DNA from: Anaerolineales bacterium
GTDB lineage: Bacteria > Chloroflexota > Anaerolineae > Anaerolineales > Villigracilaceae
DNA: 64,000 nt
Direction: 5' to 3'
Assembly: GCA_016744335.1 (NCBI GenBank)
Contig: JADGEO010000008.1
Span: 15,736-79,735, forward strand
Of the stretch, positions 1 to 64,000 are shown piece after piece (position 1 is the first letter of the stretch; the number at the start of each line of letters is the position of its first letter). The notes beneath the pieces are model-generated. The model did no database searches, was not told the DNA's origin, and saw only the letters and a list, made by a program, of their open reading frames with translations. A program made the position numbers and the translations under genes.

Positions 1-533
1 ACGGTAATGCAGGCGCATTTGGCGGTGATATTGCTGGCGTTTTGCACAGTGTTGAATTATTAACAAAATCTGGGCGAGAGACTTGGGTTGTTGAAGATAT
101 GTGCTACGCATATCGAAGTAGTATATTGAAAGGTAGTGCGATTAAAGCGGTTATCTTATCTGCTGAGATAATGCTCACCGAAGGCAATCAAGCTGAAACG
201 CGTGCGGAGCGAAGTCGAAGTGTCCAAGAGCGGATGCGGTCTTTCATCCAAGAAAGAAAAAAAAGACAACCGCCTGGTGCAAGTATGGGGTCTATGTTCA
301 AAAATCCCGAAGGTGATTATGCCGGACGGTTGATTGAAGATGCTGGGCTGAAAGGTACGCAAATTGGCAATGTTGAAATTAGCTCAAAACATGCAAATTT
401 TTTCGTCAATCATGGTGAAACAAAAGCAAAAGATGTGAAAGCCTTGATTGAATTGGCGCAAAAAGAAGTTTTTGAAAAAAATGGCGTAAAGCTAGAGCTG
501 GAAATTGAACTAATTGGTGAATGGCATGAGTAA
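1..533 (+). CDS. murB: UDP-N-acetylenolpyruvoylglucosamine reductase MurB, C-terminal part (5' end lies outside the window)
   Basis: The frame is open from the window edge (codons from nt 3: GNAGAFGGDI...). The C-terminal MurB signature is present: GSMFKNPEGDYAGRLIEDAGLKGTQIGNVEISSKHANFFVNHG. It sits directly upstream of ddl-ftsQAZ. Confidence 0.85.
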   Translation, partial: GNAGAFGGDIAGVLHSVELLTKSGRETWVVEDMCYAYRSSILKGSAIKAVILSAEIMLTEGNQAETRAERSRSVQERMRSFIQERKKRQPPGASMGSMFKNPEGDYAGRLIEDAGLKGTQIGNVEISSKHANFFVNHGETKAKDVKALIELAQKEVFEKNGVKLELEIELIGEWHE

Positions 534-1593
534 TAAACTAAAAATAGCCGTTATCTTCGGCGGACGCTCAGGTGAACATGAAGTTTCATTGATGTCTGCG
601 AAAGCTGTTTTAGCCGCGCTTGACCCGCAAAAATATGATGTGGTGCAAATTGGCATTACATATCAAGGTGCGTGGCTTAGCGGTGAGAATGTACTAGAAG
701 CCTTTGAAAGTAAGAAACTTGAGAAACTGGAACCTTTTCTTTTCTCACCGGACCCAACGAAGCACGCTGCACATTTCACGTTTGATGTCGTTTTCCCTGT
801 TCTGCACGGTTCTTATGGTGAAGACGGCACCATGCAAGGTTTGCTCGAAATGGCAGATGTGGCTTATGTGGGCGCAGGCGTAGTTGGCTCGGCAGTTGGT
901 ATGGATAAAGGTATCTTTAAAGATGTAATGATTGCTAATGATATTCCCGTGGTTGAAGGCGTATTGGTTTTACGCTCAGAAATAGAAAATGATACGAACG
1001 CGGTGATTGAGAAAATTGAAACGCTGGGATACCCCGTTTTCGTGAAGCCCGCCAATATGGGGTCGTCGGTAGGTGTGAGTAAGTGTGATAATCGCTCTAG
1101 CTTATACGAAGGTTTACTCGAAGCTGCCACTTACGACCGCCGAGTCTTAATAGAGCGCGGCATTATTGATGTCCGTGAAATTGAAATTAGCGTATTGGGC
1201 AACGACAATCCTGAAGCTTCTGTGCCTGGTGAAGTAGAGCCGAGTAGAGAATTTTATTCTTATGAATCAAAATATATAGATGGCACTTCAGGGCTGATGA
1301 TACCTGCCCCGATTTCTGAAGCAATGACTGCAAAAATGCGCGAAATCGCCATACAGACCTATAAGGTGATTGACTGCGCAGGCATGGCAAGAGTAGACTT
1401 TTTGCTTGATAAAGATAATGGAAAATACTACCTCAACGAAGTAAACACCTTACCCGGTTTTACTTCAATTAGCATGTACCCCAAACTTTGGGAAGCGAGC
1501 GGTCTTCCCTACCCGCAATTGGTAGACCGTTTGATTGAGTTTGCCCTAGAAAGAAAAGAAGATCGAGATAAAACGAAGAGAAAGTTTAGGTAA
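514..1593 (+). CDS. ddl: D-alanine--D-alanine ligase
   Basis: ATP-grasp Ddl hallmarks are present: KIAVIFGGRSGEHEVSL, FPVLHGSYGEDGTMQGLLE, GYPVFVKPANMGSSVG, EVNTLPGFT. The ATG at 526 (MSNKLKIAV) is a likelier start than the TTG at 514, and it overlaps the murB stop. Confidence 0.95.
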   Translation: MVNGMSNKLKIAVIFGGRSGEHEVSLMSAKAVLAALDPQKYDVVQIGITYQGAWLSGENVLEAFESKKLEKLEPFLFSPDPTKHAAHFTFDVVFPVLHGSYGEDGTMQGLLEMADVAYVGAGVVGSAVGMDKGIFKDVMIANDIPVVEGVLVLRSEIENDTNAVIEKIETLGYPVFVKPANMGSSVGVSKCDNRSSLYEGLLEAATYDRRVLIERGIIDVREIEISVLGNDNPEASVPGEVEPSREFYSYESKYIDGTSGLMIPAPISEAMTAKMREIAIQTYKVIDCAGMARVDFLLDKDNGKYYLNEVNTLPGFTSISMYPKLWEASGLPYPQLVDRLIEFALERKEDRDKTKRKFR

Positions 1594-1652
1594 GTAGAAA
1601 CTCGGTTCTTTATCATCTAAAGGACTAAAAGGAAAAACCAAGTTTCTTAAAA

Positions 1653-2648
1653 ATGGAGCAAGCAGTGAGCGAGAAAAAGAATCTCTCCAGAGCGGCAATT
1701 GTTCGCCAACGAAGAGCAGAGCGAAAAGCGCAAGCGGCAAAAGAAGCCGCCCAAAAAAGCGTTTTGAAGCCCGTTGTGCCTATTCGCCCTTCGGAGAAGA
1801 CCAGTTTTGTCGGTGTAAAGAAACGCAAGGTGAAAACTCGGCGTTACGAGGCAAGCGCGTTTGCATCTAGCAGTGATGCCTTGCGCCCAGTTATTCCTCT
1901 TTCTGTCTCTACGCCTACAATCCACTTTGAGTGGCGGGCGGCATCGGCTATGTTGGTCATTGCCTTGAGTGTTGCGCTTTATTTACTTTTTACTTTGCCC
2001 AATTTTATGGTTACCGCACCAAAAATTAGCGGAAATCAATATCTGACTACGGAAACACTTAATGAAACACTAGCACTTTCTGGGAAAACTATTTTCACCC
2101 TTACGCCTGAAAAGTTGGAGCGCGATTTGCTCATTGCACATCCGGGGCTGGCAGATGTTGACATCACCCTCAGCCTGCCCAACGTCGCGAGCGTTAGGGT
2201 TATAGAGCGGCAACCTGCGCTTATTTGGCAACAGGATGGTAAAGTCGCATGGATTGATGCGGAGGGCATCGCTTTCAGAGCAACTTCCCAGCTAGATGGA
2301 TTGATCACCGTGAACGCTCTTGGCTCGCCACCTGCTCCCGTTGTGGACATATCCGCGCAGAGTGAGCTGGCACCGCCTCCCTATATTGCGCCTGAGACAG
2401 TGCTTGCCTTGCAATCTTTGGTTACGCATGTTCCACTCGGCACCCCAATCATCTACGATCCAGAATCAGGACTTGGTTGGACAGACCCGCATGGCTGGAC
2501 GGTACAAGTAGGTAGTATTACAGAGGATATTGGTTTGAAATTACGTCTTTATGAAAATATCGTTGCTTATTTTGAGCAAAATAATATCCAAGCTGTTTTG
2601 GTCAATTTAGAGTATCCCCATGCCCCATATTATCGGATGGAGCCTTAA
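1653..2648 (+). CDS. ftsQ: cell division protein FtsQ/DivIB (POTRA domain) with a long basic N-terminal tail
   Basis: It has a single TM segment (AASAMLVIALSVALYLLFTL) followed by a POTRA-like stretch (ISGNQYLTTETLNETLALSGKTIFTL...RVIERQPALIW). Its position between ddl and ftsA fits. Confidence 0.85.
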   Translation: MEQAVSEKKNLSRAAIVRQRRAERKAQAAKEAAQKSVLKPVVPIRPSEKTSFVGVKKRKVKTRRYEASAFASSSDALRPVIPLSVSTPTIHFEWRAASAMLVIALSVALYLLFTLPNFMVTAPKISGNQYLTTETLNETLALSGKTIFTLTPEKLERDLLIAHPGLADVDITLSLPNVASVRVIERQPALIWQQDGKVAWIDAEGIAFRATSQLDGLITVNALGSPPAPVVDISAQSELAPPPYIAPETVLALQSLVTHVPLGTPIIYDPESGLGWTDPHGWTVQVGSITEDIGLKLRLYENIVAYFEQNNIQAVLVNLEYPHAPYYRMEP

Positions 2649-2649
2649 G

Positions 2650-2731
2650 AGACTTAAGACAATAGACACAAGACCTAAGAAAAAACTAAAGTCTTAGGTC
2701 TCAGGTCTAAAGTCTCAAAAGTCTGAGGTCT
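2650..2731 (+). repeat. heptad-periodic AGAC x4 / GTCT x6 array forming a long imperfect hairpin in the ftsQ-ftsA spacer
   Basis: AGAC occurs at 2650, 2657, 2664 and 2671. GTCT occurs at 2691, 2698, 2705, 2712, 2721 and 2728. The central perfect 9-bp stem is AGACCTAAG (2671-2679) / CTTAGGTCT (2693-2701). Confidence 0.8.
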
Positions 2732-2738
2732 TAAAAAA

Positions 2739-3977
2739 ATGGAAGAGATTGTCGTAGGAATTGATGTAGGAACAACAAAAATTTGCACCCTTGTAGGGCG
2801 TTTTGATGGAACAGACGTACTGCATATTTTAGGTGTGGGCATTGAGCCAACGACTGGCATTAAAAAAGGCATTATCGTTGACCTTGAAGCGGCCTCACAT
2901 GCCATTGTGCGCTCTGTGGAACGCGCCGAGCAAAGTTCTGGTATAGAGATTGCCTCGGCTATTGTAAGTATTGCAGGGGCGCATGTTTCATCTATTAATA
3001 GTCGTGGTGCGGTTGGTATTAGCGGCGAAATTGTTGATGAATATGACGTTATCAATGTTCTTGAAGCGGCTCGTTCGGTTGCCATTCCTCATAATCGTGA
3101 AGTAATTCATATTGTAAAGCGCGGGTTTAGCATTGACGGGCAAGATGGTATTAACGAGCCAATAGGGATGCACGGTTATAAACTTGAAGTAGAGACGCAT
3201 ATCATCACCGCAGGTGCGGCAACTGTTCAAAACCTTCGTGAATGTGTAGGGGCGGCAGGTGTAGAAGTACAACAATTTGTGCTTAATCCCCTTGCTTCAG
3301 CAGACGCGGTGCTAACCAAAAACGAACGCCTTATGGGCGCGGCAGTTTGCGATATTGGTGGTGGCACAACCGACATGGCAATTTATGTTGATGGGAATGT
3401 GTGGCACACAATGGTTTTGGCAGTAGGTGGCAATCACGTTACTTCAGACATTGCGCACGGTTTACGTTTGCCTGTCTCACAAGCAGAAGAAATCAAATTA
3501 CAACAAGGCTATGCTATCCGTGCCGAAGTTGGCGCAGAAGATTATTTTTCTGTACGTCCCTTTGGTGAAGATAGAGACGTAAATATAAACAAGCAAGAAT
3601 TAGCCCATATTATTGAAGCACGCGTAGAAGAGATTTTTGAACTCGCCCTTCAAGAAATCAAACGCTCTGGTTACGATGGTCTCCTCCCCGCGGGGCTAGT
3701 GCTCACAGGCGGAGTAAGTGCTTTACCCGCCATCCGCGGACTTGCTAGTGATGTGCTCAATATGTCGGTGAGAATAGCAGAGCCTGAAAATATAAGCGGT
3801 ATGGTAGACCAACTCCATTCCCCTGCATATTCAACGGCTGTTGGGCTTCTCCGTTGGGCATTGAGCAGAGAAGATAATTTCGTTAAAGCTAAAAATGGAC
3901 GTAACTCACGAAAGAAAGAAAAAAAAGGAGTGAAGCTTGATTCAGCAAAAAACTTATTTAAGAGATTATTACCCTAA
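2739..3977 (+). CDS. ftsA: cell division protein FtsA
   Basis: Actin-like ATPase motifs are present: VGIDVGTTKICTLVG and CDIGGGTTDMAIY. A GAGG Shine-Dalgarno lies 10 nt upstream, and the gene precedes ftsZ. Confidence 0.95.
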   Translation: MEEIVVGIDVGTTKICTLVGRFDGTDVLHILGVGIEPTTGIKKGIIVDLEAASHAIVRSVERAEQSSGIEIASAIVSIAGAHVSSINSRGAVGISGEIVDEYDVINVLEAARSVAIPHNREVIHIVKRGFSIDGQDGINEPIGMHGYKLEVETHIITAGAATVQNLRECVGAAGVEVQQFVLNPLASADAVLTKNERLMGAAVCDIGGGTTDMAIYVDGNVWHTMVLAVGGNHVTSDIAHGLRLPVSQAEEIKLQQGYAIRAEVGAEDYFSVRPFGEDRDVNINKQELAHIIEARVEEIFELALQEIKRSGYDGLLPAGLVLTGGVSALPAIRGLASDVLNMSVRIAEPENISGMVDQLHSPAYSTAVGLLRWALSREDNFVKAKNGRNSRKKEKKGVKLDSAKNLFKRLLP

Positions 3978-3990
3978 GGGATAATAAGGT

Positions 3991-4018
3991 AAAACGTGAG
4001 CTTTATAAAGCACGTTTT
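3991..4018 (+). repeat. AAAACGTG / CACGTTTT hairpin in the ftsA-ftsZ spacer
   Basis: A perfect 8-bp inverted repeat lies at 3991-3998 / 4011-4018, 14 nt after the ftsA stop. Confidence 0.6.
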
Positions 4019-4104
4019 AAAATTCAACTATCTAATCAACTTATCTGGCAGATAAGGTCGCATCTGAGAAATAATTTTAGGATGCTCAATAAGTAAGGAG
4101 AAAT

Positions 4105-5268
4105 ATGATGGACTCGAAACACAGTATTAATGCAGAAGCATTCGCAAGAATTAAAGTAATTGGTGTAGGTGGCGGCGGTTCGAACGCCGTAGACCGAATG
4201 ATGGCAGAAGGTATCAAAGGCGTTGAATTTATCACGGTCAATACCGATGCCCAAGCTTTAATGCTCTCAAAAGCCCCCATCCGCGTTCGACTTGGCGACA
4301 AACTCACTCGTGGGCTTGGCGCAGGCGGCGACCCTGAAATCGGACGAAAATCGGCAGAAGAATCAGCCGATGATCTTTATGCCGCACTCAAAGGTAGCGA
4401 TATGGTTTTTATCACCGCGGGCATGGGCGGCGGTACAGGCACAGGCGCCGCCGCTGTAGTAGCCCAAATTGCCAAGGAATCGGGCGCACTTACCATTGGT
4501 GTTGTTACTCGCCCCTTCACATTTGAAGGCTCACGCAGAATGCAATCTGCCGAAGATGGTATCAACTCTCTCAAAGAACATGCCGATACATTGATAGCAA
4601 TTCCCAACGATCGCCTTCTTCAACTTGCTGATAAACGTGCCAGCCTACAAGACACCTTCCGCATGGCGGACGAAGTTTTGCATCAGGGTATTCAAGGTAT
4701 TTCAGAACTAATCACCATCCCCGGTTTAATCAATCTCGATTTTGCCGATGTGAAAACAATTATGTCAGAGGGTGGTGCGGCATTAATGGCAGTTGGCGTA
4801 GGCGAAGGCGATGAACGTGCTCGCAAAGCCGCCGAAGCCGCCATCTCTAGCGAACTCCTCGATATTACCATTGACGGTGCACGTGGCGTGCTCTTCAATG
4901 TAACTGGTGGTTCAGATTTAACCCTCTTCGAAGTCAACCAAGCCGCGGCAATCATTCGTGAAACCACTCACCCAGACGTGAATATGATTTTTGGCGCAGT
5001 TGTAGACCCCAATATGGGTGACGAAATTCGCGTCACCGTTATTGCCACTGGTTTTGAGCGCACAGGCGTACCACGTCGTATTTTGCGCCCCAGCCGCCAT
5101 AAAGAAAATAAGAAAGAAAATGTGCATTTCACTCACCCCGTAGAAGAAAGAATTAGTGTTAGTGTTGGCGCAGAACCTATACTCACTTCAACCCAGGTCA
5201 CAGAAAGAAAACCAAGCTATAACGACAACGATCTCGATATTCCAACCTTTTTGCGTAACCGACGTTAG
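4105..5268 (+). CDS. ftsZ: cell division GTPase FtsZ
   Basis: The tubulin signature [13 protein letters not shown] is present, along with [24 protein letters not shown] and the C-terminal DLDIPTFLR peptide. An AAGGAG SD lies upstream. Confidence 0.97.
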
Positions 5269-5485
5269 GATTTACAAGGGAGCGGTATCTGCTCTCTTGA
5301 TGAAAAAACAGAAGTAGCAATACGAGTCCTGTAGATCCATCAGGAAGCGACTCTCCTCGTCTGCCAGCGAGGATGGTCGTTTCTTGCTTTAAATTATATG
5401 GGGGGATAAAGTGCCACAGCGCGCGTGACTTTGGGCTTGCTTGCCCCCAACGTGCAAATTTCTAATCGTAAACTTCTTTTCTTCC

Positions 5486-5524
5486 AAACGTGCACTTCCA
5501 AACGTGCACTGCAAAACGTGCACT
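5486..5524 (+). repeat. three tandem AAACGTGCACT repeats with 14-nt period (plus a degenerate copy at 5448-5458)
   Basis: AAACGTGCACT occurs at 5486-5496, 5500-5510 and 5514-5524, in the convergent spacer between ftsZ and the minus-strand gene ending at 5554. Confidence 0.8.
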
Positions 5525-5553
5525 GCATCTGCTTTTATATGCGTTGCAGTTCT

Positions 5554-6585
5554 TTATATCTTTACCAATTCCCATCCTTCTGCTCCATCTCTAACTTCCC
5601 AGCCTAACTTTATAATTTCATCGCGCAAGTGGTCAGATTTTGCCCAATCTTTATCGGCGCGCGCCTGTTGGCGGGATTCAGTCAATTGCCGCACCTCTGC
5701 TGGGATAACGATATCAAGCTTAGGGTCAGGGGCGTTGCGGAGCAAATCCAGCGCGCTTTTCGAGATTCCCTCATCCAAATCTGGGAGATGGAGCGCACCG
5801 AGTTCATCCATCTCAAATTCTTCACCTGCGGGGTAAATTTCAGAGTGATTATCTTGAATAAGGGTCACAGAGCTAACGCCGCTCACTCGACATTTGCGGG
5901 ACTCAAAATCGAAAATCAGCCCTGTATGCTCATCCAACCCGATGATGGTTTGATTGGGCGGGAGTTGCGCCTGCCAGCGTGTAAAACGCTCACGCCCAAT
6001 AAAACAGCGGCTGGTATCAAGGTCTGCGCCGCCTTCGGCGTTATTCCAGTGTGGAATAAAGGAGAGCGGCAGATGAAAATCGGTGAAAAGATTGAGGGCA
6101 GGTTTGGTATGAACGTCTTCGCCAACTTTAAAAATTTCGTAAACGGGAAGAGCGTGCGCACCAACCGCTATGGTGGCGGCACTAGAGAAAATAAGCGCGG
6201 CATCACGCCGATGGCGAGTGCGAATGAGATCCCATGCGAGGCTATTTTGGAGTTGACGCACAGCATAGGTGGGACTGCCAGGACCCATAAAAATTAGATC
6301 GGCGGAGAGAAGCGGGGACAGAATTTTGGCATTGTTGGGGCTAAATTCTGTGCCGAGTTTGCGAGCGGGGATGATGTGAATTTTGGGGTTGTGGTTTTGC
6401 AAGCGCGTTTTGAGATACTCGCCCACTTTTTGGGCTACGATAGCGGAATTGAGTTCAAACCCCGCTGTGGTTTCGAGTATAGCGATTTTTGGGGCGTGGT
6501 TGAGGTCTTTTACCAGTTTTTCAAAAATGCGCCCGCCCGCGAGGGATGTTTCGCCAGAGCCGAGGAAGGCTATTTTTCCAAGCAT
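5554..6585 (-). CDS. hypothetical protein: class-I glutamine-amidotransferase/peptidase-S51-like N-domain plus a CysRS-type C-terminal tail
   Basis: This is a 343-aa ORF. The N-terminus (KIAFLGSGETS...KIAILETTAGFE) looks like a GATase1/S51 fold. The last ~45 aa (RQQARADKDWAKSDHLRDEIIKLGWEVRDGAEGWELV) resemble the conserved C-terminal motif of cysteinyl-tRNA synthetases. The function is not assigned. Confidence 0.5.
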   Translation of the reverse strand: MLGKIAFLGSGETSLAGGRIFEKLVKDLNHAPKIAILETTAGFELNSAIVAQKVGEYLKTRLQNHNPKIHIIPARKLGTEFSPNNAKILSPLLSADLIFMGPGSPTYAVRQLQNSLAWDLIRTRHRRDAALIFSSAATIAVGAHALPVYEIFKVGEDVHTKPALNLFTDFHLPLSFIPHWNNAEGGADLDTSRCFIGRERFTRWQAQLPPNQTIIGLDEHTGLIFDFESRKCRVSGVSSVTLIQDNHSEIYPAGEEFEMDELGALHLPDLDEGISKSALDLLRNAPDPKLDIVIPAEVRQLTESRQQARADKDWAKSDHLRDEIIKLGWEVRDGAEGWELVKI

Positions 6586-6642
6586 GAGAGATTTTCCTTT
6601 TTAACACGAAGGGCACAAAAAAACACAAAGAAAAGCTACATA

Positions 6643-7311
6643 CTAATTTTCATTAATCAGTTTGTTGGCTTTTGCCCAAATCTCATCAAACATCTCAGCA
6701 GTAAGGCGTCCCGTTTGCGTATTTTGACGGCTGGGATGATAAGAGACGAGCAACCATTCCCCGCTGGGTAGTTTGTGGAGTGCGCCATGCCCAAAAGCAT
6801 AATCTTTTTTGCGAAGATTGTAGATTTTTAACAATCTATCAAAAGCAATGTGCCCGAAAGCGATTAAAACTTTGGGACTTAAAATTTCAATTTCACGCTC
6901 TAAAAAGGGCTGGCAGGTGTTCAGTTCTTCGGCGGTGGGTTTGTTTTTGGGAGGAGCACAACGCCCAACGGCAGTAATCCATAAATTGGTCAGAAGCAAG
7001 CCATCGTCACGGGTGTCCGAATCTGGTTGATTGGCGAATCCCGCACGGTGAAGGGCAGGAAAAAGAAAATAGCCAGAGCCATCGCCGGTAAATCCGCGCC
7101 CTGTTCGGTTTGAGCCATGTGCGCCAGGGGCTAATCCTACGACCATGATTTTTGCGTGCGGGTCGCCAAAGCCTGGGACTGGTTTTCCCCAATATTCATG
7201 GTCTCGGTAGGCTTTTCGTTTGGTTTTTGCAACTTCTTCGCGCCATTCTACGAGACGTGGGCATTTTCGGCAGGCAATAATTTCAGAGGTGAGTTCTTTG
7301 AGTTTAGGCAT
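6643..7311 (-). CDS. uracil-DNA glycosylase, Fe-S type (family 5/UDGb-like, family 4 superfamily)
   Basis: It has a CRKCPRL cysteine cluster near the N-terminus. The active-site region VVGLAPGAHGSNRTGRGFTGD matches the GLAPxxHG..NRTGR.FTGD pattern. The C-terminal HPS motif is present. Confidence 0.85.
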   Translation of the reverse strand: MPKLKELTSEIIACRKCPRLVEWREEVAKTKRKAYRDHEYWGKPVPGFGDPHAKIMVVGLAPGAHGSNRTGRGFTGDGSGYFLFPALHRAGFANQPDSDTRDDGLLLTNLWITAVGRCAPPKNKPTAEELNTCQPFLEREIEILSPKVLIAFGHIAFDRLLKIYNLRKKDYAFGHGALHKLPSGEWLLVSYHPSRQNTQTGRLTAEMFDEIWAKANKLINEN

Positions 7312-7337
7312 AAGTTAATTCGTATTGCGTGACCACT

Positions 7338-8546
7338 TTAGTTCTGTATCATCGTGGTCGTGTTCTTGAAAAGCTCTCCTACATCATTTGCCGTACCCCC
7401 GCCTTGCGCAACGGATTTATCCCCACCGCCGCGACCGTTGAAGGGGGCAAGATGTTTCTGGAGCAAATCATTAGCACTGACCGTTATTCCTTCTGCGCAG
7501 GCTGTGACCAGTGAGAGTTTTTCTCCATCAAAAGAAGCCAAGACGGCTATGATATTAGGGTAATTTCTTAATTTCATCGCCAATGCGCGCAACTCGGCAG
7601 GATTACGCTTTTCAAAAAGTTTTGTAACCAACCAAGTTTCACCTATCTCTTCTGCGTGTTGCGCCATTTTATCAACTTCAATATTTAATTTCATTTCACG
7701 CAGTTTTTTTAGTTCGTTTTGTGTTTCTTTGAGTTGAATTTGGAGATTTTCTACATATTCAGACACGTCATCTACGCCAACTTTGAGTAAATTTGCTGTA
7801 TCTTGCGCGGCGTTTTGAAATTTATTGAAAAAGGTTAAGGACTGTGAACCCGCTACAAAGTGGATGCGTATTTTTTTATTTACACGCTCTGTGCGTAAAA
7901 TTTTCAAACTCCCTACCATACCCGTTTGCGGAACGTGCGTCCCGCCGCAGGCGGAGTAGTCGTAGCCGTCAATTTCGATGACGCGAATTTCGCCATCTAC
8001 TTTTGGCGGACGGCGAAAATCAACACTGTCTTTGTTTTCTACAAAATATGCCCTCATTTTGCGGTTTTCAAAGATGATTTCGTTTGCTTTTTGCTCTGCG
8101 AGCGCAATTTCTTTGGCAGAAAGCGAAGCCTTGTTAAAGTCAATGGTTGAAGGAGCCGAGCCGCTGATATGGGAAGAAAGGGTTTCTAATCCTAACTCGT
8201 GCCAGAAGACTGCCGAGAAAATATGTTGCCCAGAATGGTGCTGCATATTCGCAAGCCGCCGATTCCAGTCGATTTTGGCGGGGTAGCTGCCATTTTTCAA
8301 TTCTTTATCGAGGAGATGCACAATTTCATCTCCATCGGCAAATACGTCCACGACGCGGGCAGAGCCGATTGAGCCGATGTCGTTAGACTGCCCTCCGCCT
8401 GTTGGGTAAAAAAAGGTTGATGGCAGAATCACGCCAAAACCGCGTGCGCTGAGCTTAGTCGAAGTGTGTTCATCTCGCCGCATCCCCACAATCTCGGCGG
8501 TGAATTCGGTTGTCATTGGGTCGTCAAAATAGAGTTTTTTTGTCAT
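7338..8546 (-). CDS. AlaX-L type alanyl-tRNA editing protein (tRNA_SAD + DHHA1-like C-terminus)
   Basis: The zinc motifs HHSGQHIF and CGGTHV of the Ala/Thr-RS second additional domain are present. A coiled-coil linker and the C-terminal GRGGGDKSVAQGGG motif follow. The start overlaps the queA stop by 4 nt. Confidence 0.85.
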   Translation of the reverse strand: MTKKLYFDDPMTTEFTAEIVGMRRDEHTSTKLSARGFGVILPSTFFYPTGGGQSNDIGSIGSARVVDVFADGDEIVHLLDKELKNGSYPAKIDWNRRLANMQHHSGQHIFSAVFWHELGLETLSSHISGSAPSTIDFNKASLSAKEIALAEQKANEIIFENRKMRAYFVENKDSVDFRRPPKVDGEIRVIEIDGYDYSACGGTHVPQTGMVGSLKILRTERVNKKIRIHFVAGSQSLTFFNKFQNAAQDTANLLKVGVDDVSEYVENLQIQLKETQNELKKLREMKLNIEVDKMAQHAEEIGETWLVTKLFEKRNPAELRALAMKLRNYPNIIAVLASFDGEKLSLVTACAEGITVSANDLLQKHLAPFNGRGGGDKSVAQGGGTANDVGELFKNTTTMIQN

Positions 8547-9550
8547 AAGATTATCATCGCATCGCCAAAGGAGTAAAATCTGTATCCTTCTTGGATGGCG
8601 GTCTCGTAGGCGTTCAAAATCATTTTTCGCTTGGCGAAGGCGCTCACCAGCATCACCAACGTAGATTTTGGGAGGTGAAAATTCGTAATCATTATATCAA
8701 CTGCCTGAAAATTATAGCCGGGCAAAATAAAGAGGGATGTCGCGCCGCTTGTGGGGAGCGTTGCGCCCGTTTGGGATGCGGATTCGAGCGTGCGGACGGA
8801 TGTGGTGCCGACCGCGACGACCCTGCCCCCAGCTTGTTTGGCGTTGCTAATCTTTTGCGCGGTCTCGGGCGTGAGCTGGCACCACTCGGTGTGAATATGA
8901 TGCTCGTCAACATTTTCTTCGGTGACGGGCGCAAAAGTATCTAGCCCAACATGTAGCGTGACTTCGGCGCGATTGATGCCTTTTGCATCTAGTTCGGCGA
9001 GTAAGCGCGGCGTAAAATGTAACCCTGCTGTTGGTGCCGCCGCTGACCCCGGCTCTTGTGCGTAAACGGTTTGATAGCGTTCTGGGTCTTCGAGCTTGGC
9101 ATGAATATAGGGCGGGAGCGGCACATTGCCGATTTGTGGGAAATATGGCTCAATCGGCTCGTCAAAACGAATGAGACGTTGTGCGCCTTTGAGCACTTCG
9201 ATGATTTCGGCGTTGGGTGCATTATCAAGAATGACTTTTTTGCCCGCTTTTAGCCCTTTCCCGCCAACGAGGGCGCGCCAAGTGAGTTCATCTTCTTGAC
9301 GGAGGAGGAGTAACTCCATTTTTCCACCCGTTTCTTTGTGAGCAAAGATTCGGGCAGGAATAACGCGCGTTTGGTTGACAACGAGTAAATCATTGGGGAG
9401 AAGATAATCGCCAATATCGCTGAAATGACGATGTTCAATTTTCCCGCTTTTACGGTGTAAAACGAGTAAGCGCGATGAATCGCGCGGCTCTACAGGCGTC
9501 TGCGCGATGGATGTTTGGGGGAGGGTATAGTTGAAGTCAGATGTTTTCAT
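8543..9550 (-). CDS. queA: S-adenosylmethionine:tRNA ribosyltransferase-isomerase
   Basis: Full-length similarity to QueA: MKTSDFNYTLP..IAQTPVEPRDSSRLLV, GSAAAPTAGLHFT, VGTTSVRTLES, FYSFGDAM. Confidence 0.95.
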   Translation of the reverse strand: MKTSDFNYTLPQTSIAQTPVEPRDSSRLLVLHRKSGKIEHRHFSDIGDYLLPNDLLVVNQTRVIPARIFAHKETGGKMELLLLRQEDELTWRALVGGKGLKAGKKVILDNAPNAEIIEVLKGAQRLIRFDEPIEPYFPQIGNVPLPPYIHAKLEDPERYQTVYAQEPGSAAAPTAGLHFTPRLLAELDAKGINRAEVTLHVGLDTFAPVTEENVDEHHIHTEWCQLTPETAQKISNAKQAGGRVVAVGTTSVRTLESASQTGATLPTSGATSLFILPGYNFQAVDIMITNFHLPKSTLVMLVSAFAKRKMILNAYETAIQEGYRFYSFGDAMIIL

Positions 9551-9600
9551 AAAAAATAATATATATAAGTAGATGTGGGTCTAAGACCCGCCCTTACTTT

Positions 9601-10629
9601 TTATAAGAGTTTCCCCTGTTGCTCTTCTACGAGATACTCAAACCCCAAATGCTCATAGGCCAAGCGGGTGGCGATGCGACCTTGCGGGGTGCGGTCTAAG
9701 AAACCGAGTTGGAGCAAATAGGGCTCAACCACATCCATAATCGTGTCTGGTTCCTCGCTGATGGATGCGCCGATAGTGTTTAGACCAACGGGACCTCCAC
9801 GATATTTTTCGATGATGGCTTTCAATACGCGCCTGTCCATATCGTCTAAGCCGAGGGGGTCAATGGAGAGTAAGCCTAAGGCATCGGATGCGACTGACTT
9901 GGTGATTTTTCCGTCTGCGCGGACTTGGGCGTAATCTCGGACGCGGCGCAATAAACGCAGTGCCACGCGTGGCGTTCCACGTGCGCGGCGTGAGATTTCT
10001 TTAATCCCATCTTCATCGTAGGGTACTTTTAGCATTGTAGCGGCGCGAGTAACGATAGCTTGCGTAGAATCTAAATCATAATACTCTAATCTGTACACTG
10101 CGCCAAAGCGTGCGCGTAAGGGCGCGGTGACTAGAGCCAGTCGTGTTGTTGCGCCAACTACCGTAAAACGTGGCAATTTGAGCCGAATAGAACGCGCTGA
10201 AGGTCCTTTCCCCACAATAATATCAAGTGAAAAATCTTCCATTGCGGGGTAGAGCACTTCTTCTACTACACGACCAAGGCGATGAATTTCATCAATAAAT
10301 AAAATATCGCCCGCTCGCAAGTTGGTGAGGATTGCCGCTAAATCTCCCGCTCGCTCAATCGCAGGACCCGATGTGACGCGGATATTCACCTGCATCTCAT
10401 TTGCTAAAATATGGGCAAGCGTGGTTTTGCCTAATCCTGGCGGACCATAAAAAAGAACGTGGTCGAGAGCTTCTTCGCGTTTTCGTGCGGCTTCTATCAG
10501 AATCTCAAGATTTTCTTTGACTTTATGCTGACCAATGAGATCGCCAAGCATTTTTGGGCGTAAGGCGTGGTCTACGTTATCGTCTGGCTTCTTTTCTGGG
10601 GCAAGGGGGCGGTTTTCGGTAGATGTCAT
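9601..10629 (-). CDS. ruvB: Holliday junction branch-migration helicase RuvB
   Basis: The AAA+ Walker A ([11 protein letters not shown]) and Walker B (LFIDEIHRL) motifs are present. The sensor and winged-helix regions are typical of RuvB. Confidence 0.97.
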
Positions 10630-10636
10630 AGACTAG

Positions 10637-10666
10637 ATTATACCCGACAGAGGCACTCAAGTTCAA
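10637..10666 (-). promoter_or_regulatory. sigma70-type promoter of ruvB (TTGAAC-N18-TATAAT) placed for a leaderless mRNA
   Basis: On the minus strand, TTGAAC (10666-10661), an 18-nt spacer and TATAAT (10642-10637) are followed by exactly 7 nt and then the ruvB ATG (10629). There is no Shine-Dalgarno. Confidence 0.6.
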
Positions 10667-10710
10667 TACACGCGCGTCCCTTCCCTAAAAATATAAAAGT
10701 TGACTTGTTT

Positions 10711-10902
10711 TGAGATAATGGTCTTGTGTTTTTTTGTATTGAAGGAGATATTCTGTTTCAAAACGCTTAACAAAACAGTAATGTTAAAGTTATGTTTTTG
10801 TAATTATTGTGTATAAAAGAGATGATAGACTGTTTTCATAAATAAGTGGCTGATATTACGGAACTGTAAATCTGTAGAGAGATAGCTCTATAGATTTTTT
10901 TT
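10711..10902 (+). ncRNA. candidate small transcription unit (extended -10 to intrinsic terminator), function unknown
   Basis: An extended -10, TGaGATAAT, lies at 10711-10719. An 11-bp hairpin (10869-10879 / 10886-10896, one G-U) is followed by a run of T to 10902. No credible ORF lies between them. The call is speculative. Confidence 0.25.
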
Positions 10903-10980
10903 GTAAAAAAGTATGATGCGTAGAATCAGTAAGTAATATATGGATGTATTACGCACTTTAATTCTTTTGGAGGTTTTTTT

Positions 10981-11376
10981 ATGCGTCGTTTATTTAGTTT
11001 TCGTACCACCACTGCTGTCCTTTTAGCCTTAATCCTTTCAGCTGTTGTTTATGGTTTTGCTGCAGCAAATACTGTAGACGCAAGTAAAGCTGGCGAAGGT
11101 GAGGGTGCTGTCAGCGGTTATGCCATCACGGACATCCACTATACCCTAGACGTGTCTGGCAACCCCGGCACAATCACTAATGTAACCTTCAACACCGATG
11201 TAGCTGTTCCCACTACGGGCACTGTTTATGTTGTTGCCGAAAAACTTACTGCTCCTGCTGGCCAAGTTGCGTCAATTCCTTGTACCATGACTGTTCTTAG
11301 CGTATCATGTGACTTTGCTCCTGGTGCTCTCACTGTTCCCTACATTGAAAATTTACGTGTCGTAGCCGCTCAATAA
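10981..11376 (+). CDS. small secreted beta-rich protein, candidate substrate of the adjacent SipW-type peptidase
   Basis: A strong GGAGG SD precedes the start. The N-terminal signal-like segment ends in G-F-A-A-A-N-T-V. The mature part is Thr/Val/Gly-rich. A strong terminator follows directly. Confidence 0.7.
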   Translation: MRRLFSFRTTTAVLLALILSAVVYGFAAANTVDASKAGEGEGAVSGYAITDIHYTLDVSGNPGTITNVTFNTDVAVPTTGTVYVVAEKLTAPAGQVASIPCTMTVLSVSCDFAPGALTVPYIENLRVVAAQ

Positions 11377-11400
11377 TATCAGAACGGCACTAGACTCAAA

Positions 11401-11436
11401 AAGGCACGAGCGGATTTCGCTTCGTGCCTTTTTTTA
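11401..11436 (+). terminator. intrinsic terminator after the 131-aa gene
   Basis: The stem is AAGGCACGAGCG (11401-11412) / CGC(T)TCGTGCCTT (11418-11430) with one bulged T, followed by a T-run. Confidence 0.8.
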
Positions 11437-11444
11437 AAACAGAA

Positions 11445-13691
11445 ATGCAAAAAAATAGAAGTTGGCGTAAAATTTTGCTCTCAGCTGCCCTCCTTGTGAT
11501 TACAATCACGCTATGGGCTCTTTTTGCGCCGCTCCAATTTGGGGGAAATGTGGCTTATGTCATCGTTGCAGGCGATAGTATGTCTCCCAAGTATATGCTG
11601 GGAGATTTGGTTGTTATTCGCAACCAAGAAAATTATAAAATTGGTGATTCTGTCACCTATCAACATCCAGAAATAGACTATGTTTTCCATCGGATTGTTG
11701 AAGTAGATCCTGAAGGTCGATTTATTCTTCAAGGGGATCATAATGCCTGGGAAGATTCTTATCATCCAAGCGAGGAAGAGATTGTAGGCAAGTTGTGGTG
11801 GCATATTCCTAAGCTCGGTAATACCTTAGAAAGCTTGCGTTCTCCGTGGGGATTTGCTATTCTTACATTGGTATTTGGGTTTTTATTATTCACAATTGTA
11901 GTGCCACCTGATAAAAAACGTGGCCGCCGCAAAGAACGCGGGAAAGGCAATTTTATGTCTGGTTCTTATCAAAAAACAGGGGAAAATCTTTTTATCTTAG
12001 CTGTGCTTGCTCTGGGAGCATTATTTTTAGGCTTAGCGGCATTTCGGCACCCCGTGCTCAATGAAATTCATGCACCGCTTGCCTATGAGCAGCAGGCTGT
12101 TTTTCATTATACAGCCAATGTTCCCTCTGGAATTTATGATTCAGATAGGATACAGCCAGGGGAACCAATTTTTCGTCTTTTAAACGGTTCTTTTTCTATT
12201 GGGCTGAATTATCTGTTTATCTCGGTGCATCCAGCAGAGCTAGAGGGTACATATAGATTACTTGCGCGGGTTAGCGATGGGTCTGGTTGGAAGCGGACGC
12301 TTGAATTAACGCCTGAAACTGCATTTAGTGGCAATGTCTTCACAGTCTCGGAGACGCTTGAGCTTGATGAAATTCAAGGCTTTATTGATTCCTTGGAAAA
12401 AGAAACAGGCGTAGCACGTAGCCAATACACACTTTCTGTCCTGTCTGAAATTCAGATTGAAGGAAGAGTGAGCGAATTAGCTTTGCAAGATAGCTTTTCC
12501 CCTGAAATCAATTTTGATATTACAAATCTTGAAGTGGTTTTGCGAGATGTGTCAGATCTTAGCCAAGATGCTCTAAGCTCTATTAAGACGAGTGCGCTAA
12601 CTCGTACTTTGTATGAGCAAAATCATTTAAATATATTAGGGTTGAAAATACCTGTTTTACTTGCGCGTTGGATTGCGGCAGGTGTTGGTATTCCAGCAGT
12701 ATTATTTCTAATTTTCTCGCTCGTGCAATTATATACATCTACTCAGCGGAGTGAATTGGAGCGAGTACGGGTATGGTATGGCTCAATGCTTATAGAAGCA
12801 CGAGATATGCAAATTCTTGATTCTCCCAGACAAGTAGAAATTGCAAGTATTGATGATCTGGCAAAATTTGCCGAACAAGATCAACGCTCTATTTTACATT
12901 TGCCTGATGGGAATTCGCACCATTTTTTTGTCCAAACACCAGAGCAACTTTATCATTATCAATTAGAAGAAAACTCGACAGGTATTGGAGTTATCACTGC
13001 TCCTGCTAATAAAGAAAATTGGGTTGCACGTTTTCCATGGAAACACCAACCTTCAAAGTTGCAGCACTCGTATACGCGTGCGCTGGAGGGTTGGGCAAAT
13101 GCGGTAGACATGCGCTTTTACGAAGAAGGACACTCTGAAGAAGTTGCCAAGTTGACCGAAAAATTAGCCATATCTTTAGGGGTGCGTGGATATGCACTCG
13201 AAGAAATTCGTTTGGGAGCTTATTTACATGATATTGGATTGATGAATATACCGGACTCCATTGTACAAAAAAAGAAAAAATTGACAAAAAAAGAATGGGA
13301 TATTATACGTAACCATCCAGAGCAGGCAAAAGCTCATCTTACAGAAACTAATTTACAGTCATCCATTATAGATGTTGTTCATTATCACCATGAACGTTGG
13401 GATGGGAGTGGTTACCCAGAAGGGTTGCGCGGCGAGGAAATCCCTCTGGGCGCACGGATCGTTGCCGTGATTGATGTTTGGGATGCGCTCAAACATCCAC
13501 GCCCTTATCGTGATTCTTGGTCATCTGAAGAAATTTGCCAATACTTTCGTGAACAATCTGGCATTCAGTTTGACCCGCGTGTAACAGAGGCTTTTCTCAA
13601 ACTATTGGTAGAAGAGTTTCCAGAAGAATGTGAAGAGGTAATTACCCTCGAAGCGGAGGTGCAAGATGTTATTAAAGATAAAGAGGGTTAG
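11445..13691 (+). CDS. fusion protein: ER/archaeal (SipW)-type signal peptidase I + polytopic membrane sensor region + cytoplasmic HD-GYP domain
   Basis: S26B-type motifs are present: GDSMSP (Ser), FHRIVEV (His), LQGDHN. Four predicted TM segments have a positive-inside loop (DKKRGRRKERGK). The C-terminal HD-GYP signature is HDIGLMNIP...HYHHERWDGSGYPEG. The ORF-track start (GTG 11424) lies inside the terminator stem, so ATG 11445 is preferred. Confidence 0.8.
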   Translation: MQKNRSWRKILLSAALLVITITLWALFAPLQFGGNVAYVIVAGDSMSPKYMLGDLVVIRNQENYKIGDSVTYQHPEIDYVFHRIVEVDPEGRFILQGDHNAWEDSYHPSEEEIVGKLWWHIPKLGNTLESLRSPWGFAILTLVFGFLLFTIVVPPDKKRGRRKERGKGNFMSGSYQKTGENLFILAVLALGALFLGLAAFRHPVLNEIHAPLAYEQQAVFHYTANVPSGIYDSDRIQPGEPIFRLLNGSFSIGLNYLFISVHPAELEGTYRLLARVSDGSGWKRTLELTPETAFSGNVFTVSETLELDEIQGFIDSLEKETGVARSQYTLSVLSEIQIEGRVSELALQDSFSPEINFDITNLEVVLRDVSDLSQDALSSIKTSALTRTLYEQNHLNILGLKIPVLLARWIAAGVGIPAVLFLIFSLVQLYTSTQRSELERVRVWYGSMLIEARDMQILDSPRQVEIASIDDLAKFAEQDQRSILHLPDGNSHHFFVQTPEQLYHYQLEENSTGIGVITAPANKENWVARFPWKHQPSKLQHSYTRALEGWANAVDMRFYEEGHSEEVAKLTEKLAISLGVRGYALEEIRLGAYLHDIGLMNIPDSIVQKKKKLTKKEWDIIRNHPEQAKAHLTETNLQSSIIDVVHYHHERWDGSGYPEGLRGEEIPLGARIVAVIDVWDALKHPRPYRDSWSSEEICQYFREQSGIQFDPRVTEAFLKLLVEEFPEECEEVITLEAEVQDVIKDKEG

Positions 13692-14151
13692 ATGGCAAGT
13701 TTTGGTTTTGCTCGTTTTGTTTTTTTCAGTCATCTTTGGCATTATAGTAGGCTCAGCAACAGCAAATAGCGTATCTACAAGTTATGCAAGTGAAAGTAGT
13801 CACACTCTTACTGCAAATCAACTAAAACCAGCCGAATGCAACGGTATTAACATAAGCAATATCGTTAATTTAAGCCAAGGAGAAGTCCCCACATCAGGCA
13901 ACGATCTCATTCTAGGAACAGCTAATCGCGATATTGTGGATGGTGGCGATGGGGATGACTGCATTGTTGGTGGGGGTGCGAATGATAAAGGTAATATCGG
14001 TTCCATAAAAGCTGGGCTTTCAGGTGGCGATGGAAATGATGTCATCTTGGGTGGGGCTGGCAATGACCGTCTTATTGGTGGTGCGGGGACAGATACCTGC
14101 CATGGTGGTGCTGGTAATGACCAGATGACCTGTGAAATAGAATATCCCTAA
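13666..14151 (+). CDS. secreted/anchored protein with hemolysin-type (RTX-like) Ca-binding GGxGxD repeats
   Basis: A GGAGG SD lies 8 nt upstream. The N-terminal hydrophobic segment ends in G-S-A-T-A-N-S-V. The repeats are GGDGDDCIVGGGAND...GGDGNDVILGGAGNDRLIGGAGTDTCHGGAGND. The gene overlaps the upstream gene by 26 nt. Confidence 0.7.
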   Translation: MLLKIKRVRWQVLVLLVLFFSVIFGIIVGSATANSVSTSYASESSHTLTANQLKPAECNGINISNIVNLSQGEVPTSGNDLILGTANRDIVDGGDGDDCIVGGGANDKGNIGSIKAGLSGGDGNDVILGGAGNDRLIGGAGTDTCHGGAGNDQMTCEIEYP

Positions 14152-14167
14152 AAATCAGAATAAACCA

Positions 14168-14198
14168 AAGAGCGCGTGTTGTTTTTACGCGCTTTTTG
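14168..14198 (+). terminator. intrinsic terminator after the RTX-repeat gene (the hairpin is usable on both strands)
   Basis: The stem is AGCGCGT (14171-14177) / ACGCGCT (14187-14193), followed by TTTT. Confidence 0.65.
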
Positions 14199-14245
14199 AT
14201 TCTCAAAACCTGTATCAATATAGATAAGTCCACATTATGGGAAAG

Positions 14246-14275
14246 ATTATAGCCAACAAGCGCAACCAAGTTCAA
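14246..14275 (-). promoter_or_regulatory. orphan second copy of the ruvB-type promoter (TTGAAC-N18-TATAAT), pointing antisense toward the RTX-repeat gene
   Basis: On the minus strand it has TTGAAC (14275-14270), an 18-nt spacer and TATAAT (14251-14246). By my alignment, 34 of 42 positions are identical to the ruvB promoter at 10635-10676. Confidence 0.5.
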
Positions 14276-14300
14276 TGCACGCGCGAAGCGAAACATCCGC

Positions 14301-14306
14301 TATAAT
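14301..14306 (+). promoter_or_regulatory. candidate -10 box (TATAAT) for upp
   Basis: A perfect TATAAT lies 30 nt upstream of the upp ATG, with an AAGGAGA SD in between. There is no convincing -35. Confidence 0.35.
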
Positions 14307-14335
14307 TCAGTACCTAAACTTATAAGGAGAAAAAA

Positions 14336-14962
14336 ATGTCTAATATATTTCCATCCCAACATCCCCTTGTCGCTCATAAATTAACCCGTTTGCGCGATAA
14401 AAATACCCAACCCAAAAAATTTAGAGAGTTAACACGTGAAATTGCCGCATTACTCACTTACGAAGCTACTGCCGATTTAGAGATTACCCCGCGCAATGTT
14501 GAAACCCCGCTCACTAAAACAAGTGGTTTTGAACTTAAAGAGAATATAGGTCTTGTGCCCATTTTGCGAGCAGGATTGGGGATGGTAGAAGGCGTGTGGG
14601 GATTAATGCCCTCAGCCGAAGTTTGGCATATTGGATTGTATAGGGATGAGGAGACTTTGCAACCGGTAGAGTATTATAATAAATTGCCCGTTGCGCCTAC
14701 CGTTTCAGTTTGTCTCGTGCTTGATCCAATGCTTGCTACCGGCGGTTCCGCTGTCGCTACAGTAGACGTGGTGAAACGCTGGGGCGTAGACCGCATCAAA
14801 TTTATTGCCATGATTGCCTCCCCCGAAGGCATTGCGGCAATGCAAGAAGCGCACCCCGATGTGCCCATTCACCTTGCGAAAATTGACGAGAAACTAAATG
14901 AGATCGGCTATATTCTCCCCGGTCTTGGTGACGCGGGTGATCGGCAATTTGGGACGGCATAG
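14336..14962 (+). CDS. upp: uracil phosphoribosyltransferase
   Basis: Full-length Upp similarity: [23 protein letters not shown], the PRPP loop [13 protein letters not shown], and [12 protein letters not shown]. Confidence 0.95.
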
Positions 14963-15060
14963 AAGATTTTAGATTATGAGGGTGTGTAGATAGATTTATC
15001 TCGTTCTTCTCATGCAATACGACAAAAATGTTGTATTGCGAATGGAAAAAGGATAATAAA

Positions 15061-16278
15061 ATGAGTGCCCATATTCTTGTTGTAGACGATAATGACATCA
15101 ATTTGAAGGTTGCAAGCAAAGTTTTAGAAAAAGAGGGGTATAAGGTATCTACTGCCTTAAATGGTAAAGATGCCTTGGTACAGGCAAATAAAACGCCACC
15201 CGATTTGGCAATTTTAGATGTAATGATGCCCGATATGGATGGCTATGAACTTTGTGAAAAAATACGAAATACGCCAAAAATAGCCCATATCCCTGTGATT
15301 ATGTTAACGGCATTATCAAGAGTAGATGATCGCCTGAAAGCCTTTGAAGCAGGCGCAGATGATTTTCTTACAAAGCCGTTTAACGTGGCAGAACTACGCG
15401 CGCGTGTAAAGGTTTTATTGAGGTACCTTGATACCCATGATGAAAACGAGACAGATTATCATGCTTATAAAATAGCCGTGTTCTCTTTGCGTGGCGGCAT
15501 AGGTGTTTCAACATTGGCGAGTAATCTTGCCGTAGGGTTAACACAACTTTGGGATGAAGAAAGCCTTCTCATTGACTTGGCTTTGGTAAATGGTCAGAGC
15601 GCATTAATGCTCGATTTATCTCTTCGTAATACTTTAGGTGATTTGGCTGAAATCCCAGTAGATGAAATAGACGTAGGACTACTTGAGCAAATTACACTTC
15701 AACATCCTGGTGGCACTCGTGTGCTTGCCGCACCACGAAAAGCCATAGAAGCTGATTTGGTTACAGAAGAAAAAGTTAAAAAAATAATAAGCCTACTCGA
15801 AGCGCACTATCCTTATTTTGTTTTTGACCTTCCGCATGATTTTAACGCAACCACTATTGCCGCCCTCGATTCTGCCGACAAAATTTTACTTATGCTTGCC
15901 CCCGAAATGGCATCTATTCGTTCTGCGGGGATGGCATTAAGTGTTTTTAATGATCTTGCATACCCCAAAGAAAAAATAGATCTTGTATTAAATTGGAACT
16001 TTCAAAGCCAGGGATTACCGCGAGACGAAATAGAAGCCGCACTTAATAAAAAAATATCTATAGTTATTCCTTATGCTTCGGGCACTATTGTCTCGGCTAT
16101 TACAAAGGGAAAGCCGCCTGTGCTAGATGAAGAAGAAACACCCCTTAAAGCACTATTAGAAGATTTAGCCTATTATTGGAGTGAAGCAGATCAAAAGAAA
16201 ATAAAACCCGATTCGCCAACAGAAAGTTGGATGCGTGTAGCTAAACGGATACGTAAACGTGTAAAAAAGAACGCGTAG
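15061..16278 (+). CDS. response-regulator receiver fused to a TadZ/CpaE-like (MinD/ParA-fold) domain with a degenerate Walker A
   Basis: The REC domain is canonical (VVDDND, LDVMMPDMDG, MLTAL, KPF). The ParA-like domain starts at IAVFSLRGGIGVSTLASNLA, where RGGIGVS replaces KGGxGKT. ATG 15061 has an AGGA SD, and the ORF-track start 15028 is less likely. Confidence 0.8.
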   Translation: MSAHILVVDDNDINLKVASKVLEKEGYKVSTALNGKDALVQANKTPPDLAILDVMMPDMDGYELCEKIRNTPKIAHIPVIMLTALSRVDDRLKAFEAGADDFLTKPFNVAELRARVKVLLRYLDTHDENETDYHAYKIAVFSLRGGIGVSTLASNLAVGLTQLWDEESLLIDLALVNGQSALMLDLSLRNTLGDLAEIPVDEIDVGLLEQITLQHPGGTRVLAAPRKAIEADLVTEEKVKKIISLLEAHYPYFVFDLPHDFNATTIAALDSADKILLMLAPEMASIRSAGMALSVFNDLAYPKEKIDLVLNWNFQSQGLPRDEIEAALNKKISIVIPYASGTIVSAITKGKPPVLDEEETPLKALLEDLAYYWSEADQKKIKPDSPTESWMRVAKRIRKRVKKNA

Positions 16279-16423
16279 GATGAAGAACCGAGTTCACTCT
16301 TATTTTGGGCTTGGGTGCTGAATCCCGAGCCTTTTCTTGGCGTGAGCGGAAAAAAGTTCACGCCAAGAAAAGGTTGCTTAAGGGCACTCAAGTAGAAGAT
16401 GCGCGCGGTGCGGTTCTTCATCC
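16278..16423 (+). repeat. structured intergenic element, copy C (CTTGAGTGC-core family)
   Basis: Three nested stems are visible. P1 is GGATGAAGAACCG (16278-16290) / CGGTTCTTCATCC (16411-16423). P2 is CTTGGGTGC (16310-16318) / GCACTCAAG (16384-16392). P3 is a perfect 15-bp stem, 16331-16345 / 16358-16372. Confidence 0.7.
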
Positions 16424-16475
16424 ATCTTAACTTTTTCTTGACTTAAGATTTTTCTAGTCTTATGGGGCTAAACGT

Positions 16476-16913
16476 TTAGTCATCTGGCGTGGCAGTGGCA
16501 GTGAACTTGATTTCGCCTATATTCGTGTTTTCGCCAGCTATAACATCTACGGCAAATTCGTATCCAGCTGTTTCGTTGGCGATAACCAACGAGCGTGTGC
16601 CTGCAGGGACGCTTTCAATAAGGAAACTTCCATCTTCATTGGTTGTAGTTTCTAGGTCTGTGCCGACAATAAAAACATAGCCATTGAAGGGCTGTTTTTT
16701 ATCATTTAGTGCTATACCACTTATGGCGCCTTTGCCTACAAGAATGTTGGCGGCATTGCTTTGGGCAAAAGAAACCCCAGCAAAGAGAATGACAACGCCT
16801 AATAAACCAAAGATAATAGTGTGTAGGCGTTTTTTCTTTGCGCTTGGGTTAGAAAGTTTATGGGGAATTCCTTCTTCAAATTCTTCGAGTGAGGGTGAGT
16901 TTTCAAATGACAT
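16476..16913 (-). CDS. membrane-anchored protein with a carboxypeptidase-regulatory-like (CarboxypepD_reg) beta-sandwich domain
   Basis: It has one TM segment (IIFGLLGVVILFAGVSF) followed by ISGIALNDKKQPFNGYVFIVGTDLETTTNEDGSFLIESVPAGT. The start lies 2 nt after the stop of the pilin-like gene. Confidence 0.6.
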   Translation of the reverse strand: MSFENSPSLEEFEEGIPHKLSNPSAKKKRLHTIIFGLLGVVILFAGVSFAQSNAANILVGKGAISGIALNDKKQPFNGYVFIVGTDLETTTNEDGSFLIESVPAGTRSLVIANETAGYEFAVDVIAGENTNIGEIKFTATATPDD

Positions 16914-16915
16914 TA

Positions 16916-17638
16916 TTATTCTCCTGTATTATTAACAAGGCTATCGATAGAGAACTCTCCAAAGCAGACTTCTGTGCTATCCCATGAGCGGAGTCCAACG
17001 CCGCCTTCATCGTAGGTGCTATCTTGCCCGACAAGAACTTTTTCACCATCAAGATAGACGGTAAAGGTATCGCCTTCTACATCTAACTTCATGTCGTGTG
17101 GTTCTCCGCTCCAGTCGTATCCTGGCATTTTTTTTACTGCAAAGGGAGGTAGTTCGCGCCCGTTAACCCACTTTCTCATGATAATTGAACCGCCGCCCCA
17201 GCCGGGGTCGTATTGAACGATATAGCCATTAGTGCGCCCATCCATTTCTGTTCCACGGAAAAATACGCCGTAGCCGTTCCCTTTATCTAATTGTGCATCG
17301 CTTAGGTTTACGGTGTAGTCTTTGTTGTTTGTCATATCTTGTGAGCAGTTATTGAGGTTTTTGGCACTACGAGATGTGCATAGCTTCCCGTCTTTGGTCT
17401 CCCATCCGCCGTATTGGGATGTCCAATTATCGTATGTTGAAAAATCATCTTGGCAGTAGACCCCAGCACAAGCATCTTCGTTGCCTATGCTTTTGGCTAT
17501 AGAGCAGTAGGTGTCGTAAAGGCTGAACCCCATTGCATTTAGTGCAAGCATTATCGACATTGCAACGAGTACGGCAATAAGCGCGTATTCTACAAGCCCT
17601 TGCCCTTTGGTATTATTTCTTAAGATATTCTTTTTCAT
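16916..17638 (-). CDS. Flp/Fap-type prepilin N-terminus fused to a DUF1080/LamG-like jelly-roll domain
   Basis: The N-terminus MKKNILRNNTKGQG|LVEYALIAVLVAMSIM matches the class-III (Flp) prepilin pattern G/xxxEY. The C-terminal ~190 aa carries DUF1080-like motifs: GGWETKDGKL, GYGVFFRG, GYIVQYD, DTFTVYLDGEKV, GGVGLRSW. Confidence 0.65.
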   Translation of the reverse strand: MKKNILRNNTKGQGLVEYALIAVLVAMSIMLALNAMGFSLYDTYCSIAKSIGNEDACAGVYCQDDFSTYDNWTSQYGGWETKDGKLCTSRSAKNLNNCSQDMTNNKDYTVNLSDAQLDKGNGYGVFFRGTEMDGRTNGYIVQYDPGWGGGSIIMRKWVNGRELPPFAVKKMPGYDWSGEPHDMKLDVEGDTFTVYLDGEKVLVGQDSTYDEGGVGLRSWDSTEVCFGEFSIDSLVNNTGE

Positions 17639-17664
17639 ATAAGTGCCTCCTTATAATATAGATG

Positions 17665-18879
17665 TTATTTTTTTCGTCTTGCCATAAATCGTTTATAAAC
17701 TTTTTTCCAGGTATCACTAGGAGAAATAGGTTTGTTTTTTTTATGTTTTCTTGAGCTAAGTAGAAAAGCAAAGTCTTCAAATAATGCTGTAAGTGTACTT
17801 TCGGGGTGTTCTAGGGTAAGAGGTTTTCCGTAATTAATTGCTCGAACAAATTTATCGGCAATATGAGGAATCGTGATAGTAATTGGTACCGAGAGGGCGT
17901 CTTCTATTTTCTTTACCGTTAAATCAGAGCGTGGAATAACGGCATTGAGGATGAGCTTTACTTTTTCTGGAGGATAGCCTAATTTCCTGTAGGTGTCTAG
18001 CGCGGCAGAAGCGGCTCGGATAGATGCCATTTCTGGAGCGACTAGTAATAAGATTATATCGGCTTCATCGAGTACGCTGAGTGTCATTGGGCTAAAGTCG
18101 TGAGGTAGGTCACAGATGATATAACTGAATTCCTTACGCAGTATGTTTAGGATGCCGTTTAGGGTTTCTTTTTCTAGCGGAGAGGCTTCAGAGGGTAGGG
18201 TTGGCGCAGGGATGAAATCAAGCCCGCTTTCGTGTTGACTGATGGTTGAATTGACCGCTTCTATATCTATGCTTTCTGCATCAAAGCGGGCTAGGTCTGT
18301 CCAGGTTCGTTTGAGGGGGGCATTTAGCATGAGGGCAACTTGTCCGGCTGTCATTGCCATATCGAGCAAGATGGTTGGTTTTTCCCAGAGTCGATATATG
18401 GATAAAGAAAGGTTAATTGCGAGGCTAGAGCATCCTGTGCCGCCGCGTAAGCTATGCACTGCAATTAGGCGTGCTTTTTCTTTTTCGTTAACGCGAGTAG
18501 ATTTTACACGTTTATTGCGCCGCAATAACACCTCTATGCGGGCTATCAATTCTTTAGGTTCAAATGGTTTTGATAGGTAATCGTCTGCGCCGGCTTCGAA
18601 GGCTTCTAGTTTTGCTTGCATATCAGTTTGTGCTGTGAGAATTAATATAGGGGTCTGCGCAAAACTGTTTTCTCTGCGAAGCGTGGTTGTAACTTCATAG
18701 CCATTCATATTGGGCATAATGACATCAGTAATGATTAAATCAGGTTTTAGCCTATGAGCTTTTTGGATTCCTTCACTTCCACTAGAAGCGGTTTCTATGC
18801 GATAGTTTTTTTCCTTAAGCGCATGAATAATCATATTATGATAAATTTCTTCATCGTCTATTACTAAAATTTTAATCAT
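17665..18879 (-). CDS. response-regulator receiver fused to a TadZ/CpaE-like domain with a degenerate Walker A (paralogue of 15061..16278)
   Basis: The REC domain is canonical (VIDDEE, TDVIMPNMNG, ILTAQ, KPF). The ParA-like domain starts at IAVHSLRGGTGCSSLAINLS. I placed the start at MIKILVIDD (ATG 18879, AAAGG SD) rather than the ORF-track start 18927. Confidence 0.8.
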   Translation of the reverse strand: MIKILVIDDEEIYHNMIIHALKEKNYRIETASSGSEGIQKAHRLKPDLIITDVIMPNMNGYEVTTTLRRENSFAQTPILILTAQTDMQAKLEAFEAGADDYLSKPFEPKELIARIEVLLRRNKRVKSTRVNEKEKARLIAVHSLRGGTGCSSLAINLSLSIYRLWEKPTILLDMAMTAGQVALMLNAPLKRTWTDLARFDAESIDIEAVNSTISQHESGLDFIPAPTLPSEASPLEKETLNGILNILRKEFSYIICDLPHDFSPMTLSVLDEADIILLLVAPEMASIRAASAALDTYRKLGYPPEKVKLILNAVIPRSDLTVKKIEDALSVPITITIPHIADKFVRAINYGKPLTLEHPESTLTALFEDFAFLLSSRKHKKNKPISPSDTWKKVYKRFMARRKK

Positions 18880-18958
18880 CGATTTACCTTTGTTTTGGAT
18901 AAGTATGAGATTTTCAGTGTTTGGCATATTGCTTTTAGAGCGTTATATGGTGTGGCAT

Positions 18959-21682
18959 TTAGAGATTTTCTGATAATTCTTCACTTACTTTTTTGGATTC
19001 TTCTTCAATGTCGTTTATTAAATTATCTACTTGGTTTAGATTGCCTTTTTTACCTTCTGCCTCTAACGTTGTACTTAACTCGGCTAGTTTATTGGCAGAG
19101 AATGTTAACGACATGCCTTTGAGGTTATGAGCAACACGATATATTTTTTCTGTATCTGAATGTGCAATGGCTTCTTTTATCTCTGCAATATGTTCAGGGA
19201 GTTTTTTTAGAAAATCTTCGCACATTTCGTTGAAGAATGCCACATCGTTGCCAAAGCGTGGAAGGGCGTCTTCTATATTTACCGCAGGGCTGTTTTTTGT
19301 GGGCACTCCAGTTTGGGGTTGCGCGGCGGGGGCGGGTTTTTTATTTACTAAAGGTGAGGTTGGCACATCTGTTTTCTGCATGTCTTTACTCCATCTTTGA
19401 ATAATAGCGAATAGGGAACGTTTGTCTATAGGCTTAGAGAGATAATCGTCCATACCTGCTTCAAGGCAACGTTCGCGATCTCCCTTCATGGCGTGGGCGG
19501 TCATAGCTATAATTGGGGTATGTTTTTTCCCTGCTTCCCAAGTGCGAATTTGGCGAGTGGCTTCAAAACCATCTAAGATGGGCATTTGCACATCCATTAG
19601 GATAAGGCTATATTCATTTTTCTTATTTTTTTGAACAGCCTCTTCTCCATTGCCGACAATGTCTATGATATGCCCTTCATTTTCAAGCAATGTTGAGGCA
19701 ACTTTTTGATTTATGGGGTTGTCTTCTGCCAATAAAATATATTGTGTTCTTGTTTTTTCTTCTTTTATAAGATGGCGGGTTACGAGCCTGCCATTGTTGG
19801 GTAAGTTATTTCTTTTTTCGTTAATAACCCTTACCAATGCTGTGAAAAGCATTTTTTGCTTTATGGGTTTTAGCAAGTATCCTGCACACCCTAAATCTTG
19901 AAGCCGTTTTGCATCACCACGTTGTCCCATTGATGTTAGCACCACGACACTTAAGTTTTTCTTTCGAGGGTCGCTGAAAATAGCTCGTGCCGTTTGCTCT
20001 CCATCCATTTCTGGCATTTGCATATCAAGTAAAACTAAATCGTACAAATCTCTTTCTTTTCTGGCAACCTGAAGAGCATCGAGTCCCTCTTGCCCACCTT
20101 CAACGGCATAAGCTCTTGCGCCAAAGCTTGAAACCATTTTCTTTAGGATGATTCGATTCGTCGCGTTATCGTCAATAATAAGGATTTTCAATCCCTGCAG
20201 GTCGGTTACTTTAGTTTTTGTTTCGTTCTTGTTTTGGGCTTGTTTACTGAACTCAAGCGTGAAGCTGAAAGTTGATCCTTTTCCATATTCGCTTTCTACG
20301 CTTAAATCTCCACCCATCGCTTCGATGAGGTGTTGTGAAATTGCTAAGCCCAAACCCGTGCCACCAAATTTGCGCGTTGTTGAGCCATCTGCTTGCGTGA
20401 AACGCTCAAAAACAGCATCTAAGCGATCAGATTTAATTCCAATGCCTGTGTCTTGCACAGAAAAGCGAATTTTCACATCATTTTCACTTTCTTCTATCGC
20501 TTTTATGTAGATAATCACTTCGCCTTTTTCGGTAAATTTGATGGCATTGCCCACAAGGTTAATCAAAACCTGTCTCAATCTGCCGGGGTCACCAAGTAGG
20601 TGTGTGGGTAATTGAGGCGGGATAAAAGAAATCAACTCTAAGCCTTTTTCTTCGGCGCGACTTGCAATAGTAGATGCGACCCCCTCAACCGTATTGCGTA
20701 AATTGAAGTCTATGATTTCAATGTCTAGTTTTTTTGCTTCAATTTTTGAGTAATCAAGAATGTCATTAAGTAGTGTTAATAAAGCCTCAGCACTCTGTTG
20801 CGCTATAGTGAGATATTCTTTTTGCTCATCACTTAAATCTGTATCTAGTGTGATATCAATCATGCCGATTACACCATTCATCGGGGTACGAATTTCGTGG
20901 CTCATATTGGCTAGAAATTCGCTTTTAGAACGATTTGCTTCCTCAGCAGATTGGCGGGCTTCAACTAAAGTAGATACGTCGTGGTATATAGCCAGAGAGC
21001 CAGCTCTCTTTTCTTCCACAAATACGGGAACACCAAATAACTCTACATTTATAATAGAGCCATCTTTTCGTCTTCGTTTTGCTATTTTATGGACGCGTTG
21101 TTGGGCTACTTCTTGTGTGAGTGTTTCAGCTTCTTTTTTTGTTTCATCGGTAGTAATTAGTTCATCTATATCTTTTCCTTTAACGCCAGCACAGGTGTAG
21201 CCATATAAGTCTTCAAAGGCGGCATTACAGTGTGTTATTTTTTGTTCGTTATCCAATAAGACAACGGCGGTGGGACTGTTTTCAATTAAGGCTTGAAAGT
21301 ATTTTTTTTGGCGTAAAATTTCTTTTTCAGCTTTTTCGCGTTCTCTATTTTCGTTTTTTAAATTCTGGTTACTTTTTTCTAAATCGGCTGTTCTCTCAGC
21401 GATTTTATCTTCTAAATAATGGTTTGTGTTCTCTAGTTTTTCTTCACGTCTTCCTATAGCTCTAAATAGGAGTGCCATAATAATTGGCGCAGTGTCTACA
21501 ACCCAAAGCACGGGGTTGGCAGATTGCAATGCCCAAAAATTAGTCGGGCGTATTGATGTTTTGCTTAAGGTCGCTTCAAGAGTTGTGCCTACTACAGGAA
21601 AAAACAACCCCAAAAATAACCCAAATAAGGTATATCGTTTTGTAGTGGGAATGCTTTCAATCCAAACCGTTATTTTATTCAT
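18959..21682 (-). CDS. hybrid sensor histidine kinase (TM - PAS - HisKA - HATPase - REC - REC - HPt)
   Basis: The H-box is SHEIRTPMNG and the G-boxes are DTGIGI and GGTGLGLAIS. Two receiver domains are present (IIDDNATN..LLDMQMPEMDG and LAEDNPINQ..LMDVQMPILDG). The C-terminal HPt has AHNLKGMS. Confidence 0.9.
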   Translation of the reverse strand: MNKITVWIESIPTTKRYTLFGLFLGLFFPVVGTTLEATLSKTSIRPTNFWALQSANPVLWVVDTAPIIMALLFRAIGRREEKLENTNHYLEDKIAERTADLEKSNQNLKNENREREKAEKEILRQKKYFQALIENSPTAVVLLDNEQKITHCNAAFEDLYGYTCAGVKGKDIDELITTDETKKEAETLTQEVAQQRVHKIAKRRRKDGSIINVELFGVPVFVEEKRAGSLAIYHDVSTLVEARQSAEEANRSKSEFLANMSHEIRTPMNGVIGMIDITLDTDLSDEQKEYLTIAQQSAEALLTLLNDILDYSKIEAKKLDIEIIDFNLRNTVEGVASTIASRAEEKGLELISFIPPQLPTHLLGDPGRLRQVLINLVGNAIKFTEKGEVIIYIKAIEESENDVKIRFSVQDTGIGIKSDRLDAVFERFTQADGSTTRKFGGTGLGLAISQHLIEAMGGDLSVESEYGKGSTFSFTLEFSKQAQNKNETKTKVTDLQGLKILIIDDNATNRIILKKMVSSFGARAYAVEGGQEGLDALQVARKERDLYDLVLLDMQMPEMDGEQTARAIFSDPRKKNLSVVVLTSMGQRGDAKRLQDLGCAGYLLKPIKQKMLFTALVRVINEKRNNLPNNGRLVTRHLIKEEKTRTQYILLAEDNPINQKVASTLLENEGHIIDIVGNGEEAVQKNKKNEYSLILMDVQMPILDGFEATRQIRTWEAGKKHTPIIAMTAHAMKGDRERCLEAGMDDYLSKPIDKRSLFAIIQRWSKDMQKTDVPTSPLVNKKPAPAAQPQTGVPTKNSPAVNIEDALPRFGNDVAFFNEMCEDFLKKLPEHIAEIKEAIAHSDTEKIYRVAHNLKGMSLTFSANKLAELSTTLEAEGKKGNLNQVDNLINDIEEESKKVSEELSENL

Positions 21683-21752
21683 AATAGCTCCACAGAAAAA
21701 AGGAGTTTCTTTTTATTAGACCTCTTGCAAAAGTCTGTTTTTTCTACGCTCC

Positions 21753-21805
21753 CTGCGCCGTCCTCGGCGCAGGCTTCTCTAAAACACGCCGCCGAGGACG
21801 GCGGC
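21753..21805 (-). terminator. pair of GC-rich, mutually complementary hairpins between the RR-HD-GYP gene and the hybrid kinase
   Basis: The first hairpin is CTGCGCCG-TCCT-CGGCGCAG (21753-21772) and the second is GCCGCCG-AGGA-CGGCGGC (21788-21805). On the minus strand the second is followed by GTGTTTT. The two hairpins share a 14-nt complementary core. Confidence 0.4.
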
Positions 21806-21832
21806 TAGAGCACTTATGCAAGATGTCTATTA

Positions 21833-22819
21833 TTAATTATTTTCAACAAATGCTAAAAAGTAGCTAAGAATATCTGGGTCAAAATGTTTCCCAGTTTCTT
21901 CTTTGATATAAGCCAGTGTTTTTTCTCTCGTCCAAGCCTTACGGTAAGGACGGTCTGAAAGTAACGCGTCCCAGACATCTGCAAGGGCGAATATTCGTGC
22001 CGATAGAGGGATTTCTGTGCCTTTTAGCCCACGTGGATAGCCTGAACCATCCCATTTTTCGTGATGGCAATAAGGAATATCGATGGACGGGCGCAAATAG
22101 GTTATATCTTTAAGCATATTATAGGCATGTTGGGGATGTTCTTGCATTAGATGCCATTCTTCGGGTGTTAGTTTTCCGTTTTTAAGTAAAATGGTATCTG
22201 ATATGCCTATTTTGCCTATATCGTGTAATAACGCTCCCCATTTTATATAGCGCAAATCTTTTCCTTGTAAACCCATTTTTTCTGCCAGTGCCACTGATGT
22301 CTTTGCTACGCGTTGATTATGCTCTTCAGTTTCTTGATCTCTTAAGGTAACAGCTTTAGACCAGCCTAAAATGGTGGCATCATAGGCATTGAGCAATTCG
22401 ACATGCGCTTGTTCAAGATTGGTGCGTTCATCATGTAATTTTTGGTAGCGGTTTAGGCGCATAATGCCAGCTATGCGAGCGCGTAATTCATGCCTATCGA
22501 AGGGTTTAGAGAGAAAATCATCTGCACCAGCTTCTAGCGCTAGTAGCATAGATTTATGATCGTTTAATGCAGTGAGAATAATGATGGGTATTTCAGCGAT
22601 ATCTATATTTTGGCGAATACGCTGGCAAACTTGGTAGCCAGTAATATCGGGCATCATTACGTCTAGCAAAATCAAATCGGGTTTGAGTGTTTCGGCTTTT
22701 TCTAGTGCCTGATGACCATTTTTGGCTGTTTTTAATTGATAGCCTTCTGATTCTAGAACCGATACAAGTGTTTGGCGACCTGCGTATTCATCATCTACAA
22801 TTAAAACTGTTTTTTGCAT
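21833..22819 (-). CDS. response regulator with HD-GYP output domain (RpfG family)
   Basis: The REC domain has IVDDEYA, LLDVMMPDITG and KPF. The HD-GYP domain has LLHDIGKIG...YCHHEKWDGSGYPRGL. Confidence 0.9.
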   Translation of the reverse strand: MQKTVLIVDDEYAGRQTLVSVLESEGYQLKTAKNGHQALEKAETLKPDLILLDVMMPDITGYQVCQRIRQNIDIAEIPIIILTALNDHKSMLLALEAGADDFLSKPFDRHELRARIAGIMRLNRYQKLHDERTNLEQAHVELLNAYDATILGWSKAVTLRDQETEEHNQRVAKTSVALAEKMGLQGKDLRYIKWGALLHDIGKIGISDTILLKNGKLTPEEWHLMQEHPQHAYNMLKDITYLRPSIDIPYCHHEKWDGSGYPRGLKGTEIPLSARIFALADVWDALLSDRPYRKAWTREKTLAYIKEETGKHFDPDILSYFLAFVENN

Positions 22820-22836
22820 TGAGTGCTCCTTGTTTA

Positions 22837-22857
22837 AGACTTAAGACTTTAGACTAA
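22837..22857 (-). repeat. heptad-periodic GTCT x3 array directly upstream of the RR-HD-GYP Shine-Dalgarno
   Basis: On the plus strand, AGAC occurs at 22837, 22844 and 22851. The 11-mer AGACTTAAGAC is identical to 2650-2660. In the gene sense it reads GTCTAAAGTCTTAAGTCTTAAACAAGGAG...ATG. Confidence 0.75.
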
Positions 22858-22909
22858 AATCAACAGCTTAGGGCTGATGACCGATATCTGATATCTTAAG
22901 GCTAAATAA

Positions 22910-23554
22910 TCAATCAACTAATTTATATTTTACCGCTATACGAACTAGCCCAGCCAAATTGCGGGCGTCTAATTTTCTCATTATTCTTGAGCGGTGTTTT
23001 TCTACTGTTTTTTCGCTAATAAATAATTCTTCTGCAATTTCGGCACTGGTGTGCTCTTCGGCTATGAGTTGTAAAACTTCTTTTTCACGTGGTGAAAGAT
23101 GTGAAAGGGGGGTGCTATCCCACCCATCTGTAGGGGGATTTGAAACATTTTCGAGCATAATTTCTGAAATTTCTTGGCTTAAATAGCTTTTATTTTGGGC
23201 AAGCGCATAAACGGCTTTAATGAGTTCATCGCTAACTGATGATTTGAGCAAGTAGCCCTTAATGCCATATTTAAATGCTTGATGCACCAAGCTAGGGTCT
23301 GAATACATAGAGAGCAAAAGGATATTGGTCGTAAGCTTTAAGTTATGAATCTTCTCGGCGGCTTGAATACCATTTAGGCGGGGCATCATAATATCCATAA
23401 TGAGTACATCGGGCTGACGTTTTCTAAGTAAGTTTATTGCTTCTTGCCCATTATTGGCTTCACCAAGCACATAAATATCTTTTGTATTTTCAAGTAAAGC
23501 GCGAATACCCGCTCTTACCAACGTGTGGTCTTCGGCTATTATCACATTAATCAT
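22910..23554 (-). CDS. NarL/FixJ-family response regulator (REC + LuxR-type HTH)
   Basis: The REC domain has IIAEDH and IMDIMMPRLNG. The C-terminal HTH is LSPREKEVLQLIAEEHTSAEIAEELFISEKTVEKHRSRIMRKL. Confidence 0.9.
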   Translation of the reverse strand: MINVIIAEDHTLVRAGIRALLENTKDIYVLGEANNGQEAINLLRKRQPDVLIMDIMMPRLNGIQAAEKIHNLKLTTNILLLSMYSDPSLVHQAFKYGIKGYLLKSSVSDELIKAVYALAQNKSYLSQEISEIMLENVSNPPTDGWDSTPLSHLSPREKEVLQLIAEEHTSAEIAEELFISEKTVEKHRSRIMRKLDARNLAGLVRIAVKYKLVD

Positions 23555-24618
23555 CAGTTTTCTCTCGTGGTTAAAGTTTCTTCCAGGAGGAGTTCTGCTA
23601 CTAAGATGGTGCCTTGATTCTCGCTAGAGTTTATATAGAGTTTTCCGCCTATGAGTGTTAGGCGTTCTTTGATGCCTTTTAAGCCTATGCCTTTTTCTTG
23701 TGTTTGGTCATATTCAAAGCCTTTTCCGTTATCTTGTATGGTGAGATTTATCTTGTCTTTCTCTATACTCAATTCTACCCAACTTTTTTTTGCTTGCGTA
23801 TGCTTAATGATATTGGTTAAGCTCTCTTGCAAAACTCGATAAAGAGTAATCTGGTAAATGTCTGAAAAAACGGGTAGGTCATTATCGGCTTCAAAAATAA
23901 TTTCTAAGCCAGTGCTATGTGTAAATTCGGTACAGTAGCTTTGTAGAGCAGTTTCTAAGTTTAGTGTTTCTAACGCAGGAGGGCGTAAATCTTTTACTAA
24001 CCGATGGATATTTGTATAAATTTCTTTTGTGTCTTTGTGTAATTTTTCAAGCCTATCATATAGCGCAGAGTTTGGTGTTGAAAAAGCACCTTGTAGGTTA
24101 CGTAAAGTGAGCAGTTGCATGGTGAGGGCTTGCCCTAAATCATCGTGTAGTTCGCGTGAGAGACGTTTTCTTTCATCTTCTTGCGCAGAAACAACCTGCA
24201 TTGCCATATTTCGCAAATCTTCGCGTTGCGTTAAAAGTGTTCTATAACGGTTTAAGCGGGTAATTGTTTGTACGCGGGCAAGTAGTTCTTGGCGACTAAT
24301 TGGTTTGGTCAAAAAGTCATCTGCGCCCGCTTCTATGCCTTGAACTAGCCACATGGGTTCATTTAAAGCGGTAAGGATGAGAATAGGGACTTCGGCTAAT
24401 TTAGGTATGGTGCGTATTCGTTTACAAACTTCAAAGCCATCCATTTCTGGCATCATTACATCTAATAAAATCAAATCAGGTAAGAGGTGGCGTGCCATTT
24501 TTAGTGCTTCTTTACCATTTGATGCTGATTTTAGTAGGTAGCCTTGCCCCTCTAGCATGGAAATTAGGGTTTCTCTTGCTGATGGCTCGTCGTCTACTAT
24601 TAGGATTGTGCTTTTCAT
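23554..24618 (-). CDS. REC-fused NarL-partner type histidine kinase (REC - HisKA_3 - HATPase)
   Basis: The REC domain has IVDDEPS, LLDVMMPEMDG and KPI. The HisKA_3 H-box is LSRELHDDLGQAL and the HATPase motif is DNGKGF...GIGLKGIKER. I placed the start at MKSTILIVDD (ATG 24618). The stop abuts the NarL-type RR start. Confidence 0.85.
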   Translation of the reverse strand: MKSTILIVDDEPSARETLISMLEGQGYLLKSASNGKEALKMARHLLPDLILLDVMMPEMDGFEVCKRIRTIPKLAEVPILILTALNEPMWLVQGIEAGADDFLTKPISRQELLARVQTITRLNRYRTLLTQREDLRNMAMQVVSAQEDERKRLSRELHDDLGQALTMQLLTLRNLQGAFSTPNSALYDRLEKLHKDTKEIYTNIHRLVKDLRPPALETLNLETALQSYCTEFTHSTGLEIIFEADNDLPVFSDIYQITLYRVLQESLTNIIKHTQAKKSWVELSIEKDKINLTIQDNGKGFEYDQTQEKGIGLKGIKERLTLIGGKLYINSSENQGTILVAELLLEETLTTREN

Positions 24619-24657
24619 AGTTCTTGTTCCTTTTTGGAAGATAGCTCCTTGCATTAT

Positions 24658-24819
24658 GGGGATGAGATGCACGCGGGACGCTCGCGTTTTTGGCTTGGTG
24701 CTTGCGCCCAAGCTGGGGATGTGGGACGTACGTTTCTACGCTATATATGTTTACGTCGAGATCCTGTTGACGATGAGCACTCAAGTAGATGTTACGCGCG
24801 TTGCGGTTTTTTATCATCC
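24658..24819 (+). repeat. structured intergenic element, copy D (CTTGAGTGC-core family)
   Basis: It starts GGATGA and ends TCATCC, like copy C. The 3' part, GCACTCAAGTAGATGTTACGCGCGTTGCGGTTTTTTATCATCC, aligns closely with copy C (16384-16423). Confidence 0.6.
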
Positions 24820-24843
24820 TAAATTTGTACGGTGATTTTTGTG

Positions 24844-27800
24844 TTACAGATGTTTTTCTATGATGCTGAGAAGTTCATCGAGAATAACGGGTTTGCTCAT
24901 ATAATCGTCCATGCCTGCTTCGAGACATTTTTGGTGATCTTCGGGCATGGCGAGGGCCGTTAAGCCAATGATGGGGATTTTCTTGAGTTCTGGTTCAGCT
25001 TTTATTTTTTTTGTTGCCTCAAATCCATCCATTAAAGGCATCATTACATCCATGAGAATTAAGTTAGGTTGATGTTTTTTGCTTTTTGAAATGCTTTCGA
25101 TACCGTTTTTTGCACAGAATACTTGGTATTTGTTTTTTTCGAGAAAGTCTTTAATCATCATGGTAAGTGCTTCTGTATCTTCAACAAGTAATATGCTTTT
25201 ACCTATGCCCGAAACTTGCTTTTCTTTTTCTTTATTGTCCTTTGCAAGGTAGGGGAGTTTGTCGGTGTCTTTTACTCGTTTTGATGGCAGATGGATGGTG
25301 AAGGCACTTCCTTGTGTTGGGGTGCTTTCTATTCTTATATGGCCATTGTGTAAATCTACTAATTGTTTTACGAGGGCTAGTCCTAAGCCTGTGCCAACCT
25401 CTTTGCGTGCTAAGCCAGAATCTATTTGTACAAAGGGAGTGAATATCTGTGCTTGGTCTTTTTTTTCAATGCCTATGCCTTCATCCCAAATTTTGATTCG
25501 AATGAGATCTTTTTTGTGTTCTGCGTCAACTTTTACGCCTAAATTGCCGCCTTGGGGAGTGAATTTAATAGCATTGCTTAATAAATTAACTATTATCTGT
25601 TTTAGGCGGCGTTCGTCTGCCCAGATATTGTTAATATTTTCATCAAATTCGTAAATTATCTTTTGGTTTTTCTTTTGCGATTGTTGTTTAAGCATTCTTA
25701 TGCTGGCTTCACATATTTTCTGAAGGCTTACTTTTTCTATATGTAATAAAACTTCTCCTGATTCTATTTTAGCAAGATCAAGAATATCATTAATAAGCGA
25801 GAGCAGGTGATGCCCGCTCTCGTTGACGGTTTTTAGATATTTGCCTTGTTTTTTATTAATGGGTCCTGCTGTTTCTTCTATTAGACTTTCAGATAATCCC
25901 ATAATGGCGTTTAGTGGAGTGCGGAGTTCGTGGCTCATATTGGCGAGAAATTCGTCTTTTATACGTAAGGCGTGCGCCAACTTTGTATTTGCCAAATGCA
26001 GGATTTTTTCGGCTTCTTTGGCGGCAGTAATATCCATATCTATACCAACTAGCTTCTTGCACTGTTCTTTTTCATCAAAAAGCATGATTGCGTGTGTTGC
26101 AATCTGGCGGGAGGAATTATCTGCTCTGGTGATGCCGTATTCTATTTTCATTTCATAGGGAATTTCATTTTGAAAAAGCTGTGTACGATTTTTTATTATC
26201 TTCTCTCTGTCTTCAGGGGAGAGAAATTTGAGCCAATTAGAAAAAGAAGGTTGGTATTTATTGGGAGATGTCCCATAAATTTCGTACATTTGTTTATCCC
26301 AAAACTGAGTATCTGTGTTTTCCATGCTTTCCCAGATACCAAAGCCTGCCGCTGAGGTTGCCAGCTCCAGTCTTCGGCGGGCTGATTCTATCTCATCGGT
26401 ACGAAGAAGAACGCGTTCTTCTAATTCGAGGTTAAGTTTGCTCAAATTCTTTTCAGCCAGTAGACGTTCGTTTAGCTCCTGTTGAATTTCAAGATAGAGT
26501 TTTGCGTTTTCAAGAGAAATAGCCGCTTGGTTTGCTAGAGTAAATAGCAGGCGTTTATCATTAGTAGAAAAAGCATTTTTCTTTTTACTTTCTACTGCAA
26601 TTGAGCCTATTGCTTCATCGCCCACCATCATTGGTGCGTAGAGACCTGATTTTATATCTGCATAAGAGGCTATATAACGCTTATCTTTAGATAAATCGCT
26701 AATACAAAGACTTTTTTTATGCTTAATCACCCAACCGCTCAATCCTTGTTTAGAGGAGGAAATCATTTTATTTAGATGAGCTATTTGCTCTTGATTTTCT
26801 GTTTTCTTAATACCAATCATATTGAACCCCAGCAGTTCTACTTGATCACTTTTTGAATGGTATAAACGAATGGCAACGTGATGCCATTTTAGTTTTTTTT
26901 CAAGGACTTCAATGACTTTTTGTGCTATTTCTTTTTGCTCTAATAAACCGCTAATTGCAAGGCCATTTTCATAAAGAACTTCTAACTCTGATAAATGGCG
27001 TTGGATATTGTTTTCAGCTTTTTTACGTTCGGTGATATCCTCTGCAGAACAGACCACAAATTTAACATTGCCTTCTTGATCTAACTCGGGTGTTTTTAAA
27101 ATAGAAAGCAAGCGTTGTTCGCCAGAAGTATTCGGGACCCAGATTTCACTTTTATGTTTCTGACGAGTTTGGAAAACCTTGCGGTTATTTTTTACCTTTG
27201 TTTTTGCAGCCTCTTTAGGAAAAAGAGTAAAGATATTGCTATGAGCTAACTTTTCAACTGCTATACCACAAAAATCGGCATGTGTCCGATTTACTACGCC
27301 GTAAGTACATTCGTCTTTAAGGTACCAGACTTGTATTTGGATATGATCTAATAAGATTCTTTGATTTTCTCTTACTAAGCGAATTTTTTCTTGCATCTGT
27401 TTTCGTTCACTTAATTCATATTCTATGGTTTGATAAAGGCGAGCATTTTCAAGTGATTGTGTAGCGGCGGCAACAGCATTGACGGCTAAGGCTACCTCCT
27501 CCTCGCTGAATTCACGTTTCTCTATCGCATCTAACCCTAGAGTACCCACCACCTCACCACGCTCTATTAAGGGTAGAATTAGCATCGAAACAGTGCCCCG
27601 TTGCCGAAAAGCCTCATAAAAGAATGAGAAACGCGAATCATTCTGGATATCGGTTATAGCCAAAGGGACTTTGTGTTCTATAATATATTGCAGAATAGGA
27701 TTGCCCTCAACAGGCATCACTATATCTATCGCACTGAAACAACCTTCGGCTAGATATTCTGCTACAACAACAGAGCTAGTGTGCGTTTTGTTCAGTAAGG

Positions 27801-29118
27801 CTGCGGCGGCTTGTGGCACATCTAAAGCTAGAGCCAGCGCACGGCAGATAGTTTCCAGTACATCTTCTCTGTTGAGACTTGTACTCGTGGTGGCAATGAT
27901 TCTGTTGTAGAGGGTCAGTTCGCTATGTTTACGCTGTAGTGCTTTAGCCGCCTGGACGCGCTTGGTGATGTCCAAAACAATAGCGGCAAATAGAGTTTCC
28001 TCTTCGTGCTCCAGAAGCTGTAAATGCACTTCCACATCATAAAGTGATCCATCTTTTCGTTGGTAGAGGGTCTCAAAAATAATTTTTTCTTTTTCTCTAT
28101 TAAGCAAAGATGCTACAAGGGTTGCAAAGGATTCGTCTGTAAATTGGGGCTTAATATCAAGAGGGGTTAGGTGTCGGAATTCCTCCATCGTATATCCTAA
28201 ATTCTGTTGAGCAGCATCATTTACTTGAATGAATTTCAAAGTATCTGCTTTGAATAAGAAGATTTCATTAAGTGAGTCTTCGAAGATGCGGCTAAGTTGG
28301 GCGATATTTTTTTGTGCTTTTTTGCGCTCGGTGACATCGGAGGCAATCATGCCAAGCCCGCTACCCACTTTAAAAACCTTCCACGTTAGGTATATATCAT
28401 CTCCTGATTTGGGATGAGGAACCCTCTCTTCTATGATAAGGGGCTTTCCTGTCTCAAGGACCTTTATATACGCGTCATATCTATTTGTCTTCTTGATATT
28501 GGGCGAGAGTTCCAGCATGTTTTTTCCCAACACGTCTTCTCTATTAACCGCCAATAACCCTAAGCTCACCGGATTGATCTCTATCAGGTTGAATTCAGCA
28601 TCCCAAAGGGTGAAAGAGTCGGTTGCTGACTCTATGAACTCGCTTAATCTTTCTTCGCTTTCCCGCAATGCCTGAGTACGCTCGTCAACAAGCTGTTCCA
28701 GATTTTTCTGATAGCGCAGATTTTCCTCTGCTAAGCGGCGGCGTTCGTCATCAAGAGTTTTGACTTTTGCCGCGTTGGCGACTGTTCTGATGAGTTTCCC
28801 CTTGCTGATGAGCTTGGTCAGGTAGTCGAAAGCATCGGCACGCACCGCTTTCGAGGCGGTTTCAACTGTCGGTTCTCCCGTCATCAAGATCACTTGCACG
28901 CGCGGTGCGCTCTCCCGGATGGCTTCGAGCAATTTAACCCCCGTTATACGCGGCATGACGATGTCTGTCACTACCACGTCGAAATCCTCCGTTGCAAGCA
29001 TCTTCATTGCCTGGTCGGCATCTTCGGCTACCTCAACTTCATAATTGTCATTTCTGAGGAATTCACTCAAGGTGATGCGAATGCTAAGTTCGTCGTCAAC
29101 AATCAATATATGTGCCAT
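24844..29118 (-). CDS. 1424-aa hybrid sensor kinase (NtrC-like REC - PAS x2 - GAF - PAS - GAF - PAS - HisKA - HATPase - REC)
   Basis: The N-terminal REC has LIVDDELSIR...TDIVMPRITG. Multiple DITERK-terminated PAS units and two GAF-like regions follow. The H-box is SHELRTPLNA, the G-box is GTGLGLALV, and the C-terminal REC has LVEDTEA..LMDVMMPLMDG. Confidence 0.9.
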   Translation of the reverse strand: MAHILIVDDELSIRITLSEFLRNDNYEVEVAEDADQAMKMLATEDFDVVVTDIVMPRITGVKLLEAIRESAPRVQVILMTGEPTVETASKAVRADAFDYLTKLISKGKLIRTVANAAKVKTLDDERRRLAEENLRYQKNLEQLVDERTQALRESEERLSEFIESATDSFTLWDAEFNLIEINPVSLGLLAVNREDVLGKNMLELSPNIKKTNRYDAYIKVLETGKPLIIEERVPHPKSGDDIYLTWKVFKVGSGLGMIASDVTERKKAQKNIAQLSRIFEDSLNEIFLFKADTLKFIQVNDAAQQNLGYTMEEFRHLTPLDIKPQFTDESFATLVASLLNREKEKIIFETLYQRKDGSLYDVEVHLQLLEHEEETLFAAIVLDITKRVQAAKALQRKHSELTLYNRIIATTSTSLNREDVLETICRALALALDVPQAAAALLNKTHTSSVVVAEYLAEGCFSAIDIVMPVEGNPILQYIIEHKVPLAITDIQNDSRFSFFYEAFRQRGTVSMLILPLIERGEVVGTLGLDAIEKREFSEEEVALAVNAVAAATQSLENARLYQTIEYELSERKQMQEKIRLVRENQRILLDHIQIQVWYLKDECTYGVVNRTHADFCGIAVEKLAHSNIFTLFPKEAAKTKVKNNRKVFQTRQKHKSEIWVPNTSGEQRLLSILKTPELDQEGNVKFVVCSAEDITERKKAENNIQRHLSELEVLYENGLAISGLLEQKEIAQKVIEVLEKKLKWHHVAIRLYHSKSDQVELLGFNMIGIKKTENQEQIAHLNKMISSSKQGLSGWVIKHKKSLCISDLSKDKRYIASYADIKSGLYAPMMVGDEAIGSIAVESKKKNAFSTNDKRLLFTLANQAAISLENAKLYLEIQQELNERLLAEKNLSKLNLELEERVLLRTDEIESARRRLELATSAAGFGIWESMENTDTQFWDKQMYEIYGTSPNKYQPSFSNWLKFLSPEDREKIIKNRTQLFQNEIPYEMKIEYGITRADNSSRQIATHAIMLFDEKEQCKKLVGIDMDITAAKEAEKILHLANTKLAHALRIKDEFLANMSHELRTPLNAIMGLSESLIEETAGPINKKQGKYLKTVNESGHHLLSLINDILDLAKIESGEVLLHIEKVSLQKICEASIRMLKQQSQKKNQKIIYEFDENINNIWADERRLKQIIVNLLSNAIKFTPQGGNLGVKVDAEHKKDLIRIKIWDEGIGIEKKDQAQIFTPFVQIDSGLARKEVGTGLGLALVKQLVDLHNGHIRIESTPTQGSAFTIHLPSKRVKDTDKLPYLAKDNKEKEKQVSGIGKSILLVEDTEALTMMIKDFLEKNKYQVFCAKNGIESISKSKKHQPNLILMDVMMPLMDGFEATKKIKAEPELKKIPIIGLTALAMPEDHQKCLEAGMDDYMSKPVILDELLSIIEKHL

Positions 29119-29194
29119 ATTTTGAATCCTTTTTCAGTTGCCAGTTTTTGGTATTTCATAGTCAATGTATAACCGCAATATATTATTCCACATT

Positions 29195-29925
29195 TCAGCC
29201 CTTATCTATCGGCAAGTCCAGATAAAAGCGAGTGAATTGATTTTCTTCACTCTCAAAGGTGAGTTTCCCATGATGATCCTGAACAATGCCGAGGCTGATT
29301 GAAAGCCCTAACCCGGTGCCTGTGGTGCGGTCTTTGGTGGTATAGAAGGGATCGAAAATCCGCTCTCTTATTTCAACAGGAATGCCCGCCCCACGATCTT
29401 CTATGGTTGTACGCAACCAATGCTGTCCGTCTTTTTCGAAAGGGCGCACCGTTACCGTACAAATTTTATTAGGATCATATTCCGGATAGTGTTCGTTCAG
29501 TGCGTCACGGGCATTGGTGAGCAAATTCATTATTACCTGTTGGATTTGCTGGTTGCGACACTGGATTTTGGGCAGATTTTCGGGCACATCGACCTCCAAT
29601 GTGATTTGGTCCTGTTTAATGACTGTGCGAATCAACAAAAGTGTGTCGTTCATTATATCGGTCATTCTGGCTGCGCTATGGGATTGCTTTTCCTGTCGGG
29701 AAAAGGTGAGCAGATTATGCACGATTTTTGCTACGCGCTTGGTTTCTTTAATGATTCCAGCGGAAAACTCGCGCAGGCGACTCTCGCCCGGGTCAATGCG
29801 GTCATGGATCAGTTGAGCATAGTTCATGATGCCCATTATGGGGTTGTTGATCTCGTGGGCAACACCGCTGGCTAAGGTTCCAATCGCTTCGAGTTTCTGA
29901 TGCTGGCGGAGGTGGGCTTCAAATT
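29195..29925 (-). repeat. shared HisKA-HATPase transmitter cassette, copy 1 (DNA-level repeat)
   Basis: It aligns with 31681-32425 over its whole length and has 27-45 nt runs of perfect identity, for example TTCACTCTCAAAGGTGAGTTTCCCATGATGATCCTGAACAATGCC. Confidence 0.85.
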
Positions 29926-31603
29926 CTTGTTTGTCTTCTTCTGCTTGTTTACGCTCGGTGATATCTAAGCCAACGGAAAGTAACCCTGTAATACTTCCCT
30001 TTGCGTCTCGGAGTGTGCTGTCACTCCACTCAATTTGACGTTCGTGTCCATCCTTTGTCGTAATCGGGCTAGTATTGTTCTTTGTTGGGGCATCCCCTAT
30101 AGCATTTTTGAACAAGGCGCGAAGCTTTAAATTATCTTGCTCGGGCAAAAAAACGCTAAACCAGGACTGACCCTGAACTTCGGCTAAGGAGTATCCAGAG
30201 AGAGACTCCATATAAGAATTGAAACGCACAATCCTACCCTCCACATCCAGCACCAATATAATGATTTGGGCTGTGTTGAGCAAATTCTCTGCGAAATCCC
30301 GCTCTTTCTGCAACTCTTTCTGCACCCGTGCCCGCTTGGTGATTTCTGCTTCAAGCTTCTCAATGGATGTTGTTGTCTTTTCAAGTCCTTTTGCCATAGC
30401 GTTGAAGGCATTCCCCAAATGTCCGATTTCATCTTTTCGTGAAGTAGTAATCCGAGAGCTTAAATCCCCTTTGGCAACTTCCTCACTTTGTTCAATTAAT
30501 TGTATCAAGGGTTTCACTGTTTGATTGCCAAGGAAGAATGCTGTAAAAGCCAGGAAAAATATGAGTAGAATTCCAGTATAGGAAAGCATTAGCGTTGAGA
30601 CTTTTAGAGAACTTAAAACATTTTCCATTGAATGATAGTTTATGATGTACCAAGATTCACCAATATTACCTTTTTGATGGTCTATTGATTTAAATGTTCC
30701 CCCAAAATCATAACCTTTTATCCCCGAAGTGATCCCGATTTCCGACATACCAATCAACCATTTCTTTTCTGAATCATCAAATACGAAAGACTGATTATTC
30801 CCAAGTTCTAATTTCTCAGATATTACATCGGGGACTCGGTTTTTCAGGGGTTCGGAATTTTCCTCAAAGATAATTTCTCCACCACTGCGAACCAGTTTGA
30901 AATCTCCTACGTATTCATTTTGGGAGCTTAATATCAATTGGCTTATAGCTCCTAGTATGTTTAGATTCACTTTTAAAATACCAATTATTTCATCTCCCTG
31001 TTTAATAGGGACAACCAAACCTAATACATATCCACCAACACTGTCATCATAACCACGGTCATCAAAAAATACAGCTCCTTCACCATTATTAAAAGCTCCT
31101 TGCCACCAATATTTATCATGGTGAGCAAAGGTAGTGAGCTTGGCTGTGGATGCAACAAGAGCACCGTATTTATTGGTTAGGAAAATTTCGCCATATTCTC
31201 CCTCTAAATTATTTTGCTGTTCTTTTAGAAAACGCGCGGTATCATTATCTGTGAATTCAAGAATGAATGCATTATTTTCGTCATTGCTTGCTTGCCATTC
31301 TTCATTTTGGAGTTGAATTTTTTCATTCCTTCTTATTTCAGATAATTGGCTGTAAGAGCGATTGCTTTCTTCCAAAGCCGCTTTTAGGGTGGGCGTGATA
31401 GAAAGTGTTTGGGTGGTTTTAACTTTTTCCAATAGCAACTGTTCTATATTTATAGAAGCTTCAGTTGAAAGAGCTATCGTGTGTTGGAGTTCGCTATTTA
31501 TAGTTGTGTTTTTATTGCCAACATAAACCGTAAACATAGTAACGGAAAGTATTATTAGGCCTAATATGAAAATATTTAATCCTAGTCTAATTGCGTAGCG
31601 CAT
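29195..31603 (-). CDS. sensor histidine kinase A (extracytoplasmic Cache-like domain - HAMP - PAS - shared transmitter cassette)
   Basis: It has an N-terminal TM, a ~300-aa periplasmic region and a second TM. The HAMP region is KGDLSSRITTSRKDEIGHLGNAFN. The PAS unit is followed by the H-box AHEINNPIMGIMNYAQLI and the G-box GTGLGLSISLGIV. Confidence 0.9.
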   Translation of the reverse strand: MRYAIRLGLNIFILGLIILSVTMFTVYVGNKNTTINSELQHTIALSTEASINIEQLLLEKVKTTQTLSITPTLKAALEESNRSYSQLSEIRRNEKIQLQNEEWQASNDENNAFILEFTDNDTARFLKEQQNNLEGEYGEIFLTNKYGALVASTAKLTTFAHHDKYWWQGAFNNGEGAVFFDDRGYDDSVGGYVLGLVVPIKQGDEIIGILKVNLNILGAISQLILSSQNEYVGDFKLVRSGGEIIFEENSEPLKNRVPDVISEKLELGNNQSFVFDDSEKKWLIGMSEIGITSGIKGYDFGGTFKSIDHQKGNIGESWYIINYHSMENVLSSLKVSTLMLSYTGILLIFFLAFTAFFLGNQTVKPLIQLIEQSEEVAKGDLSSRITTSRKDEIGHLGNAFNAMAKGLEKTTTSIEKLEAEITKRARVQKELQKERDFAENLLNTAQIIILVLDVEGRIVRFNSYMESLSGYSLAEVQGQSWFSVFLPEQDNLKLRALFKNAIGDAPTKNNTSPITTKDGHERQIEWSDSTLRDAKGSITGLLSVGLDITERKQAEEDKQEFEAHLRQHQKLEAIGTLASGVAHEINNPIMGIMNYAQLIHDRIDPGESRLREFSAGIIKETKRVAKIVHNLLTFSRQEKQSHSAARMTDIMNDTLLLIRTVIKQDQITLEVDVPENLPKIQCRNQQIQQVIMNLLTNARDALNEHYPEYDPNKICTVTVRPFEKDGQHWLRTTIEDRGAGIPVEIRERIFDPFYTTKDRTTGTGLGLSISLGIVQDHHGKLTFESEENQFTRFYLDLPIDKG

Positions 31604-31680
31604 GCTTAAATCCTTTTATCTGAAAAAAATGTTTGTGTATTGCTACGTTATTATCACTAATAATCAAGGTCATTTTATCC

Positions 31681-32425
31681 TTATCCTTCTACGTCCGAGC
31701 CCTTATCTATGGGTAAGTCGAGATGAAAGCGTGTGAATTGATTTTTTTCACTCTCAAAGGTGAGTTTCCCATGATGATCCTGAACAATGCCAAGGCTGAT
31801 TGAAAGCCCTAACCCGGTGCCTCTGGTGCGGTCTTTGCTGGTGTAAAAGGGATCGAAAATCCGCTCTCTGATTTTAGCCGGGATGCCCATCCCACGATCT
31901 TCGATTGTGGTACGCAACCAGTGTTGCCCGTCTTTTTCGAAAGGGCGCACCGTTAGCGTACAAATTTTATTTGGATCATATTCTGGATAGCGTTCGTTCA
32001 GCGCGTCACGGGCATTGGTGAGCAGATTCATTATTACCTGTTGGATTTGCTGGCTGCGGCACTTGATTGTGGGCAGATTGTCGGGCACATCGACCTCCAA
32101 TGTGATTTGGTCCCGTTTAATGATCGTGCGGATAAGAGAAAGTGTTTTGTCTAAGATATCATCGATTCTGGCTGGTCTGTGGATTTGCCTATCCTGCCGT
32201 GAAAAGGTGAGCAGGTTACGAACGATCTCAGCTACTCGTTCGGTTTCATCGATGATTCCAGCGGAAAACTCGCATAATCGGTCCTCTGCCGGGTCGATAC
32301 GGTCATAAATCAATTGAGCATAATTCATGATGCCAGTAAGCGGGTTGTTAATCTCGTGGGCAACACCGCTGGCTAAGGTTCCAATAGCTTCGAGTTTCTG
32401 ATGCTGGCGGAGTTGGGTTTCGAGA
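31681..32425 (-). repeat. shared transmitter cassette, copy 2
   Basis: See copy 1. This is the closest partner of 29195-29925. Confidence 0.85.
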
Positions 32426-33975
32426 CTTATTCGTTCTTTTTCTGCCTTCACACGGTCAGTAACGTCTGTTCCAATAGCCCACTGCTCCCAGCCAGGAATG
32501 GAAACCTGTTTCGATATATTTGCCCAAGACACCGTTCTTGTACTTCCATCCTTGTGCTTGATATCCCATATATGATCTCTATAATCGACAGTATGTTCAG
32601 AAATTTCTGTCTTCACCTGATTAAGGGTTTCTATATTTGGATACAGAAATTTCATAGCCTTTGGGTTTTCGATGATTTCTTCTGCGCTGTAACCGGTCAC
32701 TAGCTCACACTCCTGATTCCACAGGACAAAATTCCCTTCGGCATTGATAGCGTCTATCATAATGGGAATATTCTGAACCAACAGGCGCAGCCGCTTCTCG
32801 CTCTCCTGCAGTGCCTCCTCCGCCCGCACCCGCTCGGTGATATCGCGGGCAATCCCCAATACACTTTTTTGAATTCCTTCTTCTTTGATTGGAGATATTG
32901 CCAATTCCACAAGAATTGCTTGACCATTTTTGTGGCGCAGGGGCATTTCTCGCACACTATCCTTTGCCCACATTTGCAATTGCTCATCGCTGGGTAGTTT
33001 TTCAGCTTGAAACCTTAGGTCGCTAACCCTCATTTGATGAATCTCTGTCAGTGAGTAGCCAATCATTTCAAGAGCAGCTGGATTTGCGTCTTGATATTCA
33101 CCTTTTAGGTTGATAATAAAAATGGCATCTTGAGAGGCATCAAATAGATCGCGGTAGTGCGTTTCACTTATTGCGGCTGCTACGTTATATTTTTGAGCAA
33201 AATAGACTGCTGAAATCGTGATGAAAGAAAATAGTAAGCCAAAGGTGAGCGTTTTTTTTGTGTCCCCAATTTCAGTATCAAGGAATTCCTCTGTAGGCGC
33301 AAAAGTTAAATCAAGAACGGTTGTGTTTTCAAAAGTTATTATTTTACTGGTAGCAAACCCTTCTTGAGGGGGTTTCCAGTTGGCGCTTTTGAAAATTACG
33401 GTCCCTTCATCTGAAAGTTGGAGCATATAATCATCATTTGTTTCATTCAGCACAGGTGAAATAAATGCATCAATATCGATTGTCCCAATGACATAGCCCG
33501 TAAATTCTTCACCGTCATAGACAGGAACCCATAAATTAACATCTGATGAATCCCCGTTAATTTCACTAGCACTTTGATTTATATAGGGCAGATTATCTTG
33601 AAGTGGCACAATCTGCCGAATATGATAGGTTTCATCAACCCAGGCAATACTTTTTATCCCTGTAAATGCGTCAATATAAAATGCTGCATCTTTTGCCCAT
33701 TCGTCAATGTCTTTTTCATTACGAGGCGCACCTCGTGATACCAATCGCTCAAGTGCTTGATGGATGCTGTTATATCTAATTTCTGTTTCACTGGCGTAAT
33801 GTCTTGCTTTCGATTCTGTGCTTGAAATAATTTGAGCTAGGTTTCTTGATGCTTGTGTTCTCCACAAAAAAACAGAGACAGCGACCAAAGAAAAGCCAAG
33901 TAGAATTAGAAAAGCGCGTGCAGAGAAGAATTTCTTACTTGATTTAACAAACTTGTTTTTGATGTTTTCTATCAA
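31681..33975 (-). CDS. sensor histidine kinase B (extracytoplasmic domain - PAS x2 - shared transmitter cassette)
   Basis: It has two TM segments flanking a ~200-aa outside domain and two PAS units. The transmitter is near-identical to kinase A (AHEINNPLTGIMNYAQLI...GTGLGLSISLGIVQDHHGKLTFESE). Confidence 0.9.
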   Translation of the reverse strand: MIENIKNKFVKSSKKFFSARAFLILLGFSLVAVSVFLWRTQASRNLAQIISSTESKARHYASETEIRYNSIHQALERLVSRGAPRNEKDIDEWAKDAAFYIDAFTGIKSIAWVDETYHIRQIVPLQDNLPYINQSASEINGDSSDVNLWVPVYDGEEFTGYVIGTIDIDAFISPVLNETNDDYMLQLSDEGTVIFKSANWKPPQEGFATSKIITFENTTVLDLTFAPTEEFLDTEIGDTKKTLTFGLLFSFITISAVYFAQKYNVAAAISETHYRDLFDASQDAIFIINLKGEYQDANPAALEMIGYSLTEIHQMRVSDLRFQAEKLPSDEQLQMWAKDSVREMPLRHKNGQAILVELAISPIKEEGIQKSVLGIARDITERVRAEEALQESEKRLRLLVQNIPIMIDAINAEGNFVLWNQECELVTGYSAEEIIENPKAMKFLYPNIETLNQVKTEISEHTVDYRDHIWDIKHKDGSTRTVSWANISKQVSIPGWEQWAIGTDVTDRVKAEKERISLETQLRQHQKLEAIGTLASGVAHEINNPLTGIMNYAQLIYDRIDPAEDRLCEFSAGIIDETERVAEIVRNLLTFSRQDRQIHRPARIDDILDKTLSLIRTIIKRDQITLEVDVPDNLPTIKCRSQQIQQVIMNLLTNARDALNERYPEYDPNKICTLTVRPFEKDGQHWLRTTIEDRGMGIPAKIRERIFDPFYTSKDRTRGTGLGLSISLGIVQDHHGKLTFESEKNQFTRFHLDLPIDKGSDVEG

Positions 33976-34005
33976 TAGCTTTTCCTTCTGACTGTTTCAG
34001 TTATT

Positions 34006-35535
34006 TTATTCTTCCCAGGAAGCATTCCAGATTTCTTCCAAGGTTTTGTATCCTTTTTTCTCTAGCTCCGATATATAGCCGTCCCAATCTTCATCAATGC
34101 TGAGTTCACCTATAATAAATAATTGACCTGTTTCAGCTGTATAAGGGGCGATTTTTTCATCAAGAATGCGGATGGCTTCAATGGCATTAGAATCTAATTC
34201 AAGCTGTGGGGCAAGTTTTGCAGTCTCGCCAGCACTTAGGGACCTATCCAGAAAGGCTACTATTTCAGGTGGTTTTTTATAATCTTCGAACTCTTCATTT
34301 TCAGTCAGATTAAAGAGCGTATTGAGACCATATTCCGCCGTTATGTCAAGCATCCCTTCTGGGTTTTTTGGCGTTTTGATGTTGGGAAGATAAGCTTTTC
34401 CATTGGGAGTGTTTTCAAAAGTTGTACCCTCAATGCCCCAAGTGGTTAAGGTTCTGCCTTCCTCAGAATAAACTGCCCAATCTAAAAAAATGAGCAGGTC
34501 TTCAAAATAGGGTTCATTGATTACCCGAGCAGGCACGACCAATCCTTTTTTGAATGGGTCCACTGCTGGCAGTGCCCTAATACCAATGGTACTTTCGGGC
34601 ACTGGGAGGGCAGCCCACTCTCCATCAGGGAAACCATTTTCTTCCAGTTTTGCATTCCAACCATCAAAACCCGGTGTGATCCACGTAACCGTAACTAAAG
34701 CTCTGCCATCTTGAATCTTATTATAATAATCTTCATTGTTTTGTGTGAAAATGTCTGGGTCGAGAATTTCTGCCTGATAACAACGATTTAGAAAGCGATA
34801 AAGCTCTTTATAGTTTTCAGTTGCAGGAGCAAATTGCCAACGATTTTCTGCCTCATTATAAGATCTGGTACCATCCCACCCTGCCGGGATGTCGTAACCT
34901 GATCCCATCATGGAGAATAAATGTGCTCCTCCCCAAGAAGCGGTGATGGGCGTTGTGTCAGGATAAATTTCTTTTAAATACACTAAGGCATCAAACAGTT
35001 CATCATAAGTATTTGGGATTTCCAGACCGTTTTTTTTGAAAATATCTCGCCGGTAAACCCATTGTTGGACCTGATTTTCTCTTTGATAGCCGGGAAGAAT
35101 ATAATACTTTCCGTTGGCTAATCTCAGTTTATCCAATTCGCTTTCTAGATTATGCTTCTTTATATAGTCCATAAAATTCGGCATGAGGCTTTCGTAATCG
35201 CTAAAAGCTAACAAAGTTCCAGCGGAGGCATAATTTTTGATGGTGTCTGGCCACACTTTTAAAACAATATCCGGAATATTTCCTGATTCGAATGTTTGGG
35301 TTATAGCCGTTCCATAGTCGGCATCATCCCTAAGATGAACGTTCAGGATAACATTCTGGCGATTTTCGTATTCTTCGAGAATTAGCCACTCTGTTTGAAA
35401 AGGAGTATTTTCCTCTTCATTATATAAAACGGAAAAAATAATTGGTTCTGCTGGCTCTTCTGTGGAACTGCATCCCACTATGCCTGTTGACAGGAATGTT
35501 CCTAGCATAATGACAATAACTATCATTTTCTTCAT
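34006..35535 (-). CDS. orphan extracellular solute-binding lipoprotein (ABC family-1, sugar-type)
   Basis: The lipoprotein signal is MKKMIVIVIMLGTFLSTGIVG|C and a GGAGAAAG SD precedes the start. The size and sequence resemble large family-1 SBPs. No permease or ATPase gene lies nearby. The ORF-track start 35598 adds 21 aa before the signal peptide. Confidence 0.75.
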   Translation of the reverse strand: MKKMIVIVIMLGTFLSTGIVGCSSTEEPAEPIIFSVLYNEEENTPFQTEWLILEEYENRQNVILNVHLRDDADYGTAITQTFESGNIPDIVLKVWPDTIKNYASAGTLLAFSDYESLMPNFMDYIKKHNLESELDKLRLANGKYYILPGYQRENQVQQWVYRRDIFKKNGLEIPNTYDELFDALVYLKEIYPDTTPITASWGGAHLFSMMGSGYDIPAGWDGTRSYNEAENRWQFAPATENYKELYRFLNRCYQAEILDPDIFTQNNEDYYNKIQDGRALVTVTWITPGFDGWNAKLEENGFPDGEWAALPVPESTIGIRALPAVDPFKKGLVVPARVINEPYFEDLLIFLDWAVYSEEGRTLTTWGIEGTTFENTPNGKAYLPNIKTPKNPEGMLDITAEYGLNTLFNLTENEEFEDYKKPPEIVAFLDRSLSAGETAKLAPQLELDSNAIEAIRILDEKIAPYTAETGQLFIIGELSIDEDWDGYISELEKKGYKTLEEIWNASWEE

Positions 35536-35594
35536 GGTGCTTTCTCCGTATAAGTTATAAAAGTAAAAACCGTTCATCCTCGCCTCTTTTTTGT

Positions 35595-36350
35595 TCATTC
35601 AACTTTCTCTTCTGTTTCCCAATCATTGACCACAGGCAAGTCGAGATAAAAACGTGTAAATTTATTTTCTTCACTCTCAAAGGTCAGTTTTCCGTGATGA
35701 TCTTGGACGATTCCAAGACTGATTGAGAGCCCTAACCCCGTGCCTGTGGCACGGTCTTTGGTAGTATAGAATGGATCGAAGATGCGCTCTCTAATCTCAA
35801 TCGGGATGCCCGCCCCACGATCTTCGATGGTTGTCCGCACCCATCTTCGCCCTTCTTTTTCAAAGAGACTTGCTCTCACAGAAATGATCTTTTCAGGGTC
35901 GTATTCAGGGTAGCGTATGTTCAGCGCATCGCGGGCGTTAGTGAGCAGATTCATAATTACCTGCTGTATCTGTTGACTGCGACACTTGATTGTCGGCAAA
36001 TCATCCGGCACATCTACCTCTAATTTGATTTGATCCCGTTTAATGACCGTACGGATAAGAGAAAGTGTTCCGTCTAAAACATCAACGATCCTCGTTGGGC
36101 TATGGGATTCATTTTCCTGTCGAGAAAAGGTGAGCAGGTTACGAACGATCTCTGCCACACGCTCACTTTCAAAGATGATTTCTTTAGAAAACTCGCGTAG
36201 ACGATTTTCTGCTGGGTCAATGCGCTCATGAATGAGCTGGGCATAGTTCATAATACCAGTGAGCGGATTATTGATCTCATGAGCCACGCCTCCGGCTAAG
36301 GTGCCGATGGAGGCTAGTTTCTGCTCCTGGCGGAGATGGGCTTCAAGCTC
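35595..36350 (-). repeat. shared transmitter cassette, copy 3
   Basis: It is collinear with copies 1, 2, 4 and 5 at the DNA level, from the H-box to the stop codon. Confidence 0.8.
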
Positions 36351-38864
36351 CATTTTTTCTGCCTCTGCTTGCTTACGCTTGGAGATGTCACTTGTGATAC
36401 CTTGCATGCCAAGAAAACCACCTTTTTTATCTAGCAATACGGTACTTCTTATTTCAACATCGATTTGTTCGTCGGCTTTATTGAGCATTTTGCTTTCAAA
36501 GCTTAATGGGTTATGGGTTTTAACATTTTTAATATGTTTGTTGGCAATTGCACTCACCCTAAGGTATTCTTCTTTAGTAAAATGAGTGCCAAGAGAAGTG
36601 CCTTCCCATTCTTCTGGTTTGAATCCGGTTATGCGTTCTAGTGCTGGACTAAGATAAGTGAAGTTGAGTTGCTTATCCATTGCCCAGATGCAGTCACTTG
36701 AATTCTCAGCCAGAAGACGATATTTCTCTTCGCTTTCTTTTAGTTCTTTTTCGGCAAGTTTACGTTCTGTAATATCATAGCCAATTACTAATACCGAGTC
36801 ATTTTTATTATTCAATTTAATCGGATTACCATATAGTTCCAATATACGTTTTTTGTTTCGAGGCAATATAATATCCAATTCATATTTATGAATGATATCT
36901 TTATTAGCTTGGAACTCTTTAACCCGTTGTGCTAATTGCTTTTTCTCTTTTTTCCCCAATATAAATTGGGCTATATCAGAACCAATTACTTGCTCTTTGG
37001 GTAAGTTGATATATGCTAAGGCATAGTCATTGGCATAAGTTATTTTTCCGTTAAAATTATGGGTAATTATTAGATGTTTTGCATTTTCAGCCAACACTCG
37101 ATATTTTTCTTCACCTTCCTTTAACCTTTTTTCTGTTTTTATGCGTTCTGTAATATCTAGAAAAGTTCCAATTGTTTTATGCGCTTTCCCAAACTCATCA
37201 AAGAAATTTTTGCCGATTCCGTGAATATGAATAGTATTCCCATTAGTTTGTATTAAACGGAATTGAACATTCATGTTGGTCTTATTTTTAAAAGTAGACT
37301 GTATATGTTGCGCCACTCTCTGACGGTCTTTGGGATGGATATATTTCGTAAATTCTTCATGCATGCAGTCAACGGTTTCAGAATTTTCATCCAATAACCG
37401 ATAAAAACCCTTTGACCAAAATCCTTTGCCGCTTTTCCAGTCTCGTTCAAAATACCCTAGATTCGCTATATCCTCACCTTGTGTAAGAACTTCCAGGTTT
37501 CTGTTAAGTTCTTCTTCTGCCTTTTTGCGCTCGGTGATATCAATTGTTCCACCTTGAATGGCACTTATATTTTCATTAATATCTCGAACACCTTTAAGAG
37601 ATGTTTCAACAAAAACAATTGAACCGTCTTTCTTGTACATCTCCAGCTCAATTGTCTGCATTGGCCAACGCTCTGCCATTGGTTTATTGTTTTCTTTTTT
37701 AAAAAGGCTTTGAACCAAAGAATGTGATTTAGGCGTCATTATTTCTTCTAAAGAGAGATTTTCAGCTTCTTCAGGTGTATATCCTCTGAGTTTCATAACA
37801 GAGGGACTGTAATAAGTGAAATTTCCCTGCGGATCCATTACCCAAATTGTAGCAATGGTATTTTCGGCAAGCAATTTATATTTCTTTTCGCTTTCTTCTA
37901 ATTTGTTTTTTGCGTTTATACTCTTAGTAATATTCCTTGAAATCCCTTCAACGGCAATAAGCTGTCCTTCATCATCGTAGGTTGGAGTGTATCGTTGTTC
38001 TGCCCAAATGACTCTTCCATCTTTTTTAATCCATCTAAAAACAACAGTATCTTCTCTGAGGAGCTCTTTGGAAAAATACTCTTCTAAGATATGCCTGTCA
38101 TCTGGGTGTGCTATTTTTATTCCAAGCTGTGGATCGTCATAATGTTCCTGCGGCGTATAGCCGATAAAATTTGTTGAATTAGGAGATACGTATGTGAATT
38201 TGCGTTGCGGGAGCAGTTCATACCTAAAGACCATGTCTTGCATGTTTTCGATCAAATTTCTATATTTTTTTTCACTAGTAAAAAGTTGCTGATTGACTGT
38301 TTTTAGCTTTTTTTCGTTTGCCTTAAGGTTATCAATCATTTTTTCTTGCTCAGTTTTTTGCATAGCCATTGCGCTTATCTGCAATGTCATAGTAAGCAGA
38401 AAACCCATCACATCTTTAACTTTCTCCTCAGACACAATAGGAACCTGATCGAGGGCATCAAGGTATTTCTTTTTGTCAAAGCCAAAATTTTCAGCTTGTT
38501 TGATGAAAAAATTGCGGTCAGGCTTTTTAAAAAAGAACTGTCCCGTAAATAAATTGGCGACATGTTCATTATTTATTATTATGGGAACGGCAACATCGAC
38601 TAATCCATTTAAGCATTTATAGAAATGATATTTTTCGCCAGCTTCCATTTGGCCTGCTAATTTTGTGTCACTTTCAGTACACCTTTTTGATGTTTCGGGA
38701 TGTACCCGATGAAAACAAGTGCAGATTTCTCTCCAGCCAGATTGCGACAACACCTTGCCCTCAAGGTCCAGGATCGCGGTTACAAATCCGGTTGATTTAT
38801 TAAAACCTTTCAAAAGCAGGTTGATTTTTTCAAAATCAAATAGTTCAAGAGTTTTCTTTTTCAT
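35595..38864 (-). CDS. sensor histidine kinase C (PocR sensory domain - multiple PAS - shared transmitter cassette), cytoplasmic
   Basis: The N-terminal PocR pattern is CTCFHRVHPETSKRCTESD...YKCLNGLVDVAVPI...GQFFF. At least five DITERK-type PAS units precede the cassette (AHEINNPLTGIMNYAQLI). Confidence 0.9.
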   Translation of the reverse strand: MKKKTLELFDFEKINLLLKGFNKSTGFVTAILDLEGKVLSQSGWREICTCFHRVHPETSKRCTESDTKLAGQMEAGEKYHFYKCLNGLVDVAVPIIINNEHVANLFTGQFFFKKPDRNFFIKQAENFGFDKKKYLDALDQVPIVSEEKVKDVMGFLLTMTLQISAMAMQKTEQEKMIDNLKANEKKLKTVNQQLFTSEKKYRNLIENMQDMVFRYELLPQRKFTYVSPNSTNFIGYTPQEHYDDPQLGIKIAHPDDRHILEEYFSKELLREDTVVFRWIKKDGRVIWAEQRYTPTYDDEGQLIAVEGISRNITKSINAKNKLEESEKKYKLLAENTIATIWVMDPQGNFTYYSPSVMKLRGYTPEEAENLSLEEIMTPKSHSLVQSLFKKENNKPMAERWPMQTIELEMYKKDGSIVFVETSLKGVRDINENISAIQGGTIDITERKKAEEELNRNLEVLTQGEDIANLGYFERDWKSGKGFWSKGFYRLLDENSETVDCMHEEFTKYIHPKDRQRVAQHIQSTFKNKTNMNVQFRLIQTNGNTIHIHGIGKNFFDEFGKAHKTIGTFLDITERIKTEKRLKEGEEKYRVLAENAKHLIITHNFNGKITYANDYALAYINLPKEQVIGSDIAQFILGKKEKKQLAQRVKEFQANKDIIHKYELDIILPRNKKRILELYGNPIKLNNKNDSVLVIGYDITERKLAEKELKESEEKYRLLAENSSDCIWAMDKQLNFTYLSPALERITGFKPEEWEGTSLGTHFTKEEYLRVSAIANKHIKNVKTHNPLSFESKMLNKADEQIDVEIRSTVLLDKKGGFLGMQGITSDISKRKQAEAEKMELEAHLRQEQKLASIGTLAGGVAHEINNPLTGIMNYAQLIHERIDPAENRLREFSKEIIFESERVAEIVRNLLTFSRQENESHSPTRIVDVLDGTLSLIRTVIKRDQIKLEVDVPDDLPTIKCRSQQIQQVIMNLLTNARDALNIRYPEYDPEKIISVRASLFEKEGRRWVRTTIEDRGAGIPIEIRERIFDPFYTTKDRATGTGLGLSISLGIVQDHHGKLTFESEENKFTRFYLDLPVVNDWETEEKVE

Positions 38865-39620
38865 AATTTATTTTCTATTTCTGGTAACTTCCAGCCATTG
38901 TCCACAGGTAAATCAAGATAAAAACGCGTGCCTTTCCCTTCTTCGCTCTCAAAGGTCAGATTGCCGTGATGATCTTGAATAATGCCAAGACTGATTGAGA
39001 GACCTAGCCCTGTACCTGTAGCGCGATCTTTGGTGGTGTAAAAAGGATCGAAAATTCGTTCTCTAATTTCAACTGGGATGCCCGCGCCAGAATCTTCAAC
39101 GGTTGTGCGTAGCCATCTGTGTCCTTCTTTCTCAAATAGCTTCACACTTATATTAATAATCTTATCTGGGTCATATTCCGGGTAACGCTCATTGAGAGCA
39201 TCACGGGCGTTGGTGATCAGGTTTATCAGCACCTGTTGGATCTGCTGACTACGACACCTAAATTTAGGGAGAGCATCTGGTATATTGATTTCCAATATGA
39301 TTTGATCACGTTTAATGATTGTTTGAATCAACGAGAGAGTGTTGTCTACAATATCGGTCATTTTGGCAAGACTATGGAAATGTTTTTCCTGCCGAGCAAA
39401 GGTGAGTAGATTGCGCACAATTTCTGCTACGCGCTCGCTTTCCTCGATGATACCAGCAGAAAACTCGCGCAGGCGACTCTCTGTTGGGTCAATTCGGTCA
39501 TAGATTAATTGGGCATAGTTCATGATGCCCATAATTGGATTATTAATCTCATGAGCGACACCACCTGCTAGCGTCCCAATTGATTCAAGTTTTTGTCTAT
39601 GACGAAGATGGACCTCCATC
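38861..39620 (-). repeat. shared transmitter cassette, copy 4
   Basis: It shares 65-nt and 63-nt runs of perfect identity with copy 5, for example CCATTGTCCACAGGTAAATCAAGATAAAAACGCGTGCCTTTCCCTTCTTCGCTCTCAAAGGTCAG. Confidence 0.9.
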
Positions 39621-42223
39621 TGGTGTTTTTCTTTTTCCGCCCGTACACGCTCGGTCACTTCAATAATCTGCACAAGATATCCTATAAGTTCTCTATCACC
39701 TATTAACGGGCAAACGTACATGTCCAAATAGATAATTCCAGATCTCTTTGAGGGGAATAAGCCCGTCTTTTTTACAGTATCAAAGTCTAAGTTAGTGGGT
39801 ATAAAGACAGCCTCCCCATTTTTTAAAATTTCCGCATTTTCTGCTGGCATATTTGGGTCAGCCCACATATTAAACCCAAGCACGTGACTCTTATCATCGA
39901 TTCCGAACAAAGTTAAGGTTTGCTCGTTGGCATCAAACAATTTACCATCTTTGTCGTAGATTTGAATGGCAAGGGGAGATTGCTCAAAGATATTACGGAA
40001 ATTTTCTTCGCTTTTTTTCAAGGCTTCCTCTGCCGACTTACGTTCGGTGATATCTTCAGCTGTGGCCAGTATCCCAAAGATATTGCCCTCATTATCTTTT
40101 AATGGCATTTTATTGGTACGCCACCAAAAAAATTTACCGTCTGGGGTTGTGTAGTCCTCTTCATACCCTAATTTGGGCATTCCACTTCTCAAGACTTGGC
40201 GATCATCTTCAATATATTTTTCAGCTTCCTGTCCCCAAATTAATTCAAAGTCATTTTTACCGATCACATTTTCGGTTTCTGTCTCTCCTGCGGCTTTTGC
40301 AAAAGAAGAGTTACAGCCTAAATAGACTGAATTTATATCTTTCCAAAAGATTCTTATTGGCATCAAATTGATGACTAACTCAAACATGTCCTTTTGTTTT
40401 TTTAGTTCTTCTTCCATCATTTTTCGATCGGTTATGTCAATTAAACAACCTCGTACTAATATCCCATTACCATTGTCGTCTCGCTTAGTTACTTCGCCAG
40501 ATATCATCAGCCAGTGCACGCTTTCATCTGGCCATATGATTCGATAATCAAAGCTGTAAAAATTAGAACCGCCTGGGGCAAAAACTTCTTCGATAATACG
40601 GTCGGATGCTTGGCGGTCATCTAAGTGCGTTGCATCTAAGTAAGTGCCGGTATTCCATACTTTTTGCACTTCCAAGCCATAGAGATCGTCGTAATTTGAC
40701 GAGTGCTCCATGTGGTCAGCAACAATATCATATTCCCATACCGCCACATTAGCCGCCTCTGTACTCAGTCTCAATCGCTCTTCGTTGAGTCTTATGGCCT
40801 CTTCTGCCTTTGCCAATTTGGTGATGTCTCTCGAAATGCCCAAAACCGTCTTTACACGACCACTCAGGTCAAATTCTGGGAATAGTCGCCAATCCAGATA
40901 AACTTTCCCTTCGGACCCTTCCCAATCAAAGATAGTTTGGATTGATTCCCCTGTCTTAAATACATGGGTGATCTTTTCCTCCCAGTCATTACTTAAATCT
41001 TCATCAAAACCCGCCTCTAGGTGGGTTTTGCCAATGATATCCTCTTCGGTTAAACCAGACACCTGTAAAGCAGCCGGGTTTTCGTATAAGTGTCTACATT
41101 CTTCGTCGTATCGCATAATATAGTCCTGGCTATTTTCAGCTAAAGACCTGAAATCTTCCTCACTTTGACGCAGTGCTTCTTCGCGGGAATTAACTGCCTC
41201 CCTCATGACGTTAAAACTCTCGGTGAGTTGATCGATTTCCTGGTAATGTTGTTCTAGCGGAACAGCACGATAATCACCATGAGCTATTTTTTGAGAGTAT
41301 TCAGTTAGGTGTAAGAGCGGCTGTAAGGTTTTTTTCAAACTGAACAGGGCTATTATGATAGCAATCACCAGAGCGGACAATGCCCCGATCCCGATAATAT
41401 TTCTCATTCTTATGACTGAAGAAAATGATTCATCAACCGGTTGAGTCACTCCCACCAGCCAGCCTGTTCGGGAAACAGGAACCACGCTACCGAGCAGATT
41501 TATCCCATTCACCTGATACTCAAAGGTGCCATCCTGTCCGCTTAAGCCTTGTTGAATTGCATAATGAAAGCCAATATTTTCCCGTTGAGAAACGAGAGAT
41601 TCGCTGCGATGTGCGATAAGAGTGCCTTTGTTATCCGTAATCAGGGCATACCCCTGTGACCCTATTTTAATTTCCGCAATGATGGCGTTAAGGGCGCTCA
41701 GGTTCAAATAGCCAACAATCATTTCGTTTTTAAAGGGAATACTCAGTGTTAGGGTCGGTTCCCCACTTCGCGTGGAAATAAAGATTGACGACCAATAGGG
41801 CGCGCGAAGGTCACTGGTGGCTCGAAAAAAATCCTGACCTGACATATCGAGCAGAAACAAATCTTCTGAATAAGGAGCAAGATGCCTGACTATTCCCGTA
41901 TGATCAAGGATCATGATTGTGTCAAAGAATTGGTAATGTTGAATAATTGAATCTAAATAGGCATTTCTTTGATCTGATGTAATGAGTTGCTTTGTGTCGA
42001 TGACATCTTCTACGTGTTTCAAAATATGCAGTGGTTCATCCAAGAATCGCTCCACCTCGCCGGAAATGGAGTTGGCTAGCAGAAGGTTTCTCTCCGAAAT
42101 TTCCTTTTCCAAACCGACAGTCATAATCTGCAAGCTGAGTAAACCAATCCCAAGAATCGGCAATATCGTTACCAACACAAAGTTTATTGTCAATATATTT
42201 CTGAGACTAGAACGTGGTTTCAT
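38861..42223 (-). CDS. sensor histidine kinase D (dCache-like domain - HAMP - multiple PAS - shared transmitter cassette)
   Basis: It has TM, a ~260-aa outside domain, TM and HAMP (AHGDYRAVPLEQHYQEIDQLTESFN). Several PAS units precede the cassette. The start lies 2 nt after the SBP stop, and the stop overlaps the kinase C start by 4 nt. Confidence 0.9.
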   Translation of the reverse strand: MKPRSSLRNILTINFVLVTILPILGIGLLSLQIMTVGLEKEISERNLLLANSISGEVERFLDEPLHILKHVEDVIDTKQLITSDQRNAYLDSIIQHYQFFDTIMILDHTGIVRHLAPYSEDLFLLDMSGQDFFRATSDLRAPYWSSIFISTRSGEPTLTLSIPFKNEMIVGYLNLSALNAIIAEIKIGSQGYALITDNKGTLIAHRSESLVSQRENIGFHYAIQQGLSGQDGTFEYQVNGINLLGSVVPVSRTGWLVGVTQPVDESFSSVIRMRNIIGIGALSALVIAIIIALFSLKKTLQPLLHLTEYSQKIAHGDYRAVPLEQHYQEIDQLTESFNVMREAVNSREEALRQSEEDFRSLAENSQDYIMRYDEECRHLYENPAALQVSGLTEEDIIGKTHLEAGFDEDLSNDWEEKITHVFKTGESIQTIFDWEGSEGKVYLDWRLFPEFDLSGRVKTVLGISRDITKLAKAEEAIRLNEERLRLSTEAANVAVWEYDIVADHMEHSSNYDDLYGLEVQKVWNTGTYLDATHLDDRQASDRIIEEVFAPGGSNFYSFDYRIIWPDESVHWLMISGEVTKRDDNGNGILVRGCLIDITDRKMMEEELKKQKDMFELVINLMPIRIFWKDINSVYLGCNSSFAKAAGETETENVIGKNDFELIWGQEAEKYIEDDRQVLRSGMPKLGYEEDYTTPDGKFFWWRTNKMPLKDNEGNIFGILATAEDITERKSAEEALKKSEENFRNIFEQSPLAIQIYDKDGKLFDANEQTLTLFGIDDKSHVLGFNMWADPNMPAENAEILKNGEAVFIPTNLDFDTVKKTGLFPSKRSGIIYLDMYVCPLIGDRELIGYLVQIIEVTERVRAEKEKHQMEVHLRHRQKLESIGTLAGGVAHEINNPIMGIMNYAQLIYDRIDPTESRLREFSAGIIEESERVAEIVRNLLTFARQEKHFHSLAKMTDIVDNTLSLIQTIIKRDQIILEINIPDALPKFRCRSQQIQQVLINLITNARDALNERYPEYDPDKIINISVKLFEKEGHRWLRTTVEDSGAGIPVEIRERIFDPFYTTKDRATGTGLGLSISLGIIQDHHGNLTFESEEGKGTRFYLDLPVDNGWKLPEIENKL

Positions 42224-42225
42224 AG

Positions 42226-43344
42226 TTACTCTTCCTTTACGAATATCCCATCTTTAATCGTAAATAGTTTGAAGTTTCCTGTTGGATCCCCAAACTCATC
42301 AATAACCAAATCATTTTGTAATCCAGGAAATATCTGTTGCTCGATAATAGCGCGTTTAAGAGTTGCGGCTTCATAGTCGGTAGTATTTTGCATGGCCGTA
42401 TACAGCATATAGACTGCCTGATAGGCATAGATTGCGCCAAAATTGGGCTCAAGATTAAATGTGGTCTCTAGTTTTTCTGCAAACGCCACAAAGGCCGGCT
42501 CTTGGCTGTTCATATCAACTACCTGGACAAAATTAATGCCTTCAACGGCTTGGCCGCCATGCTGAATCAAATCGGTAGTTGTGGCCCATCCTGCCATAAA
42601 AATAGGGGTATCTGTATCCAATTTTCTGATCTGCTGAGAAATCAATGCGGCGTCAATCGATCCGGCCAGTATGAGAATTCCATCCGGTTTTGTGTCTTTT
42701 AATGGCGTGACAAGTGTTGAAAAGGAGGTATTTGTGCCTGATGTAAATGTAATTGTAGAAGCCACTGTTCCTGACAATGATTCATAGGCAGATTGAAAGT
42801 CATTGAGATTGGTTTCGGTTAAGTCTTTATTAGCCAAATCATAGATGACACTCATGGTGTTCAGTTTGAAATTGTGCATTGCAAATTCGGCAATTGCCGT
42901 CATTTCCGCATCGCTGACGGGTGTAATTCGAATAAAAAAATCATCCAGCCCTGACAAGCGGGGCGTACTTGCTGTAGGAGCAATCAAAAGCATTTCTTGT
43001 TGATTGATGAGGGGAATAACTGCCAGGCTCATTGTGCTTGTGGCATGTCCGATAATGGCAACAACCTCTTCATCTATCAATTCTTGGTCAACCCTCAGCG
43101 CAACTTCAGGATCATTCTGATCATCTTTTACGATGAGTTCCAGAAGGCGTCCATTTATGCCGCCGGACGCATTGATTTCTTCCACAGCAAGTAACGCTCC
43201 GGCTCTCTCCGAAACTCCCAATTCTGACATCCGGCCACTTAACCCAGCTACAAATCCAATCTTAATGGGTTGTTCTGATGAACAACCCATTAAGAACAGC
43301 ATGAAAAGCATATATAAAATGTTGACTACATATATTTTCTTCAT
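42226..43344 (-). CDS. orphan periplasmic-binding lipoprotein (LivJ/Peripla_BP_6 type)
   Basis: The lipoprotein signal is MKKIYVVNILYMLFMLFLMG|C and a GGAG SD precedes the start. The sequence IKIGFVAGLSGRMSELG...INASGGINGR is typical of branched-chain amino-acid-type SBPs. No transporter genes are adjacent. Confidence 0.75.
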   Translation of the reverse strand: MKKIYVVNILYMLFMLFLMGCSSEQPIKIGFVAGLSGRMSELGVSERAGALLAVEEINASGGINGRLLELIVKDDQNDPEVALRVDQELIDEEVVAIIGHATSTMSLAVIPLINQQEMLLIAPTASTPRLSGLDDFFIRITPVSDAEMTAIAEFAMHNFKLNTMSVIYDLANKDLTETNLNDFQSAYESLSGTVASTITFTSGTNTSFSTLVTPLKDTKPDGILILAGSIDAALISQQIRKLDTDTPIFMAGWATTTDLIQHGGQAVEGINFVQVVDMNSQEPAFVAFAEKLETTFNLEPNFGAIYAYQAVYMLYTAMQNTTDYEAATLKRAIIEQQIFPGLQNDLVIDEFGDPTGNFKLFTIKDGIFVKEE

Positions 43345-43480
43345 TTTTTTCTCCTTATGTAACTTGCTAGCCATCTTCTCTTTTCAATGTGACACGTGCT
43401 TTTGCCTTCGCTCGATTTGGCCACATAACGATGACATAATCTTCTCGACGTTTTGTATACTGAAAGCAGCTTTGCTCAAA

Positions 43481-44230
43481 TTACTTCTCCAACTCCCACC
43501 CATTGTCCACAGGTAAATCAAGATAAAAACGCGTGCCTTTCCCTTCTTCGCTCTCAAAGGTCAGTTTGCCGTGATGATCTTGAACAATGCCAAGACTGAT
43601 TGAGAGTCCCAGCCCTGTACCCGTAGTGCGATCTTTGGTGGTGTAAAAAGGATCGAAAATTCGTTCTCTAATTTCAACTGGGATGCCCGCTCCGTGATCT
43701 TCAACGGTTGTGCGTAGCCATCTTCGACCTTCTTTTTCAAATAGTTTCACACTTATATTGATGATCTTGTCTGGGTTATATTCAGGATAACGCTCATTGA
43801 GGGTATCTCGGGCGTTGGTTAGCAAGTTCATCAGCACCTGTTGAATTTGCTGGCTGCGACATTTGATCTTAGGGAGGTCATTGGGGACATTTACCTCTAA
43901 TGTGATTTGATCCCGCTTGATAATTGTACGGATCAGAGTGAGTGTGCCGTTCATGATGTCAACCATTTGAGCTGGGCTGTGGGATTGCTTTTCCTGGCGG
44001 GCAAAGGTCAGCAAGTTGTGCACGATCTCTGCTACACGTTTGGTTTCATGAATTATTTCAGAGGAAAACTCGCTTAATTGCTTTTGGCTTGGCTCCAGAC
44101 GTTCACCAATCAACTGAGCATAGTTCATGATGCCCATGATAGGGTTATTGATTTCATGAGCTACACCACCAGCCAGTGTGCCAATTGATTCGAGTTTCTG
44201 TCCATGGCGCAGATGCACTTCCATTTGTTG
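43481..44230 (-). repeat. shared transmitter cassette, copy 5
   Basis: It is the closest partner of copy 4 and of the decayed copy at 47985-48472. Confidence 0.9.
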
Positions 44231-45853
44231 TTTTTCCTCCTGAGCCCGCACTCGCTCGGTGATGTCACGCACAATGCTTATCCATGCCACTTGTCCCTCA
44301 TATTCGATGGGAGCTGTGTTAACTTCAACTCGGATAGGTTCTCCTCCTTTTGTAACGTGAAGGTAGCTGTGTTCTAAGGTGTTATCTTCATCATTTATGT
44401 TTTTTTCGACTTCTAATAAATCTTCTTGGGGATGAAGGTCTTGTGGTGTCATCTGGCGTAATTCTTCTAGAGTGTATCCATAACGGTTCAACGCAGATTG
44501 ATTGCAGTCTAAAAAATAGTATTTCTCTTTATCGAAGATAAAAATTGGATCTGCAATTTGAGCAAAGAGACTACGATATTTCTTTTCGCTCTCCCGCAAC
44601 TCTTCCTCAGCTTTGATACGTTTTTCCTCCAACTCAAGGCTGTAAAGTGCAAATGATATATCTCCAGCAAGCTCTTCAAATAGAGATACTTCTTCTGAAT
44701 CGATGGTAGATTTTGTTAGCATGGTAATGTTGAGCATGCCATAAATTATTCCGTTGAACTCCAGCCTGATGGCAAGCGTATTATAAGGTTTACTGCTGTC
44801 CGATAAAAAACAATCCATACAAAGGTCTGAGGTATTCGTAATATGTTGCATACCTTTCTGAGCGAGGGTGGTATGGGAACAGGGCGTCAGATCACATCTT
44901 TCAAGCAAGTCTGTCAGAGATAAAGTATTGCCCCGCATATCTCTGTGGACGAATTTGATAGGGGTATTTTCTTTGTTGACCAACAAAATCCAGGAGGCTA
45001 TATAGCTATCTACTTCGATAAGGTGCTGACAGGCTCTTTCAAGTAGGCGGTCGAGATCTCTCTCTTGTGTAATAAGCTGATTGACATTACGAATGGCACG
45101 CAGGATGCGGGTGAGATGGATAATTTTGGCTACTGCACCCTCGCGGGCTTCAATCATTTCATTTGTCCCACGCTGTAAGAAACCTATCTCGTCCTGTGAT
45201 TTGGTTTCCTGAACTCGAGTGGATAAATTTCCATCCCTAACGCGTTTGAGAATTTCTGCAAGATCGCCAATAGGATTTATTATCATCCAGTTAAAAGAGA
45301 TGATAATCACCAACGATGTTATCAACATCGTTATGAGCGAACCGAAAATGAATAGGCGCGTTAGTTCAGTTTTCTCGGCAGTGGCTCCAAGATTGCTGAC
45401 TTCTGTATATACAAAGAAGCGCGGCGTACGCTGGTCGGCTGCATAAATTGGAGAAATAGCGATCACTTTTTCTAATTCTCGGATCACTACATTTTGAGAA
45501 TTGTTGATATTGAACAGGGCAATGTCTACATCGGGGACATTGCTGATATCCATTCCAAGCAGAGTAGGGTCGAGGGCGTAAAAAACATTGCCGTTCACGC
45601 CGACCACCATCCCAGAGATCAACTCATCGCCGACCAGCTCCCGCATCGTGACTGAATCAGATACCGAGTCAAAACTCAGTAATCCGGCATTCATCAGCAC
45701 ACCGGGGAGTTGAGCTTGGGCATCAATCCGTAAATCAACCTCATCAAAAAAACGGTTGATGTAGATGATTCCCAATACTGTTTGTACGATCATCTCCACC
45801 AGGATGATGATGGCTCCAATTTTGAAGGAAAGACTGTTGATTTTTTTTTTCAT
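43481..45853 (-). CDS. sensor histidine kinase E (extracytoplasmic domain - HAMP - GAF - PAS - shared transmitter cassette)
   Basis: It has TM, a ~170-aa outside domain, TM and HAMP (RDGNLSTRVQETKSQDEIGFLQRGTN). A GAF-like region and PAS precede the cassette. I placed the start at MKKKINSLSF (ATG 45853) rather than the ORF-track start 45946. Confidence 0.85.
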   Translation of the reverse strand: MKKKINSLSFKIGAIIILVEMIVQTVLGIIYINRFFDEVDLRIDAQAQLPGVLMNAGLLSFDSVSDSVTMRELVGDELISGMVVGVNGNVFYALDPTLLGMDISNVPDVDIALFNINNSQNVVIRELEKVIAISPIYAADQRTPRFFVYTEVSNLGATAEKTELTRLFIFGSLITMLITSLVIIISFNWMIINPIGDLAEILKRVRDGNLSTRVQETKSQDEIGFLQRGTNEMIEAREGAVAKIIHLTRILRAIRNVNQLITQERDLDRLLERACQHLIEVDSYIASWILLVNKENTPIKFVHRDMRGNTLSLTDLLERCDLTPCSHTTLAQKGMQHITNTSDLCMDCFLSDSSKPYNTLAIRLEFNGIIYGMLNITMLTKSTIDSEEVSLFEELAGDISFALYSLELEEKRIKAEEELRESEKKYRSLFAQIADPIFIFDKEKYYFLDCNQSALNRYGYTLEELRQMTPQDLHPQEDLLEVEKNINDEDNTLEHSYLHVTKGGEPIRVEVNTAPIEYEGQVAWISIVRDITERVRAQEEKQQMEVHLRHGQKLESIGTLAGGVAHEINNPIMGIMNYAQLIGERLEPSQKQLSEFSSEIIHETKRVAEIVHNLLTFARQEKQSHSPAQMVDIMNGTLTLIRTIIKRDQITLEVNVPNDLPKIKCRSQQIQQVLMNLLTNARDTLNERYPEYNPDKIINISVKLFEKEGRRWLRTTVEDHGAGIPVEIRERIFDPFYTTKDRTTGTGLGLSISLGIVQDHHGKLTFESEEGKGTRFYLDLPVDNGWELEK

Positions 45854-45964
45854 ATCGTTTACGCATAAGCCTAAAATAAAATCTATTATTTTCTTCAGGC
45901 CAAGCCTCTTTAGTGGATAAATAAGCCTGTAATAGTTATCGTGCAAATCAATCTGCTATTACTC

Positions 45965-47929
45965 CTACGGGACAATAAAATACTGGCACGGGTTAGTCGG
46001 AGCGGGGCTGGGGTATGTCCAGGCATATGGAAGGAGTTTGGGTACGTTATGCATACGGTTAGATACAATACCATAACCATTACCGGGGACTGCAATGCCA
46101 ATGGTATGGAATTCTTCGGCTGCGATTTCTAATATATTCATCATCAATTCATCTTGGACAGATGTATCAGCAGTGGCTTTAATTTGGTCATAGAGTTCCA
46201 TTTGTTGTTGTGCCCACAAAGGAGGGACTTCACTCTCGAAATACTCGTTTGGTGAATACCACCAGACCCATTTCATACCATACCCTGCCTCTGCATTACC
46301 AGGAAAATACATCCCTGGCGTCAGAATAACATCAAGTCCGCCAGTACCTGACCAAACTAAGGCATCATGGGTGGCAAAATTGCGGCTTTCATCTAATTCC
46401 TGCCAGCCTTTTTCTTCAATTATGGTGCGGATGCCAACTGCCTCCCAATCCTCTTTGATCAGTTTAAGTGCCTCAGGCCAGTCTTTGTTGAATACATCTG
46501 CGACTTCAATCGTGATAGTTAAACTATTCCCATCTAGGTCTTTACGGAAGCCATCCTGTTCTTTTTCTGTGAGACCAGCTTGGTCTAGATATTCTCGTGC
46601 TAAATCAGGATCGTAGTCTGTGTATTGGGTTGCAAGTTTTTCGTTATAAAAGTGGGATTCGGGACGAGGGGCTGCCTGATAAGGGGCTAAGGCGTTAGTG
46701 AAGACTTGGTCGATAATTCGTTGACGATTGATAGCCAATGATAGGCCAACTCGAAAATCTTTATCTAAGAAAATCTTCCGTTTTACAGGATCGGGGTGAG
46801 TGAGGTTAAATTGGATAACCATCTCATTCATATCGCTAGGTTTGGTGGCCACAAACCAGTAATCAGTTAAAGATTTGGTGTACAAATCTTGATTCTCTGG
46901 TTTATTGATATGTCGTATTTGCATATCGATCTTGCCAGCGGTGGCCAGTTTAACAAGTTCATCGGCCGATTCGGCTAGGGTGAAATGTAGTTCATCGATA
47001 TAAGGAAGTTGCTGAAAATTCGTATCTATCTTCCAGTAATATGGGTTTCGGTGGGCATTTAGGAAACCGCTATCATTGGGTTCATAGGCGGTGGAAAAAA
47101 CCCATGCGTGCAGGGTTGGGATTTCAGGGTTCCACCAGCATCGCTTTGAGTGATTAAAGCGATGTTGCCAATTATCGAATCCGAGTTCTTTGGCAATTAT
47201 ATCGGCTTCAGATGAGTTTTCAGGCAAAAACTGTTCCAAATAGTGTCGTGGATATGAAGTGATGTCGGCACCTCTAGGGAATGCAAGGTATTGAAGAAAT
47301 AACCCATAAGGTTGACTGAAGCGAATGATAAAACTGGTGTCTGAAAGGATTTCAACCTCCCATGATTCGCCACCTGGTGCCAACCAATCTGGCGGGCCAT
47401 TAGGGAAAAAATCTTGATTTTGAGTCCATTCATAATAGAAAAGAATATCAGAGCTTGTAAAAGGATGTCCATCAGACCAACGCATACCTTCTCTAAGAGT
47501 AAAGGTGAAAGCAGTTGAATCTTTGTTGACTTCAACTGATTGGGCAATATTAGGGATTGTTTTTGTCCAGTTGGCATCCCACTGAACCAAATTTTCATAG
47601 GTAAAGGTGCGCACGAAAAGTCCTGTATCCTTGGAATTCAATGCACCCATGCGCCAAGTGCCGCCGTAAACACCAACACGCTCTACTGGCTGGATGAGCA
47701 TAGGATTAGTGGGTAAACGCTCTTCTACCGAAGGAAGTTCGTCATTGATAACCATCGCAGCTAATTGAGGAGCTTCATTATAGATAGATTTGGAGTCAAC
47801 ATCAGGTTCTTCTGTAAGAGTTGCCTTCTGCACAGTTTCAATCTCATCCAACTCCTGTGTTGACCTACATCCTGCCATGTCTATTGACAGCAATATCCCC
47901 AATATGATAACAACAATTGTTTTTTTCAT
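45965..47929 (-). CDS. orphan extracellular solute-binding lipoprotein (ABC family-5, peptide/oligosaccharide type)
   Basis: The lipoprotein signal is MKKTIVVIILGILLSIDMAG|C. The ~650-aa size and sequence resemble family-5 SBPs (RWSDGHPFTSSDILFYY, HFTLAESADE). No permease or ATPase gene lies nearby. Confidence 0.75.
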   Translation of the reverse strand: MKKTIVVIILGILLSIDMAGCRSTQELDEIETVQKATLTEEPDVDSKSIYNEAPQLAAMVINDELPSVEERLPTNPMLIQPVERVGVYGGTWRMGALNSKDTGLFVRTFTYENLVQWDANWTKTIPNIAQSVEVNKDSTAFTFTLREGMRWSDGHPFTSSDILFYYEWTQNQDFFPNGPPDWLAPGGESWEVEILSDTSFIIRFSQPYGLFLQYLAFPRGADITSYPRHYLEQFLPENSSEADIIAKELGFDNWQHRFNHSKRCWWNPEIPTLHAWVFSTAYEPNDSGFLNAHRNPYYWKIDTNFQQLPYIDELHFTLAESADELVKLATAGKIDMQIRHINKPENQDLYTKSLTDYWFVATKPSDMNEMVIQFNLTHPDPVKRKIFLDKDFRVGLSLAINRQRIIDQVFTNALAPYQAAPRPESHFYNEKLATQYTDYDPDLAREYLDQAGLTEKEQDGFRKDLDGNSLTITIEVADVFNKDWPEALKLIKEDWEAVGIRTIIEEKGWQELDESRNFATHDALVWSGTGGLDVILTPGMYFPGNAEAGYGMKWVWWYSPNEYFESEVPPLWAQQQMELYDQIKATADTSVQDELMMNILEIAAEEFHTIGIAVPGNGYGIVSNRMHNVPKLLPYAWTYPSPAPTNPCQYFIVP

Positions 47930-47984
47930 GGTGCTCTCTTTTAGTATACGTGGGATAAACCGAATATATATGCCTCTTCTTTTC

Positions 47985-48472
47985 TCATTCATCTTTCATC
48001 TCTACGCACCAATTATTGTCCACCGGTAAGGCAAGATAAAAACGCGTGCCTTTCCCTTCTTCGCTCTTAAAGGCCAATTTACCGTGGTGATCTTGAACGA
48101 TACCGAGACTGATAGAGAGACCTAATCCCGTTCTTGTAGCACGTTCTTTGGTGGTGTAAAAAGGAACAAAAATACTTTCTCTGATTCTAAAGGGAATATC
48201 TGCCTTAAAATCGTTCGTAGCTATCTTCGACTTTCTTTCTCGAAGAGATTTACGCTCACGTCATAATTTTGTCTGGGTCATACTCTGGGTTGAGGGTATC
48301 ACGGGCAAAGGTCAGTAAGTTGTGCACGATCTCTGCTACGCGTTTGGTTTCATAAATTATTGCAGAGGAAAACTTGTTCAATTGCTTCTGGCTTAGGTCT
48401 AGACGCTCATCAATCACCTGAGCATAGTTTATGATGCCCATGATAGGGTTATTGATTTCGTGAGCTACGCCC
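47985..48472 (-). pseudogene. decayed, 5'-truncated sixth copy of the shared kinase transmitter cassette
   Basis: It aligns with the 3' end of kinase E (43481-44190) but has several indels and an internal deletion of roughly 190 nt. Similarity stops abruptly at ~48471, inside the H-box (AHEINNP). Only a 61-aa ORF fragment survives. Confidence 0.85.
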
Positions 48473-48699
48473 CTCTTACATCTTTAACAATATATTCGCT
48501 GTCAATGACAATTACATTTTTGTTAATACTGTCTGAAAATAGCATTGGTTTTCTTTGAGCGTATCCTTTGTTTGTACTTGCTCTATTTTATCTGCTATCT
48601 CTTAAACATCTATCTTTACTATAGCATATTTAGCTTGTAAGAAATATATTGATTAGATGACAAAAGCTTTCCTTTTTCTTGGATAAAAAAACCGCTTCG

Positions 48700-48850
48700 C
48701 ACTTGCCCTCAACTTGGGTGCCGATATTTGATGTTCTCTTGGCGTAAACAGGGGCAAGGCGTTCACATCAAGATTCTGTTTGGGGTTTGCACCCCAGCCT
48801 AAAACACGTATGCCAAGCCTGCCGAAGTCCGCACGATGTAGGTTTCCATT
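48700..48850 (+). repeat. structured intergenic element, copy E (CTTGAGTGC-core family)
   Basis: P2 is CTTGGGTGC (48713-48721) / GCACCCCAG (48789-48797). P3 is TCTTGGCGT (48737-48745) / ACATCAAGA (48765-48773). The core AGGCGTTCACATCAAGATTCTGTTTGGGGTTTGCAC is nearly identical to copy F. Confidence 0.65.
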
Positions 48851-48900
48851 CTAGAGCAGTTGCGCCATCGAGTTTGAAGTGTACCTTTATTTCTTTTCTT

Positions 48901-51129
48901 CTATTCACCCATTGCTACTCGAAATCCAAAATCATACCAGTATGATGGCGCCATTCTATAGCGCGCTGAACAGCGCGCATATTCGTAACTCATAATAAAA
49001 GAGCCTCCCCGCAATACACGGTATTTCCCAATTTTAGGACCTTTGGGGTCTCTTTCTATAATTTGGGTACGTTTTTTATATTCCTTAGTATTAAACCAAT
49101 CAGAGCACCATTCCCAGATATTTCCACTCATGTCAACGCATCCGTATGGGCTATCGCCTTGTGGCGAAAAATGACCAAGAGGTGTTACTCTTCCTATTTT
49201 TCTTTCAGCTGTATTGCAATACTTTGTGTTGAACTGATTTCCCCATGGATAAAGACGCCCATCTGTGCCTCGTGATGCTTTTTCCCACTCTGCTTCGGTA
49301 GGTAATCGATAGTTTTTATTAGTTTGCTCGCTAAGCCATTCACAATACTCGTTAGCGGCTTTCCATGTGACATTTACTACTGGGAAGTCGCCTTTATCTT
49401 TAGGAAAGTTATGGTTTTGCCAGCCAACTGGTTGCTCTAATTTTACATCTCTAATAAATGCTTGATATTCATGATTGGTGATCAGGTATTTGCCAATACG
49501 ATAATCTGAAAGATTGACCGTATGTTGTGGTGTCTCACGCCGTATTCTTTCGAGCGATATTCCTGAATTTATGAGATCTTGAACTTGTTTTTGAGTGCTT
49601 CCCATGAGGAAATTGCCTGCGGGGATATGTATTGTTTGAGGTTCAAAAAAAATTCGCGGATGGGTTATTGATATATTTTTGTTCATCTCAACGTTACGCG
49701 TTAGGGTGAAGTAGCTTCTGATCTCGTTTGGTGTCAGATCGCTAAAGTTAACATCTGGCATATTGAGAGGATGAAGTGTTAAGATGCGATGTACAGCTTC
49801 ATTGGTAGAAAATGAGGCTACAGTTGGGTTTAGTTCTACTTTTCGTTTTCTGTCTGGCTGAGAGTTATCTTGAGAGTTATCTTGAGAGGCTGGTAAAAAA
49901 TCAACAGTGTAATAGTTTTCTAAATCACGTAAAAAACGCGGAGATTCTTTTAGCCTGCTGTATAGCTCAGGTGCTACGGCTTGAATTGTAACTATTTTGG
50001 CTAAACGTGCTGGTTTGATTTGGTGTTTTGATTGAGTAAAACGTTTTTGTGCTAAGTTCCAGAGCAATAGAAAAACATTTACTGTGCGTTTCACGAGGCG
50101 TGGGTTATCTTCTAGGCCCATTGCAAAAATTTGGGGACAAGCAGGGTGGGGCCATTCAGGTACCAGAGAATTAACAAAATTAGTTGAGATTTGCCTATCT
50201 ATAGGTGGGATTTGAAATGGAAGTTGAATGATTTTTTCAAGATAACGTGTTCCTTTAAGAAGGTTATTATATTCATTTGGTTTTTGTTGAATATCGTTGT
50301 TTCCATTTTCGAAATCAGCGTATTTGATTTCAATACCTTGTGTAATAATACTTTGGTCTGCACCTATGACAAAAACACAGCCAGGTGTATCAAGAAAGAG
50401 TTTGATAGCCTCTAGCGTTTCTACTGCTTTCTCTGGAAGGCAACGATCTAAATCGTCAATAAAAATAACTAACCGTAAATTCTTTTTGATTAGATATTCA
50501 TCTGCTAATTCTGTAAAATGTTTCTGAAATTGCTCTGAAAATCTTACCTGCTCAATATGTTCATTGACACGCTCTCGTTGAATTGAAGAGAAAATTTTGG
50601 TAAGTGCTTGTTCGGAATGTTCCGTATTGCGCAGTTCTTTTAATAGGTCAGAGACAATTGTGCCGCCCGGTAAAATTGATAACCCTACCTGTACTGCACT
50701 TTCAGCGGCTCCATATCCTAGCTTATCCCACTCAACTGTGATACCGCCGAGTTTCTCTACCGTTACGGGTTGATAGAGTGCCATTTTCAAGCGTTCAAGT
50801 TTTTCAATATCTTCAGGTTTATCATTAGGGATTGCCTCTTTGAGTGATACTAAAGTGCTTAAAAGGAATGCTCTCCAAACTGTCTCTTCTTTATCATACA
50901 TCCATGCGTTGAACCATGTTGTGCGAAAAGATTTGGGCAATCTTTTGCGCATCATAAGCATTAACGATGTTTTTCCTGAGCCCCATGTTCCAAAAATGCC
51001 AATTGTTAATGGGGTGTCTGTAGTAGGAGAAATGATAATATCGACTAAGGAATCAACGTAAGGTGTAAAATCAAGTGTGTCTTTATCTGTAGGGAAATCA
51101 TTTAATGTATATGCTTGTGAAGGTTTCAT
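48901..51129 (-). CDS. KAP-family P-loop NTPase fused to a C-terminal FGE/SUMF1-like (formylglycine-generating-enzyme fold) domain
   Basis: The Walker A is IGIFGTWGSGKTSLM, and the KAP-type Walker B region is VIFIDDLDRCLPEKAVETLEAIKLFL. The C-terminal FGE-like motifs are PAGNFLMGS, YRLPTEAEWEKA, GNIWEWCSDWF and RVLRGGSF. The start overlaps the stop of the upstream kinase (ATGA). Confidence 0.85.
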   Translation of the reverse strand: MKPSQAYTLNDFPTDKDTLDFTPYVDSLVDIIISPTTDTPLTIGIFGTWGSGKTSLMLMMRKRLPKSFRTTWFNAWMYDKEETVWRAFLLSTLVSLKEAIPNDKPEDIEKLERLKMALYQPVTVEKLGGITVEWDKLGYGAAESAVQVGLSILPGGTIVSDLLKELRNTEHSEQALTKIFSSIQRERVNEHIEQVRFSEQFQKHFTELADEYLIKKNLRLVIFIDDLDRCLPEKAVETLEAIKLFLDTPGCVFVIGADQSIITQGIEIKYADFENGNNDIQQKPNEYNNLLKGTRYLEKIIQLPFQIPPIDRQISTNFVNSLVPEWPHPACPQIFAMGLEDNPRLVKRTVNVFLLLWNLAQKRFTQSKHQIKPARLAKIVTIQAVAPELYSRLKESPRFLRDLENYYTVDFLPASQDNSQDNSQPDRKRKVELNPTVASFSTNEAVHRILTLHPLNMPDVNFSDLTPNEIRSYFTLTRNVEMNKNISITHPRIFFEPQTIHIPAGNFLMGSTQKQVQDLINSGISLERIRRETPQHTVNLSDYRIGKYLITNHEYQAFIRDVKLEQPVGWQNHNFPKDKGDFPVVNVTWKAANEYCEWLSEQTNKNYRLPTEAEWEKASRGTDGRLYPWGNQFNTKYCNTAERKIGRVTPLGHFSPQGDSPYGCVDMSGNIWEWCSDWFNTKEYKKRTQIIERDPKGPKIGKYRVLRGGSFIMSYEYARCSARYRMAPSYWYDFGFRVAMGE
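49861..49889 (-). repeat. 12-bp tandem duplication inside the KAP-FGE linker (encodes SQDN-SQDN-SQ)
   Basis: AGAGTTATCTTG occurs at 49861-49872 and again at 49873-49884, followed by a partial third unit. Confidence 0.8.
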
Positions 51130-53078
51130 AGTGTTTTTGCTTTCTTCAAACGAACCGTAAAAATTGTGCCTTCATTGGGCCTGCTTTCTACGGTGATTTC
51201 TCCGCCCATTTCTTTGATGATTGAGCTTACAATATAAAGCCCTATGCCGCTTCCCGGAATTTCGGCAAGGGTCACGTTTTTAGCACGGAAAAAACGCTGG
51301 AATAAATAGGGGATATCCTCTTCGGGGATGCCAACGCCATTGTCTATAATCGCGATATTTGTATGGGTTTTGTTCTCTGACACTTCAATTTTCACTTCGC
51401 TACCATTCGGAGAGAACTTGGTGGCGTTGGTGAGTAAATTAATAAAGACTTGTTGCAATCCACTTTTATCGCCTAAGGCGGTATAAGTTTTATTTCGCCC
51501 GCTAAGGCGTAATGATATTTGCCGCTTTGCAACAATCGGTTGAACAGATCGCATAGATTCTCGTAAGACGGGGAGTAATGAAAGCGGCTCAGATTTGATT
51601 TCCATCATACCGCTCTCTAATCGTCCGGCAGATAATAGGCGGTCTATGAGGGTTTTCTGACGCTTAAGCTCAGCGTTTAGGGTGTGCCAGTATTTTCTTA
51701 GTTCTTCTCTTGAGCCACCTTCTTGAATGAGTTCTACCATCAGCATTGCGGCGGTTAAGGGAGTGCGTAGTTCATGAGAAGCACGGTTGATAAAATCTGA
51801 TTTCATTTCATCTAGTTTGGCTTGTTCTGTAATATCTCGAATGATAATGATAGCTTCTTCTGCATAAATAGGTGAGAGTTGGGCTTCATAAACGCCTTTT
51901 GCATAAGGAAGGCGAAAGGTGGTCGCTTTTTGAGGTGAAGCGAAAGTGTTTTTATTCTCTTCTCCTAAAAATTGTGAGACAATTTCTTCGGGAAAAGTCT
52001 CTTTTAGTTTCCTTCCATAAGCTAAGTCTCGATGAATATGAAGGGGATGCTCTGGTTTCGCACTGTAATCTAATATATTTCCTTTAATATCAATACGAAT
52101 GATTAGGTCTGGCAGGGCATCGACTAAAATTTGGTTTCGTGTTTCATTGAGCCGAATGGTTTCTTCATAATGATTGCGCTGTAGTACGGCATTAATTAAG
52201 TTGACCGCGGTTTGAATGGCATCTACCTCAGATTGTGACCACATTATTCTTTGCTCGTTAAAAAAGCCTATGTAGCCGCGTGTTCTAAATGCCCCGTCAA
52301 TAGGGAATGAAATAAATGATATATTCTGAGGGGTGGCGCTATCTTTTAATCTGACAGAATGCACTTGCCGATGGGAATCTAGTGTTTCGAGTGTGTTGTT
52401 CTCAAAGACTTTAGTTATATCTATTTTTTTAGATTTCCAATTTTCCCAAATATATTTTTTTTGCATTTGGGCTGGTTTTAAAGTGCGATCTAGTGCAAAA
52501 ATAGTGACGCAAGATATATTCATGATGCGCCCTAAAGCTTCTAACATAGAGGGGATTTTCCTCTCAATACTCGAAGACTGCAAGAGTTTTTCAGTTGCCT
52601 GGCTAATTGTAGAAAGAATTAAGGCATTTTGTTTTAGTATTCGCTCTGTGTTTTTCTTAACCGAAATATCACGAGCAATGCTTTGAATATAGGCGGGCTT
52701 ACCATTATCGTAAATAATTGAGGTGCTTATTTCTACAGGAATTGTGGGTCCACCCTTGCATTGAAGAACTCGCTCTTGAAGTTGCGCCCCTTGTATATTT
52801 CTTATATCATTATTGAGTAACGCCCCTTGCGAAACCACTTCGTTTACTGGTTTGCCTACCAATTCATTTTCTTTATACCCCAATAAGTTTAACGCCTGCT
52901 GGTTGGCAGTAATATAGCGAAAATCAAGCCCGATAATAAAGATAGCCTCCCCCGTTTGCTCAAATAAGGCACGATACGATAACTCATCGTCCCAGCCTTT
53001 ATCTAATGTGGGCAATGCAGATTTTTCTTTTTTTTCTTTAGCAAAATACTCACTTAGGGGAATAGTTTTTGCTTCCAT
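51126..53078 (-). CDS. cytoplasmic sensor histidine kinase (PAS - GAF-like - PAS - HisKA - HATPase)
   Basis: The H-box is SHELRTPLTA, the N/G boxes are LLTNATKFSP and DNGVGIPEED..GSGIGLYIV, and PAS units are present (e.g. ARDISVKK, IRDITEQ). No TM segments were seen. Confidence 0.9.
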   Translation of the reverse strand: MEAKTIPLSEYFAKEKKEKSALPTLDKGWDDELSYRALFEQTGEAIFIIGLDFRYITANQQALNLLGYKENELVGKPVNEVVSQGALLNNDIRNIQGAQLQERVLQCKGGPTIPVEISTSIIYDNGKPAYIQSIARDISVKKNTERILKQNALILSTISQATEKLLQSSSIERKIPSMLEALGRIMNISCVTIFALDRTLKPAQMQKKYIWENWKSKKIDITKVFENNTLETLDSHRQVHSVRLKDSATPQNISFISFPIDGAFRTRGYIGFFNEQRIMWSQSEVDAIQTAVNLINAVLQRNHYEETIRLNETRNQILVDALPDLIIRIDIKGNILDYSAKPEHPLHIHRDLAYGRKLKETFPEEIVSQFLGEENKNTFASPQKATTFRLPYAKGVYEAQLSPIYAEEAIIIIRDITEQAKLDEMKSDFINRASHELRTPLTAAMLMVELIQEGGSREELRKYWHTLNAELKRQKTLIDRLLSAGRLESGMMEIKSEPLSLLPVLRESMRSVQPIVAKRQISLRLSGRNKTYTALGDKSGLQQVFINLLTNATKFSPNGSEVKIEVSENKTHTNIAIIDNGVGIPEEDIPYLFQRFFRAKNVTLAEIPGSGIGLYIVSSIIKEMGGEITVESRPNEGTIFTVRLKKAKTL

Positions 53079-53096
53079 ATAGACCTCAGTAACTTA

Positions 53097-54203
53097 TTAA
53101 TTGGGTAACATGGCTACTACATGGCAACCGTGTTTGCTATCTATAATTTTCACGTATCCTTTATTCATTTCAAAAAATGCACGTGCGATATTTAATCCAA
53201 CACCAAGCCCTTCGTGTTCTCTTGTATCGCCTTGGCTAATCTGATAAAAGCGGTCAAAAACTTTTTCTCTTAAATCGGCGGGGACGCCAATCCCGTTATC
53301 TTCTACACTAATGCCGATGCCATTTTCAAGAGATTTTATGATTAAATTCACTTTTCCTTTATTCGGACTGAACTTGAAGGCATTATCAACGAGATGCAAT
53401 ATGACATGGGAAAATTCTCGGCGGGGAACAAAAATCTCATCTTCTGTAAGTAGCTTGGCGTTAAAGTCTAAATCTTTTTCTTTATATCTTTCTAAACGTT
53501 TTTCTAATAAATTAATAAGGTGCGTTTTCACAGCCAGCGGTTGTCTTATGTCGTTCAAGTTTCCTTGGTCTATATTAGAAAGCAAAATTAAATCAGTAGA
53601 AAGAGATTCCAAGCGATTGGCATTAGATAATGCCATGCGAATAAATTGTATTTTATCTTCTGGGTTTATAACTTTATTGTTGACTGCCAGCTCTAAGGGC
53701 ATGAGGATATTGGTAAGTGGGGTACGCAATTCATGATGAAAGTTTTGAAGAATTTCCTGTTTTAGTTTATTTAACTCTTCTTCAGCTTGCTTTTTCATTT
53801 CTTCGCGTCCGCGGGTTTGTTCAAAGTGAACTCGTTGTAAAATTGCATCAATGCGGGCAAGAAGTTCCTCTGTTTCAAATGGTTTTACAATATAATCATC
53901 TGCGCCCTCTTCGAAGCCTCGCAAGCGGTCTTCTTTCTCTGTTCGTGCGGTTAGAAAAATAAAAGGAATCGTGGCGAACTTAGCATCTTCGCGTATTATT
54001 TTACGCATTTCAAAGCCATCTAAGAAGGGCATCATCACATCTGACAGCACCAAATCAGGGGCATTCTTTTTCACCTCTTCTATCCCTTGGCGTCCATCTT
54101 TTGCCGTAATTACGCGATATCCATGGCGTTCTATTTTTGCCTTTAATCCCAATAAAATTGAAGGATCATCGTCAATAACCAATATGGTTTGTTTAGCTTT
54201 CAT
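53097..54203 (-). CDS. REC-fused histidine kinase (REC - HisKA - HATPase)
   Basis: The REC domain has VIDDDPS, LSDVMMPFLDG, LTART and KPF. The H-box is HHELRTPLT and the HATPase motifs are VDNAFKFSP and DNGIGVP..GLGVGLNIA. Confidence 0.9.
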   Translation of the reverse strand: MKAKQTILVIDDDPSILLGLKAKIERHGYRVITAKDGRQGIEEVKKNAPDLVLSDVMMPFLDGFEMRKIIREDAKFATIPFIFLTARTEKEDRLRGFEEGADDYIVKPFETEELLARIDAILQRVHFEQTRGREEMKKQAEEELNKLKQEILQNFHHELRTPLTNILMPLELAVNNKVINPEDKIQFIRMALSNANRLESLSTDLILLSNIDQGNLNDIRQPLAVKTHLINLLEKRLERYKEKDLDFNAKLLTEDEIFVPRREFSHVILHLVDNAFKFSPNKGKVNLIIKSLENGIGISVEDNGIGVPADLREKVFDRFYQISQGDTREHEGLGVGLNIARAFFEMNKGYVKIIDSKHGCHVVAMLPN

Positions 54204-54561
54204 GGGGCAATTCTCCTAAGGATTGAGTTACCCCATAAGATTTATCGACTAAAGAAGATTTGTTGTTTATAAACATAATTTGGATATTTGCCAAGGCAAT
54301 TAAATCTCCCGAATTAAGCACACAGCGAATAATTTTTTTCCCGTTGACATAAGTTCCCCCAGTCGATTGCATGTCATAAAGCACGTATTGTTTTCCTTCA
54401 AGGATTATTTCAGCATGTTCACGTGATAAAAGAGCCTCGTGAAAAACAAGATCGTTCTCTAAATTACGCCCCAACGTAGTTTTCCTTTTATTTAATGGGA
54501 CTACCTGTTTGTTGACCACAAGTGATGCCTGGTGCGAATATAGGTAGGATGAATTGTTCAT
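54193..54561 (-). CDS. FHA-domain protein
   Basis: This 122-aa ORF has the FHA core TTLGRNLENDLVFHEALLSREHAEIILEGKQYVLYDMQSTGGTYVNGKKI. A GAGGA SD precedes the start, and the gene overlaps the REC-kinase start by 11 nt. Confidence 0.85.
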   Translation of the reverse strand: MNNSSYLYSHQASLVVNKQVVPLNKRKTTLGRNLENDLVFHEALLSREHAEIILEGKQYVLYDMQSTGGTYVNGKKIIRCVLNSGDLIALANIQIMFINNKSSLVDKSYGVTQSLGELPHES

Positions 54562-54606
54562 GTTTTCGTCCTCTAATAAAGTTTAATAAGGAGTAATATA
54601 AGGGAA

Positions 54607-54743
54607 AGTTGACGCTCTTAATTTGAACTTGAGTGCAGATAGTGAGCATTTTCTTAGTGTAAGCTGTGTGAGGCGTTCACACTAAGATTCTGTTGGGGTT
54701 TTTGCACGCCTGCTAAAAACACGTACGGTACGGAGTTTCATCC
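54607..54743 (+). repeat. structured intergenic element, copy F (CTTGAGTGC-core family)
   Basis: It has TTGAACTTGAGTGC at 54623-54636. P3 is a perfect stem, TCTTAGTGT (54652-54660) / ACACTAAGA (54679-54687). It ends in TCATCC (54738-54743), like copies C and D. Confidence 0.65.
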
Positions 54744-54950
54744 AAATTATTTAGCTTAAAAAAACTATTCCTACATATGTTATTCTGACAGAGAATAAAA
54801 AAAACACCAATAGGGGGATTCCCTACGCATAAAATAAGGGAAACGCTTTGATTTAGATTGGCGCATCCCCGATGATTTCAATCATCGGTTCAAGCAAGAA
54901 TTATCAGGCTAATTCTTGCTGAACCTGAATTTTACTCCCAATTAGTTTTT

Positions 54951-55712
54951 CTATTTTATATCTAATCCTGTAAGTTTTGTCAGCCCTTTATGCATTAATA
55001 AGAAGGGTAAAAGCAAGAAGATGTGCACACCTGCACTTAATCCAAAAATAGCGGCGACAGATTGAAAGAAGATATTCAATGGAGGGGCGATATTTTTCAG
55101 CATCCATACCCCTGCGCCAGCAAATATAGCAATTGTGAGTAGAAAGATGATAACGCCAGCCAAAGGTAGCCAAGCTTGTCTATCTGATTCTGAGGGAAGC
55201 ATGGTACTGCTCACGGTGAAGGTGAGATAAAACCAGAGCAGAAAATCGGGCAGTGAAGGTAGCAATGCTAATCCAGACCAAAAGGCCATAAAATCTGCTT
55301 GACGAAGTGCGTCCCAAAGTGGCAGGAGATTTAGCTTATATACCGCCGCGTAAGAGATAAATAATCCGCCGACAATAAGGGGCGCCATGCCAATGAGTGA
55401 ATCTCGTAGAATATCTGCTTTAGAGACTTCTACATATCCTAATCTTAAGCGTCCGTCAGGCATAGATTCTGGGATGAGGGAGACTTTTCCCGTTGGGACA
55501 AATAAAATTTTAGCCATAAGAAAATGGCTGAGTTCGTGTAGGAATACGCCGGGGAAAAAGAGCAATGAAAATAAAATCATTGTGATATTGGCGCGGCGCG
55601 TTAGAATTAACAAAACAGCTTGAATCTCACGATGCAAGCCGCGTTGTAAAAATATAAATGGCACCAGCATTAGCAGGAGCCAGATTAATCCGTTGAGGAG
55701 GGAGATATTCAA
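54951..55712 (-). CDS. polytopic membrane protein with HExxH motif (putative intramembrane zinc metalloprotease-like)
   Basis: This 253-aa ORF has ~6 hydrophobic segments. An HELSH motif lies at the end of a TM segment (VFLHELSHFLMAK). The family assignment is tentative (DUF3267/M50B-like). Confidence 0.5.
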   Translation of the reverse strand: MNISLLNGLIWLLLMLVPFIFLQRGLHREIQAVLLILTRRANITMILFSLLFFPGVFLHELSHFLMAKILFVPTGKVSLIPESMPDGRLRLGYVEVSKADILRDSLIGMAPLIVGGLFISYAAVYKLNLLPLWDALRQADFMAFWSGLALLPSLPDFLLWFYLTFTVSSTMLPSESDRQAWLPLAGVIIFLLTIAIFAGAGVWMLKNIAPPLNIFFQSVAAIFGLSAGVHIFLLLPFLLMHKGLTKLTGLDIK

Positions 55713-55721
55713 TGTACGTTG

Positions 55722-55763
55722 CGGATTGCGGATTGCGTAATTTTTTACGCAATCCGCAATCCG
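55722..55763. repeat. perfect 19-bp inverted repeat built from tandem GGATTGC heptamers
   Basis: The arms are CGGATTGCGGATTGCGTAA (55722-55740) and TTACGCAATCCGCAATCCG (55745-55763), separated by a TTTT loop. It lies between the tpiA stop and the next gene start, and no U-run follows on either strand. Confidence 0.8.
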
Positions 55764-55772
55764 AATTAGGTT

Positions 55773-56516
55773 TTAGTTTTGCGCGGCAAGCACAATTTCG
55801 GTGAATGCGTCTGCTTTGAGTGATGCGCCGCCGACTAAGGCACCATCTATATCAGATTGGGAGAAGTATTCAACAGCGTTGCTTCCTTTGACTGAGCCAC
55901 CGTATAGAATACGGATTTTCTCGGCTTCTTCTTTGCCAAAAAGTTCGGCTAAAACGGAGCGAATTATTTTGATGGTGCTGTTTGCGCCATCGGCTGTTGC
56001 GGCAAGACCAGTGCCAATTGCCCAAATAGGTTCGTAGGCAATCACTAAATTTGTGTTTACGTCTTTTAGTCCCTCTTTGATTTGGCGGGTAACGACTTCG
56101 CTTGTTTTATCGGCTTTGTTTTCTTCAAGACTTTCGCCAACGCAAATAATGGGCATTATGCCTTCACTTTGAGCGGCTTTAACTTTTTTATTGACGGTCT
56201 CATCGGTCTCGCCGAAATAGGCGCGGCGTTCAGAGTGACCCAAGATGACAAAGTTGGCAAATTCGCTCACCATAGCGGGAGCAAGTTCACCCGTGTACGC
56301 ACCGCCAGATTCCCAGTGCATATTTTGGGCACCGAGTTTAATCGCTGTTCCCTCTAATAATGCGGCTACGGGGAGTAGAGCAGACGATGGTGGGCAGAGA
56401 ACAATTTCTGCCTTATTCATTTCTTTTACAAGTGGAATAAACTCAGAAACTAATTCACGAGCTTCTGAGACAGTTTTATTCATTTTCCAGTTTCCAGCAA
56501 TAATGGGGATTCTCAT
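55773..56516 (-). CDS. tpiA: triosephosphate isomerase
   Basis: TpiA motifs are present: IIAGNWKMN, ILGHSERR, AYEPIWAIGTG, YGGSV. Confidence 0.96.
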   Translation of the reverse strand: MRIPIIAGNWKMNKTVSEARELVSEFIPLVKEMNKAEIVLCPPSSALLPVAALLEGTAIKLGAQNMHWESGGAYTGELAPAMVSEFANFVILGHSERRAYFGETDETVNKKVKAAQSEGIMPIICVGESLEENKADKTSEVVTRQIKEGLKDVNTNLVIAYEPIWAIGTGLAATADGANSTIKIIRSVLAELFGKEEAEKIRILYGGSVKGSNAVEYFSQSDIDGALVGGASLKADAFTEIVLAAQN

Positions 56517-56528
56517 ATTATTTTCTCC

Positions 56529-58346
56529 TTAGGGGATTTGGTTTAGGGCATTGTCAATTTCGTTTGCTATCCAGTCGGGGATGTTGGGGTTCTCCCAGAT
56601 AGATTCTAAAATTCCGCGGGCTTCATCGTATTCGCCCTGTTGAATGTGCATTTCTGCTTTTAGTAGGCTGGCTTCAGGGGAATAAGGGGCATTTCTTCTT
56701 GCTTCTCCTAAAAGGAGAAGAGCTTCTTTCTTGTCACCATGATAAAACTCATGGCGGGCTTGAGCGACTAGCATAAGAGTAGGGTCTGTGTTACCTATTC
56801 TTTCAAGGAGATTCTCTAAATTTTTAGATATGGGTAAGGCAGATGTTTTGTACACGCTTTCACCAAGTGCTTCTCGCAAATATATATGTTCTTCCCCGTT
56901 ATTCGCAGGCATATTTTCTATTGCATGTAGAAGCATCATGGCGGCACCGCTCCAATACTCTCTGTCCATAAATTCGTAGCCCGCACCTTCGTAAAGATCA
57001 ATATCGTCCCCGCCTATTCTTTCTATAGCTATAATCTCTTTTTGAATCTCTTCTCTATTTCCTGGGGTTTCTTCGAGTAGTATTATAGCAAGTTCTAAAT
57101 GGGCATAGGGATTATCAGGTTCATCATCTACCCATTCCCTAGCCTCTTCTAGTCTATCTGTTTCTTCTTGTCCTATAGGGGGAAGAGGTGCATCGGGGCG
57201 ATTCAATTCTTCGGAGGCTTCGTAACCATTTTCTATATTTTCAGCCTCTGATAAACGATCAAAAAGTCCATCTTGGGCTATTGCGTTTAAGAAGAAAAAA
57301 AACGCAATAAGCAGAAGAATGCCAGCAGTAACAAAAACCCAAACTTTAGATTTTTTCTTTGATTTTTCTGTAATTTTTGTTGTTTTTTGGGCTTCAATTG
57401 CTTCTAATTTTTCGGGCGCAAGGGTAGCGGCTTCTGCTCTATCCAAAACATCAGGTGGTGGAGGTATAGGGATATTTTGAATAGGCGAGGTCATTGTGGC
57501 ATCTGCCATATCTACATTAGAATCGTCCCATGCTTTTTTGAAAGCGATATTTAATGCTTCTACACTTTCGTAACGATCTTCACGCTCTTTAGCAAGAGCT
57601 TTTAGCAAGACTCTCTCTACTTCATCGGGCACATTTGGGTTAACCAAATGAGGCAAAGGTAGAGGCGAATAAATATGGTCGTGAATAATAGAGAAGGGAG
57701 TATCAGAACTAAATGGCACTTTTCCTACCACCATTTCATAAAGCATCACGGCAAAAGAATAAATATCGGTACGATTGTCGAGATCTTTCTCCCCTTTTGC
57801 CTGCTCAGGTGAGATATATTGGGGTGTGCCCATAATCATGTCAGAAGAAAGGGTAGATTCACCCGATTGGGCAATCCGCGCCAAGCCGAAATCGGCAAGA
57901 TAGGCTTTACCATCTTTTGCCATAATCACATTCGAGGGCTTAATATCACGGTGTAAAATGCCTTGCTGATGTGCATGTCCTAAACCTGCGCCAACAGCTT
58001 CAACCACTTTCCATACTTCATCTACCTCTAAGCGACCTTTATTTAAATCTGCCTTGAGCGTATCCCCTTCTATATATTTCATCACCAAATAAGGTTGTTC
58101 ATCGTGCTCAGCAAAATCATAAACAGGCACGATATTGGGGTGTTCTAATCTAGCAACAAGCCGTGCTTCACGCTGAAAACGCGCTAAAAAGTTAGGGTCT
58201 TCTAAAAAGGCAGGGTGCAAAACCTTAAGCGCAACATAACGGTCTAAATTGGCATGATAGGCTTTATATACCGTTGCCATACCACCGCGCCCCAGCTTTT
58301 CCATTACTCTATAAGAGCCTACATTTTCGCCTTCATTGAAAGCCAT
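56529..58346 (-). CDS. Hanks-type Ser/Thr protein kinase with a TM segment and an extracytoplasmic helical-repeat (TPR-like) C-terminal region
   Basis: Kinase motifs are present: GRGGMATVYKA, HRDIKPSNV, DFGLA, GTPQYISPE. The TM segment is VWVFVTAGILLLIAFFFFL. I placed the start at MAFNEGENVGSYRV (ATG 58346) rather than the ORF-track start 58469. Confidence 0.88.
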   Translation of the reverse strand: MAFNEGENVGSYRVMEKLGRGGMATVYKAYHANLDRYVALKVLHPAFLEDPNFLARFQREARLVARLEHPNIVPVYDFAEHDEQPYLVMKYIEGDTLKADLNKGRLEVDEVWKVVEAVGAGLGHAHQQGILHRDIKPSNVIMAKDGKAYLADFGLARIAQSGESTLSSDMIMGTPQYISPEQAKGEKDLDNRTDIYSFAVMLYEMVVGKVPFSSDTPFSIIHDHIYSPLPLPHLVNPNVPDEVERVLLKALAKEREDRYESVEALNIAFKKAWDDSNVDMADATMTSPIQNIPIPPPPDVLDRAEAATLAPEKLEAIEAQKTTKITEKSKKKSKVWVFVTAGILLLIAFFFFLNAIAQDGLFDRLSEAENIENGYEASEELNRPDAPLPPIGQEETDRLEEAREWVDDEPDNPYAHLELAIILLEETPGNREEIQKEIIAIERIGGDDIDLYEGAGYEFMDREYWSGAAMMLLHAIENMPANNGEEHIYLREALGESVYKTSALPISKNLENLLERIGNTDPTLMLVAQARHEFYHGDKKEALLLLGEARRNAPYSPEASLLKAEMHIQQGEYDEARGILESIWENPNIPDWIANEIDNALNQIP

Positions 58347-58567
58347 GAATTTGTCCTTAGTTGGATAGTTTTGTGATTTGATTTCTAAATTATAGCCCAA
58401 TTCAAAAGAATTATGTTTTCTAGAGGGTGCCTGATTCCAAATTTCATTTCTCCAATTTAGATATTGCACAGGCTAATATTTGAGCTTCTTTTCAAGCAGA
58501 TTAAAACTAATTATAGGCGCAAAAGCTGTGAAGAGGTTGAGAGAGCACCTTCTTAGCGATACTATCA

Positions 58568-58601
58568 TAAAAAGACCCCGTTTTTTCAAAAAACGGGGTC
58601 T
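58568..58601 (-). terminator. intrinsic terminator downstream of pgk
   Basis: On the minus strand the hairpin is AGACCCCGTTTTTT-G-AAAAAACGGGGTCT, followed by TTTT. It begins 7 nt after the pgk stop. Confidence 0.8.
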
Positions 58602-58607
58602 CGAAAT

Positions 58608-59783
58608 TTATTTGTCTGCCAGCGCAGATACACCAGGCAATATCTTACCTTCGAGCATCTCTAGCGATGCTCCTCCCCCCGTAGAAATATGGCTCACTTT
58701 ATTGTCTAAGTTAGCTTCTTTGATTGCGGCAACCGAGTCACCGCCGCCGATAACACTAACTACATCTGCATTTGCAACAGCTTCGGCAACGCCGAAGGTG
58801 CCTTTGGCAAAATTTGGAAATTCAAAAACGCCCATGGGACCATTCCAAACAACCGTTTTAGACTTTTGGATGATGGATGCGTACGCGACGACTGTGGCAG
58901 GTCCTATATCTAAAATCCGCCAGCCAGTGGGGACATCGCCAATCGGCACGACCTTGTTTTCAGCTTGGTTGCTAAAATCGGACGCGATTGCTACGTCAAC
59001 GGGAAGCACTAATGCGTCCCCAGCTTTTTCTATTAATTCTTTGGCAGTGGCAATAGCGTCATCTTCTACCAATGAATCAGCCAGATCATAGCCCTGTGCC
59101 TTGAAGAATGTATTCGCCATCCCGCCGCCGATGAGAATTTTATCGGTTTTGGCGAGTAGGTTGGTGATTACGCCAATTTTATCGCTCACCTTTGCGCCGC
59201 CTAAAATGGCAATAAAAGGTTTTTCGGCATTAGCAATGGTGTTGCCGAGATATTTTAATTCTTTTTCCAGCAAAAAACCCGCCGCAGAGGGGAGCAATTC
59301 TGCTACGCCTACGTTTGATGCGTGGGCGCGGTGTGCTGTGCCGAAAGCGTCATTAACGAAGACATCGGCTAAAGCGGCAAGTTCTTTTGCCATTGCGGGG
59401 TCATTTTTTTTCTCACCAGCATGAAAACGGGTGTTTTCGAGTAAGAGAATTTCGCCAACTTTCAAAGATGATGCGGCTGTTTGGGCAACGTCACCAAGAC
59501 AGTTGTCTGCGAATTTGACGGGCATTCCGATTACTTCCGCTAGATGTTTGGCAACGGGAGCAAGTGAAAATTCAGGTTTGGCTTCGCCTTTTGGTCGTCC
59601 CAGATGAGAACATAGAATGACTTTCGTATCCTGATCCAATAAGTATTTAATGGTCGGCAGCGCGGCTTGAATTCGGGTATCGTCTCCCACCATCCCGTCG
59701 TTAATCGGGACATTGAAATCCACACGCACGAGCACTTTTTTATCTTTGACGTTGAGGTCTTTTAGTGTTTTTTTGTTGAGCAT
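58608..59783 (-). CDS. pgk: phosphoglycerate kinase
   Basis: Pgk motifs are present: [37 protein letters not shown] placed the start at [10 protein letters not shown] (ATG 59783), which has a GGAG SD. Confidence 0.96.
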
Positions 59784-59793
59784 ATTTTTCTCC

Positions 59794-59864
59794 AAAAAAA
59801 ACGTGAAACATGAAAACGTGATGCGTGATAAAAAATCACGTTTCACGCACCACGTTTCACGTTT
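59794..59864 (-). terminator. terminator/attenuator-like compound hairpin between gap and pgk
   Basis: On the minus strand, an 11-bp perfect closing stem AAACGTGAAAC / GTTTCACGTTT (59854-59864 with 59799-59809) encloses a CGTGAT-TTTTT-ATCACG hairpin. A U-run follows and abuts the pgk SD. Confidence 0.55.
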
Positions 59865-59890
59865 AAAGTTTTAGAACTAATTAAATAAGT

Positions 59891-60913
59891 TTACAGACTT
59901 TTTGCAATTTTTGCCGCAAAATCGGTCAGGCGGGTGGCGTAGCCCCACTCGTTGTCGTACCAAGAGACAACTTTGACCATATTGCCATCCATAACGGCGG
60001 TGAGGTCGGCATCTACGATGGAGGAGCGTTCGTCGCCTTTATAATCCATAGAAACAAGGGGTTCTTCGCTGAAGCCGAGGAAGCCTTTCATTGCGCCTTC
60101 AGATGCGGCTTTGAGGGCGGCATTTACTTCTTCTGCGGTGGTTTCTTTTTCAACTTCAAAGACTGCGTCTACAATAGAGACGGTGGGGGTGGGAACGCGC
60201 AGGGAGTAGCCATCGAGTTTGCCTTTGAGTTCGGGGATGACGAGGGCGATTGCTTTTGCCGCACCAGTAGATGTGGGGATGATGTTGATGGCGGCAGCGC
60301 GAGCGCGGCGTGGGTCGCTATCGGCAAGATCGAGCACGTTTTGGCTGGTGGTATAAGAGTGGATGGTGGTCATCAACCCTTTTTTGATGGTGAAGTTATC
60401 ATTGATAACTTTGCTAAAAGGAGCCAAGCAGTTGGTGGTGCAAGATGCGTTAGAAACGATGTGGTGATTGGCGGGGTCGTAGTCTTGGTCATTTACGCCC
60501 ATAACTGCGGTGAAAACATCGCCGCCTTTGGCTGGGGCGGTAAGAATAACTTTCTTTGCGCCAGCTTCGATATGAGATTGGGGACCAGGGGTAGTGGTGG
60601 GGTCACGGAAGACGCCGGTGCCTTCAAAAACAATCTCTACGCCCAGTTCGCCCCAAGGGAGGTCGGCGGGGTTGCGTTCAGCAGTAACTTTGATAGTTTT
60701 GCCATCAATAACGAGATTGCCATCTACAACTTCAACGTCACCGTCAAATTTGCCATAGCTTGAGTCATATTTGAAAAGTTGCGCGTTTGTCTCTGTATCC
60801 CAAAGATCGTTGATCCCGACTACTTCCAATTCTTCTGGGTAGCGTTCTAAAACAATTTTGAGCAATTGGCGACCGATACGTCCAAATCCGTTAATACCTA
60901 CTTTTGTTGTCAT
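59891..60913 (-). CDS. gap: glyceraldehyde-3-phosphate dehydrogenase (type I)
   Basis: Gap motifs are present: [11 protein letters not shown], the active-site [12 protein letters not shown], and WYDNEWGY. Confidence 0.97.
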
Positions 60914-61106
60914 TATTAAATCTCCTTAATTATGAGGTCTGTGTCTTTTAGAAAAACACAGTGAGTTTGTGATTTTTTTTGCAAAACCTATTGTATCTCA
61001 TTTTTGTTTAGATGGTAAATTATAACCCACTCGCTCTGATTGCTCTAAAAACTCAGTTGCTCCCCAAAAAGCACTCAACTTTTCCCCAAGATGATAAAAT
61101 AGCCCT

Positions 61107-61133
61107 TGTCACTCCTGTCACCCCTGTCACCCC
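61107..61133 (+). repeat. three direct TGTCAC repeats with 9-bp period immediately upstream of the kinase gene
   Basis: TGTCAC occurs at 61107, 61116 and 61125, each followed by TCC or CCC. The array ends 13 nt before ATG 61146. Confidence 0.7.
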
Positions 61134-61145
61134 TTGGTATACCCC

Positions 61146-62687
61146 ATGCTCCCTACCCTCCCCGACTTCCGTGTTCGTCAACGAGATTATCTTCTCGAAA
61201 TAACCCGTGCCATTACCCAAGAACTTAATCTCGATAAACTTCTTGCTCGTATTCTGCGCATCTCTATAGAAATGCTTGCAGGTCAAGCGGGTCTTATCGC
61301 GCTTAAAAAAGATGAGGGGTGGCTCGTTGGTTCGGCGCAAAAAATCCCCCCTGCATTGCTCGATTATCTAAAGCCCCTCCTTGCCGAAGAAACTGTCTCT
61401 GAGTTTGACATCAACGAACTAAATAGAATGCTCAAAAGCCTTGCTTATACATCCAGCCGTGGTCTGCTCAATGGCGTTGGGCTTCCGCTCGTAGCCCACC
61501 AGCAGGTAATTGGCGTAATCTTCATCTTTCGTAACTACGCCGATTTATTCTCTCTCAATGACAAAAGACTGCTCCGTGCCTTCGCCGACCAAGCCGCCAC
61601 AGCCGTTTATAATGCTCAACTTTATGGGCAAGTGAGCTACGAAAAGCAACGTCTCGATGCCCTTTTAGAATCTGCCGCCGATGGCATTCTTATCCTTAAC
61701 GCCGATCACACAATAGAGCGCGTTAATAGTGCTTTTCAGAAACTATATGGTCAGCCCCGTGAGCAAATTACAGGCAAAGCACATGCCGAAATTATTCGCT
61801 GGGCAACTGACCCACATGGCGCAACCCTCGAAGAATCCGAATCCGAAGGTTGGCCCCTCACCCCCAACGCCTCTCTCTATGTCGAAGGAGATTTGTATCG
61901 CTCCGATCCGCCCAACCTCCCTGTAGGGGTCACTTACGCACCCTTATTTTCTGCCGATGACAGCCTTCGAAACATCTTCATCACCGTGCGAGATATTACC
62001 CATTTCCGCACCGCAGAGCAGGTTAAAAGCACTTTTATTTCTGTCGTTAGCCACGAACTTCGCACCCCTGTTGCCCTCATCAAGGGCTACGCCAGCACCC
62101 TTCGCCGTGATGACGCTCGCTGGGACAGAGAAGTTATCGAAGATAGCCTGATGGTCATCGAAGACGAAGCCGACCGCCTAGCAAAAATGATAGACGATTT
62201 ATTGGACGCTTCGCGATTCCAAGCAGGCGGATTAAGCCTCAATCGCCTCGATATCTCCATACAGAATCTTGCCATTCAGCTAGCGGAACGCCACATGACC
62301 CAAGCAGGAGCGCGGCAAATCAGCACCACCTTCCCCGAGCATTTCCCGTTAATTTTCGCAGATGAAACACGGATTCGCCAAGTGCTCACCAATCTTATCT
62401 CCAACGCCATTAAATACGCCCCTGAAGGCAATATCACCATCAGCGGAGAAGCGCGTCCCGAACAAATTATCCTCTGCGTCACGGACGAAGGTCCCGGCAT
62501 AGAACCCAAAGATATGCCTCACATCTTCGATAGATTCTACAGAGCCACAGAATCGGTTAATAAAACAAAAGGCGCCGGGCTGGGACTCTACCTCGCCCGC
62601 GCCATCATAGAAGCTCACGGCGGCAGAATGTGGATAGACTCCAAAGCCACCGAAGGCGCACGGATTTGTTTCTCGTTGCCGAGGTAG
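61146..62687 (+). CDS. cytoplasmic sensor histidine kinase (GAF - PAS - HisKA - HATPase)
   Basis: A GAF-like N-terminus (LLEITRAITQELNLDKLLARIL) and PAS (AADGILILNADHTIERVNSAF) are present. The H-box is SHELRTPVAL and the G-boxes are DEGPGIEPKD..GAGLGLYLA. The ORF-track start is TTG 61134, but ATG 61146 is likelier. Confidence 0.88.
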   Translation: MLPTLPDFRVRQRDYLLEITRAITQELNLDKLLARILRISIEMLAGQAGLIALKKDEGWLVGSAQKIPPALLDYLKPLLAEETVSEFDINELNRMLKSLAYTSSRGLLNGVGLPLVAHQQVIGVIFIFRNYADLFSLNDKRLLRAFADQAATAVYNAQLYGQVSYEKQRLDALLESAADGILILNADHTIERVNSAFQKLYGQPREQITGKAHAEIIRWATDPHGATLEESESEGWPLTPNASLYVEGDLYRSDPPNLPVGVTYAPLFSADDSLRNIFITVRDITHFRTAEQVKSTFISVVSHELRTPVALIKGYASTLRRDDARWDREVIEDSLMVIEDEADRLAKMIDDLLDASRFQAGGLSLNRLDISIQNLAIQLAERHMTQAGARQISTTFPEHFPLIFADETRIRQVLTNLISNAIKYAPEGNITISGEARPEQIILCVTDEGPGIEPKDMPHIFDRFYRATESVNKTKGAGLGLYLARAIIEAHGGRMWIDSKATEGARICFSLPR

Positions 62688-62781
62688 AAAAATATACTAA
62701 TTCCTCAAAAAAATCAGGTGAGTTTAGATAAAACTATCTGAAATTTAATGCCTTTGCCTTATTTTTTCTTTTTAGGGCAAC

Positions 62782-62810
62782 TTGCCGAATATATAAATAA
62801 ATTGTATACT
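62782..62810 (+). promoter_or_regulatory. candidate sigma70-type promoter for the BMP lipoprotein gene
   Basis: TTGCCG (62782-62787), a 17-nt spacer and TATACT (62805-62810) lie ~68 nt upstream of the ATG, which has an AAGGAG SD. Confidence 0.4.
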
Positions 62811-62877
62811 TGGCGAAGCGCGAGCATTTGTAGACTTGCGTTAATTTATTCGATGTAGTAAAGAAGGAGTAAGAAAA

Positions 62878-63918
62878 ATGAAAAAGTTATACCTTGTATT
62901 TGCGGTACTCGCAATTGCCGCTCTCGCACTTTCTGCTTGTGGAAGCTCTGAACCTGAAGCCGCCACAGTAAGCGAAGACGATTGTGCTGATGAAGCCGTC
63001 CTTTGCGTTGGTCTCGTAACCGATGTTGGAGAAATTGACGACAAATCTTTCAATCAATCTGCATGGGAAGGCGTTCAACTAGCTGTTGATGAAATGGGCG
63101 CATTTTCCAAATATGTTGAGACCAAAGATGCTAAAGATTATGCCGCTAATATCGGTCTTTTCGCTGAAAAAGACTATGATGTTATCGTCACTGTTGGTTT
63201 CGCAATGGGCGATGCAACATTAGCCGCCGCTGCCGAATACCCCGAAATTGATTTCATTGGTGTTGACCAAGGTCAATGGGGCGGAGAAGTGGCAAATGTA
63301 GCTGGGCTAATTTTCCCAGAAGATAAATCTGGTTTCTTGGCTGGTGCATTAGCCGCTCAAATGACCGAAACTGGCACTATCGCCGCTGTTCTCGGTACCG
63401 ACTTGGTTCCCCCTGTTGTTGCTTTCAAAGAAGGCTACGAAGCAGGCGCACTTTATATCAATCCTGATATTAACTTGATCTCCACCTATCACCCAGGTGG
63501 TATGGATGTTGCATTTGTTGACCCAGAATGGGGCGCAACTACCTCCAAGCAAGCTATTGACCAAGGCGCAGATGTTGTTTTCGGTGCTGGTGGAAAAACC
63601 GGTAACGGCGCACTCATCGAAGTTGCTTCTCACGAAGGCTCTCTCTGCATCGGTGTTGACACCGATCAATGGGAAACTGTTCCTGAAGCACAGCCTTGTT
63701 TGATCACAAGCGCGATGAAACTCATTACCCCCGGCGTTTTTGACCTAATCAGTGCTTCCTCTGCTGGCGAATTCCCCGCTGGTAACTTCCTCGGTACCGT
63801 TGGTTTAGCTCCATTCCATGATTTTGATGATTCTGTTCCTCAAGAAGTCAAAGACACCTTGGATGAAATTGATGCTGGCTTGCAAGACGGCAGCATTACC
63901 ACCGGTTACGGTGAGTAG
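62878..63918 (+). CDS. BMP-family (PnrA/Med/TmpC-like) ABC substrate-binding lipoprotein
   Basis: The lipoprotein signal is MKKLYLVFAVLAIAALALSA|C. BMP motifs are present: GLVTDVGEIDDKSFNQSAWEGV, and GVDTDQ follows later. Confidence 0.88.
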   Translation: MKKLYLVFAVLAIAALALSACGSSEPEAATVSEDDCADEAVLCVGLVTDVGEIDDKSFNQSAWEGVQLAVDEMGAFSKYVETKDAKDYAANIGLFAEKDYDVIVTVGFAMGDATLAAAAEYPEIDFIGVDQGQWGGEVANVAGLIFPEDKSGFLAGALAAQMTETGTIAAVLGTDLVPPVVAFKEGYEAGALYINPDINLISTYHPGGMDVAFVDPEWGATTSKQAIDQGADVVFGAGGKTGNGALIEVASHEGSLCIGVDTDQWETVPEAQPCLITSAMKLITPGVFDLISASSAGEFPAGNFLGTVGLAPFHDFDDSVPQEVKDTLDEIDAGLQDGSITTGYGE

Positions 63919-63940
63919 AGTATCGTTAGCTTAGAACTTA

Positions 63941-63975
63941 AAAGAGCGTGGCTTTAGAGCCACGCTCTTTTTTTA
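63941..63975 (+). terminator. intrinsic terminator after the BMP lipoprotein gene
   Basis: The stem is AGAGCGTGGC (63943-63952) / GCCACGCTCT (63959-63968), followed by a T-run. Confidence 0.85.
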
Positions 63976-64000
63976 TAAAAAAATCCTTGACACAAATAGC

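What the first reader, a model, noticed from the sequence alone, without database searches (positions are those of the whole stretch)
48901..54561. FHA / REC-kinase / PAS-GAF kinase / KAP-NTPase::FGE-like fusion: a translationally coupled four-gene operon
Four minus-strand genes are packed as one unit. The FHA stop overlaps the REC-kinase start by 11 nt (54193-54203). The REC-kinase and the PAS-GAF kinase are 18 nt apart. The kinase stop and the KAP start share ATGA (51126-51129). The last gene fuses a KAP-family P-loop NTPase (GIFGTWGSGKTSLM; FIDDLDRCLPEK...LEAIKLFL) to an FGE/SUMF1-fold domain (GNIWEWCSDWF, RVLRGGSF). I saw no TM helices in the KAP part, although many KAP NTPases carry them. 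In the FGE-like domain, the region that holds the catalytic Cys pair in bona fide FGEs reads RGGSFIMSYEYARCSARYR, with only one Cys. The domain is therefore more likely a binding or sensor module than a formylglycine generator. From memory, KAP NTPases and FGE-like domains recur in NTPase-centred conflict/defence systems described by comparative genomics. A KAP-FGE protein wired to a phosphorelay plus a phospho-Thr reader is not a combination I recognise. The operon is also bracketed by the most similar pair of the intergenic element family (copies E and F).
Basis: partly seen in the sequence, partly recalled or inferred. Interest (0 to 1): 0.8.

Follow-up and report, generated by a model that had tools for sequence, protein, structure and literature searches.

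The report
Signalling operon plus frozen DGR-type sensor
The four tightly packed genes are real, but they combine a conserved three-gene signalling module with an unrelated, usually solitary KAP-ATPase/lectin-fold "sensor" gene whose relatives are hypermutated by retroelements, and the pairing occurs only in this lineage.

Summary
The coordinates, overlaps and domain calls all check out, apart from the GAF label, which no search supports.

The idea of a KAP-FGE protein wired to a phosphorelay does not hold as a conserved system:
- **The trio stands alone.** FHA/REC-kinase/PAS-kinase is a conserved three-gene module in other Anaerolineae (53-76% identity, same order). KAP-FGE never follows it there.
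- **KAP-FGE stands alone.** It belongs to a family of thousands that are normally solitary. The query's closest clade sits in a conserved housekeeping neighbourhood (RCK channel, tRNA methyltransferase, sortase).
- **No kinase or FHA enrichment.** A census of 137 neighbours of 42 family members shows DGR reverse transcriptase, Avd, extra lectin-fold targets and STAND NTPases as the recurrent partners.
- **The C-terminus is a DGR variable-region scaffold.** Relatives have adenine-specific template repeats, and the family shows the DGR residue spectrum.
- **Here the variable region is frozen.** There is no template or RT in 64 kb, the region is shared within the clade, and it is identical in three samples.
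- **The setting favours chance adjacency.** The window holds 10 kinase cores.

Verdict: a new member of a known kind (NTPase-lectin-fold putative sensors), placed next to the trio in this lineage only. Interest is modest.

The parts
54193..54561 (-). FHA-domain protein (122 aa), first gene of the conserved trio
   Evidence: Pfam FHA 1.8e-17. The GR / SxxH / NG phosphothreonine-binding motifs are visible in the sequence. Orthologues at 63-73% identity precede REC-kinase orthologues in L168-L173.
53097..54203 (-). REC-HisKA-HATPase_c hybrid kinase (368 aa); overlaps the FHA gene by 11 nt
   Evidence: Pfam. The family is conserved at 60-78% identity across Anaerolineae. The same FHA overlap is seen in L168-170.
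51126..53078 (-). Cytoplasmic PAS-HisKA-HATPase_c sensor kinase (650 aa), third gene of the trio
   Evidence: Pfam PAS/PAS_4/PAS_9, HisKA, HATPase_c. Orthologues at 53-72% identity directly follow REC-kinase in L168-L173. GAF is not supported.
48901..51129 (-). KAP P-loop NTPase fused to an FGE/C-type-lectin-fold domain (742 aa); start overlaps the kinase stop (ATGA)
   Evidence: Pfam. More than 3,400 homologues, many of them full-length KAP+FGE proteins. AF2 model pLDDT 77, pTM 0.70. Foldseek matches FGE structures and the RdrA ATPase.
50152..51069 (-). KAP NTPase module (aa 21-326), with Walker A GTWGSGKT (50968-50991) and Walker B FIDDLDRC (50443-50466)
   Evidence: Pfam KAP_NTPase 124.7 bits against a cutoff of 20. 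Both motifs are invariant in 100 homologues. The hydrophobic, low-confidence insert at aa 123-169 lies where other KAP proteins carry TM helices.
48913..49641 (-). FGE-sulfatase / C-type-lectin-fold domain (aa 497-739), non-catalytic
   Evidence: Pfam 1e-51. PDB hits to ToxD, CalU17, FGEs and the DGR target TvpA 2y3c. The catalytic Cys pair is absent.
48928..48996 (-). Frozen DGR-type variable region (aa 712-734, IMSYEY-ARC-S-A-R-YRMA-P-SYWYDF)
   Evidence: These positions have more than 3 bits of entropy in the family, with an N/D/Y/S/G and R/W/G spectrum. Only 3.8% of residues are ones that adenine mutagenesis of AAC cannot produce, against 27.6% elsewhere in the domain. The region is homologous to verified VRs in L026, L034, L035 and L004. 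It is invariant in L087 and L174 and shared within clade P0001-P0009.
48711..48810 (-). Intergenic repeat copy E downstream of KAP-FGE; the surrounding long imperfect hairpin (48685-48825) ends in a U7 run and may terminate the operon
   Evidence: The terminator role is an inference only.
54626..54725 (-). Intergenic repeat copy F upstream of FHA. A terminator-like hairpin for the upstream gene lies at 54810-54826.
   Evidence: The repeat is not found upstream of FHA in orthologous trio loci.
48009..48471 (-). Decayed histidine-kinase fragment downstream of the operon; marks local rearrangement
   Evidence: Repeat families D1, D2 and D9. An H-box and HATPase_c remnant are readable. tblastx matches the L170 kinase.

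Best explanation
The cluster is a composite of two independent units.

(1) FHA/REC-kinase/PAS-kinase is a conserved, translationally coupled Anaerolineae signalling module. The cytoplasmic PAS kinase and the receiver-gated kinase form a phosphorelay, and a small FHA protein reads phosphothreonine.

(2) Directly downstream, sharing ATGA with the kinase stop codon, sits a KAP-NTPase/C-type-lectin-fold gene. It belongs to a very large family of putative ligand ('antigen') sensors. In this family the C-terminal binding surface is normally rewritten by diversity-generating retroelements.

In this gene and its closest clade the variable region is frozen. No template repeat or reverse transcriptase lies nearby, and the sequence does not vary between populations.

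The protein most likely works as a soluble NTP-driven switch. A fixed ligand bound on the lectin-fold surface would control the KAP ATPase state or its oligomerisation. This step is inferred from the STAND-CLec analogy and the RdrA-like fold. The FGE fold is not an enzyme here.

The gene is probably co-transcribed with the trio in this organism, which is inferred from the 4-nt overlap. The pairing is a lineage-specific relocation into a kinase-rich region, not a conserved four-component machine.
For: - Trio orthologues occur in the same order without KAP-FGE in three other lineages.
- KAP-FGE homologues at 55-66% identity are solitary in unrelated or housekeeping contexts. Synteny of RCK channel, KAP-FGE, TRAM methyltransferase and sortase recurs in L002, L081, L175 and L176.
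- phmmer found no FHA within 6 kb in 84 loci.
- The Pfam census of 137 neighbours is topped by RVT_1 (5), bAvd (5), FGE-sulfatase (4) and NACHT/nSTAND (4). No kinase, receiver or FHA family is in the top 25.
- TR/VR pairs have adenine-specific mismatches: 15/15 in L034, 15/17 in L026, 14/16 in L035. DGR RTs are adjacent. L004 (45% identical to the query) has its template just downstream.
- The family VR shows the DGR residue spectrum and is scrambled even between proteins more than 90% identical elsewhere.
- The query clade is different: VR identity 0.53 at 0.66 identity elsewhere, against 0.13 for other pairs.
- No template repeat or RT motif in the window. No VR differences in L087 or L174.
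- Catalytic cysteines are absent. Walker A and B are invariant.
- The window holds 10 kinase cores and 10 REC domains.
Against: - The ATGA overlap and the absence of an obvious internal promoter imply co-expression, which is compatible with a real functional link in this lineage.
- The sister homologue P0002 (66% identity) also has a sensor kinase/receiver gene 52 nt upstream. That kinase is not orthologous.
- A DGR-active relative (L034) has kinase-REC-REC directly upstream.
- Only 64 kb of the genome was visible, so a remote DGR cannot be excluded on sequence grounds alone.
- Whether the VR was once diversified and then frozen, or was never diversified, is not resolved.
- No experimental function is known for any KAP-CLec protein.
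Confidence: 0.68

Rival explanations
1. This is a genuine lineage-specific four-component system. The frozen-specificity KAP-CLec protein has been co-opted either as a ligand-sensing input to the FHA/His-kinase phosphorelay or as its regulated output. The FHA protein could, for example, dock onto a phosphorylated KAP-CLec or kinase.
For: - Translational coupling through the ATGA overlap.
- No promoter-like site just upstream of the KAP start.
- The arrangement is stable in three samples.
- The sister homologue P0002 is also directly downstream of a sensor kinase.
- CLec variable domains fused to signalling kinases are known in cyanobacteria (PMC7517822).
Against: - No conservation: the trio exists without KAP-FGE, and KAP-FGE exists without the trio.
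- The kinase next to P0002 is not orthologous.
- The local density of kinase genes makes chance adjacency likely.
- A kinase fragment and repeats flank the gene, indicating rearrangement.
Confidence: 0.2
2. The KAP-FGE gene is still an active DGR target, served in trans by a DGR located elsewhere in the genome, outside the 64-kb window.
For: - Many close family members have scrambled VRs without an RT within 10 kb, so remote targeting seems common in this family.
- Remote targets are documented in the literature (PMC7517822).
Against: - The VR is identical in three independent samples, while 17 ordinary SNPs occur elsewhere in L087.
- The VR is shared by descent across clade members that are only 59-66% identical.
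- 2 of the 11 AAC-type VR positions (4 of all 17 VR positions) hold residues that adenine mutagenesis of AAC cannot produce.
- There is no template in the window.
Confidence: 0.05
3. The C-terminal domain is an enzyme (a formylglycine-generating, EgtB/OvoA-like or PvdO-like oxidase), as the public annotations suggest ('SUMF1/EgtB/PvdO family nonheme iron enzyme').
For: - A strong FGE-sulfatase Pfam match.
- Sub-threshold NCBIfam hits to EgtB, OvoA and PvdO.
- Source annotations.
Against: - Both catalytic cysteines of FGE are replaced.
- All NCBIfam enzyme models score far below their cutoffs, at 65-79 bits against 350-500.
- The would-be active-site segment is the hypervariable patch of the family, which is incompatible with a conserved catalytic site.
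- Relatives are verified DGR targets.
Confidence: 0.03

Closest known systems
DGR-diversified NTPase-CLec 'putative antigen sensors' of multicellular bacteria (Dore et al. 2024 PNAS, PMC10907252; FGS-domain conflict systems of Kaur et al. 2020 eLife, PMC7159879)
   Same: The architecture is the same: a central P-loop NTPase followed by a C-terminal FGE/C-type-lectin fold carrying the VR scaffold. That paper explicitly mentions KAP NTPase as an alternative to STAND NTPases, and filamentous Chloroflexi among the hosts. Relatives of the query have RT, Avd and adenine-specific templates.
   Different: This gene has no RT, Avd or template repeat nearby, and its VR is static and shared within its clade. 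It has no N-terminal effector or EAD domain; a relative, P0103, has TIR. Its clade normally sits in a housekeeping syntenic block rather than a defence island.
Treponema denticola TvpA / Bordetella phage Mtd type DGR variable proteins
   Same: A C-type-lectin/FGE fold with the variable residues displayed at the C-terminal end. TvpA (2y3c) matches the query domain at 1.1e-16.
   Different: Those are surface or tail-fibre proteins without an NTPase, and they are actively diversified.
Formylglycine-generating enzyme (SUMF1 and bacterial FGE)
   Same: The same fold by sequence (1e-22 to 7e-27) and by structure (Foldseek 3e-11, TM about 0.63 on the target). The structural Cys pair equivalents (C596, C720) are kept.
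   Different: Both catalytic, copper-binding cysteines are absent. That segment is hypervariable in the family.
KAP-family defence NTPases: QatA (Qat system), PifA, PDC-S20; also the RdrA ATPase of RADAR by fold
   Same: N-terminal P-loop module: PADLOC QatA 3e-44, PifA 8e-24. The Foldseek match to RdrA is 2e-7 over about 450 columns.
   Different: Only the NTPase module matches. NCBIfam QatA scores 182 bits against a cutoff of 600. There are no QatBCD or RdrB partners and no TM helices.
CLec variable domains grafted onto signalling proteins in cyanobacteria (Vallota-Eastman et al. 2020, PMC7517822)
   Same: This is a precedent for lectin-fold ligand-binding modules feeding phospho-signalling. 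It also documents non-diversified 'VP homologues' alongside active targets.
   Different: There the CLec is fused within the same polypeptide to Ser/Thr kinases. Here it is a separate KAP-NTPase protein that merely neighbours His-kinase genes.

Membership tests
KAP family P-loop NTPase (Pfam PF07693) | Profile match above the curated threshold, with Walker A and Walker B motifs | tested here: met
   124.7 bits against a cutoff of 20. GTWGSGKT and DDLDRC are invariant in 100 homologues.
KAP family P-loop NTPase (Pfam PF07693) | Transmembrane helices inserted in the P-loop domain; seen in many but not all members (from my knowledge of the family description) | tested here: not met
   The maximum Kyte-Doolittle 19-residue mean is 1.39. 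The insert at aa 123-169 is hydrophobic but low-confidence in the AF2 model.
Formylglycine-generating enzyme (catalytic FGE) | FGE-sulfatase fold | tested here: met
   Pfam 1e-51. Foldseek to human and bacterial FGE at about 3e-11.
Formylglycine-generating enzyme (catalytic FGE) | Pair of catalytic (copper-binding) cysteines | tested here: not met
   6s07 'LCHESYC' aligns to the query 'IMSYEYA'.
DGR variable protein (active target) | C-terminal VR on a CLec scaffold homologous to verified VRs | tested here: met
   The RGGSx6ARCxxRx4Px6GFRV scaffold aligns to the VRs of L034, L026, L035 and L004.
DGR variable protein (active target) | Cognate template repeat with adenine-specific mismatches | tested here: not met
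   No 60-nt segment of the window reaches 60% identity to the 180 nt at the gene's 3' end. The rest of the genome was not visible.
DGR variable protein (active target) | DGR reverse transcriptase and Avd in the neighbourhood | tested here: not met
   No GNxxSQ...YxDD motif in any frame of the window. Relatives have RVT_1 and bAvd.
DGR variable protein (active target) | VR differs between closely related strains or populations | tested here: not met
   L174 is identical. The 17 SNPs in L087 all lie outside 48928-48996.
Qat anti-phage system (QatA) | Full-length QatA equivalog score and QatBCD partner genes | tested here: not met
   NF041923 scores 182 bits against a cutoff of 600, over the N-terminal half only. 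The neighbours are kinases.
NTPase-centred conflict system with effector (STAND/NLR-like logic) | Sensor plus NTPase plus an effector or effector-associated domain | tested here: inconclusive
   Sensor and NTPase are present. No effector domain is detected in this protein. A TIR fusion exists in relative P0103.
Two-component phosphorelay (the two kinases) | HisKA H-box, HATPase_c N/G boxes, and a receiver domain with the acceptor Asp | tested here: met
   Pfam matches above cutoff. HELRTP H-boxes, the DDD...SDVMMP...T...K receiver residues and the DNGxG / GxGxGL boxes are readable.
Two-component phosphorelay (the two kinases) | Demonstrated phosphotransfer between the partners, and a cognate output response regulator | not testable with these tools
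   No DNA-binding or other output regulator is encoded in the operon.
FHA phosphothreonine reader | FHA profile match and conserved GR / SxxH / NG binding residues | tested here: met
   Pfam 63.9 bits against a cutoff of 20.7. GR, SREH and NG are visible in the sequence.
   The arrangement is seen only in the source organism (L087, L174).

The most novel reading that the evidence does not exclude
A receptor that was once hypermutated by a DGR has been domesticated. Its variable region became fixed on one ligand, and in this lineage (and perhaps its sister, P0002) the gene moved behind sensor kinases. It now serves as a dedicated ligand-sensing NTPase input, or a gated output, of an FHA/His-kinase phosphorelay. 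This would be an immune-type receptor turned into a housekeeping signalling component.
Probability: 0.12. Interest if true: 0.65.

Novelty: new member of a known kind. Interest (0 to 1): 0.33.

Why it matters
As a proposed new signalling/defence system the finding is weak, because the combination is not conserved.

What is worth keeping:
- **Misannotation.** A very large Anaerolineae family is publicly annotated as 'formylglycine-generating enzyme / nonheme iron enzyme'. It is really a KAP-ATPase with a DGR-type hypervariable lectin-fold binding site.
- **Likely remote targeting.** Most members lack an adjacent retroelement, yet their VRs are scrambled even between near-identical proteins. This suggests remote DGR targeting on a large scale.
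- **Repeated freezing.** The variable region has become fixed at least twice. The window's clade then behaves like an ordinary, vertically inherited gene.

These points could guide experiments on what NTPase-CLec 'antigen sensors' do. The conserved FHA/REC-kinase/PAS-kinase trio is also flagged as a distinct, uncharacterised Anaerolineae signalling module.

Tried and rejected
- **Rfam:** a scan of the whole window gave no hit at gathering thresholds.
- **Metagenome scan:** using the single protein returned almost only stand-alone FGE domains, because of the WEWCSDWF pattern. It added one useful locus, L088.
- **GAF domain:** not found in the 650-aa kinase by Pfam or by PDB sequence search.
- **Repeats E and F as a conserved leader or mobile-element ends:** they are 74% identical and absent upstream of FHA in orthologous trio loci. 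Their folding energy is not better than shuffles (z about -0.8), so this was left as a side note.
- **QatA, PifA, RADAR membership:** rejected. Only the NTPase module matches, scores are below cutoff, and there are no partner genes.
- **Kinase upstream of P0002's KAP-FGE:** tested for orthology to the trio. It is not orthologous; identity is 29% over the catalytic core only.
- **Source contig:** the 95.7-kb NCBI contig could not be retrieved beyond the window, so a remote DGR in the same genome was not searched.
Full report
**Observation.** ORF listing confirms four minus-strand genes exactly as described: FHA 54193-54561, REC-HisKA-HATPase_c 53097-54203, PAS-HisKA-HATPase_c 51126-53078, and KAP-FGE 48901-51129. 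The junctions are an 11-nt FHA/REC-kinase overlap, an 18-nt gap containing GAGG, and an ATGA stop/start overlap. Pfam supports every domain call except GAF. A PDB sequence search of kinase residues 140-425 also found nothing. None of the four proteins has a convincing TM segment. Two independent metagenome assemblies (L087, L174) carry the same four genes at 99.7-100% identity, so the arrangement is not an assembly artefact.

**The KAP-FGE protein.** Walker A (GTWGSGKT) and Walker B (FIDDLDRC) are intact and invariant in 100 homologues. PADLOC and NCBIfam match only the NTPase half to QatA, PifA and PDC-S20, far below the QatA cutoff (182 against 600 bits). The AF2 model (pLDDT 77, pTM 0.70) matches FGE structures with its C-terminal domain. 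Its N-terminal approximately 450 residues match the RdrA ATPase ring of RADAR. Residues 123-169 lie between the Walker motifs, where many KAP proteins carry TM helices. This stretch is hydrophobic and conserved (GLSxxPGG) but modelled with low confidence. Aligned to T. curvata FGE, the catalytic 'LCHESYC' corresponds to 'IMSYEYA'. Both catalytic cysteines are therefore missing, and the one remaining Cys is the structural one.

**Is the four-gene linkage conserved? The KAP-FGE side.** The protein has more than 3,400 database homologues. The best 120 are all near-full-length KAP+FGE proteins at about 50-66% identity, mostly from Anaerolineales.
- Pfam-annotated contexts of homologues at 55-66% identity show no FHA, and no kinase or receiver gene next to KAP-FGE: P0003, P0009, P0007, P0010, P0011 and the genome locus L002. 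The nearest are 2.7-4 kb away, in L083 and L084.
- A housekeeping synteny recurs instead: Castor/Pollux-type RCK channel, KAP-FGE, TRAM tRNA methyltransferase, sortase (and ThrRS).
- In 84 loci, phmmer found no FHA within 6 kb. A kinase or receiver lies directly upstream only in L034, L017 and L070.
- A Pfam census of the two nearest ORFs on each side of 42 KAP-FGE genes (137 proteins) is led by RVT_1 (5), bAvd (5), AAA_22 (5), FGE-sulfatase (4), SMC_N (4), NACHT (4) and nSTAND3 (4). FHA, HisKA, HATPase_c and Response_reg are absent from the top 25, which means at most 2 members each.
- The one partial exception is P0002 (66% identity, sister to the query by VR similarity). It has a large hybrid sensor protein 52 nt upstream. 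That protein is not orthologous to the window's kinases.

**Is the four-gene linkage conserved? The trio side.** The REC-kinase belongs to a family conserved at 60-78% identity. In three further lineages the order FHA, REC-kinase, PAS-kinase recurs with the same tight spacing:
- L168-170: identities to the window's FHA, REC-kinase and PAS-kinase are 73, 76 and 72%.
- L171: 73, 70 and 68%.
- L172-173: 63, 62 and 53%.

What follows the trio there is an IS element and another kinase, an unrelated ORF, or YjbQ. It is never KAP-FGE. The trio is thus the conserved unit. KAP-FGE is a separate unit that ended up behind it in this lineage. The window itself contains 10 kinase catalytic cores and 10 receiver domains. 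A decayed kinase fragment lies immediately downstream of KAP-FGE (48009-48471). This is a rearranging, kinase-dense region where adjacency to a kinase is expected by chance.

In the alignment of homologues everything is conserved up to GNxWEWC.DWF. The last approximately 30 residues are then hypervariable on a fixed scaffold, RGGSF-x6-ARC-x-x-R-x4-P-x6-GFRV.
- More distant relatives (25-35% identity) sit next to DGR reverse transcriptases (GNLTSQ...YVDD). They have template repeats whose mismatches to the gene's 3' end fall on template adenines: 15/15 in L034, 15/17 in L026, 14/16 in L035 and 20/30 in L057.
- L004, 45% identical to the query, has such a template just downstream of its stop codon.
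- Within the 120 closest homologues the variable positions have more than 3 bits of entropy. They show the DGR spectrum: N/D/Y/S/G/F from AAC, and R/W/G at two positions as expected from AGG.
- Residues that adenine mutagenesis of AAC cannot produce make up 3.8% of these positions, against 27.6% in the rest of the domain.
- Pairs that are more than 90% identical elsewhere have unrelated VRs, for example P0053 and P0069 at 91% against 6%.

This matches the class described by Dore et al. 2024 (PMC10907252), who list KAP NTPases among NTPase-CLec DGR targets in multicellular bacteria, including filamentous Chloroflexi. It also matches the FGS-domain conflict systems of Kaur et al. 2020 (PMC7159879).

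**The window's copy is not being diversified.**
- No segment of the 64 kb resembles the gene's 3' end, and no RT motif exists in any frame.
- The query and its eight nearest relatives (P0002-P0009, 55-66% identical) share an alignable VR, I[LM]....[FY]R[LM]..YW.DF. Their mean VR identity is 0.53, against 0.13 for other pairs of similar divergence.
- They carry more residues outside the DGR spectrum.
- The VR codons are identical in L174 and L087, although L087 has 17 scattered, mostly transition SNPs elsewhere.
- A second frozen group exists in the family (P0035 and others).

Whether the clade lost diversification or never had it is not resolved. The scaffold homology and the nested second group favour loss.

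**Mechanism.** Shown:
- An intact P-loop.
- A non-catalytic lectin-fold domain with a fixed VR.
- Tight coupling to the upstream kinase gene.
- A complete H-box, receiver and FHA residue set in the trio.

Inferred:
- The KAP-CLec protein is a soluble NTP-dependent switch whose state is set by ligand binding at the former VR surface. This is by analogy with STAND-CLec sensors and the ring-forming RdrA fold.
- The PAS kinase and REC-kinase form a relay modulated by the FHA protein.
- A Hanks-type kinase two genes upstream (56529-58469) could supply phosphothreonine, but it is not conserved next to the trio elsewhere.
- Functional coupling of KAP-CLec to the relay is possible in this lineage (about 20%) but has no comparative support.

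**Verdict.** The object is a new member of a known kind, a KAP NTPase-CLec protein of the DGR-target class, here with a frozen VR. It has been placed behind a conserved but uncharacterised signalling trio in this lineage only. Interest is modest.

Noticed in passing
window 48009-48471 (minus strand): The 'intergenic' DNA downstream of KAP-FGE is a decayed histidine-kinase fragment, with a HEINNP H-box and a HATPase_c C-terminus. It is 90% identical over 170 nt to the kinase gene at 43998-44167.
   Followed up: partly
window 18500-46000 and 51126-54203: This is a signalling-gene island. There are 10 kinase catalytic cores and 10 receiver domains in 64 kb, including five tandem paralogous kinases whose 3' ends repeat at 29.2, 31.7, 35.6, 38.9 and 43.5 kb.
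   Followed up: partly
window 48711-48810, 54626-54725, 16356-16433, 24749-24826: An intergenic repeat family with at least four copies in both orientations. Copies E and F share a central hairpin with compensatory changes. There is no Rfam hit and the fold z-score is only about -0.8. The long hairpin around copy E (48685-48825) ends in a U7 run and may terminate the operon.
   Followed up: partly
window 55722-55763: A perfect 19-bp-stem palindrome (CGGATTGCGGATTGCGTAA-TTTT-TTACGCAATCCGCAATCCG) lies between tpiA and the membrane-protein gene. It looks like a bidirectional terminator.
   Followed up: no
window 56529-58469 (minus strand): A Hanks-type Ser/Thr kinase with TPR repeats lies two genes upstream of the FHA gene, embedded among glycolysis genes (gap, pgk, tpiA). 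It is a candidate source of the FHA ligand but is not conserved next to the trio elsewhere.
   Followed up: partly
L168-L173 (trio orthologues): FHA/REC-kinase/PAS-kinase is a conserved, apparently uncharacterised three-gene module of Anaerolineae. No output response regulator is encoded alongside it. ECF sigma/anti-sigma pairs lie nearby in L171 and in L172/L173.
   Followed up: partly
L002, L081, L175, L176 (L083 partly): There is conserved synteny of Castor/Pollux-type RCK channel, KAP-FGE, TRAM tRNA(U5) methyltransferase, sortase (and ThrRS) around the frozen-VR clade. This is unusual for a gene family otherwise tied to DGRs and conflict systems.
   Followed up: partly
proteins P0035, P0050, P0052, P0058, P0061, P0089: A second, independent group of KAP-FGE proteins has a frozen VR (VR identity 0.88-1.0 at 77-82% identity elsewhere).
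   Followed up: no
protein P0103 (888 aa): A TIR-KAP-FGE fusion. It is the only close homologue seen with a recognisable effector domain, which supports an immune-type logic for at least part of the family.
   Followed up: no
L034 8300-13800 (Chloroflexi bacterium CFX5): A DGR-active KAP-FGE target has a kinase and two single-domain receiver genes directly upstream on the same strand. An RT and a template repeat lie downstream.
   Followed up: partly
close KAP-FGE homologues (for example L084, L083, L003, L008): Many family members have scrambled VRs but no RT or template within 10 kb. This implies widespread remote (in trans) DGR targeting in Anaerolineae.
   Followed up: no
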